Part shown: in pieces, positions 1 through 32,000 of the stretch
Layout of the letters: each line of letters starts with the position of its first letter
Numbering within the stretch: position 1 is the first letter of the stretch
NCBI GenBank assembly: GCA_015063035.1
Contig: SUTG01000015.1
Span: 8,389 to 40,388, forward strand
DNA length: 32,000 nt
Reading direction: 5' to 3'
Source: Methanobrevibacter olleyae
GTDB lineage: Archaea > Methanobacteriota > Methanobacteria > Methanobacteriales > Methanobacteriaceae
Made by a program: the position numbers and the translations under genes
The notes under the pieces: generated by a model
Databases searched by the model: none
What the model was told of the DNA's origin: nothing
What the model saw: only the letters and a program-made list of their open reading frames with translations

Positions 1-262
1 AAAAGTTAGCAAAAAGAACATGATCCAATTTGTCCACTTGACTTTTGAGAGCATCACTAACCTCATCATTGCAGTGCCCAAGCAAATTGCACCACCAGGA
101 GCTGATGATGTCTATATACTCCTTGCCCTCTACATCATATAGCTTAACCCCTTTTCCATGGTCAATTATTATTGGCGGAAAATCTTCATAGTCTTTCATC
201 TGAGAAGCAGGATGCCAAATATGGGCCAAATCCTTTTCAATGCATTTATTAATTTTATCCAT
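1..262 (-). CDS. bioA: Adenosylmethionine-8-amino-7-oxononanoate aminotransferase BioA, N-terminal 87 codons; gene runs off the left edge
   Basis: Not in the ORF track because it is an edge-truncated ORF. Minus-strand translation from the ATG at 262-260 gives MDKINKCIEKDLAHIWHPASQMKDYEDFPPIIIDHGKGVKLYDVEGKEYIDIISSWWCNLLGH..KSQVDKLDHVLF. The HIWHP and SSWW..GH boxes match BioA-type class III aminotransferases. Confidence 0.8.
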   Translation of the reverse strand, partial: MDKINKCIEKDLAHIWHPASQMKDYEDFPPIIIDHGKGVKLYDVEGKEYIDIISSWWCNLLGHCNDEVSDALKSQVDKLDHVLFANF

Positions 263-409
263 ATTAAAACCTTATAATTTAGAATGATTAACTAAAATTA
301 CTATTCAATTAAAACCTTATAATTTAGAATGATTAACTAAAATTACTATTCAATTAAAACCTTATAATTTAGAATGATTAACTAAAATTACTATTCAATT
401 AAAACCTTG
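263..409. repeat. 45-bp perfect tandem repeat, 3 full copies plus a 12-nt partial copy, directly abutting the bioA start codon
   Basis: The unit attaaaaccttataatttagaatgattaactaaaattactattca occurs at 263-307, 308-352 and 353-397. A partial copy lies at 398-409 and continues into a diverged older copy up to about 442. Confidence 0.95.
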
Positions 410-549
410 AACTTAAGATGATAATTAAATTCTTCATTATAAGATTAGACTTTATATTAAATAAACTTAATTTAATCGATACGTATTTTGAATTATTCGA
501 TTAGTTTTATTGTCAAATTATTTTAAAAGATGATTGGGATTTCAATGTA

Positions 550-1614
550 TTATTTCAAAACAATGGTATTTGCAAGGGCTGCGATTTGAGATTTATTTAA
601 GCTAGTATACTTTAAAACATCCTCAACTTTGAATCCATCTTCTAAAAGCCTTTCTACAACTTTCACCTCACCTAAGACTTTTCCTTCTTCCATAGCTTCC
701 TCCTTGACTTCCTCTTTAACTTCCTCTTTAACTTCCTCTTTGGCATTTTCCAAAAGTTCTTTTAATTTTGCTTCCTGTATAACTTGCTTTTCGTACATAT
801 CTAACTTATGCAAATCCTCTTCGCTTAACATTTTACTATCCCTCTTAAATTTTTCAAGCTGTTGCCTATCTAAAACTTGTTGAGCAAGCAATCTTTGATG
901 ATTCTTAATATCAATAAAAACATGTTTATCTGAAATATTAAGTTTTGAAGTTATCTCATCAGTTTTATAAATTAAGTCTTTTCTTTTTTCCAAATCCTCT
1001 GTCATGAATGGAATTGTTAATAATATAGCCAAATCATATTCGTCCGGCTTTTTGTCAATTTCTATTATTTTATCCATTATATTTAAATATGTCGATAAAT
1101 CTAGGCTAGTTAACGATTTAACATGCGGAGTAAACCCATATTCAATTTTTAAGGAATTTAAATCATTTGTATCGGCTATCACATCTTCATCGAAATATTC
1201 CCCAAATCCGAATAATTCATTTGAATCCTCTTTTGCATCTAAACTTATGATAGTCACTATTGTCTCCAATCCCGTTTCCTTATAAACCAAAACTTGATAA
1301 GACCCAAATCTTATTAAATCCTTATCACTTATAGGCCCTGTTTGAAATTCATTTATATACATCTTCGGCTCATCGGATTCTATCAAGTTATCAATATGCA
1401 ACTCTCCGAATATTTCATTGATTTTTTCTGTATTATGAAACTGTTTAATTTTTATTGGATAGCCAATAAGTTTCATAAATCCTTCTCCAGCGATAGACAT
1501 CACATTTTTAAAGTATTTATCATAAGGCTTATGAACCCTATAATCACCCTTATCAATCTTTAAGTTAGATGATGGATTAGTATTGGTCAGAGGAAAATCT
1601 TTACCAATTGTCAT
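550..1614 (-). CDS. PD-(D/E)XK nuclease-family putative transposase (Rpn/YhgA-like)
   Basis: 354-aa ORF. The ATG is preceded by GGTGAT, 3 nt upstream. PYDKYFKNVM resembles the N-terminal HD..FK box. ELHIDNL..MYINEFQT resembles the D..E-x-Q nuclease core. A Glu/Lys tract (EEVKEEVKEEVKEE) and a helical tail follow. The family was assigned from recalled motifs only. Confidence 0.5.
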   Translation of the reverse strand: MTIGKDFPLTNTNPSSNLKIDKGDYRVHKPYDKYFKNVMSIAGEGFMKLIGYPIKIKQFHNTEKINEIFGELHIDNLIESDEPKMYINEFQTGPISDKDLIRFGSYQVLVYKETGLETIVTIISLDAKEDSNELFGFGEYFDEDVIADTNDLNSLKIEYGFTPHVKSLTSLDLSTYLNIMDKIIEIDKKPDEYDLAILLTIPFMTEDLEKRKDLIYKTDEITSKLNISDKHVFIDIKNHQRLLAQQVLDRQQLEKFKRDSKMLSEEDLHKLDMYEKQVIQEAKLKELLENAKEEVKEEVKEEVKEEAMEEGKVLGEVKVVERLLEDGFKVEDVLKYTSLNKSQIAALANTIVLK

Positions 1615-1920
1615 GATATCACCAAAAAAATTATAATCAATGCCTAATTTATAAAAACTAATATATAAATTAGTAGTTTTTAATAAAACTCCTTTAACAA
1701 TCTCAAATCAATATTCTAAGGATTTTAAACTTTTTAAAATTATTATAATAATCTAATGAAATTATAAATTAAATCGCCAGTGAAAGATCATAATGAAATC
1801 AATTAAAAAAAAACAAGTCAAATAAAAAAAATAAAACAACTAAAAAAAACAACTAAAAAAATATACAATAAAACCAAATAAACAAAAAACAACTAAAAAA
1901 ATAAGAAAAAAATAAAAATT

Positions 1921-1965
1921 ATTAAAAAAAATAAGAAAAAGTGAAATATTGTAAGAATATTTCAC
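1921..1965 (-). terminator. Hairpin plus T-tract terminator immediately after the beta-helix protein gene
   Basis: Stem gtgaaatatt (1941-1950) pairs with aatatttcac (1956-1965) around a 5-nt loop. On the minus strand it is followed by TTTTTCTTATTTTTTTT. It abuts the stop codon at 1966-1968. Confidence 0.6.
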
Positions 1966-3585
1966 TTAAGATTTATATGGATTAGACTCGGTATATGCTA
2001 CACCATCAACATATAAAGTGTGTCCTTCATAATAGATTTCACCATTGTTTTCCAAGCTTGTTATATGACTGTCTCCATCTAATGTCCAGTCAGAGCCAGA
2101 TTCGATTACGACATCAGTTTGTCCAAAATCATCAGAAGGATTGATGGTTCCAACATAGCTGGTAGAGCTTAAAGTCATATTCAATGAACTGATGGAATCT
2201 ACAATAATGTTTCCATCGAGAATTTCATCTTTTGCATTGAAAGTGAGCTGGCCACCATTTGAACCTGCTGTTCCCCATTGGCTTTGACCTGAAACATCCA
2301 ATAATGTGCCGCTGCCATAGTTAAGTTCTGTTTTTTCCAAATTAATGATTGCCTTGGTATTGGTAACATGGAACATTGGTGCAGATTCATAATACTCGGA
2401 ATCAGATAGAATTGACAATGCAGAATCCTTTGCAGTGAAAATGGATGTGCCCACATCAGCATCTCCACTCATGCTTTGATAGATGAATACACCACCTAAA
2501 TCCACATATTCACCATTATCCTGCCTGTTTCCACCTGCAGCTGCAGACAAGTCACAGTTTGTAAGTTCAATGCTGTTTTTACCTTCAATACAAGCTATTT
2601 GAGAAACATAAGCAGTACCTACAGAGTTTGCTACAGTTATGTTTCCTGTAGAGTAGATTATTGGTGAACCACTACCGCTTTCCTTGCTCACTCCCGTATT
2701 CAGTTCACTGTCACTTACATGAACCTCTCCTTCACCACGATCAGTGGCAAGAGCTGCACAGCTTTGACCATTTGTATTGATTATGACATTTTGAGCATTG
2801 ATGATCCCATTGTATGTTGCATCAAGTCCACGGGACTGGTCACTGTATGTGGTAATTTCCACATTTTCAATATTTGCCACTGTTGAACCTTCTACACTAT
2901 CTTGATTAGATGCGGACATAGCTGATGATTCACCACCACTAGGAGCTCCATTAGAATCACCAGAACTCATTTCAGGAGGAGTGCCACCATCTGAAGAATT
3001 ATCACCAGAACTCATAGAAGGAGGACTGCCACCATTCGAAGAATTATCACCGGAAGGCATAGCAGGAGGTGTTCCTCCATTAGTTGAATCTTCTCCAGAC
3101 CCGCTTGAACTTTCTGCCAATCCATTACCGTCCAATACAACAGAACCATTAGAAGAGGAAGAGGAACTTTCTGCATTTGTTACAAAAATACCATTTGATC
3201 CTTTTGAATTTGTAATTATCTTTACATTGGAGATATCCAAGCTCCCATTTGTATTAACTAAAACCGCTGAGTTGATTCCATAGAAGTCAACATCATCCCC
3301 AGTTGAACTTGTATCCCCTGTTTTATTGATTATGGAATTAGCTAATTTCAATACTCCATTGTTTTTTACTAAAACAGCGTTTTCATCAGAAGATGAACTT
3401 GAATACAAACCATTGTCTGCAGAGATCTCTTCTGAGTCAACAACTAGATTTCCCTTATCTTCAAGTGCATTTGCATCAACATTTACTGAAGCACTATTAC
3501 CTGATTGCATATTACTTAATGCAAAGGCACCAGCACATATTATTATGATTATTGCAATTATTGCAATTAAGATTTTTTTATTCAT
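1966..3585 (-). CDS. Secreted or membrane-anchored right-handed beta-helix protein, Cthe_2159-like carbohydrate-binding family (putative)
   Basis: The ORF track extends to 3603 with a TTG start. The ATG at 3585 gives MNKKILIAIIAIIIIICAGAFALSN, a signal peptide or anchor. Periodic N/G/S-x-I/V beta-helix turns are present. The blocks DFYGINSAVLV, CAALATDRGEGEV, GSPIIYSTGNI and ACIEGKNSIEL recall the family named after C. thermocellum Cthe_2159. There is an internal S/G/P linker. Confidence 0.55.
   Translation of the reverse strand: MNKKILIAIIAIIIIICAGAFALSNMQSGNSASVNVDANALEDKGNLVVDSEEISADNGLYSSSSSDENAVLVKNNGVLKLANSIINKTGDTSSTGDDVDFYGINSAVLVNTNGSLDISNVKIITNSKGSNGIFVTNAESSSSSSNGSVVLDGNGLAESSSGSGEDSTNGGTPPAMPSGDNSSNGGSPPSMSSGDNSSDGGTPPEMSSGDSNGAPSGGESSAMSASNQDSVEGSTVANIENVEITTYSDQSRGLDATYNGIINAQNVIINTNGQSCAALATDRGEGEVHVSDSELNTGVSKESGSGSPIIYSTGNITVANSVGTAYVSQIACIEGKNSIELTNCDLSAAAGGNRQDNGEYVDLGGVFIYQSMSGDADVGTSIFTAKDSALSILSDSEYYESAPMFHVTNTKAIINLEKTELNYGSGTLLDVSGQSQWGTAGSNGGQLTFNAKDEILDGNIIVDSISSLNMTLSSTSYVGTINPSDDFGQTDVVIESGSDWTLDGDSHITSLENNGEIYYEGHTLYVDGVAYTESNPYKS
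2954..3088. repeat. In-frame imperfect 45-bp tandem repeat, about 3 copies, encoding an S/G/D/P-rich linker
   Basis: Units start near 2954, 2996 and 3041. They encode GEDSTNGGTPPAMP, SGDNSSNGGSPPSMS and SGDNSSDGGTPPEMS. Confidence 0.85.
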
Positions 3586-3798
3586 AGGAATTAATAACTC
3601 CAAACTTGCCTATAAATTTTACTATTAACGTAACAAAATAAGAAATCGAAAAATATGAAAAAATTGAAATAATGAATTTAAATTCCCAATTAAAAATCGT
3701 GACCCCACTAACTAGTAGTAGTTAAATCTAATTTGAAGAATATTGTTTAAAAATTTCCTGGATTTATATTCAAATGTTTAACAACTAAAAACAAGTTA

Positions 3799-3837
3799 AA
3801 AAAAAAAAAGTGAAAGGTGGATAAATAAATATCCACT
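3799..3837 (-). terminator. Hairpin plus T-tract terminator after the tannase gene
   Basis: Stem gtggata (3818-3824) pairs with tatccac (3831-3837) around a 6-nt loop. On the minus strand it is followed by CTTTCAC and then a run of 12 T. It lies 4 nt after the stop codon at 3842-3844. Confidence 0.6.
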
Positions 3838-3841
3838 CATT

Positions 3842-5728
3842 TTAGTTTAAGCAATTATTCACCCAATTAATGAAATTGGTGGTGGAGTCACCAGTTCTTT
3901 CTGCTTGGGTGTGTCCTTGACCCCATACAGTTGAAAACTCAACGTTATCTTTTCCAACCTTATTCAACACTGCCAAATATAGGTTGACATCAACACATTG
4001 AGATGTGTCCCCCTGTTCAATACCTGTATTGATTCTCCAATAGTTAGCCACGTCAGAGCTTCCAGCTCCATCATAGTAGTCGCATAAGTAATACATTGGA
4101 TTATACATGTTTACACGGGTTTCCATAGAATTGTTTAAACTATCTGTTGCCGCCAAATCATTTTTATATTGGCTAGCATAATCAGATGAGTAATCACTGT
4201 ATTTGGAGTAAGATTCGCCATTATTGTTAAGCAACTCGCTTAATGTTTTATCGAAATGTGATGAACTGTTTGCATCAATACCAAACAATGCATTTTCAGC
4301 TTGAGAACGTTCCAAATCATCAAAAGCAGCTACAGATTTAGATGGGTTTTTGCAATGTTTTACAAAAGCTTCCAAACTGGTGATTTTTGCTGTGTTTGTA
4401 CTTGCATCATATTCAATCCATGTTTCGTTTCCATTAAGTGAATCTATATAGTCCTGTGCAGTTTCATAGCTTGTTGAAGAGTCTGCATCAGTGCTTTCAC
4501 TTGACATTTCACCACTCAAATTTCCACTTGGAGCCTCACCAGAAGGAGCCTCACCACTCATATTTCCACTTGGAGCCTCACCAGAAGGAGCCTCACCACT
4601 CATATTTCCACTTGGAGCCTCACCAGAAGGAGCCTCACCAGAAGGCATTTCTCCGCTAGTTGCTTCACCTGATTGCATGTCTCCCATGCCATTGGAACTT
4701 GGAGTGTAAGGGAATGTTGTATCATTCAAGAAATTATTCAATGACTCTTCAGTAACACTTAACATATAGTCGTAGTAACTGCCTGATGTATAGATTCCAC
4801 TATCGCTTTCCTCTAGTGTCAATGTGTTTCCATTCGGATCTTTTAAGCCTAAATCGTTAATGTATTTAGCATATTCTGTTGCCAAATCAGTGCTTAATGC
4901 ACCGGTAAATGAATCTGAACTTCTCGCATATTGTCCCAGATTCCATTCATATGCTCCATCAGCTGTATCCAAATTGGTTATTGGACACCAACACATTGAA
5001 CCATAGATTGCATTTGACAATGCGTTTCCATCCTTATCAACCATAGCAGCTCCGATATCCTCCAAATATGGATTATATAATTCACTGTTTCCGGAAGCTC
5101 CCATTATTGCAGATTGGGCTCCTCCTCCACTATGGCCAAATGTGAATATTTTCTCATCATCTCCAGGCAATACATCACCATTGAATCTGTAATAGCTTAC
5201 AGCTGCTTTCAGGTCAACTACACCATCAGGCGCTTCTGCATTGTCTCTTCCTCTGCAACCGGCATTCAAGTAGATGAATCCAGCGTCAGTGTATTCTTTA
5301 ATTTCACCTGCATTGTAGCTTGTAGGTGCTGCACATGAGGAATAACCAGGTGTGTTTACTGGCATCACTATAGGTGCAGAGCCAGCGGTATAATTTCCAA
5401 CCTGTACATTTTCATTTAAACTACAAGTATAAGTCCCATTTGAATTTTTTGTCCCATCAAAGTATTTTCCAGGAACATATATTCCACAGGATTCATAAGC
5501 AGTGTCTTCAGGATTCATACAGTATACAAGACCTATTTGATAATAGATGTCATTTGTTTCGTCATATTGCCAATTATTCATGTCGATTGATAGGGAATTC
5601 GTTAAAACACTTGCATTATATGAAGGCCCATCTCCTGTAGGGGTTGAACTGCCCATCAGGAAAAAAGCTCCTACAATCGCAAGTAGAATAATTATGGCAA
5701 TTGCAATAAGTTTATGTAATTTTTTCAT
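3842..5728 (-). CDS. Secreted tannase (tannin acyl hydrolase, bacterial subtype-B-like alpha/beta hydrolase)
   Basis: The ORF track extends to 5779. The ATG at 5728 has GGTGG 4 nt upstream and gives [28 protein letters not shown], a signal anchor. Several blocks align by eye with Lactobacillus plantarum TanB as I recall it. [12 protein letters not shown] matches [58 protein letters not shown] matches [61 protein letters not shown] matches [29 protein letters not shown] matches HWRIRHGAADRDTS. The C-terminal GHT matches PHS. The Ser, Asp and His triad positions are all present. Confidence 0.8.
   Translation of the reverse strand: [628 protein letters not shown]
4511..4646. repeat. In-frame near-perfect 42-bp tandem repeat, about 3.1 copies, inside the tannase gene
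   Basis: The unit tttccacttggagcctcaccagaaggagcctcaccactcata starts at 4521, 4563 and 4605. It encodes [14 protein letters not shown] repeats. Confidence 0.95.
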
Positions 5729-6153
5729 AATACCACCATTAAGTAATAATAATAATAACTCCCATTTCTTATTTAACATTTTCTAAGAAAAACCCCGTTT
5801 TAATCATTTTTTTTATAATGGAATGCATTAGACTTTTAAAATTATATAAGATTGGGAGGTTTTTACTTTAACATTTTTGGTTGTAATAATTGGGAAATCA
5901 TTATCTATGATATAAGTATGCATATGGAAATGAGGTTTGGGTGTATGTGAAAAAAATTATAAATGTGAAAAGAAACTAAACAAGTTTAAAAATTAAGAAA
6001 GATATGAAAAAAACTGAAATTTAATAGAAATTTAATTAAAAATTTTTGCCTAAGAAACAAGTACAATTTTAATTAAAAGGAAATATAAAATAAAAAAAGA
6101 AATTAAGATAAACTATAAAATAATTATAGCTATCTTCAATATAATTAAAAGAA

Positions 6154-6861
6154 TTATTTGAAATATGAAATCAATTCATCTGCATCTATCTTAGGCAGTA
6201 AATTTGTATCATTTTGATAAACTTTTGCTATAACCGGAACATTGCAAAGATCTTCAACCATCTTGATATTGTCATTTTCCATAAGCTCATCCCTGTAATT
6301 GTTCATGATGATTCCACATGGACGAATGTTTCTGTTTTTCAAGTATTCAACTGTGGTGACAATTGAGTTGATTGTTCCAAGCCCTGCATCGGCAATGAGT
6401 ATGACATCAAGACCAAGATACTTTATTATGTCCTCAAGCATGATGTTGCTCTCATGGTCTTTTCCGTCGTAACGTATAGGGCAAACTATACCTCCACTCC
6501 CTTCCATCACGATATAATCATATTTTTGGGATACCTTTTCATAAGCATCTTTCACTACATCTAAATTTACTGGATTTCCTTCAATCTGACTTGCAAGATG
6601 TGGTGAAACTGCAGTTTCATAAATGTATGGAACCAAGAAATCGGTATCTTCCTCTAAACCAGCCATTGTCAATACCTCTACAGCATCTCCAGGAACCAAA
6701 GAACCATTTTCATCTCTTATGGCTCCACTTAAAGCCGCTTTGAAATAAGTGGCATCATATCCATTGTCACGAATATACTTCAGCAATAATCCGGTGACAT
6801 ATGTTTTTCCAATATCTGTTCCAGTTCCAATTACAAAGAGTCCTTTAGACACAAGTATCAC
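6154..6861 (-). CDS. bioD: Dethiobiotin synthetase
   Basis: 235-aa ORF with the P-loop GTGTDIGKTYVTG. The GTG start overlaps the bioB stop (GTGA). An alternative GTG 3 codons downstream would give MSKGLFVIGTGT. Confidence 0.85.
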   Translation of the reverse strand: MILVSKGLFVIGTGTDIGKTYVTGLLLKYIRDNGYDATYFKAALSGAIRDENGSLVPGDAVEVLTMAGLEEDTDFLVPYIYETAVSPHLASQIEGNPVNLDVVKDAYEKVSQKYDYIVMEGSGGIVCPIRYDGKDHESNIMLEDIIKYLGLDVILIADAGLGTINSIVTTVEYLKNRNIRPCGIIMNNYRDELMENDNIKMVEDLCNVPVIAKVYQNDTNLLPKIDADELISYFK

Positions 6862-7853
6862 AATCCATCTATTGAGTAAGTTATTTCAAAACCTAATTCT
6901 TCCAAAAGTTTCAAGTCATTATCCAATTCCACACCTTGAGTGGTTAGCATATCCCCTAAAATTCCCGCATTTGCACCGGACTGGAATGCCTTTCTGCCAT
7001 TGTCTCCTAAAAGGGCTCTTCCACCAGCCATACGGATATATGCATCAGGATTTATGAATCTGAATATTGCAATTATTCTACATGCCTCATCATTGGATAA
7101 TATCTCATTGTTCTCTACAGGAGTTCCCTTGATTGGGTTCAAGACATTTATTGGTATTGACTTGACTCCATACTCCCTCAATTGCAATGCCAAATCAATC
7201 CTATCCTCAAAGCTTTCACCCATACCAAATATTCCGCCACTGCAAATCATTGCATTTTCATTTTCTATCATGTCCAATGTTTCCAATTTTTCTTCATATG
7301 AATGGGTAGTGCATATTTCCTTGAAGTAATCCCTTGAACTTTCAAGATTGTTGTGAATCCTATCCACACCTGCATCATTCAAAGCGGATATCTGGTCATT
7401 TGTCAAAAGCCCTAATGAAACGCATATCCTTATGTCATTGCATTCCCCTTTTAATTCCTCAATGAGATTGGATAATGTTTCAAAGTCCTTTTGAGTAACT
7501 TTCCTTCCTGAAGCGACATAGGATATCCTTTTGAAACCTGAATTGTAAATGGCTAAAGACTTTTCCTTCAGTTCCTCTTTGGATAGAAGGGGATAAATTT
7601 CAATATCAGTATCATAGTGATTGGATTGGGCACAGAACTTACAGTTTTCACTGCATCTACCGCTTTTCACATTGATTATCATGCAGGCATCGAATCTATT
7701 TGCGCAAAATGACTTTCTTATTTCATTTGCTCCACTTGTCAAATCATCCAATGGAACATCAATGAGATTCATTGCATCCTCCTTAGTGACTTTGTAGCCA
7801 TTCAACACCTTGTCTTTCAATTCATCCACATCAAACATGATACCACTAAACAT
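6858..7853 (-). CDS. bioB: Biotin synthase (radical SAM)
   Basis: 331-aa ORF. It carries the CSENCKFCAQ (CxxxCxxC) radical-SAM cluster, IHNNLESS and a YIRMAGGR-type C-terminal region. It is translationally coupled to bioD. Confidence 0.9.
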   Translation of the reverse strand: MFSGIMFDVDELKDKVLNGYKVTKEDAMNLIDVPLDDLTSGANEIRKSFCANRFDACMIINVKSGRCSENCKFCAQSNHYDTDIEIYPLLSKEELKEKSLAIYNSGFKRISYVASGRKVTQKDFETLSNLIEELKGECNDIRICVSLGLLTNDQISALNDAGVDRIHNNLESSRDYFKEICTTHSYEEKLETLDMIENENAMICSGGIFGMGESFEDRIDLALQLREYGVKSIPINVLNPIKGTPVENNEILSNDEACRIIAIFRFINPDAYIRMAGGRALLGDNGRKAFQSGANAGILGDMLTTQGVELDNDLKLLEELGFEITYSIDGL

Positions 7854-7935
7854 TACAATTGTTATAAAAATAAACTGTTATAAACGATAGAATAAAATCT
7901 TGAAATTAAAAAATATTCTATTTGATAAAGATCGC

Positions 7936-8667
7936 CTAAAGCTTTCTAGCAAAAACCAAATAACCGCTATGGCCAACCATTCTTGTTTTTGGTCTTGTAC
8001 CTTGAGGCCTTATTTCCATTTCTCTCTCAAGGGTTTCAAGAATTGTAAGATCCCTAAAGCCTAATTTCTTTGCAATCCTATAAGCTGTTTCAGCTTGATC
8101 TATATATGGAGCATAAACCGCTAACCATCCTCCAAGCCTTAATGCCTTTTTAACGTCTTCAAAAATCTCAAATGGCTTTGGAAGGTCTAGGAAAACCAAG
8201 TCAATTTCCTCTTCATCGATTCCATCCTTGATGTTTTGGTTTTTGACTTCAATGTTCTTTATTCCAAAATCATCAATGTTCTTTTTAGCAACCTCTGCAA
8301 AGTCTTCACGTATTTCATAAGTGAATACCTTACCTTTTTCTCCGACAACATTTCCGAAGTTCAATGCAATAGCTCCAGCACCTGTACCTGCATCGATTAC
8401 CCTATCACCTGAACCGAGTCCAGTTCGAGCAAGAACAGTTCCAATATCCTTTTGGATAAGAATGGAACATCTTCTGTCCATTAAGTCAATGAAATCATTT
8501 ACAGTTGGCTTAATGACTTTAAACTCCTTATTTAAATGAGTGATTATTGTATCACCAATAGTAGCTCTTTCCATTTGCTCTTTTTTAATAATACCTAAAT
8601 CAGTTTGGAACTCTCTATCTTCCTTGATTAAGTATTTTTTTCCTCTTTCATCCATTAAAATCTTCAA
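7936..8667 (-). CDS. trmI: tRNA (adenine-N1)-methyltransferase, TrmI/Gcd14 family
   Basis: 243-aa ORF with the SAM-binding VIDAGTGAGAIAL motif, DLPKP and a C-terminal HSGYLVFARK typical of TrmI. The start is TTG at 8667 or ATG at 8655. Confidence 0.8.
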   Translation of the reverse strand: MKILMDERGKKYLIKEDREFQTDLGIIKKEQMERATIGDTIITHLNKEFKVIKPTVNDFIDLMDRRCSILIQKDIGTVLARTGLGSGDRVIDAGTGAGAIALNFGNVVGEKGKVFTYEIREDFAEVAKKNIDDFGIKNIEVKNQNIKDGIDEEEIDLVFLDLPKPFEIFEDVKKALRLGGWLAVYAPYIDQAETAYRIAKKLGFRDLTILETLEREMEIRPQGTRPKTRMVGHSGYLVFARKL

Positions 8668-8833
8668 ATAATCACCATCTAAATGAAATTTGTAAAATTG
8701 ATTGAAATAAAAATTATGAAAAAATATTATGAAATAAATATTATATTGAATTTTTTAAATAATAGTTATTTTTAAACTAATAGTTATTTTTAGCTTTTAT
8801 TATATATAATAATTTTTTAAAATGAGATAATTT

Positions 8834-8927
8834 TTTTATCAAAGGAACAAGCATGCTAAAAATTAAAAAAAAGAAAAAAATTTTATCAAAGGAACAATCA
8901 TTTGAAAAAAGAAGAAATTTAAAAAAA
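8834..8927. repeat. Imperfect 47-bp tandem duplication in the hef-trmI intergenic region
   Basis: ttttatcaaaggaacaa starts both copies, at 8834 and 8881. The remainder of each unit is A-rich and diverged. Confidence 0.75.
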
Positions 8928-8950
8928 TAGAAAATAAAGAAACCTAAGAG

Positions 8951-11455
8951 TCATTTAAGTTTCTTTTGATTGTCATCTTTTTTGAAATAGAGATACTTTC
9001 CTTCAACAACTTCCTTAATGTTCTTAGCTGTTTTCTTACCGATTCCCTCGACTTCCTGAAGTTTTTTCTCATCTGCTTCAAGGACGGCCTTAACAGTTCC
9101 AAAGTGTTCAAGCAATCTCTTTGCATGTACAGGTCCTATTCCAGGCAATGATTCTATTATGAAAAGTTGCTGTTCCCAAAGGTTTTGAGGTTTTCTTTCA
9201 GTCCTGATTTGGATGCTGCGTTTTTCACCTTTCTGTTCCCTGATTGCAATTCTTTTAATCATTGCAGCAGTATCTTCCTCTGTTCTTGTTGGGATGATGC
9301 TGATGCCATAGTCAAGTGCAATAGAGGTCATGGCACCTCTGATTGCATTAGGATTTATGAATCCTGAATAGAAATCATCTCCTTCAAGGATCATGATTGG
9401 CTTTTTAAACTCTTCCATCATCATTCTTGCCTGCTTGAACAGTCTCTTATCAACAATGGAATCTACAAAGTCTTTTGCAGTCTTTCTCTCTATTGCAACT
9501 TCCTCACTAACTTGATAATCTGCAACAGCCATTGTATTGACTTTAACCTTAACGCCAATTGTATCCAATGCCCTTATGACCTTGGAGTTTCCTTCTCTTG
9601 TATCAACATAAACAACCAGATCCTGATTTTGAGGATTTTTGGCAAGCTCTTCATAAATCGCATCTTCTAAAGCCTGTTGCTCTTTGGCTTCCTTATCTCT
9701 AAGCTCTTTCAGCTTGATTTCATTCTCATTTTCAAGATTGATCTCTTCAATATCCTCATCACTGACTTCCTCTTCCAATGAATCATCCATATCCGAAGTG
9801 ACAGGTTCCTCTATAATTGAGTTTTCCCTTTTGCCTAAAACCTTAACTTTACGTTCTGTTTCAATCTTTTCAGCAGCATTAAGCTTTAGCTCTTCAATAG
9901 CCTCCTGTGTTGCAAGCTGTGTCTTCATTCTGGACTCTCTTCTAACGCTTGTCCAGTAATAACCTTCATCTATTGTCTTCTTGGTTATCAAGACCTTCAT
10001 CCTACCTGATGATTTACGGCCAGTTCTCCCTCTTCTTTGTATCATACGGATTTCAGATGGAACAGGTTCATATAAAATAACCAAATCAACTGCAGGGATA
10101 TCTATACCTTCTTCTGCAACGCTTGTTGAAATCAAAACATCGTAATTTCCAGTCTTAAAGGATTTGATGATGTTTTTCTGCTCTTTTTGAGTTAATCCTT
10201 TCTTGCCGTCACTGGTTCCTTGACCATAGAACCTGACGCTTTTGATTCCTTCCTTCTCACATCTTTCATGAATCATGTCTAAAGTGTCTCGAAACTGTGT
10301 AAACACGATGATTTTAGGACTGTCATTATCCTCACCATCATCTCTGAGTGATTTCAATCTTGTCTGGCCATCCATACCAAGCTCTAGCTTAAGGAGTTCT
10401 ATGAGCTTTTTCATCTTTGGATGCTCAAGGCCATACTCCTCTGCCTCTTTTGCAAGATAAACCGCTTTTGAAAAGTTTGGATCAAGCAGGATATTCTTAG
10501 CGGCTCTTGTAGTTTTCTTTCTGAGTCTTCCCACATAATCGTTGAATGGAGCAACTCCCTGACTTTCCAAAAGCCCTAATGCATGCTGCAAGTTAATCAC
10601 TGCAGAAAGAATGGATATTGCCTGGAAACATTCCTTAGGAGGATTTACGGATTGGCCTATTTTCCTTTGAACCCTAGACCTTGCCTTCAGTATATCCCTT
10701 TTGTTTACAGCCACTGTGTTGATGATTCCTAAATCCTTCAAGCCCTTGAGACGAACCTTTAGTGCCTTATTCACCAAATCTCTGATTTTTTCGAGTCTTG
10801 GACCCATTTCAACCTTTATCCAGTCAATGTTGATTGGATTGAAGTATGGCTTTACGTCAGGGTCCTCTTCAGTCTTGATGGTGATATCCTGAATGAAAAG
10901 GTTTTCGCAAACTTCCTTGATCTTGCTCTTGTCATGTCCTGGAGAAGCGGTAAGTCCTAAAATGAGATGGTTTTGACATTCCTTGACATATCTTGATGCA
11001 AGGTAAACATAGGAATAGGAACCTACTGCATGGTGACATTCATCAAAAACAACAAGGGAAACGTCATCCAAACTGTATCTTTCATTCAATAGGTCTGATT
11101 CAACGGTTTGAGGTGTTGCACAAATGACCTGTGACTCTCTCCATCGCTTTTCCCGTTCATCTGTCTTTACAGCCCCAGTGATTGAGGTGCAAGGAACATT
11201 TAGGAAGTGCTTGAAGTTTTCTTCATGCTGTATGGTTAATGGTTTACTTGGAGCTAAAATAAGAATTTTTGATCCTTTTAATTTTTGAAGCCTATCTGCA
11301 GCCACGAGTATTGCAATGATTGTCTTACCTAAAGCTGTTGGAGCTACAATCATTGTATTTCCCTTCTTCAATACATCTGCTGCCAATACCTGTTGATAAA
11401 TCCTAGCTTCTGCTGAATTCGGCCTAATTAAAGGATGTTCGATATAAGTAACCAT
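8951..11455 (-). CDS. hef: Hef: DEAH-box helicase fused to an ERCC4/XPF nuclease and an HhH2 domain
   Basis: 834-aa ORF. Walker A is APTALGKT and motif II is FDECHH. There is an acidic disordered linker. The nuclease core is VYVDTRE..VADYQVS..ERKTAKDF. The HhH2 domain is LPGIGPVHAKRLL..VEGIGKKTAKNI. Confidence 0.9.
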   Translation of the reverse strand: MVTYIEHPLIRPNSAEARIYQQVLAADVLKKGNTMIVAPTALGKTIIAILVAADRLQKLKGSKILILAPSKPLTIQHEENFKHFLNVPCTSITGAVKTDEREKRWRESQVICATPQTVESDLLNERYSLDDVSLVVFDECHHAVGSYSYVYLASRYVKECQNHLILGLTASPGHDKSKIKEVCENLFIQDITIKTEEDPDVKPYFNPINIDWIKVEMGPRLEKIRDLVNKALKVRLKGLKDLGIINTVAVNKRDILKARSRVQRKIGQSVNPPKECFQAISILSAVINLQHALGLLESQGVAPFNDYVGRLRKKTTRAAKNILLDPNFSKAVYLAKEAEEYGLEHPKMKKLIELLKLELGMDGQTRLKSLRDDGEDNDSPKIIVFTQFRDTLDMIHERCEKEGIKSVRFYGQGTSDGKKGLTQKEQKNIIKSFKTGNYDVLISTSVAEEGIDIPAVDLVILYEPVPSEIRMIQRRGRTGRKSSGRMKVLITKKTIDEGYYWTSVRRESRMKTQLATQEAIEELKLNAAEKIETERKVKVLGKRENSIIEEPVTSDMDDSLEEEVSDEDIEEINLENENEIKLKELRDKEAKEQQALEDAIYEELAKNPQNQDLVVYVDTREGNSKVIRALDTIGVKVKVNTMAVADYQVSEEVAIERKTAKDFVDSIVDKRLFKQARMMMEEFKKPIMILEGDDFYSGFINPNAIRGAMTSIALDYGISIIPTRTEEDTAAMIKRIAIREQKGEKRSIQIRTERKPQNLWEQQLFIIESLPGIGPVHAKRLLEHFGTVKAVLEADEKKLQEVEGIGKKTAKNIKEVVEGKYLYFKKDDNQKKLK

Positions 11456-11552
11456 GAAATAATATATGTATTTAGATATTATTTAAATATTTATAGAGAG
11501 CAGTTGAAAATTAATCAAAAGGACATAATCTTGATTTAAAATAAAAATAAAA

Positions 11553-11676
11553 TAAAGATAAATAAAATATAAAGATAAAATAAAGATAAAGTAAAAATAA
11601 ATAAAATATAAAGATAAAATAAAGATAAAGTAAAAATAAATAAAATATAAAGATAAAATAAAGATAAAGTAAAAAA
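11553..11676. repeat. 39-bp tandem repeat, about 3.1 copies, between a Mur-ligase gene and hef
   Basis: The unit taaaaataaataaaatataaagataaaataaagataaag lies at 11592-11630 and 11631-11669. The copy at 11553-11591 has one mismatch. On the minus strand the repeat is T-rich. Confidence 0.9.
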
Positions 11677-11694
11677 AGAATGGATTAAAAGCAT

Positions 11695-13341
11695 TTAATC
11701 CTTATCGCATAATTCACTAATAGCTGAATTGAATTTAAATGCAGCTTCACCAATAACTATAACAATGTTTGCATCAGTTTTTAAAGCTGCCTTGACACCT
11801 TCAACCACTTGCTCTTGGTTAGCTCCTAAAGTAAAATTAGAAGCTTGCTCAGGTGCATCTTCAGTGAAAACAAAGGTTTTCTCTAAAGTTTCATAATCAA
11901 AATCAGCATTTCCTTCTTTTGCAGATGCCAATAATTCATCTACAACAAGTCTTGAATCGTGAGAAGCTGGAACGATATATTTTACATTATCCAAGGCCTT
12001 TTCTAAAATCTCAATGTCTCCCTCATGGCCTGATTCAGAAGTAACTGTGATAACAATTGTTGTATCACCATATATTTTAGTGATTTCCTTTAATACGGTT
12101 TCAACACCTGCTGGATTATGAGCATAGTCAACCATAATGGTCTTATCTCCAACTTTACCCATTATTTCCATTCTTCCAGCAGTTCCCTTAAAGCTTAAAA
12201 GCCCTTTTTGAATCTCTTCATCAGAAAGATTCAGGAATCTTCTTGCTGCAATGATTGCTCCAACTGAATTGTAGACATTATGCAATCCATCAAGTGAAAT
12301 GGTGAAATCTGTTTCACCTTCAGGGGATTCAAGAGTGAATGTCCTGTCCTTTATGGAAATGTTTTTAGCCAAGTACATTGGCTTTTCATACTTGATGCCG
12401 CATTCGCATTCAAAGGTTCCGCAACCGGAAATAAGCTCGTTTATCTCAATGTCCCTGCCACACCAGCATGGCTTTGTTGATACTCTGCATGGCTCATCTT
12501 CAAGGCCAAAGCTGATTGCATCACCATTGAAGTCTATTTCCTTGAACAATCCTACAATTGTTGGATCATCACTATTGTAGATTAAGGTGCCATCATTCTC
12601 TTCAATGCCTTTTACAAGTTCTCCCTTGACTTTAGCATACTCTAAAAAGCTTCTTGTGATGAAGTCTGTTTCATCATTCTCATGGGGGTCCTGCAAGTGG
12701 TCAACTGTAATGTTTGTCAAGATTCCAAAATTGGCATGGGTCAAATCTATAATGGACTTTAATCCTCCGGGAGTGCCGTCAGTGCCTGTCTCTAAAATAG
12801 CTAAATCACCATTCAATCGGGTTTGAAGTGATGGGATGAATTCATTGTTGCCTTGCATGCCTTTCAAGTTATGCTCACATGGATTGATGCCTGCAGAATA
12901 TGCAATATGCTTCAAAAGAGTTGTTGTGGTGGTCTTTCCATTGGTTCCGCCAATGCACATTACAGGCTTTTCTGGTTTAAATAGCTTAAAAATGTCTCCA
13001 AGCTCAATGACCTTGATTCCTTTATTGGAAGCCAAGTTTAAAACCTTTGCATTCTTCGGCATGCTTGGAGGAGGAACTATGAAATCTATTTTCCTAAAGA
13101 ATTCTTCAGGATGGCCTCCAAAGAATATTTCTATGTCATAGCCTTCAAATGAAGAGTGGAATCTGCAATCCTCTTTAGATGAGATATCTGTTCCAATTAC
13201 AGAATAGCCCCTGTCCATAAGGATTCTTGCAACCAGGTTTCCTACAACCCCACAAACACCAATTACACCAAAGGTTTTATTTTCCAAATCCAATGAAGCC
13301 AATTCCTCATCAGACATGGAAGAGAGCTCTAAACTATTCAA
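11695..13341 (-). CDS. Mur ligase family protein (pseudomurein peptide ligase candidate) with a MurD-like N-domain and a Cys-rich insertion
   Basis: 548-aa ORF. The TTG start has AGGTG 6 nt upstream. The N-terminal Rossmann motif is GVIGVCGVVGNLVARIL and the P-loop is GGTNGKTTTTTLL. A CWCG-x11-GCG-x3-CEC cluster is inserted in the central domain. There is a C-terminal extension. Confidence 0.75.
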   Translation of the reverse strand: MNSLELSSMSDEELASLDLENKTFGVIGVCGVVGNLVARILMDRGYSVIGTDISSKEDCRFHSSFEGYDIEIFFGGHPEEFFRKIDFIVPPPSMPKNAKVLNLASNKGIKVIELGDIFKLFKPEKPVMCIGGTNGKTTTTTLLKHIAYSAGINPCEHNLKGMQGNNEFIPSLQTRLNGDLAILETGTDGTPGGLKSIIDLTHANFGILTNITVDHLQDPHENDETDFITRSFLEYAKVKGELVKGIEENDGTLIYNSDDPTIVGLFKEIDFNGDAISFGLEDEPCRVSTKPCWCGRDIEINELISGCGTFECECGIKYEKPMYLAKNISIKDRTFTLESPEGETDFTISLDGLHNVYNSVGAIIAARRFLNLSDEEIQKGLLSFKGTAGRMEIMGKVGDKTIMVDYAHNPAGVETVLKEITKIYGDTTIVITVTSESGHEGDIEILEKALDNVKYIVPASHDSRLVVDELLASAKEGNADFDYETLEKTFVFTEDAPEQASNFTLGANQEQVVEGVKAALKTDANIVIVIGEAAFKFNSAISELCDKD

Positions 13342-13409
13342 TTTAACACCTTCATGAAAAGATAAAAATTAATTAAAAAAAGAAAAAATATTATTACTCA
13401 ATAATGTGG

Positions 13410-13447
13410 AAAAAAATTTTGGTCAAGGTTTTAGCCGAAGGCTAAAA
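13410..13447 (-). terminator. Possible hairpin plus T-tract terminator between the two Mur-ligase genes
   Basis: Stem ttttagcc (13429-13436) pairs with ggctaaaa (13440-13447) around the loop gaa. A run of 7 T on the minus strand follows 12 nt downstream. Confidence 0.35.
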
Positions 13448-13453
13448 GCTTGG

Positions 13454-14950
13454 CTAGTCGTATTTTTTACAGCCTTCCTCTAAACCTGTCACTATCTTTT
13501 CCATGATTCCTTCAGGATCCTGCATGAGCTGTGGTCCTAAGTGAAGGATAGTGTCTCCAGGTTTAGAATATTTAATGGCCAGTTCTGCACCTTCTTCCAT
13601 GGTTCCTGCAATTACCTTAACTGCATCGGAGTCCACTGCAGCATCAAGCAATTCCTGTGCAGGTTCCAAGTCAACTCTTTGGTAAACCTCATTGAATCCA
13701 GTAGCTACCATTACATCAGCATACTTACCCATAAGCTTACCTGTTTCCTTCTTATCCCTGTAAGTGGAAGTGTCAAAGTTGTCAAGCAATAGGACAAGGC
13801 TTCTGTCACCTAAGAAGTCAAGTGCAGCAGTAATACCTTCAATTAAGTAGGAAGCGTCAATGTAAACTTCCCTGCCATTGTAGTCTCCAATGTATTCCAT
13901 ATGAACTGAAAGTCCTTTGAAGTTTGCAAGACCTTCCTTGATAGTTTCAACAGGCAATCCATAAGCCATAGCAATAGCTGTTGCAGCAACTGCATTCTCA
14001 TAGTAATAGCTCATCATATGGAATTCGGAAGTAAAGCTGCCTTTTTTAAGTTCTTTGGATTTGTTTCTGAATTTATAAGCGATATCAATAGCGCCTTTAG
14101 CGCTATCACCAATAAAATTACATACTTGGCCTTCACCAATAGCAATTTCCTCAAAGTTTGCTACCTTGTCAAAGTATTCGGATTTTTTGGATGGATCGTA
14201 TCCAGGCAAATCCTTAACCATTGCGTAAAAGATTGCGTCAGGTCTTGCTTCTTTTACAGTGTCTTTGCAATGAATGCTTGTAATGAAGTTTTCACTATTT
14301 TTAGCAATGAACATTTTTCTTTGGGTGTAACGTTCCATTGAACCTCCAAATTCAGACAAATGCTCCTCATAAATATTGAGCAATGCCCCTACCTTAAGCT
14401 GAAGTTCCGCCATTAATCCTGCGGTACCATGAGGAAGCTCCAAAACGGCAATGTCGGATTTTTCTGGGATTCCCTTAATGATTCCGTCAACAATGACTTC
14501 ACTAACAAGGTTTTGGGTCATGGATGAGCAGATCCAAACTTGATATCCTGCAGTTCTGAAGATTTCTGTTACCATATGGGTGGTACTGGTTTTACCTACA
14601 CTGCCAGTGATTCCAATTATGTCAATGTCAATGAAACTGTCTGCCAATCTTCCGAAATCATCGTTGGAAAAGACATTGAGATTGGCTTCTTTTATGATTT
14701 TGTAAGCTGGAGCATTTTCCGGTACAGTTGGAGATAAGTAAACTGTATCGATTCCATCAAGATTCGGTTCAAATACACCTAAATCTAATTCCACTCCTTC
14801 TTTTTCCATAAGTCTTAAAGTCTTTTGAACATCCATGTGGAAGTCTTCAATTTTCTTTGGATCGGTTATCTTTACCGTGTGGCCAGCATAGTTCAATAAT
14901 CTTGCAACAGGACGACCTGCATTTCCTGCTCCTACAACAATAACATTCAT
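13454..14950 (-). CDS. Mur ligase family protein, MurD-like (pseudomurein peptide ligase candidate)
   Basis: 498-aa ORF. The ATG has AGGAG 10 nt upstream. The N-terminal Rossmann motif is VIVVGAGNAGRPVARLL and the P-loop is GITGSVGKTSTTHMV. Confidence 0.75.
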   Translation of the reverse strand: MNVIVVGAGNAGRPVARLLNYAGHTVKITDPKKIEDFHMDVQKTLRLMEKEGVELDLGVFEPNLDGIDTVYLSPTVPENAPAYKIIKEANLNVFSNDDFGRLADSFIDIDIIGITGSVGKTSTTHMVTEIFRTAGYQVWICSSMTQNLVSEVIVDGIIKGIPEKSDIAVLELPHGTAGLMAELQLKVGALLNIYEEHLSEFGGSMERYTQRKMFIAKNSENFITSIHCKDTVKEARPDAIFYAMVKDLPGYDPSKKSEYFDKVANFEEIAIGEGQVCNFIGDSAKGAIDIAYKFRNKSKELKKGSFTSEFHMMSYYYENAVAATAIAMAYGLPVETIKEGLANFKGLSVHMEYIGDYNGREVYIDASYLIEGITAALDFLGDRSLVLLLDNFDTSTYRDKKETGKLMGKYADVMVATGFNEVYQRVDLEPAQELLDAAVDSDAVKVIAGTMEEGAELAIKYSKPGDTILHLGPQLMQDPEGIMEKIVTGLEEGCKKYD

Positions 14951-15179
14951 TAAGTAACACTCCTTGAAGGTTTATGTAATTTTGTTAGAATTTTATAAGT
15001 ATTTATAAGAATTTTTATAGGAATTATAAGAATTATAAAAATTTTTATAATTTTTAAATTTAGAAATCCTTTACCAATAATAGGACATGGCAAATGATTC
15101 ATAAATTTATATGATATTATTTATTATTCTTATATAACTTAAAGTTTATTAAAATAAGTGTTAATTATTAAGAGATAAG

Positions 15180-15587
15180 CTATAAAACTAAATCAACATT
15201 ACTAATTCCCTTAAACCCATTATCTAAAGTTAATAATTTAAACCCATGAATATCTGATAAGTAAACTAATGAGGAATCAACAAAACTCAGATTATAGTTT
15301 TCATCATTGAATTGGGAAAATAATGAAAAGACATTATAATTAAAATTATGGGTTTGGAATTCCTTAATTATCGTGAAATTATCATTCATAAAATTAAAAG
15401 CCAAATTGACTAAATCCATGTCCTTGGTTTTCATTGCTAAAACCGTTAGAACCTCAGAAATAACAAGATTTGTGATAAAACAAGGATTATTCAATAGATC
15501 TTTGTTTTCAATTGCAAGAGCATGATTCAAATCATCCCTTCTAAACAATGCTATTAAAAATGATGAATCAACTAATATTCTACTCAT
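15180..15587 (-). CDS. vapC: PIN-domain toxin VapC
   Basis: 135-aa ORF. It has the acidic PIN residues: D in ILVDSSF, E in ISEVL, D in FVDSS and D in TLDNGF. It overlaps the upstream antitoxin gene by ATGA. Confidence 0.8.
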   Translation of the reverse strand: MSRILVDSSFLIALFRRDDLNHALAIENKDLLNNPCFITNLVISEVLTVLAMKTKDMDLVNLAFNFMNDNFTIIKEFQTHNFNYNVFSLFSQFNDENYNLSFVDSSLVYLSDIHGFKLLTLDNGFKGISNVDLVL

Positions 15588-15817
15588 TCGTACAATCTCC
15601 TTTTTAATTCTACAGAACTGACTTCTTCACCATCCTCTATTATTCCAATAACATCATCTAAGGTAACTTTTTTTCTAAAATTAATTTGAGGTCTGCCATC
15701 ATCATCAATTCCCCACTCAATAATGGTGTCCTCATCAATATTGAACTGCTGTCTAAACTCTTTTGGGATAGCAGTTTGATAATTTTTATAAATTTTGGTA
15801 TTTGCAAGTATTTTCAT
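15584..15817 (-). CDS. vapB: AbrB/SpoVT-type antitoxin VapB
   Basis: The ORF track starts at a TTG at 15832. The ATG at 15817 (MKILANTKIYKNYQTAIPKEFRQ..) has GGAG 9 nt upstream. The looped-hinge-helix-like IPKEFR motif is present. Its stop overlaps the vapC start. Confidence 0.7.
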   Translation of the reverse strand: MKILANTKIYKNYQTAIPKEFRQQFNIDEDTIIEWGIDDDGRPQINFRKKVTLDDVIGIIEDGEEVSSVELKRRLYE

Positions 15818-15846
15818 GAAAATCATCTCCAATATAATATAGGATT

Positions 15847-15906
15847 CTGTTATTTATAAATATGTCTGTTAAAAATTTTTTATCTGTTAAATTTTTTTAT
15901 CTGTTA
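15847..15906 (-). promoter_or_regulatory. vapBC promoter region: TATA-like TTTATAAATA flanked by 4-5 direct TAACAG repeats (candidate VapB operator)
   Basis: On the plus strand, ctgtta occurs at 15847, 15866, 15884 and 15901, with atgtta at 15917. Spacing is 16-19 bp. The TATA-like box lies at about 15852-15861, 35-45 nt upstream of the ATG. Confidence 0.35.
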
Positions 15907-15950
15907 GAATTTTTATATGTTAAGATAATGAAAATCTATAAAATTACTAA

Positions 15951-16034
15951 AAAAATGAGAATATGCCTTTACAAAAAATAGAAAAAAGAAGAAAAAATGA
16001 AAATATACCCTTACAAAAAATAAAAAAGAGGAAA
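15951..16034. repeat. Imperfect 42-bp tandem duplication downstream of the AcnX-family gene
   Basis: aaaaatgaRaatatRccYttacaaaaaata begins at 15951 and 15993. About 36 of 42 positions are identical. Confidence 0.75.
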
Positions 16035-16082
16035 TAAAAAAAATTTATTTGAAATAAAAAAATAAAAATAGAAAAAGTAAAC

Positions 16083-17318
16083 CTATTCGAAATCTAATAG
16101 GTTTTCAATGTCATTGTAGATAACCTTTAGGCCACACATTGAAGGTACATAATTAGCTGCCTTTGCAGAGTTGACTCCAATGACTTCATAGCCCATTTGC
16201 TCTATTGGGGCAACTACCATACATGTATCACAGCAGATCTTACCTCCAGCCTTCTCAATGGCATCAAGGTATCCTAATCGTTTAGCGGCTTCCTTGATGT
16301 TGATTGAAGTACAAACCCAAAGCTCGTTTTTGATCTTCTTGCCTTTGACTATTTCTGCAACTTCCTTAACTTCCTCTAAGGAAGCATGCGGACAGCCTAA
16401 GCATACAAGGTCTGCATATCCTTCTGCTGTTGAGAGCTTTTCCCTTGTTTCTACAATATCATCTTTAGTGATTACAATCTTATCGTCAGCATTGCCAATG
16501 TCAGCAAACTTGTACTCTGGAGTGATGTCTTCAACATGGTATAAAGCCACTGCACCGGAAGATGCAAGCGCTGCACCAAGAGCCTTCAGATTGCCGTTTT
16601 CAACTTGATATGATTTGTTTTGCATTTTAAAGTAAGGAACTCCATCCTTAACCACTTGACCTACTGCATAACCTAAAGCACCGAAATCAGCCCTTTCAAG
16701 TTCACATTCAACATCAACAAGCAAATTGGCTGTTCTGTTTTCATCCAAATGGAATCCATATAAAGGAGTCTTACCTACAATAGCTGCAGCCAATGCTCCA
16801 GGACCTCCTTCACGATTTGTTCTTGCACCGATTACAGAATTCACATAAGCGACTGCAGAGGATTCAGACCATGAAACATGGTCACCGAATCTTGGGACGT
16901 TTCCAATCAAATAAGGAGTGCAGGTACATGTAGTGCTTATTCCAAGCGCTCCATAGGCATTGCAGATATCCACTTGCTTTTTAGCGAACTCTGGAGGAAA
17001 ACCGAAATCTTCCCAATTGTCAAGATCGGTTCCTGCAGGGTTAAGTGTTGCAGATATTGTTGCAATTCCACTTTTATCGCTTATTGTGCCATTTTCATTA
17101 TAAATGATTTCAGCGGTTCTCGCCAAGTCTTCAAGATATTCAAGACCTGCTTGGCCTATGGTCTTATAGGATACTCCAGACACTTGAGCAGACTTGATGT
17201 CTACGAATTTCTCTGCACCATAAATGTCTCCCAATGCAATTAAGATATCCATACTCTTTCTAATGGTTTCTCCATATTCACCACTAGCCATCTTCTCTTC
17301 TTCTTTAGTTAAAAACAT
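16083..17318 (-). CDS. Aconitase X catalytic-domain protein (DUF521), likely the phosphomevalonate dehydratase large subunit of the archaeal mevalonate pathway
   Basis: 411-aa ORF. The ATG has GGGGAG 4 nt upstream. The N-terminus [41 protein letters not shown] and the Cys-containing blocks are typical of AcnX-family large subunits. The functional call rests on the published archaeal pathway, not on this sequence. Confidence 0.6.
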
Positions 17319-17365
17319 GAAAACTCCCCTAATGAAATTTTGTAAAATTTGAATGTTCAGTTAAT

Positions 17366-18325
17366 CTAAATTACTTCAAAACCGATAAGCTTGATATGAT
17401 TGGAAATCAATTCAGGATTTTCATCAATAGGTTCAGACAATTTGGTAGTTATGTACTTCTTGTTGTCATCTGGGAAGACTGTTGCAATCTTCAAGTCATC
17501 ATTGTCCATGATTACGCTTGCCAAGAAGTTTGCACCGCTTGAAATTCCAATTCCCAATCCTAATTCCTGAGCAATCCTTTTAGACATGTTTATTGCATCA
17601 CAGTCATGAATCAGGACAATGTCATCAATCAGTTCCTCATCAACGATTCCAGGAATGAAGTCATCACCAATACCTTCAATCAAATGGCTTCCCTCATCCA
17701 TTCCCATCTTAAGAATGGACAATGTGCTTGGCTCCAATGCAAAGACTTTAGCATCAGGATTATGATCCTTAAATCTTTTGCCGATTCCCATAAGTGTTCC
17801 ACCGGTTCCAATACCTGAAACAAATGCATTCACGTCAGGAATTGCATCAACAATTTCCTTTCCGGTAGTCATGTATTGGGCTTCAACATTCAATTCATTG
17901 TCAAACTGAAGAGGCTTATAGGCACCTATTTCATCTGCAAACTCATCTACAAGTTCAAGAGCTTTTTTAAATCCTCCATCCTCCCTAGATACAAGATGGA
18001 TTTTCGCACCGTACATTTCAATAAGTTTCATCCTTTCAAGGGATACCCAATCAGGCATGAAAATATGTACTTCATGGCCAAAAAGCGCTCCAATTGCACT
18101 GAAAGCGATTCCAGTGTTTCCGCTTGTAACCTCAATGATAGGTTGACCATCCTTTAGGTTTCCTCTTTCCTTTTCCTTTTGGATAATGTATAATGCTATT
18201 CTGTCTTTAATGCTTCCAGAATAGTTGTAATATTCAACTTTAGAATAAATGCTTCCCTTTTTTCCTTCGTATTCATAATCAATTTTAATCATTGGGGTAT
18301 TGCCAACTAATTTATCAACATTCAT
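17366..18325 (-). CDS. cysK: PLP-dependent cysteine synthase family enzyme (CysK/CysM-like)
   Basis: The ORF track extends to a TTG at 18400. The ATG at 18325 (MNVDKLVGNTPMIK) has GGTGGA 6 nt upstream. The PLP lysine is in SGSIKDR. TSGNTGIAFS and a GIGTGGT loop are present. Confidence 0.75.
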   Translation of the reverse strand: MNVDKLVGNTPMIKIDYEYEGKKGSIYSKVEYYNYSGSIKDRIALYIIQKEKERGNLKDGQPIIEVTSGNTGIAFSAIGALFGHEVHIFMPDWVSLERMKLIEMYGAKIHLVSREDGGFKKALELVDEFADEIGAYKPLQFDNELNVEAQYMTTGKEIVDAIPDVNAFVSGIGTGGTLMGIGKRFKDHNPDAKVFALEPSTLSILKMGMDEGSHLIEGIGDDFIPGIVDEELIDDIVLIHDCDAINMSKRIAQELGLGIGISSGANFLASVIMDNDDLKIATVFPDDNKKYITTKLSEPIDENPELISNHIKLIGFEVI

Positions 18326-18605
18326 AAGATTCCACCAATCAATAATAAAATAATATAAGCAATTATAATAATCATTTAGTAAATTAAAAATTTTTTGCAA
18401 TCTGCAAAATAATATAACATTATTATTTTTGTATTTTAATTATAAAATACTTTTTAAAAAAATAGGCTAAAAATTAGAATATCAATGAAAAATTAATAAA
18501 AGAATAGATTTAAAAAAAGTTAAAAATAGTGGAAATGGAATTAAAAATAAAAATCAATGTTAAATTTTAAAAAAATGATTAAAAAAATAATAGCTAAGAA
18601 TAATC

Positions 18606-20030
18606 TTAACTATTTAATTGAGCTTCAATAGCTTGGTCAACTAAATGTAAGAATTGATCCTTAGCTTCATATGGTATCATAGCGCCAGCTGCTATATCGT
18701 GTCCACCACCTTGTCCGCCAAAGTTAACTGCGACTTCGCTTAACGCTTTGCCTAAATTAACTCCACGTGCAACCATTGGTCGTGTTGCCCTGCCGGAAAC
18801 CTTAATGTCCTTATGAAGTCTTGACAATCCTAAAATAGGCTTATCGTCATTCAAGATTTTAGCAGACATTCCAACACCTGCAATTGTTCCCATAATGCTT
18901 TTGAGAACCTTATCCTCACTATAGAGATATTGAATGTAATTCAATTGTTGGGCGCCCTCGCGGCTGATCCAATCAAACCCTTTAGTAAGGTCGTTCCTAT
19001 AAGTCTTTTGAAGATTGAGAGCCTTATCTAAAGCTTCCTCTCTTTCACCAAGAACAATGCTAAGCGCCAATCCATACTCCTTGTTTTTACCACAAGCATC
19101 CAAGATTGCAGAATACTCCTCTAAATTACGTAAGACTGGATGTTCACGAGGAACACTGTAAACATCCCCAAATATTTGAGGATTTACCTTTACAAGTTCA
19201 TCTTTAACAACATCCTTTTCCTCATCTTCCAATTCAATGAACTTAATGCCATAGGAAACTCCCATTTTTTCAAGAAGTTCCTGTGAGTTCTCCAAACTAC
19301 CTGTTAAACCAGGAAGTGGAGGATTCAATGTATAAGCAATTGATTTGAATAAAGGCTCTTGTGCTTTAGAGACTATCTTTAAGTCTTCATGGATTTCCAA
19401 ATTGCCTGCTTCCAAACCATCCTTCAAAATTAATTGGTTTACACCAACAAATCTGTTCTGGCACTGCATGTCACCAAATGCACCAATAAGCGCCATATAG
19501 GCCAAATGCTTTTTGTCCATGTCTCTAACTGACAAATAGCTAGACCCTGCACCACTTATTTCACGACTTCCGTCAACGCCAAATAAATGAGGGTTGACAT
19601 GAACGAGATTGTCTTTAGGTTCATGGGCGCTTGGCTGGTGATGGTCTGCAACAATAACATCAGCCTTTAGGGAATTGAGTTGCTTGATACAGGCACTGCC
19701 CATATCTGAAAAAACATACAATTCATATTTTTCCTTTGCAACATCCCTAATCACATCAGCCTTAAGGCGAGGGACAATAGTAATGTGGAATTGTCCTCCC
19801 TCTTCCTTAATGGCATTAGCTATAATACCTGCTGATGACAATCCATCAGCATCATTATGAGAAATTAATCTAATAATGTTATCATTTGCAATATGCTTCT
19901 TTAGCATATCACTAGCTTCACATCCTCTACTTAATAGAGAATCAAATTTTTCATTGTCTCTATTTAACGAGAAGTGCTGCTTTTGTTGGATCGTATCTCC
20001 ATCCTTCTGGTAATTGACCATTCTTTGCAT
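18606..20030 (-). CDS. Archaeal RecJ-like DHH/DHHA1 phosphoesterase (GAN/RecJ family)
   Basis: Motifs are [16 protein letters not shown] (DHH) and [13 protein letters not shown] (DHHA1). The start is uncertain. The longest ORF overlaps rps15 by 71 nt, and the in-frame ATG at 19907 ([22 protein letters not shown]) avoids the overlap. Confidence 0.8.
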
Positions 20031-20358
20031 AGTATCTACCTAATCTACGGATTCTAGATTCAATGATAGTTAATCCTCTTTTACCATGAAGGTCTTTTGG
20101 GTTTTCTTCTAAGTGATCTCTGATATTTACTGCTCTTCTGATTAAATTCATTAAATCTTCAGGGTACTCTTCAGCCTGACCGTTTCTTTTTAAGATTTGG
20201 GTAATTTTTTCACCAGTGACTTCTTTTACACTAGGAATACCGTATTGGTCTCTTAAAATTATTCCGATTTGACTTGCAGATTTGCCTTCTCTTTTGAATT
20301 TTACAATAAATTCTTCGATTTCTTCGTTACTGTATGCGATCCATTCTGGTCTTGCCAT
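19960..20358 (-). CDS. rps15: 30S ribosomal protein uS15 (S15P/S13e)
   Basis: The ATG at 20358 has GGAGAGGA 5 nt upstream. The product is [71 protein letters not shown]. Confidence 0.9.
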
Positions 20359-20648
20359 AAATATCCTCTCCAATAAGTTTTTTGATTATTTATAGTAAGG
20401 TCCTTTGTAAAATAATTATTAATGAAAAATCGTCATTTAAAACCATTTAAAAACGATTTAATGACAATGATCATTTTAAAAAATTATTTTAAATTCGTTT
20501 TGAAAAAATCTTTAAAAAATTACCAAAGCATGACCTAAATAAAAACAATAAGTTTCAAATTTCATCAATTAAACTACGATAAAACAGCCAATCTTAGATA
20601 AAATTGCCCATTCTAATATTGGTTAATTAAAAAATATTTAAAAATTTA

Positions 20649-21206
20649 TTATTCATCATCTTGGTTTACATACCAATTGATAAATTTTTCTAAAGAATTT
20701 CTTCTATGTGAATACTGGTTCTTCTCTTCTGTAGTAAGTTCTCCAAAGGTCTTGCCATCTTCCTCTATTATGAATAAAGGGTCGTAAGCAAAACCAAGAT
20801 TGCCTCTTTCTTCAAAAGCTATTTGACCTTCGACACGCCCTAAAAAGACCTTGGGCTCAGAATTGGGTGTGCAATAGCCAATAACTGACCTGAATTCAGC
20901 GTATCGATCATCAACTCCATCCATAAGTTTTAATATGTTTTGGTTTCCAAGTGAATTCTGTACAAATTTCGAGTAAGTTCCTGGAAAACCATTTAAAGCT
21001 CTTATGAATAAACCAGCATCTTCAACAATCACAGAGCGATTTAACTCTTGGCAAGCATATTTAGCACCGAATCTTGCTACATCCTCAAGAGTTCCTTGAG
21101 GTTCCATGTAACCTAAATCAATATGCTCAAGTTCAACGCCAAAAAGTTTGAAAATATTCTCTGCTTCTATTACTTTATGTTCGTTCCCAGTTATAAATGT
21201 TATCAT
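20649..21206 (-). CDS. Non-canonical purine NTP pyrophosphatase (HAM1/RdgB/ITPase family)
   Basis: 185-aa ORF with the motifs [19 protein letters not shown]-like FAYDPLF and SHRRNS. Confidence 0.85.
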
Positions 21207-21270
21207 AGTTTTTATTATATGAAAGGTTATTTAATTATTTATCTAAAAAATTTTAAGAAAGAATAGAAAA

Positions 21271-22244
21271 TCATTTAGAATTTTTTATTTCCAAAATCTT
21301 TTCTAGAGGAATATCTAAATCATTTGAGACCTCTTCAGGGCTATGATTCTCTAAAAGCTTAGAAATTAAAAAGTCTTCTCTTTCTTTAGCTTCTTTTCTA
21401 GCTTCTTCCCTAGCTTCTTTTTTACCTCTTTCTAAAGTTACTTCCTCAAACTGTTCCAAGCAATTAGCAATGATAGCCTCTTCTAGAACCTCTTCAAAAG
21501 GTCTTTGTACCAATTTTGACATATTTAACACTTCCATAATAAATTCCTTATTTTTTGAATCCCTAATCTTTCTTCCTAACCATAATTCTAAACATCTTTT
21601 TGCTATATCTAATAATGAATCATCAGCAATGATTTTACCAAATAATTCTAAAAGTTCTAATAGAAGACCTTCTATAGACAAATCATTGTAAAATGTTGGA
21701 AGCCAAATGAAATCTAAAATATCATAAACATCCCATTGTAAAATGTTGGAAGCCAAATGAAATCTAAAATATCATAAACATCCCATTCATCTTGATTGAA
21801 AGTTTTATGTTTCAGATTATTAAGTAAAATATTGCCATTGACTTCTTGTGTAATAAACCACATAGGACTGAAAAACATTAAATCATTTAAACTATGCACT
21901 TTATTTACTGGCAATTTGCCAGTGTAAAAAATAAAGGGATCGACTTTCTTTTTAGAAGCCTTATGCAAACTTACACAATAACTATAATCTCTCCTCATTA
22001 AATAATCATTTATAGAGGAGTGATGTTCTATATTTATTAAATTCCCATTAGACCTTTCTCTTACAGAATCTAAATTTAGATTCTCAAATGAAGATGAGAT
22101 AACTCTATTATCATATTTATTAAAATTATCTGAAATTTTAGTGATGTAATTTGGAAATTCTTCAATTTCAGACATGCAAATAACAAATATTTCATCTTCA
22201 ATATCATATCTAAAGGGAATATGAAACTTTTTATCTTTTAGCAT
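21271..22244 (-). pseudogene. Rpn/PD-(D/E)XK putative transposase-like gene disrupted by a 50-bp tandem duplication that causes a frameshift
   Basis: ORFs 21714-22244 and 21271-21756 overlap, and both encode WDVYDILDFIWLPTFYN. Removing one 50-bp unit joins the ATG at 22244 to the stop at 21271 as a single 307-aa frame (924 nt). NLINIEHHSS..RRDYSY resembles the EhQS nuclease core. The C-terminus is Glu/Lys/Arg-rich, like that of ORF 550-1614. Confidence 0.7.
21684..21787. repeat. Perfect 50-bp tandem duplication (2 copies plus 4 nt) inside the Rpn-like gene
   Basis: Positions 21684-21733 equal 21734-21783 (cattgtaaaatgttggaagccaaatgaaatctaaaatatcataaacatcc). The 4-nt catt recurs at 21784-21787, giving microhomology at the junction. 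Confidence 0.95.
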
Positions 22245-22615
22245 AATATCAAACCATGTGAATTATTCCCCCTAAAAAATAAAAACCTTTCTCAACCATA
22301 GCTAATAAATAAAAAACTCAATAACCATTAACACCTAAAAATCGTTAAGAATTTTATTTTCATTTTTTTGAATAACACATATCCCTAAAAAATGTGTAAT
22401 GTAATATTTAATTTAATAAAAAAGATATATAAATCTTTCTTTTTAAGAATAAACATCAATTTATTATAATATTGCTTTAATATTGAAAAATTATAGTCAA
22501 AATCAAAAATTAGTTTAATATAGTAAACTATACATAAAAATAAGCATTTTAAAAATGAAAAAATTATAAAATTTTTGATTGGATAAATCAATAGAACAAA
22601 AATAATAGAGAAATT

Positions 22616-24295
<1,680 letters not shown>

Positions 24296-24366
24296 TCAGT
24301 TTATAATAAGTATATTAACATACATTTATATAATTTTTATCAATAATATATTTATAGAACAAAGTT

Positions 24367-24417
24367 AATTAATTTAATCAAGAAATGACAATAACTTTAA
24401 ATTAATTTAATCAAGAA
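24367..24417. repeat. 18-bp direct repeat (aattaatttaatcaagaa), 2 copies at 33-bp spacing plus a degenerate third copy, in the kae1/cobT divergent promoter region
   Basis: Exact copies lie at 24367-24384 and 24400-24417. A degenerate copy, aattaaattcaaga, sits at about 24432-24445, just before the cobT ATG at 24454. Confidence 0.85.
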
Positions 24418-24453
24418 TGCTTTAAAAAAATTAATTAAATTCAAGATGATAAA

Positions 24454-25518
24454 ATGATAGAAGGATTGAAAACTTACGGATCAGACAAACTTGTAAAAGA
24501 ATTGCCAGCCTTGAAAAACCCTATTTTTATTTGTACAATAGCTACAACTGAAACCTCTAGGATTCCAGGCCTCACTGGTGCTGGAGCTACTCCAGAACTT
24601 ACCAAATACACCCCTGCTGGAGATGCAGAGCTTATTTTGGATGGGGAAGTCAAATGTATGACAGACATCCCTCAAACAATCATTGGAGAAGTTGTAACTC
24701 CTACTCCATCAATGATTACAAAAGGTTCCCTTGCACTTTGTGACTGTCCGGTTATGGTATTGGATGCAGGAAGTGAAATCAAGGCAAACTCTGACGTCTT
24801 TGACATAAGCGAAGGAAAGCATGGGAAAGACATTAGAACAGGTGAAGCTGTGGAAGACCCTGAAGGGCTTTTTGAAAAGGGATTTGAGCTTGCTGAAATA
24901 TTATCTGAAAATCATGACTACATTGTAATCGGTGAAAGTCTCCCTGCAGGTACAACCACTGCTCTTGGAGTATTGGTCGGACTTGGCTATGATGCAAAAG
25001 GAAAAGTCAGCGGTTGCATGGACACAAATCCTCATGAAATGAAAAACGCTATTGTTGAAGAGGGATTGAAAAACGCAGGATTGGAAGAATCCAAAGACAA
25101 CAATCCTTTTGATGTGGTGAGGGCTGTTGGAGACCCTATGCTTCCAGCAGTTGCAGGAGTCCTTATGGGTGCGAAAGTTCCTGTCGTATTGGCTGGAGGA
25201 ACTCAGCTCACAGCTGCATGTGCAATTGCAAAGGCATTGGATCCAGACTTTGACTTCTCAAACAGTTGCCTTGCAACAACTGCATTTGTAGTGAAGGATA
25301 ACACTGCTGACATGCTTAACATTGTAGAGCAAATAGGGGATATCACTGTATATGCTGTAGACCCTAACTTTGAAATTTCCCGTGTCGAAGGGCTTAAGAA
25401 CTATACACAAGGTTTCATCAAGGAAGGGGCTGGAGCTGGAGGCGCTATGTTCTTGGCTCTTATGCTTGGAAATTGCATTGATGAAATCAGGGAATCCATT
25501 GAAGATGCATGCAGTTAA
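24454..25518 (+). CDS. cobT: Archaeal-type nicotinate-nucleotide--dimethylbenzimidazole phosphoribosyltransferase (CobT, UPF0284 family)
   Basis: 354-aa ORF. TETSRIPGLTGAGATPELTKYTPAGDAEL and GESLPAGTTTA are characteristic of the archaeal CobT/UPF0284 family. Confidence 0.7.
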   Translation: MIEGLKTYGSDKLVKELPALKNPIFICTIATTETSRIPGLTGAGATPELTKYTPAGDAELILDGEVKCMTDIPQTIIGEVVTPTPSMITKGSLALCDCPVMVLDAGSEIKANSDVFDISEGKHGKDIRTGEAVEDPEGLFEKGFELAEILSENHDYIVIGESLPAGTTTALGVLVGLGYDAKGKVSGCMDTNPHEMKNAIVEEGLKNAGLEESKDNNPFDVVRAVGDPMLPAVAGVLMGAKVPVVLAGGTQLTAACAIAKALDPDFDFSNSCLATTAFVVKDNTADMLNIVEQIGDITVYAVDPNFEISRVEGLKNYTQGFIKEGAGAGGAMFLALMLGNCIDEIRESIEDACS

Positions 25519-25546
25519 ATTATTAATTTAATTTAACTATATTTTT

Positions 25547-25672
25547 TTAAAAGAAGTAATCATTCGTAACAATTAAAACATTATCAATGCTTCTAAAAGA
25601 AGTAGTCATTATAACTGATAAAACATTACCCATATTTCTTAAAAGAAGTAATCATTCGTAACAATTAAAACA
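25547..25672. repeat. 46-bp-period repeat, 3 copies, in the convergent cobT / LSm intergenic region
   Basis: The 34-nt core ttaaaagaagtaatcattcgtaacaattaaaaca is identical at 25547-25580 and 25639-25672. The middle copy at 25593-25625 is diverged. Confidence 0.9.
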
Positions 25673-25766
25673 GATGTGAAAAATCTAAAAATGAATTTAA
25701 AAAGAGAAAATGGTCATAAAAAATAGAAAAAATAGATTTAAGAAAAATAGAAAAAGAGAAATAGAT

Positions 25767-25964
25767 TTATTCTTGAATAGAAATAAATGCTATTTTTCCG
25801 CCTTTGATAACTTTCAATCCTTCACCATCATCCAACACTAAGTTTAAAAAGTTATCAATGGTAATTATTTTTCCTTCTACTTCTTCCCAGTTTTTTAAAC
25901 CAATAAGAACATCTTTGCCTTTGAATCTAGCAAATTGTTTATTTACTTGGAAATTGTCACTCAT
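25767..25964 (-). CDS. Small Sm-like (LSm fold) protein, putative RNA-binding
   Basis: 65-aa ORF. The ATG has GAGG 7 nt upstream. DVLIGLKNWEEVEGKIITIDNFLNLVLDD resembles the Sm1 motif and VIKGGKIAFISI resembles Sm2. It is shorter than canonical SmAP1. Confidence 0.45.
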   Translation of the reverse strand: MSDNFQVNKQFARFKGKDVLIGLKNWEEVEGKIITIDNFLNLVLDDGEGLKVIKGGKIAFISIQE

Positions 25965-26088
25965 TATATAGCCTCATAAAATTATAAAAATTAAATAATA
26001 ATATACGTAACATATTATTTATTCTTAATATCTTATAAACTTATTTAATGAACTGAATAAAAATCATCAAAATTTAATTCAAGTTTAA

Positions 26089-26220
26089 TTCATTTAAAAT
26101 TTTATCTCTTTCTTTTCTAAGCTCTTTTAAAAGCTTTTCGTCATTACAGCCTTCTTTTTCCAATTTTGCTAAAGTGTGTGTAACAGCTTGCAATGTAGCT
26201 TCAAGTTGATTTACAGACAT
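26089..26220 (-). CDS. Small hypothetical protein (43 aa), predicted helical
   Basis: Below the ORF-track size cutoff. The ATG at 26220 has AAGGAGA 6 nt upstream. The product is MSVNQLEATLQAVTHTLAKLEKEGCNDEKLLKELRKERDKNFK. I recognise no family. Confidence 0.4.
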
Positions 26221-26391
26221 ATTTTATCTCCTTAAATTTTTTTCAAATTGAATTTCAATTAATGTTTAATTATAATTAATCTTATTATGTATCTTATATT
26301 ATATATTGTTTGTGTATTATGAAATAAAATTTAAATTCTGATTTTGATTTGAATCGATTGAAAATAAAAAATCAAAAACCCAAAATTTTGA

Positions 26392-27171
26392 TTACTTGCC
26401 ATACCAATCCTTTAAGGCATCCAAGTCATGAGCCATATCCAATATCAAAGGAGTCAATGTAGGCACATTCTCCTCTAAAAGGACATAATCATCACTGTCT
26501 TTAGGATTTCCTTCGTAAAAAACGCCGTCAATCCAATAATAAGGTCTTCCCCTTGGGTCTATACGCATTTCAACAACAGGCTCATACATTCTTGTAGCCA
26601 ATGGACATATTTTAGGTTCATAGGAATCAGGATCAGCTGGAACATTCAAGTTCAATATGTCAGCCCCATCTGGAAATCCATTGTCAATGACCTTTTGGAT
26701 AAGTTCCCTTAAGACCTTTTGACTTGATGAAAAATCAATTTCAATATGGCCCTCATCAAACTTTATATTGTCATCAGGAGTGTGCTGGCTCACTGCAATT
26801 GTAGGAATTCCAAGTGAAGCCGCCTCTGTTGCAGCGCCAATTGTACCAGATGTGGATAGTTCTCCTTTACCTGTGTTTCTACCAGTGTTGATGCCAGAAA
26901 TCACCAAATCCGGCCAATCATCCATTATTTCATAAATGCCTATGGTCACTGCATCTGTAGGAGTTCCAGTCACTCCATATCCAATGTCCCCATCTCTCAA
27001 ATAGACTTCATTCACCCTGATAGGTTCAACGAGAGTCAATGCATGACCGATTCCGCTTTGCTGTTTAGAAGGTGCAACCACACAAGTTTCTCCAAACTCA
27101 TCAGCCACTTGCTTAGCCGCTAAAATTCCTGATGCGTCTACACCATCATCATTAGATAATAAAATTTTCAT
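26392..27171 (-). CDS. surE: 5'/3'-nucleotidase SurE
   Basis: The ATG at 27171 gives MKILLSNDDGVDASGI, the SurE signature. GINTGRNTG and SGTIGAA are also present. Confidence 0.85.
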   Translation of the reverse strand: MKILLSNDDGVDASGILAAKQVADEFGETCVVAPSKQQSGIGHALTLVEPIRVNEVYLRDGDIGYGVTGTPTDAVTIGIYEIMDDWPDLVISGINTGRNTGKGELSTSGTIGAATEAASLGIPTIAVSQHTPDDNIKFDEGHIEIDFSSSQKVLRELIQKVIDNGFPDGADILNLNVPADPDSYEPKICPLATRMYEPVVEMRIDPRGRPYYWIDGVFYEGNPKDSDDYVLLEENVPTLTPLILDMAHDLDALKDWYGK

Positions 27172-27244
27172 ATGAATCAACAAACAATAAAAATTAGAAA
27201 ATATCGATTGAATAAATTTCCCCTAGAATTTAAAATGTGAAAGA

Positions 27245-27279
27245 ATAAAAAAAGAAGCTAATTTAAAAAAACATTAGCT
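27245..27279 (-). terminator. Hairpin plus T-tract terminator after thyA
   Basis: Stem agctaat (27256-27262) pairs with attagct (27273-27279). On the minus strand it is followed by TCTTTTTTTATTC. It lies 7 nt after the thyA stop. Confidence 0.5.
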
Positions 27280-27285
27280 CTAAGA

Positions 27286-27984
27286 TTATTTATTTGCAGA
27301 AATCAATCTTCTGGCCGCTCTCATATCATTGCTGTATATGTGGCCGGAAGTGGAATGGTAATGAAGACCGCCAAAGTTTAGTTTATCCCCCATTATTTCC
27401 TTATTGACTTCCTCTTTCATTTTGATTCCAATATATGTTATGAAGAACATGTTGGAATAAAATGCTCCAAAAATGTCATTGGAACGGAAGAAGCAGTGAA
27501 TGGTTAATTCTCCATCCCTAACAAGAATCTGCAAGACTTGCAAGCATGGAATGTCTTCCCTATCCCCATCCAATGCAGGGTCAATTGTAACTGCCACTGC
27601 ACGATTACTTCCTGTAGCTGTTAGGATTCTTTGCTTCATGGTTTCAAATTGGTCTACACCAAAATGTTCCAAGATACGATTAGGATAAGTGTAAACAAAA
27701 CCTTGATCATCCCTTATTTCAAAGGATTTGACATATTCATACAATGCATCTCCCTTGATAGGACATGAAGGAATATCAAATTTTCCGCTTTTAATCTCTT
27801 CCAACATCAATTCAGGAGTCATGTGTTGATATTTAGCCCTGAATTTTAAATCCAATGGATCATCAATATAATAATAATTACCAAGACTTTCCTTTAAATG
27901 ATGATCGCTATCCTTATATGTTTCCTTTCCTTCTTTTAAGATTTTATCAACAAAATCCAAGTAACATTGACCAATAGATAACAT
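27286..27984 (-). CDS. thyA: Thymidylate synthase (archaeal ThyA-type)
   Basis: 232-aa ORF. The catalytic Cys is in DIPCLQVLQILV. FFRSNDIFGAFYSN matches the RS.D..G..N box. Y..F+DKILKEG at the N-terminus is ThyA-like. Confidence 0.7.
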   Translation of the reverse strand: MLSIGQCYLDFVDKILKEGKETYKDSDHHLKESLGNYYYIDDPLDLKFRAKYQHMTPELMLEEIKSGKFDIPSCPIKGDALYEYVKSFEIRDDQGFVYTYPNRILEHFGVDQFETMKQRILTATGSNRAVAVTIDPALDGDREDIPCLQVLQILVRDGELTIHCFFRSNDIFGAFYSNMFFITYIGIKMKEEVNKEIMGDKLNFGGLHYHSTSGHIYSNDMRAARRLISANK

Positions 27985-28212
27985 AATAAACGATTCCTTA
28001 AAATTATAATTAAAAATAATCTAAATCTTTTAAAAAATTCAATAGTTTTTTAGATTATATAACTAATATTAGTATATATTTTCATGATTATAAATATTAT
28101 GAAAAAATTTGAAAAAATTATAAAAATTCATTAATTTAGAGAAAATTTTGATAAAAATTATATATTGAGAAAATATAAATATATTATATTAAAATTAAGA
28201 TAAGGTGAAACC

Positions 28213-29346
28213 GTGGAAAAGCCACAATTAGTGAATTTTATTGCTAAAGTTCTTGAGGATTCTGGCTTTAAAGTTTATAAAAATTTTAAGACATCCCAAC
28301 AGGTTGTAGACATTTATGCAATCCTTCAAACATCCATGGGGGATTTTGGTTTAGTGGTTGCATGTAAAAACTATGATAAGGATTGGGAAGTAGGAATCGA
28401 TGTTTTAAAGGAAATGGAAGTGCTCGGTAAAAAGCTTAGAGCTTCCAAGGTTGCTGTTGTAACCAGTTCCGGTTTTTCATCTCAAGCAAAAAGATATGCT
28501 GAAGAGAGGAAGATAAAGCTTATAGACAGAAACAACCTTGTCACTTTAGCTAAAAAATATTCAAATAAAAACAAGGAAACTAAGGCAAGATTAGACCGTG
28601 GAGCAAACAGATTAACAGACATTGATAGCGATTCATTCTATCATAGAGATGTTAGCAGAGAATATATTGACAATACATCAAATTATAATAGCGAATATGA
28701 TGATGACAAGTCATATAACAGGCTTCAAGGTGCTTATGAAACTTATGAGGAATTCTCTGAAGACATGGAATATTACGAGGATGAAGTTGGCGGATTGGAA
28801 TTGAGTCATTACAGTGAATATGATGATGACCTTTACCGTGCCGAGTTCTTAAATAAAACTCCTAGAGACAACTATTCCGGCCCAAGTGCTACACTATTTG
28901 CAAATCGTCAGCAACAAACTCAAAGAAGGAGAAGCGTACCTTCCCTTTCAGGAAATAGAAGAGCCGGATCTCTTAGCCAAAGAAGCAATAGGCCTACAAA
29001 CAATCATAGCTTCTTCTCATCTTCTGATAATGCCTTAAGTAATTTTGGCGGACATGTCCCTCAAAAGCCAAGCAAGCCATGGGGAGAGATTATAAAACCT
29101 ATATTAAGCAACCCTATAGCATCTGTTGCTGTGGTAGTCATTATTTCATATTTAATTGGATTTATCCTTGGAAAAATAATAAAAGTGCCTACAGGATACT
29201 TAGGTATTGCTGAACTATTTATGGCATTGATATTGTCTTATGGCATTGTATTGTATTCAGACAAAGAAGCGGATGTTATAGTGAAAGGATCAATCGTGTT
29301 CTTTATCTCATTAGTGATAATCATGATATTGATTGTTGCTTTCTAG
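28213..29346 (+). CDS. Membrane-anchored Mrr-cat-like (restriction endonuclease fold) protein with a long disordered linker
   Basis: The GTG start has AGGTGA 5 nt upstream. Residues 1-115 follow the Mrr_cat layout: FIAKVLEDSGFKV..VVDIYA..GLVVACKNY..KVAVVTSSGFSSQAKRYAEERKIKLIDRNNLVTLA. About 170 residues rich in Y/D/E and then R/S/Q/N follow. Three predicted C-terminal TM helices are PIASVAVVVIISYLIGFILG, LGIAELFMALILSYGIVLY and SIVFFISLVIIMILIVAF. Confidence 0.6.
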   Translation: MEKPQLVNFIAKVLEDSGFKVYKNFKTSQQVVDIYAILQTSMGDFGLVVACKNYDKDWEVGIDVLKEMEVLGKKLRASKVAVVTSSGFSSQAKRYAEERKIKLIDRNNLVTLAKKYSNKNKETKARLDRGANRLTDIDSDSFYHRDVSREYIDNTSNYNSEYDDDKSYNRLQGAYETYEEFSEDMEYYEDEVGGLELSHYSEYDDDLYRAEFLNKTPRDNYSGPSATLFANRQQQTQRRRSVPSLSGNRRAGSLSQRSNRPTNNHSFFSSSDNALSNFGGHVPQKPSKPWGEIIKPILSNPIASVAVVVIISYLIGFILGKIIKVPTGYLGIAELFMALILSYGIVLYSDKEADVIVKGSIVFFISLVIIMILIVAF

Positions 29347-29540
29347 ATTAGTGCTTTTACACAAAAAGAGTTTCAACCAAATCTTAATTTAATTTTTAAA
29401 CCACCATTTTTTCTTTTTTTTTATTCATTTTAATTCTATTTAAAAATACTTTTTTTATATTTTTTCTTAACAGATTTTTAAATTTAGTTTTTTAAAAAAA
29501 AATATTATTCTATAATCAACGAACTGATTAATGGAAATTA

Positions 29541-29634
29541 AAAATAACTGATTTAAGAAAAAAATGAATGAAAAAATATTGAAAATAAAAATAGCTGATT
29601 TAAGAAAAAAATGAATGAAGAAATATTGAAAATA
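29541..29634. repeat. 47-bp tandem duplication with 2 mismatches, 3' of the tRNA pair
   Basis: aaaataRctgatttaagaaaaaaatgaatgaaRaaatattgaaaat lies at 29541-29587 and 29588-29634. It is T-rich on the tRNA strand. Confidence 0.9.
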
Positions 29635-29650
29635 AAAAAAAGTTGAGAAG

Positions 29651-29722
29651 TGGTTCCGACGAGATTCGAACTCGTGATCCTCTCGTTGTAAGCGAGATAT
29701 CATACCCCTAGACCACGGAACC
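29651..29722 (-). tRNA. tRNA-Val: tRNA-Val (anticodon UAC), copy 1
   Basis: The minus-strand sequence is GGTTCCGTGGTCTAGGGGTATGATATCTCGCTTACAACGAGAGGATCACGAGTTCGAATCTCGTCGGAACCA. The acceptor stem is 7 bp. The anticodon stem TCTCG/CGAGA encloses the loop CTTACAA. The T arm is ACGAG-TTCGAAT-CTCGT. No CCA is encoded. Confidence 0.9.
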
Positions 29723-29783
29723 AATGCAAAAAATAGAATTAAAGTTTTTTTAAAAAAATTAATTCAAAAAATAAAGAATAGAG

Positions 29784-29855
29784 TGGTTCCGACGAGATTC
29801 GAACTCGTGATCCTCTCGTTGTAAGCGAGATATCATACCCCTAGACCACGGAACC
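29784..29855 (-). tRNA. tRNA-Val: tRNA-Val (anticodon UAC), copy 2, identical to copy 1
   Basis: The 72-nt sequence is the same as at 29651-29722. The two copies are separated by a 61-nt AT-rich spacer. Confidence 0.9.
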
Positions 29856-29883
29856 ATACTACATAATAAATATTGTTAACATC

Positions 29884-29899
29884 TTATTTAAAACTTTCG
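29884..29899 (-). promoter_or_regulatory. Archaeal BRE/TATA promoter for the tRNA-Val pair
   Basis: The minus strand reads CGAAAG-TTTTAAATAA. The TATA box ends 28 nt upstream of the mature tRNA 5' end at 29855. Confidence 0.45.
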
Positions 29900-30060
29900 A
29901 TGGAGAAGATTTAAAATAAAAATCTTTGGTTTAATCTTAAAAAAATAAGAGATAAATGAATAAAATGCAAAAATATCTAATGAAAAATCTTTAAAATAAG
30001 CAATATATTTAAAATATAAAAAATAAATAGTTAATAAAGGAATTATTTTTAAAAACCTTT

Positions 30061-30084
30061 TAATCAGGCACTAGGTGCCGATTA
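30061..30084. promoter_or_regulatory. GC-containing imperfect palindrome upstream of ilvE (candidate regulator site)
   Basis: The sequence is taatc-a-ggcac-tag-gtgcc-gatta. The arms are 5+4 bp with one bulged A. It lies about 85 nt upstream of the ilvE ATG in an otherwise AT-rich spacer. Confidence 0.25.
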
Positions 30085-30167
30085 ACCAAACAATTCTTAT
30101 AATTAACTACATTGACATAAAATTTGACATTGAAGAAATACTTTTAAAAAAACAAAAAGGTGAAAAT

Positions 30168-31091
30168 ATGGCATTTGATGAAAATTTAAAAGTTTGGATG
30201 GATGGAGAATTCGTAGCATTAAAAGATGCTAAAATCAGCGTTCTCTCTCACGTAGTCCACTATGGAACTGCAGTATTCGAAGGTATAAGATGTTATGAAA
30301 CTGAAAATGGACCTGCTGTATTCCGTTTAAAAGAACACGTACAAAGATTATTTGATTCCGCTAAAATTTACAAGATGGACATTCCATTTACTCAAGAAGA
30401 AATCTGTGATGCAATCATAGCAACCATTAAGGAAAACAACTTAAAAGGCTGTTACATCAGACCAATCACTTTCAGAGGCTTTGGCGAATTAGGTGTAAAC
30501 CCATTAAACTGTCCTGTAAACACCACCATTGCGGTCTGGGAATGGGGAGCATACATTGGAGAAGAGGAAATGGAACAAGGTGCAAACATCGGCATTTCCA
30601 CTTGGAGAAAACCTGCACCAGGAACATTGCCTGTTCTTGCAAAAGCTGCAGCTAACTACATGAACTCCCAACTTGCAAACTTGGAAGCAGGAGAACATGG
30701 ATACGATGAGGCTATCCAATTGGATTATCACGGACATGTTGCAGAAGGTAGTGGAGAAAACATTTTCATCGTTGAAGATGGCAAACTCATCACTCCAGAC
30801 TTAGGTTCTTCCATCCTTAGAGGAATTACCAGAGACAGCATCATGACCATTGCAAAGGACTTAGGCTATGAAGTCTCTGAAGAAACCATCTCCAGAGAAA
30901 GATTATACTTAGCTGATGAAGTGTTCTTCACTGGAAGTGCAGCAGAAGTCACTCCAATTCGTGCAATCGACAACAGGCAAATCGGAATTGGATCCAGAGG
31001 CCCTGTAACTAAAGAATTGCAGGAAAAATACTTCGATGCAGTATATGGAAGATCTGAAGACATTCATAATTGGTTAACTTATGTCGAATAG
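30168..31091 (+). CDS. ilvE: Branched-chain amino acid aminotransferase (class IV)
   Basis: The ATG at 30168 has AAAGGTGA 5 nt upstream. The product begins [37 protein letters not shown] and [12 protein letters not shown] are present. The ORF-track extension to 30075 is unlikely. Confidence 0.85.
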
Positions 31092-31175
31092 ACATGAGTT
31101 AATTAAATTTTTTTTAAAGCTTTTTAAAACTTAACTAATTAAAAATTTTTATAAAAAACTAAACGAGTTGAAATA

Positions 31176-32000
31176 ATGGATATTATTCAAGCAATGATCA
31201 TTGGACTTGTCCAAGGATTAACTGAATTTCTGCCTGTAAGCAGTTCCGCTCATTTGATTTTTGCCCAACAGGCATTAGGTGTCGGGGACGTTGGACTCGC
31301 TTTTGATGTGTTGATGCATGTAGGAACCCTTGTGGCTGTAATAGTGTATTTCTTTAATGATATTGTGAATATGATTAAAGGATTCCTTTTAAGTCTTGTT
31401 GACTTAAAGGAAGGGAAATTCATGGGAGAAATCAAAAAAGACCCTTACAAGAAATTGGCTTGGCTTACAATATTGGCCACAATCCCTATAGGAATTGTAG
31501 GAGTCTTGTTTAACGATATTGTAGAATCAATGTTTCATGGATTGACCATACCAGCATTCCTATTATTAATAACCGGTTGCCTTTTATATGTGTCCCAAAG
31601 AATGAACAGCGGCAGAATAGATGTTAGAAACATGACCATTAAAGAAGCTCTTATCATGGGATGCGGACAGGCATTGGCTATTTTGCCGGGGCTTTCCCGT
31701 TCCGGTACCACAATAGCTGCAGGATTGTTTGCAGGATTGGATAAGGAATTTGCCGCTAAATTCAGTTTCATCTTATCAATTCCAGCAATCTTAGGTGCAG
31801 CGGTTTTCCAACTCAAGGACTTAAGTGGAGGAAGCGTTGAAATAAGTGCTTGCATTGCAGGATTTGTCGTTGCAGTTATTTCCGGATACTTGGCTATAAG
31901 CGTATTGCTTAAGATCGTTAGAGAAAAAAGCCTGGACATATTCGCATACTACTGTTGGATTGTAGGATTAATAGTGCTGGTTGGAAGTTTAATACTCTAA
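31176..32000 (+). CDS. uppP: Undecaprenyl-diphosphate phosphatase (UppP/BacA)
   Basis: 274-aa ORF, complete, with the stop at 31998-32000. The motifs are GLTEFLPVSSSAHL and PGLSRSGTTI. Multiple TM helices are predicted. Confidence 0.85.
   Translation: MDIIQAMIIGLVQGLTEFLPVSSSAHLIFAQQALGVGDVGLAFDVLMHVGTLVAVIVYFFNDIVNMIKGFLLSLVDLKEGKFMGEIKKDPYKKLAWLTILATIPIGIVGVLFNDIVESMFHGLTIPAFLLLITGCLLYVSQRMNSGRIDVRNMTIKEALIMGCGQALAILPGLSRSGTTIAAGLFAGLDKEFAAKFSFILSIPAILGAAVFQLKDLSGGSVEISACIAGFVVAVISGYLAISVLLKIVREKSLDIFAYYCWIVGLIVLVGSLIL

Follow-up and report, generated by a model that had tools for sequence, protein, structure and literature searches.

The locus described here raises the question of how three genes unrelated to biotin synthesis came to lie between bioD and bioA in Methanobrevibacter olleyae, a methanogen of gut or rumen. 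The window, i.e. the whole stretch of 32,000 nucleotides analysed, contains bioB–bioD, three co-oriented genes and bioA, all on the minus strand, and bioD and bioA are 5.9 kb apart (Table 1). An earlier note had read this layout correctly, with three co-oriented non-biotin genes in the gap, bioA starting at 262 on the same strand and a GTGA overlap of the bioD GTG start with the bioB TGA stop (junction ...GGA TTG TGA / GTG ATA CTT...), and had explained it by the insertion of one horizontally acquired cassette. In our opinion, the spacer is quite probably a long-lived slot for accessory genes, occupied by three independent modules with different histories. As judged from the comparisons given below, the three genes appear to have arrived and been lost singly over a long period and not as one recent cassette.

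Table 1. Features of the bioB-bioD-bioA locus (positions in the window).
Feature	Position	Strand	Evidence or remark
bioA, 5' part, 87 codons, cut by window edge	1..262	-	start at 262
Perfect 45-bp x3.2 tandem repeat, bioA leader	263..408	-	each unit: SD-like AAGGT + TTG-initiated mini-ORF
Conserved promoter-like element 5' of bioA (TTTATTTAATATAAAGTCTAATCTTATAAT)	436..465	-	near-identical in five lineages
Segment absent from L005, 1423 bp	474..1896	-	blastn vs L005: 49 nt there instead; carries Rpn-like gene
Divergent Rpn-family (PD-(D/E)XK) gene, 354 aa	550..1614	-	profile search: 78 relatives
12-bp x3.8 repeat encoding KEEV-KEEV-KEEV-KEEA	696..741	-	copy number varies among homologues
Candidate internal start codon Met262, ~93-aa C-terminal product, RpnS analogue	829..831	-	predicted
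Shine-Dalgarno of Rpn-like gene, GGTGAT	1618-1623	-	
TATA-like box of Rpn-like gene (TTTATATA)	1662-1669	-	
12-bp hairpin (GUGAAAUAUU.../...AAUAUUUCAC) + T-tracts after beta-helix gene	1924..1967	-	
Beta-helix surface protein, 539 aa	1966..3585	-	AF2 model pTM 0.70
45-bp x2.8 repeat in Ser/Gly/Pro linker of beta-helix gene	2956-3080	-	
Segment only in tannase-bearing lineages, 2364 bp	3621..5984	-	blastn vs L005: 37 nt there instead
Hairpin GTGGATA/TATCCAC + T12 after tannase gene	3797..3836	-	7-bp stem
Subtype A tannase, 628 aa	3842..5728	-	NF041555, 858 bits vs cutoff 550
42-bp x3.1 tandem repeat encoding SGEAP-rich linker of tannase	4509-4640	-	
Hairpin + T-tract directly after bioD	6090..6136	-	MFE -9.9 kcal/mol, z = -2.8, then T7
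bioD (dethiobiotin synthase)	6154..6861	-	TIGR00347, 131 bits vs cutoff 83.3
bioB (biotin synthase), 331 aa	6858..7853	-	TIGR00433, 390 bits vs cutoff 225; Pfam Radical_SAM + BATS

The closest relatives of bioB outside Methanobrevibacter are all bacterial, and bioB, bioD and bioA are contiguous in 39 of the 80 loci concerned, which argues that the bioD-bioA gap is the derived state. BioA, present at its full length of 450 aa on the near-identical contig L086, shares 63-67% identity with bacterial homologues, and a bacterial origin has been stated for the biotin genes of M. ruminantium (PMC4987999). The genes of the window probably descend from a contiguous operon of the bacterial bioBDA type. 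Gene order, orientation and the tight coupling of bioB and bioD are the same as in the operons of Brachyspira, Mucispirillum, Trichococcus and Ruminococcus, whereas bioD and bioA are separated by only about 30-240 nt in the bacteria. Unlike in the bacterial operons, bioD is followed by a terminator-like hairpin of its own and bioA is preceded by its own promoter-like element. An alternative GTG for bioD, 9 nt downstream of the first, is sometimes picked by metagenome gene callers.

Hairpins with T-tracts indeed follow both genes for secreted proteins, as described previously, but are no peculiarity of the inserted genes since the window has them after bioD, after a gene for a Mur ligase and after a further housekeeping ORF as well. 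The hairpin behind the beta-helix gene stands out by its folding energy (MFE z = -5.4; none of 200 shuffles folds as well), and its orthologs in L092, L096 and L106 differ in their stem interiors, which indicates compensatory changes. The tannase genes of L088 and L090 end in analogous hairpins. All related lineages have kept the bioD hairpin, the alignment columns being invariant. The element upstream of bioA, a putative promoter, is unique in the window with 0 chance matches expected and is retained with or without the Rpn-like gene, also in lineages with a single gene in the gap. Conservation of both elements in all lineages contradicts the idea that the terminators of the inserted genes cut bioA off from bioBD, and because of this conservation the uncoupling appears to be old. 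The slot would then be situated between the terminator after bioD and a separate bioA promoter, and because of this position single genes could be added or deleted without disturbing biotin synthesis. Among the transcription units we predict for the locus, each of the three slot modules would form one of its own.

The relatives available for comparison are metagenome contigs or MAGs, many of which break inside or beside the slot (L081-85 in the tannase repeat; L098-103 begin just upstream of the Rpn-like gene) and therefore show the state of each lineage in part. A bioB-bioD-betahelix-bioA arrangement is present in L005 and L092-95, a bioB-bioD-betahelix-Rpn-bioA arrangement in L096/97 and, with an additional 102-aa ORF, in L106. 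Contig L104 carries bioB-bioD-tannase-betahelix, while Rpn-bioA is seen in L098-103 and L107. Relatives thus hold differing subsets of the genes at the same site, with three separate histories, which speaks against the insertion of a single cassette. When the window is aligned to L005 by blastn, the differences fall into two separate blocks (3621-5984 and 474-1896) on either side of the conserved beta-helix gene. The flanking genes show dS values of 0.66-1.4, matched by those of the beta-helix (0.77-0.97) and the Rpn-like gene (0.86-1.06); values near 1 are close to saturation and their equality stands for comparable age, not for strictly vertical descent. Of the restricted insertion proposed in the earlier note only the tannase gene is left, whereas the other two genes are widespread at this very site with flank-like dS.

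The tannase has matches among tannases of solved structure (6yq4, E = 8e-42), and the motifs holding the Ser nucleophile (GHSGGG, aligned to GTSAGG) and the C-terminal His (GQGH) are aligned. The ATG at 5728 is preferred as start over 5779 on the basis of homology and a Shine-Dalgarno sequence, and the N-terminus forms a hydrophobic signal or anchor. Such a signal or anchor is shared with the enzyme from M. millerae (sm9_1028; protein P0041; 75% identity; Kelly et al., 2016, PMC4987999) and with bacterial subtype A tannases (TanA, Lactobacillus plantarum), all of which fall into one NCBIfam equivalog, NF041555. The SGEAP-rich tandem-repeat linker, in contrast, is lineage-specific. The occurrence of a tannase in Methanobrevibacter is not new to the literature: that of M. 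millerae has been discussed as a probable acquisition from bacteria and as a tannin-tolerance factor, with the family described as mainly bacterial (PMC4987999), such that the bacterial origin suggested for the gene had already been proposed in the literature. Assigning the families of the secreted proteins mainly to Firmicutes, on the other hand, understates their abundance in Methanobrevibacter: for the tannase, over 100 clusters share 56-92% identity, and all named ones belong to this genus. Dietary tannins inhibit methanogens. As has been proposed for the known enzymes, the tannase of the window may serve in extracellular detoxification of hydrolysable tannins and would cleave galloyl esters of tannins from the diet. 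A dN/dS of 0.11 (window versus L104) shows purifying selection.

At the bioD-bioA site, the tannase gene is found in the window lineage and in L104 only; elsewhere in the genus it occupies other loci. In M. millerae, which is devoid of any biotin genes (PMC4987999), the gene resides between genes for a prephenate dehydrogenase-family protein and a MarR-family regulator and not in a biotin cluster as it does here, and in L088 it adjoins a DDE transposase. The segment restricted to tannase-bearing lineages comprises the gene, its own upstream region and the terminator-like hairpin; it is collinear in L104 and absent from L005, L092, L096 and L106. We envisage that the gene for the secreted tannase, with a promoter region and a terminator of its own, joined the slot after the other genes; later on, either L005 lost it or homologous recombination via the conserved flanks carried it from lineage to lineage. 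A variant of the latter scenario is conceivable, though we lean against it: the gene would not be ancestral to the window, L104 and L005 at all but would have entered one lineage, and the other would have received the filled site as an allele by homologous recombination in the conserved bioD and beta-helix flanks, i.e. as recent horizontal cargo between archaea. Neighbour joining of bioB-bioD yields (window,(L104,L005)), thus grouping L104 with the tannase-less L005, and it would agree with such a spread that the tannase gene occupies unrelated loci elsewhere in the genus, in one case beside a DDE transposase. The dS between window and L104 is 0.21 for the tannase gene as compared to 0.37 for bioD and 0.85 for bioB, but dS varies widely between neighbouring genes and the difference between 0.21 and 0.37 is not decisive. 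Furthermore, tannase and flanks are collinear at 89.5% DNA identity without a sharp identity step in the blastn alignment, and one deletion in L005 would be just as parsimonious. The dS pattern as such fits later spread by recombination no less well than a gene that was present ancestrally and then lost.

The slot's second module, the beta-helix gene, appears to be an old resident. It is located in the bioD-bioA gap of every close relative with a contig reaching past bioD, except L003, and its dN/dS of 0.11-0.16 shows purifying selection. The 539-aa protein has no match in Pfam or NCBIfam and combines a transmembrane helix or signal at the N-terminus with a disordered linker of Ser/Gly/Pro repeats and with all-beta repeats. 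The top PDB fold matches of its model are all right-handed parallel beta-helices (best: pertactin, E = 1.5e-3), so that the earlier assignment as a beta-helix protein is upheld. The predicted fold, behind an N-terminal export or anchor signal, is shared with Methanobrevibacter adhesin-like, bacterial pertactin/Ag43-type and pectate-lyase-fold proteins; in contrast to these known proteins, catalytic or binding residues are not assignable. The model points at a product that is probably an adhesin-like surface protein, either membrane-anchored or secreted. A homologue, a hypothetical protein with 40% identity over the C-terminal half, is encoded on a Selenomonas plasmid.

The third gene is unannotated and, with its hallmarks of an Rpn toxin with an intragenic antitoxin, the most interesting part of the locus. 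The 354-aa ORF has no Pfam match and matches no Rpn model at E <= 0.01. Transitive and sub-threshold matches nevertheless support the earlier idea of a PD-(D/E)XK protein, more precisely a remote Rpn member: 10 of the 25 extended-family members match TIGR01784 (Rpn; best E = 7.6e-9), hhalign aligns the C-terminal 44 residues to the C-terminus of E. coli RpnA (82% probability, E = 1e-5), and 7th0 is the best sequence match in the PDB. Residues D75, E89 and F90 are invariant in the family and Q91 nearly so, while the structure model is poor (pLDDT 56). Lineage P0130-132 lacks the segment holding the putative catalytic D...ExQ motif, and this copy at least cannot be an active nuclease. Outside contigs of Methanobrevibacter type the family is not known. 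In each of the five lineages in which it was found, its gene directly precedes bioA, and it is missing from two (L005, L092), which suggests that it has been in this position since before the lineages split and was deleted from at least these two. A dN/dS of 0.18-0.33 indicates a gene that is maintained under purifying selection.

This bears on the label "putative transposase" that the family often carries (TIGR01784 description) and that the earlier note had adopted. We consider it improbable that the ORF is a transposase, whether active or in decay, or another selfish mobile gene that created the slot and brought its neighbours in. Presence or absence as a single-gene block and the internal deletion of the catalytic segment in one lineage would be compatible with this, but the fixed position in five out of five lineages, the signature of a maintained gene and the lack of both target duplications and significant inverted repeats are not what it predicts; moreover, Zhong et al. 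(2023, PMC10327210) saw no evidence that rpn genes move by transposition, and autonomous transposases of the PD-(D/E)XK type are not known.

Returning to the gene as a slot resident, the best comparison is offered by bacterial Rpn/RpnS (YhgA-like; E. coli RpnA; PDB 7TH0; Zhong et al., 2023, PMC10327210). In both, a PD-(D/E)XK-type core with invariant D and E-x-Q makes up the N-terminal part and a helical domain, which here resembles RpnS, the C-terminal part, and both occur as single genes, present or absent, without inverted repeats or target duplications. Hypervariability of the Rpn family has been described for repeats of four residues, one of them hydrophobic and three charged or glycine (PMC10327210), and such repeats (KEEV, EEGR, VEGR) vary in number among the homologues of the window protein as well, downstream of a conserved internal Met. 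The close family shows no variation at Met262, and in the 25-sequence family (17-81% identity) its conservation is at least 90%. A Shine-Dalgarno-like motif precedes it in four of five lineages against a background of 31%, a weak enrichment (p ~0.04, the lineages not being independent), and stand-alone database ORFs of 68-77 aa begin at this position, making it a candidate internal start. By analogy, the gene most likely works like its bacterial counterparts: the full-length protein may be a toxic DNA endonuclease serving in defence, restrained by the small protein initiated at the internal Met, and the variable number of repeats would set the specificity of the system. There are also differences. 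The window protein is archaeal and very divergent, the repeats set in 30 residues after Met262 (19 after Met273) versus 8-20 in bacterial Rpn, and the gene has stayed at one chromosomal locus across lineages with dS near 1, while the distribution of bacterial rpn genes is patchy with high turnover.

The composition of the locus had been judged inconspicuous by eye, and the three genes in fact do not leave the range of the 18 other ORFs of the window in GC, GC3 or codon usage; in agreement with the earlier note, neither an integrase nor convincing flanking direct repeats were found at the locus, and there were no convincing inverted repeats, terminal repeats or target duplications either. A recent insertion of one 5.9-kb, Firmicutes-derived three-gene cassette into a native bioBDA operon, cutting off bioA from bioBD transcription, would account for the contiguity and common orientation of the genes, the mainly bacterial tannase family (PMC4987999), the plasmid-borne Selenomonas homologue and the contiguous bioBDA genes of bacterial relatives, but it is highly implausible and appears already largely refuted by relatives that have one, two or another combination of the genes at this site, two blocks of difference to L005 around a conserved gene, flank-like dS of two genes, host-typical codon usage and GC, an Rpn-like family confined to Methanobrevibacter-type contigs, and a bioD terminator and bioA promoter element that are present even with just one gene in the gap. 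The tandem repeat in the bioA leader has 1.2 copies in the near-identical metagenome contigs L086 and L087.

Equivalogs of BioB, BioD and BioA are encoded in that order on one strand in the window; the complete bioA gene is seen in L086, a near-identical metagenome contig. The genes bioB and bioD overlap by GTGA, the gene callers having picked another start in place of the GTG of bioD. Contiguity of bioBDA is broken in the window, where 5.9 kb lie between bioD and bioA. An earlier note had described this spacer as occupied by three ORFs for a tannase, a beta-helix protein and an Rpn-like protein, and this description of the layout is correct (see table). It had also reported a hairpin plus T-tract after both secreted-protein genes, which is present, the lack of flanking repeats and of an integrase, with which repeat comparison and ORF annotation of the window agree, and an unremarkable composition of the three genes, which codon usage and GC comparison confirm. 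Elsewhere the window consists of normal Methanobrevibacter chromosomal DNA with mostly housekeeping genes (Hef, a GCD14-family tRNA methyltransferase, two Mur-ligase-like genes, AcnX, a PALP-family enzyme, Kae1-Bud32 and SurE), and its nearest public genomes are Methanobrevibacter MAGs.

Table. Genes around the bioD-bioA spacer in the window, blocks distinguishing it from locus L005, and arrangements at related loci (L-numbers)
Feature or locus	Positions	Strand	Assignment, arrangement or remark
bioB	6858-7853	minus	equivalog TIGR00433, 390 bits
bioD	6154-6861	minus	equivalog TIGR00347, 131 bits
bioA	start at 262, runs past window edge	minus	NCBIfam equivalog match
tannase, subtype A	3842-5728	minus	NF041555
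beta-helix ORF, 539 aa	1966-3585	minus	no direct family match
Rpn-like ORF, 354 aa	550-1614	minus	no direct family match
block vs L005, tannase	3621-5984		37 nt in its place in L005
block vs L005, Rpn-like gene	474-1896		49 nt in its place in L005
L005 (Hef 97%, bioB 91% identical)			bioB-bioD-betahelix-bioA
L092-95			bioB-bioD-betahelix-bioA
L096/97			bioB-bioD-betahelix-Rpn-bioA
L106			bioB-bioD-betahelix-Rpn-(102-aa ORF)-bioA
L106, 102-aa ORF	8041-8349		between Rpn-like gene and bioA
L098-103, L107			Rpn-bioA; contig starts or breaks upstream
L104			bioB-bioD-tannase-betahelix; collinear with window, 89.5% DNA identity
L003, GNAT acetyltransferase	1836-2462		after bioD
L001, 120-aa ORF	2527-2889		after bioD

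The same note had read the three genes as a single, horizontally acquired cassette, and one recent three-gene acquisition is not borne out because relatives carry differing subsets of them at the same site. The window differs from L005 by two distinct blocks that flank the conserved beta-helix gene on either side. In more distant relatives, different small genes are found behind bioD (table), and some loci feature bioB without bioD. Since gene sets in relatives differ at one and the same site, the spacer acts as a slot whose genes are exchanged slowly and one at a time. Relatives' synteny splits it into three modules of differing age, and the lesson from this locus is that co-oriented, foreign-looking genes can form a block within an operon without being a cassette. 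No marks of an insertion sequence or integrative element (terminal inverted repeats, target-site duplication, recombinase) were found at the slot genes, and the window annotation contains no integrase or transposase ORF. The strongest inverted-repeat candidates bordering the Rpn-like gene reach 70-78% complementarity, in DNA that is AT-rich, and do not exceed chance level. We also considered a tannase block flanked by a duplicated upstream region of the beta-helix gene; the alignments reach z = 2-3 against shuffles and, as the DNA compared is very AT-rich, a duplication is not claimed.

By the Nei-Gojobori method, dS is 0.86-1.06 in the Rpn-like gene and 0.77-0.97 in the beta-helix gene, against 0.66-1.4 in neighbouring genes; judged by this divergence, both genes have occupied this locus for as long as the lineages have existed. 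Purifying selection acts on all three slot genes, with dN/dS at 0.18-0.33 (Rpn-like), 0.11-0.16 (beta-helix) and 0.11 (tannase), the biotin genes ranging from 0.03 to 0.13. The tannase gene is found in the window and in L104 and is missing in L005, while a neighbour-joining tree of bioB-bioD has the form (window,(L104,L005)); the gene was therefore either lost in L005 or spread by recombination. Between window and L104, dS of the tannase gene (0.21) is below that of bioD (0.37) and bioB (0.85), which is compatible with the latter option. The Rpn-like gene is missing in L005 and L092 and is retained in L096, the sister of L092, so that it was lost at least twice.

The operon itself is of foreign origin. 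The closest bioB relatives come from five Methanobrevibacter loci, after which all are bacterial at 50-56% identity, and Methanosarcinaceae bioB does not appear before 48-50%. Contiguous bioB-bioD-bioA is the commonest order, being present at 39 of the 80 bacterial-relative loci, and BioA shares 63-67% identity with bacterial homologues. A bacterial origin has been reported for the biotin genes of M. ruminantium, while M. millerae lacks biotin genes (Kelly et al., PMC4987999). The bacterial relatives of bioB together with the contiguous bacterial bioBDA order mark the apparently native operon as an ancient acquisition and the 5.9-kb gap as derived. The idea of an insertion into an operon is right at the depth of the bacterial-type operon, but insertion took place in steps, most of them long ago. 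The earlier observation thus stands, and its interpretation is supported in part, for the derived gap and for the bacterial ancestry of the tannase; synteny and dS speak against one recent cassette.

The transcription signals are inferred from the sequence. A hairpin followed by T7 lies behind bioD and is invariant across lineages. The hairpin after the beta-helix gene is kept in L092, L096 and L106 with differing stem interiors, which indicates compensatory change. Housekeeping genes in the window also end in a hairpin plus T-tract, and T-tracts follow nearly every gene; the slot hairpins are host-style 3' ends and not imported bacterial terminators. Upstream of bioA, a 30-nt element, TTTATTTAATATAAAGTCTAATCTTATAAT (436-465), is almost identical in five lineages with or without the Rpn-like gene. 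It resembles a TATA-type promoter of archaea, and its conservation regardless of the Rpn-like gene suggests that bioA probably forms a separate transcription unit in all compared lineages. Elsewhere in the window, including the region in front of bioB where it could have acted as a shared operator, the element does not recur. No terminator was found after the Rpn-like gene, so that read-through into bioA is possible. A sigma-70 promoter scan of the window returned 37 hits against 38 expected, the model being bacterial and the host archaeal. A perfect 45-bp tandem repeat (3.2 copies, window 263-408) is situated between the promoter-like element and the ATG of bioA. The near-identical metagenome contigs L086 and L087, which stem from two samples, contain only 1.2 copies, which makes this a recent copy-number polymorphism. 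The repeat is seeded by the 11-bp direct repeat AAGGTTTTAAT, and each added unit brings another copy of the SD-like AAGGT and, behind it, of a six-codon mini-ORF that starts with TTG.

The tannase of the slot scores 858.3 bits with NF041555 (cutoff 550) over model positions 47-619 of 619. Its GHSGGG sequence aligns with GTSAGG of the solved tannase 6yq4, the G-x-S-x-G nucleophile motif, and its C-terminal WGQGH, the catalytic His motif, with WGQGH of the same structure. More than 100 tannase clusters, 56-92% identical, are found in the genus at several loci. In M. millerae the gene resides between genes for a prephenate dehydrogenase-family protein and a MarR-family regulator, and in L088 it adjoins a DDE transposase, the homology between window and L088 ending at the tannase start codon and 54 nt past the stop codon. 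Bacterial ancestry of the tannase is supported. Its occurrence in Methanobrevibacter is not new, the basic observation having already been published for M. millerae. Tannins are feed additives used to lower enteric methane, and it is plausible that a predicted secreted tannase of rumen or gut Methanobrevibacter would serve as a resistance factor against them; its spread across the genus thus bears on the durability of tannin-based methane mitigation. Within the gene, an in-frame 42-bp tandem repeat (3.1 copies, 4509-4640) encodes a Ser/Gly/Pro-rich linker. The metagenome contigs L081, L084 and L085 each end inside this repeat, which suggests variable copy number or assembly collapse. In L104 (4951-5131) the tannase reading frame is interrupted close to the 5' end, giving ORFs of 55 and 569 aa, either through a frameshift mutation or through an assembly error.

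The beta-helix protein is best regarded as a putative adhesin-like surface protein. Its AF2 model (pTM 0.70; pLDDT 75-95 in the ordered parts) has a helix at the N-terminus, a disordered linker made of repeats, and repeats of all-beta structure, and the top 50 PDB fold matches, with a best E of 1.5e-3, are all right-handed parallel beta-helix proteins including pertactin, Ag43, PL6 and PL3 lyases and tailspikes. Neither Pfam Beta_helix nor PbH1 matched the sequence. Homologues number in the thousands; the top 120 are all 84-100% identical and the named ones among them belong to Methanobrevibacter. A homologue from a Selenomonas plasmid shares 40% identity over the C-terminal half. An in-frame 45-bp tandem repeat is present in this gene, too (2.8 copies, 2956-3080), again encoding a Ser/Gly/Pro-rich linker.

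Rpn genes are already known and the locus holds nothing categorically new; its most useful lead is an unannotated archaeal Rpn clade with apparent hallmarks of an intragenic antitoxin. Pfam, NCBIfam and PADLOC scans returned no usable direct match for either the Rpn-like or the beta-helix protein. For the Rpn-like protein, direct Pfam comparison gave only noise at E <= 5, and the sole NCBIfam match was PRK09956 with 15.9 bits over the C-terminal 74 residues. Its close family comprises 15 clusters, the one with a name being an uncultured Methanobrevibacter hypothetical protein, and among 1.8 billion representatives a profile search yielded 78 relatives (E <= 1e-3), the named ones again Methanobrevibacter hypothetical proteins. 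The Rpn model TIGR01784 is matched by 10 of the 25 members of the extended alignment, some over the full length of the model and the best with E 7.6e-9, though members with listed scores (20-25 bits) fall below its cutoff of 52.1 bits. Residues D75, E89, F90 and Y106 are invariant across the 25 sequences, down to 17% identity, and Q91 reaches 90% conservation or more within the close family; D...E-x-Q is the form that the PD-(D/E)XK nuclease motif takes in Rpn. An AF2 model, poor at pLDDT 56, puts the D75/E89/Q91 motif on strands 76-79 and 84-92, and a Foldseek search with this model has PD-(D/E)XK nucleases enriched and on top at non-significant values (E >= 0.025). The best PDB sequence match is 7th0 (E = 0.11), and hhalign relates the C-terminal 44 residues to residues 247-290 of E. 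coli RpnA (82.5% probability, E = 9.8e-6), in agreement with a helical C-terminal domain of RpnS type. We have filed the 354-aa gene as a putative divergent member of the Rpn family (COG5464, TIGR01784, Pfam Transposase_31 and PDDEXK_2), its homology running via intermediates.

Rpn genes encode a toxic full-length nuclease and, from an internal start, a small C-terminal protein acting as antitoxin; hypervariable four-residue repeats with one hydrophobic and three charged or glycine residues follow soon after that start, in the first helix of the C-terminal domain (Zhong et al., PMC10327210). In the Rpn-like protein, a 12-bp tandem repeat gives rise to three KEEV and one KEEA unit, while homologues have about 2 to >9 units, also of other types such as EEGR and VEGR; these C-terminal repeats evolve fast, as does the sequence around them. 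Met262 is at least 90% conserved even among sequences that are 17-30% identical, and its position, or one beside it, is where three ORFs in the database (68-77 aa) begin. An SD-like motif precedes Met262 in four of five lineages against a background of 31%, a weak signal (p about 0.04). With caveats, the toxin/intragenic-antitoxin mechanism of Rpn would be the most likely one for this gene. Bacterial Rpn genes come and go singly, and no inverted repeats or target duplications accompany their gain and loss; from Archaea, reports of COG5464 exist for two phyla (PMC10327210). In contrast to its bacterial counterparts, the Methanobrevibacter gene is fixed at one locus, being found at a single site upstream of bioA across lineages at dS near 1. 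We tentatively propose, as a possibility that we would not put as high as an even chance, that Methanobrevibacter harbours a divergent clade of Rpn "gene-within-a-gene" toxin/antitoxin defence nucleases, annotated as hypothetical proteins, one member of which is kept upstream of bioA. The gene would thereby add methanogens to the range of a bacterial defence and toxin-antitoxin family that was defined only recently, and offers a testable case of an archaeal intragenic antitoxin. To our knowledge, no such system has been described in Archaea before; if a Met262 product exists and restrains the nuclease, this would be the first, and unusual in being stably inherited instead of turning over.

In the widespread lineage L098-L103, the homologous proteins P0130-P0132 lack about 40 residues of the Rpn-like ORF including the putative catalytic D...E-x-Q segment, while the ORF is still intact (303 aa) and lies upstream of bioA. 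It may represent a nuclease-dead copy kept for its C-terminal part. In E. coli K-12 (L105, NC_000913.3, 3543167-3544844), rpnA adjoins the biotin gene bioH in convergent orientation, an adjacency that we considered as a parallel to Rpn-bioA and regard as coincidence.

Two other ORFs in the window make stronger candidates for foreign DNA than do the three slot genes. One, at 21714-22244, encodes 176 aa without a family match, has the lowest GC of the window (0.26) and a codon-usage score among its two most atypical. The other, at 28336-29346, carries an Mrr-type restriction-endonuclease domain and adjoins two tandem tRNA-Val(TAC) genes (29650-29722 and 29783-29855) that are 61 nt apart and have the same Rfam score.

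What the first reader, a model, noticed from the sequence alone, without database searches (positions are those of the whole stretch)
3842..5728. A signal-anchored bacterial-type tannase with an intact catalytic triad encoded in a methanogen
Long blocks of this ORF align by eye with Lactobacillus plantarum tannase TanB as I recall it. The aligned blocks include the nucleophile elbow (GHSGGG against GTSAGG), the GASGNS..GAA and [11 protein letters not shown] blocks, the Asp region (GDTS against RDTS) and the C-terminal His. In TanB these are Ser163, Asp419 and His451. The N-terminus is a signal anchor, so the enzyme would be extracellular. Hydrolysable tannins and gallate esters are established inhibitors of gut and rumen methanogens. 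A secreted tannase could therefore be a detoxification or niche-adaptation trait. That functional link is my inference.
Basis: partly seen in the sequence, partly recalled or inferred. Interest (0 to 1): 0.7.

Follow-up and report, generated by a model that had tools for sequence, protein, structure and literature searches.

The report
Exported subtype A tannase in Methanobrevibacter
The gene is real and almost certainly encodes an exported bacterial-type tannase in a rumen methanogen, but this was published for the same genus in 2016, and the enzyme is the "subtype A" kind, which has glutamine, not aspartate, as the third catalytic residue.

Summary
The ORF (minus strand, 5728→3842, 628 aa) is confirmed. 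It scores 858 bits against NCBIfam NF041555 "subtype A tannase" (cutoff 550). It fails the subtype B (TanB) model, at 239 bits against a cutoff of 300.

The nucleophile Ser200 (GHSGG), His606 and the galloyl-binding Lys464, Glu478 and Asp574 are conserved in 77–80 of 80 relatives. The Asp of GDTS aligns with TanB Asp421, the gallate binder. TanB's catalytic Asp419 aligns with Gln572, the documented hallmark of subtype A.

The host is archaeal: the exact protein is MBE6512370.1 from a Methanobrevibacter olleyae MAG. A signal-peptide tannase, horizontal transfer and tannin tolerance were all proposed for M. millerae SM9 in 2016 (PMC4987999), so the finding is already known. I found no report of enzyme activity being tested for any methanogen tannase.

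New details:
- The gene lies on a ~2.4-kb segment between bioD and bioA that close relatives lack.
- That segment is 99–100% identical to one in a lineage whose flanks are ~9% diverged.
- A sister lineage carries a frameshift that cuts off the signal peptide.
- A 14-aa tandem repeat in the disordered cap varies from 2 to 4 copies.

The parts
3842..5728 (-). Coding sequence of the subtype A tannase (628 aa, stop codon included)
   Evidence: ORF list. NCBIfam NF041555 scores 858 bits against a cutoff of 550, covering model positions 47-619 of 619. The exact protein is MBE6512370.1.
5732..5737 (-). GGTGGT Shine-Dalgarno-like motif 3 nt upstream of ATG 5728
   Evidence: Read directly from the sequence. 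The alternative ATG at 5779 has no such motif, and orthologues start at the 5728-equivalent Met.
5651..5728 (-). N-terminal export segment (residues 1-26: MKKLHK followed by a ~20-residue hydrophobic helix). It is either a signal peptide or an uncleaved signal anchor.
   Evidence: AlphaFold predicts a helix over residues 3-26, followed by a low-confidence linker at 26-35. The segment is conserved across Methanobrevibacter orthologues and has no lipobox Cys, whereas 33 of 44 bacterial homologues have a lipobox. Cleavage was not predicted, because no signal-peptide tool was available.
5123..5137 (-). Nucleophile elbow G198-H-S200-G-G202 (Ser200 corresponds to TanB Ser163)
   Evidence: HMMER alignment to 3WA6/6YQ4/7Q6Y. 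Ser200 is invariant in 80 of 80 relatives.
4478..4696 (-). Cap-position-I insertion (residues 345-417). It is Ser/Gly/Glu/Pro-rich and predicted disordered.
   Evidence: pLDDT is about 26 over residues 345-417. Subtype B structures have no counterpart: their alignments break between about residue 330 and 445. Its position relative to the Ser and the Lys matches the CbTan1 cap F359-Y426 (PMC11571031). This is inferred from position, not from a direct alignment.
4509..4640 (-). 42-bp (14-aa, [14 protein letters not shown]) tandem repeat, 3.1 copies, inside the cap. Copy number varies among alleles.
   Evidence: Tandem Repeats Finder reports 98% matches. The cap lengths correspond to about 2 to 4 units in L096, L081, L087, L085 and the window.
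4295..4339 (-). Galloyl-hydroxyl ligands Lys464 (4337-4339) and Glu478 (4295-4297), equivalent to TanB Lys343 and Glu357
   Evidence: HMMER alignment to 3WA6, with the same 14-residue spacing. Lys464 is kept in 77 of 80 relatives (Arg in the other 3). Glu478 is kept in 80 of 80.
4007..4015 (-). Q572-G-D574. Gln572 sits at the position of the triad acid (TanB Asp419). Asp574 corresponds to TanB Asp421, a galloyl ligand.
   Evidence: Ungapped HMMER alignments: 'gieqgdts' against 'gaadrdts' (3WA6) and 'gaidkdts' (6YQ4). Gln is kept in 80 of 80 relatives and Asp in 79 of 80.
3911..3913 (-). Catalytic His606 (equivalent to TanB His451) in WGQGH
   Evidence: HMMER alignments. Invariant in 80 of 80 relatives.
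3798..3836 (-). Terminator-like hairpin (GTGGAT...ATCCAC, 3836-3817) followed by a T12 run (3809-3798), just after the stop codon
   Evidence: Read directly from the sequence. Function was not tested.
3621..5984 (.). Roughly 2.4-kb tannase-bearing segment that is absent from closely related genomes at the same site
   Evidence: blastn breakpoints against the tannase-less loci L088, L097, L089 and L091, which read bioD then the 526-aa gene then bioA. The window tract of about 3605-6103 is 99-100% identical to L096, while the flanks are 76-97% identical.
6154..7853 (-). bioD (6154-6861) and bioB (6858-7853), the biotin genes upstream of the insertion
   Evidence: Pfam AAA_26/CbiA for bioD and Radical_SAM plus BATS for bioB. 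In L090 and L093-L095, bioD is followed directly by bioA.
1966..3603 (-). 545-aa signal-anchored protein of unknown function, next to the tannase. It is probably not part of a tannase module.
   Evidence: No Pfam, NCBIfam or PDB match. It is present without the tannase in L088, L089, L091 and L097. It is absent from the tannase loci of other species.

Best explanation
The ORF encodes a subtype A (TanA-type) tannin acyl hydrolase of a rumen Methanobrevibacter in the M. olleyae group.

How it most likely works:
- The N-terminal Lys-rich and hydrophobic segment sends the protein through the Sec system to the cell surface or medium. Whether the segment is cleaved or stays as an anchor is undetermined.
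- The alpha/beta-hydrolase core binds the galloyl ring through Lys464, Glu478 and Asp574.
- Ser200, activated by His606, attacks the galloyl ester or depside carbonyl. Gln572 replaces the usual Asp behind the His, as in all subtype A enzymes.
- The products are gallic acid and the polyol or catechin core.
- A disordered, repeat-containing cap (residues 345-417) lies over the active site.

Shown: family membership, residue conservation, fold and archaeal context. Inferred: export, activity on gallotannins and the physiological role. The role is probably relief from tannin toxicity rather than catabolism, because no gallate-degradation gene lies next to it in this or in other methanogen loci.

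The gene is accessory. It sits on a ~2.4-kb segment inserted between bioD and bioA. The segment is variably present, and it appears to have been exchanged recently between diverged Methanobrevibacter lineages.
For: Family and fold:
- NF041555 equivalog, 858 bits against a cutoff of 550. Pfam BD-FAE.
- PDB tannases are the only strong sequence matches and the only strong fold matches. The model has pLDDT 83.
- S200, Q572, H606 and E478 are kept in 80/80 relatives, D574 in 79/80, K464 in 77/80 and C248 in 79/80.

Literature on characterised subtype A enzymes:
- CbTan1, with Ser/His/Gln plus Asp/Lys/Glu, is an active tannase (PMC8958541; PMC11571031).

Archaeal host:
- The exact protein and its neighbours are deposited as M. 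olleyae MAG proteins.
- Hef, pseudomurein-type Mur ligases, AcnX and a Kae1-Bud32 fusion lie on the same contig.
- The tannase GC3 of 0.29 falls inside the host range of 0.24-0.37.
- Methanobacteriaceae tannases form one clade, with 98/100 NJ bootstrap support.

Selection: dN/dS is 0.11-0.13.

Accessory status: there are tannase-less relatives at the same locus, and a 99-100% identical tract is shared with L096 inside ~9% diverged flanks.

Standalone gene: each species has different neighbours, and none is a gallate decarboxylase.
Against: - No enzyme assay was found for any methanogen tannase in the searchable literature.
- Cleavage and localisation of the N-terminus were not predicted with a dedicated tool.
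- In the closest sister lineage the same gene carries a 1-nt insertion that separates the signal peptide from the mature domain. Close relatives lack the gene altogether. Both facts show it is dispensable and weaken any claim of a strong adaptive role.
- The contig is from a metagenome-assembled genome, and the mosaic identity pattern could in principle be an assembly chimera.
Confidence: 0.85

Rival explanations
1. It is a TanB-like tannase with a canonical Ser-Asp-His triad.
For: It shares the fold and about 22-25% identity with the TanB-type structures. An Asp does lie two residues after the triad position. One paper on a rumen TanA labels that Asp (32 residues before the His) as the triad acid (PMC8715002).
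Against: - The tannase_B model scores 239 bits, below its cutoff of 300, while tannase_A scores 858, above 550.
- TanB D419 aligns with Gln572 without gaps in three independent alignments.
- Gln is invariant in 80/80 relatives.
- The length of about 600 aa, the N-terminal export segment and the cap at position I are subtype A traits (PMC8958541, PMC11571031).
Confidence: 0.03
2. It is an exported esterase of the tannase fold whose real substrate is something other than galloyl esters, for example other phenolic or plant cell-wall esters.
For: Pfam sees only the general BD-FAE (feruloyl-esterase-like) domain. GenBank calls this exact protein only 'esterase'. Activity is untested. The cap region that shapes substrate preference is highly variable.
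Against: All three galloyl-hydroxyl ligands are conserved. The score clears a curated equivalog cutoff by about 300 bits. The characterised relatives named in the papers read here are tannases.
Confidence: 0.07
3. It is a decaying or functionally irrelevant accessory gene, a leftover of transfer rather than a working trait.
For: The sister lineage has a frameshift that removes the signal peptide, seen in many independent assemblies. Close relatives lack the gene. A Methanosarcinaceae homologue is truncated by an IS6 element.
Against: The window allele is intact, with RBS, signal segment, all catalytic residues and a terminator. dN/dS is 0.11-0.13. An essentially identical allele is present in a lineage about 9% diverged. 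That fits recent spread better than decay.
Confidence: 0.05
4. The gene is bacterial and only appears archaeal because of mis-binning or a chimeric assembly.
For: The source is a MAG, and the closest characterised relatives are bacterial.
Against: - Archaeal housekeeping genes flank it on both sides of one contig.
- The same arrangement recurs in at least 8 independent assemblies.
- Isolate genomes of M. millerae carry an orthologue (PMC4987999).
- Its GC3 matches the host.
- The Methanobacteriaceae clade is distinct, with 98% bootstrap support.
Confidence: 0.01

Closest known systems
Predicted tannase of Methanobrevibacter millerae SM9 (sm9_1028) and ZA-10 (Kelly et al. 2016, PMC4987999)
   Same: Same genus and same family. 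The M. millerae protein P0041 is 75% identical over the full length. It has an N-terminal signal segment, the same conserved residues and the same proposed role (extracellular tannin detoxification, acquired by HGT).
   Different: It is in a different species group (M. olleyae-like) and a different chromosomal site: between bioD and bioA here, next to prephenate dehydrogenase and a MarR gene in M. millerae. The cap repeat unit also differs. Neither protein has been assayed.
Characterised bacterial subtype A tannases (TanA of Staphylococcus lugdunensis, TanA of Lactiplantibacillus plantarum, TanA of Streptococcus gallolyticus, CbTan1 of Clostridium butyricum)
   Same: NCBIfam equivalog NF041555. 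About 600 aa, exported, Ser-His-Gln with a neighbouring galloyl-binding Asp plus Lys and Glu, and a cap at position I that is probably disordered (PMC8958541, PMC11571031).
   Different: The host is archaeal. The N-terminus is a non-lipobox hydrophobic segment, whereas most of the bacterial homologues sampled here have lipoprotein lipoboxes. The cap contains a recent 14-aa tandem repeat. Identity to the bacterial relatives retrieved here is about 48-54%. I did not compute identity to the characterised enzymes themselves.
Subtype B tannases with solved structures (TanB/TanLp 4J0C and 3WA6, F. nucleatum 6YQ4, CbTan2 7Q6Y)
   Same: Same alpha/beta-hydrolase tannase fold (TM 0.76-0.81). The Ser, the His and the Lys/Glu/Asp galloyl site are all aligned.
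   Different: Identity is only 22-25%. Subtype B enzymes have Asp at the triad position where this protein has Gln572. The subtype is described as shorter (470-570 aa) and usually without a signal peptide (PMC11571031), and the cap is inserted at a different point. This protein fails the NF041556 cutoff. No subtype A structure appeared in the PDB copy searched.

Membership tests
Subtype A tannase (NCBIfam NF041555; de las Rivas classification) | Whole-protein score above the curated equivalog cutoff | tested here: met
   858.4 bits against a cutoff of 550, E=3.2e-258, covering model positions 47-619 of 619
Subtype A tannase (NCBIfam NF041555; de las Rivas classification) | Gly-X-Ser-X-Gly nucleophile elbow and C-terminal catalytic His | tested here: met
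   G198-H-S200-G-G202 and H606 align with TanB S163 and H451. Both are invariant in 80/80 relatives.
Subtype A tannase (NCBIfam NF041555; de las Rivas classification) | An amide residue (Gln or Asn) in place of the triad Asp | tested here: met
   Gln572 aligns with TanB D419 and the F. nucleatum equivalent and is kept in 80/80 relatives. The feature is as described in PMC8958541 and PMC11571031.
Subtype A tannase (NCBIfam NF041555; de las Rivas classification) | Galloyl-binding Lys, Glu and Asp | tested here: met
   K464, E478 and D574 align with TanB K343, E357 and D421. Conservation is 77/80, 80/80 and 79/80.
Subtype A tannase (NCBIfam NF041555; de las Rivas classification) | About 600 residues with an N-terminal signal peptide | tested here: met
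   628 aa. MKKLHK is followed by a ~20-residue hydrophobic helix (residues 3-26 in the model). Whether it is cleaved or acts as an anchor could not be decided, because no signal-peptide predictor was available.
Subtype A tannase (NCBIfam NF041555; de las Rivas classification) | Cap insertion at position I | tested here: inconclusive
   Residues 345-417 are an insertion with no counterpart in subtype B structures, and they are predicted disordered. The position matches the CbTan1 cap F359-Y426 only by offset from the Ser and the Lys. No direct alignment to CbTan1 was made.
Subtype A tannase (NCBIfam NF041555; de las Rivas classification) | Hydrolysis of galloyl esters (EC 3.1.1.20) | not testable with these tools
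   This needs a recombinant enzyme assay. None was found in the literature for any methanogen tannase.
Subtype B tannase (TanB of L. plantarum; NCBIfam NF041556) | Whole-protein score above the curated cutoff | tested here: not met
   238.8 bits against a cutoff of 300
Subtype B tannase (TanB of L. plantarum; NCBIfam NF041556) | Canonical Ser-His-Asp triad (Asp419 position) | tested here: not met
   Gln572 occupies that position
Pfam BD-FAE (PF20434) alpha/beta-hydrolase domain | Score above the gathering threshold | tested here: met
   37.9 bits against 26.8, over residues 117-217

The most novel reading that the evidence does not exclude
The tannase cassette may be a strain-variable trait under current selection in rumen Methanobrevibacter. 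Four observations point that way:
- The ~2.4-kb segment is gained or lost at one chromosomal site.
- It has very recently been exchanged between lineages whose flanks are ~9% diverged.
- Export has been switched off by a frameshift in one lineage.
- The active-site cap changes length through slippage of a 14-aa repeat. Each unit carries an N-X-S motif, the consensus for N-glycosylation.

If carriage or allele state tracks dietary hydrolysable tannin, it would be a genetic marker. It could also be a cause of methanogen escape from tannin-based methane mitigation.
Probability: 0.25. Interest if true: 0.5.

Novelty: already known. Interest (0 to 1): 0.22.

Why it matters
Hydrolysable tannins are used and studied as feed additives to lower enteric methane. 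A methanogen that exports its own tannase could blunt that effect, so carriage of the gene matters for mitigation strategies. The idea and the gene family have been in the literature since 2016, and NCBI already names these proteins "subtype A tannase".

What this analysis adds is modest:
- It corrects the catalytic-residue assignment to Ser-His-Gln plus a galloyl-binding Asp.
- It shows that in the M. olleyae group the gene is a dispensable, recently exchanged ~2.4-kb segment.
- It records allelic variation (export frameshift, cap-repeat copy number) that could be screened against diet.

Tried and rejected
- **Synteny across species.** tblastn of ten window neighbours against 80 tannase loci found no shared neighbours. 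The only hit was a PIN-domain protein in three loci, L009-L011. The gene sits in a different context in each species, so there is no conserved operon and no gallate decarboxylase partner.
- **Junctions of the 2.4-kb segment.** An alignment with empty sites showed only AT-rich intergenic DNA. There were no target-site duplications or terminal repeats, so no transposition mechanism can be named.
- **Homology beyond the ORF.** Other species share only the ORF plus or minus about 50 bp.
- **The adjacent 545-aa protein.** No Pfam, NCBIfam or PDB match. It occurs without the tannase. I rejected it as part of a tannase module.
- **The extra ~1.5 kb at window ~309-1890.** It holds a 354-aa ORF with only a sub-threshold ISNCY-transposase hit (E=0.005). 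No convincing terminal inverted repeats were found. Left unresolved.
- **Compositional evidence for recent foreign origin.** The tannase GC3 is within the host range, so composition gives no signal.
- **All archaeal tannases as one clade.** Only 6/100 bootstraps support this. Rejected.
- **Structure prediction with a broader alignment.** I reran it with database hits only.
- **M. olleyae type strain.** No hit above 86% identity appeared among the species representatives.
Full report
**1. The observation**

The window has an ORF on the minus strand from ATG 5728 to the stop at 3844-3842, giving 628 aa. An upstream ATG at 5779 would add 17 residues. I prefer 5728 for three reasons:
- GGTGGT lies 3 nt upstream of it.
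- GenBank uses this start for the identical protein MBE6512370.1.
- Orthologues in other species begin at the same MKK/MEK.

A hairpin followed by a T12 run comes directly after the stop codon. The gene therefore looks like a self-contained transcription unit.

**2. Family assignment**

- NCBIfam gives "subtype A tannase" (NF041555, equivalog): 858 bits against a cutoff of 550, E=3.2e-258, covering almost the whole model.
- The subtype B model (NF041556) reaches only 239 bits, below its cutoff of 300.
- Pfam sees only the generic BD-FAE hydrolase domain.
- The only strong PDB sequence matches are the tannases of F. nucleatum (6YQ4), C. butyricum CbTan2 (7Q6Y) and L. plantarum (3WA6, 4J0C and related entries). 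E-values are 8e-42 to 4e-30 with the single sequence and 3.5e-67 to 1e-54 with a 35-sequence profile.
- An AlphaFold model built from 45 homologues has mean pLDDT 83 and pTM 0.81.
- The model's top 14 Foldseek hits are those same tannase structures, with TM 0.76-0.81 on the target and E~1e-27. Generic esterases follow at about 1e-8.
- All PDB hits are subtype B, at 22-25% identity. No subtype A structure turned up.

**3.

Counting along the HMMER alignment to 3WA6 gives these equivalences:

| TanB residue | Role in TanB | This protein |
|---|---|---|
| Ser163 | nucleophile | Ser200 (GHSGG) |
| His451 | general base | His606 (WGQGH) |
| Lys343 | galloyl ligand | Lys464 |
| Glu357 | galloyl ligand | Glu478 |
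| Asp421 | galloyl ligand | Asp574 (the D of GDTS) |
| Asp419 | triad acid | Gln572 |

The profile alignment to 6YQ4 gives the same register. Across 80 relatives, S200, Q572, H606 and E478 are invariant. D574 is kept in 79, K464 in 77 (Arg in the other three) and C248 in 79.

This is the documented subtype A arrangement. Ristinmaa et al. assign CbTan1 the triad Ser216/His611/Gln577 and the galloyl binders Asp579/Lys469/Glu483. They note it is unknown whether that Asp has a dual role (PMC8958541). [quoted passage not shown]

The TanALb paper labels the Asp 32 residues before the His as the triad acid (PMC8715002). So the enzyme is catalytically complete for its subtype, but it does not have a Ser/Asp/His triad, and it is TanA-like rather than TanB-like.

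**4. Export**

Residues 1-26 (MKKLHK followed by about 20 hydrophobic residues) are modelled as a helix. A low-confidence linker follows. The segment is conserved across Methanobrevibacter orthologues.

Of 44 bacterial homologues, 33 have a lipoprotein lipobox near the N-terminus. Only 3 of 32 Methanobacteriaceae sequences match the loose lipobox pattern, probably by chance. The leader therefore appears to have been remodelled in the archaeal lineage. I could not run a signal-peptide predictor. "Exported" is well supported, but "anchor versus cleaved" is open.

**5. Host**

The tannase and the three neighbours that carry source names (AcnX, Hef, BioB) match, residue for residue, proteins on a 40,431-bp contig. 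GenBank assigns the first two and the tannase to an M. olleyae MAG.

The window also encodes:
- Hef;
- two Mur-ligase paralogues of the kind used for pseudomurein;
- AcnX (phosphomevalonate dehydratase);
- a Kae1-Bud32 fusion;
- SurE and other housekeeping genes.

The tannase GC3 (0.29) lies within the range of its neighbours (0.24-0.37). Mis-binning is not a tenable explanation.

**6. Prior knowledge**

Kelly et al. 2016 reported signal-peptide tannases in both M. millerae genomes, with 50% identity to L. plantarum TanA and conserved catalytic and substrate-binding motifs. They hypothesised an extracellular tannase giving tannin tolerance, acquired horizontally from rumen bacteria (PMC4987999). 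A 2023 review repeats this.

NCBI names many Methanobrevibacter proteins "subtype A tannase", including members of this protein's 90% cluster. I found no paper reporting enzyme activity for a methanogen tannase. The finding is thus already known as a prediction and still untested as biochemistry.

**7. Distribution and phylogeny**

A scan of one genome per species found 361 relatives:
- The best 31 are Methanobrevibacter or Methanobacteriaceae MAGs from ruminant guts, at 56-86% identity. Some MAGs carry two or three copies.
- Bacterial homologues (Lachnospiraceae, Anaerolineae, Actinomycetota and others) are at 48-54%.
- Four class II methanogen MAGs (Methanocella, Methanomicrobiales, Methanosarcinaceae, Methanospirillum) are at about 49-54%.

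In an NJ tree on 560 columns, the Methanobacteriaceae sequences form one clade in 98/100 bootstraps. The other four methanogens form a separate clade in 74/100. A single all-archaea clade appears in only 6/100. This suggests one old entry into Methanobacteriaceae followed by diversification, and a separate history in class II methanogens. NJ on a top-hit-biased sample is a coarse test.

**8. The locus**

Across species the tannase has no conserved neighbours, and DNA homology stops within about 50 bp of the ORF. Among close relatives of the window, three states of the same site exist:
- (a) bioB-bioD-bioA: L090 and L093-L095.
- (b) bioD, then a 526/545-aa exported protein of unknown function, then bioA: L088, L089, L091 and L097.
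- (c) bioD, tannase, that same protein, then bioA: the window, L081-L087 and L096.

The segment missing in state (b) corresponds to window ~3621-5984. The junctions show no repeats.

Compared with L096, the window tract ~3605-6103 is 99-100% identical apart from the cap repeat. The flanks are much less similar: 85% in the 545-aa gene, 90.5% in bioD, 87.6% in bioB and 91% in hef. The simplest reading is a very recent exchange of the cassette between lineages about 9% apart, through recombination in the flanks. A chimeric metagenome assembly is the caveat.

**9. Allelic variation**

In the sister lineage (89% DNA identity to the window), a 1-nt insertion after codon ~44 ends the signal-peptide frame. 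It leaves a 55-aa ORF, and the mature domain is called from internal Met52, giving 555-583 aa (e.g. RefSeq WP_295608126.1). The same lesion is present in assemblies from at least seven sources, and one allele is recorded on 75 contigs. It is therefore real and widespread.

dN/dS between the window and these alleles is 0.11-0.13, so the domain evolved under constraint for most of its history. The frameshifted copies are probably not exported.

The cap (residues 345-417, pLDDT ~26) contains a 42-bp repeat with 98% matches. The number of 14-aa units runs from about 2 to 4 among otherwise near-identical alleles. Each unit includes N-X-S. According to PMC11571031, the cap affects substrate recognition in CbTan1. 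Whether repeat number matters here is unknown.

**10. Mechanism and role**

I commit to an exported Ser200/His606/Gln572 galloyl-ester hydrolase. It releases gallic acid from gallotannins and related esters outside the cell. Family membership and the active-site inventory are shown. Export, substrate and benefit are inferred.

No gallate-catabolic gene accompanies the tannase in any methanogen locus examined. Relief from tannin toxicity is therefore more plausible than nutrition. The gene is missing or has lost its signal-peptide frame in close relatives, so any benefit is conditional.

**11. Verdict**

This is a member of a known family, and the genus-level finding is published. Interest is low. 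The locus dynamics could serve as a modest lead for diet-linked population studies.

Noticed in passing
L081:7854-8010 (also L083, L085, L086, L087); window equivalent ~5590-5600: In the sister lineage a 1-nt insertion after codon ~44 puts the tannase signal peptide (left as a 55-aa ORF) out of frame with the mature domain. The mature domain is then annotated from an internal Met as a 555-583-aa 'subtype A tannase'. The lesion is seen in at least seven independent assemblies, and one allele is recorded on 75 contigs.
   Followed up: yes
window 3605-6103 vs L096:~7800-10200: The tannase cassette is 99-100% identical between the window and L096, while the flanking genes are only 76-97% identical. 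This suggests a very recent recombinational exchange between diverged lineages. A chimeric assembly is the alternative.
   Followed up: yes
L088, L089, L091, L097 (no tannase); L090, L093-L095 (bioD directly followed by bioA): Nested presence/absence at one site in the biotin gene cluster. Some relatives have nothing between bioD and bioA. Some have only the 526/545-aa exported protein. Some have that protein plus the tannase.
   Followed up: yes
window 4509-4640: A 42-bp tandem repeat (98% matches) encodes [14 protein letters not shown] inside the disordered cap. Copy number varies from about 2 to 4 among near-identical alleles. Each unit carries an N-X-S motif, the consensus for N-glycosylation.
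   Followed up: partly
window 1966-3603 (-): A 545-aa protein with an N-terminal hydrophobic segment and its own 45-bp tandem repeat (2956-3080, a Pro/Ser/Gly/Asp-rich stretch). It has no Pfam, NCBIfam or PDB match. It diverges faster than its neighbours (85% DNA identity to L096; dN/dS ~0.15).
   Followed up: partly
window ~309-1890 (ORF 550-1614, -): About 1.5 kb of extra low-GC DNA (25-31%) that is absent from L081, L085 and L096, between the 545-aa gene and bioA. It holds a 354-aa ORF with only a sub-threshold hit to an ISNCY-family transposase (E=0.005). No clear terminal inverted repeats were found.
   Followed up: partly
L045:7161-12523 (Methanosarcinaceae MAG, 291-kb contig with an HdrA/MvhD fusion gene at 677-3070): A 5'-truncated tannase_A homologue and a disaggregatase-related beta-helix protein are bracketed by two direct 847-bp copies (98.6% identical) of an IS6-family element (DDE_Tnp_IS240). 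The arrangement resembles a composite transposon. The IS end abuts tannase codon ~66.
   Followed up: partly
L033, L043, L045, L048: Subtype A tannase homologues also occur in MAGs of Methanocella, Methanomicrobiales, Methanosarcinaceae and Methanospirillum. They form a clade separate from the Methanobacteriaceae one, and some have Cys-containing lipobox-like leaders. I did not see this reported in the papers read.
   Followed up: partly
N-termini of 80 aligned homologues (tree alignment): Of 44 bacterial homologues, 33 carry a lipoprotein lipobox. The Methanobacteriaceae proteins have a conserved MKxxHK plus hydrophobic leader without the Cys. The export signal appears to have been remodelled after transfer.
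   Followed up: partly
window 29650-29855 (-): Two tandem tRNA-Val(TAC) genes lie 61 bp apart and have the same Rfam score.
   Followed up: no
window 28213-29346 (+): An Mrr-type restriction endonuclease domain protein (377 aa) lies next to the tRNA-Val pair. The GC skew changes sign around 24-28 kb.
   Followed up: no
PMC8715002 (TanALb paper): A published paper on a rumen subtype A tannase lists Ser205/His614/Asp582 as the triad. That Asp is the residue 32 positions before the His, equivalent to Asp574 here.
   Followed up: yes
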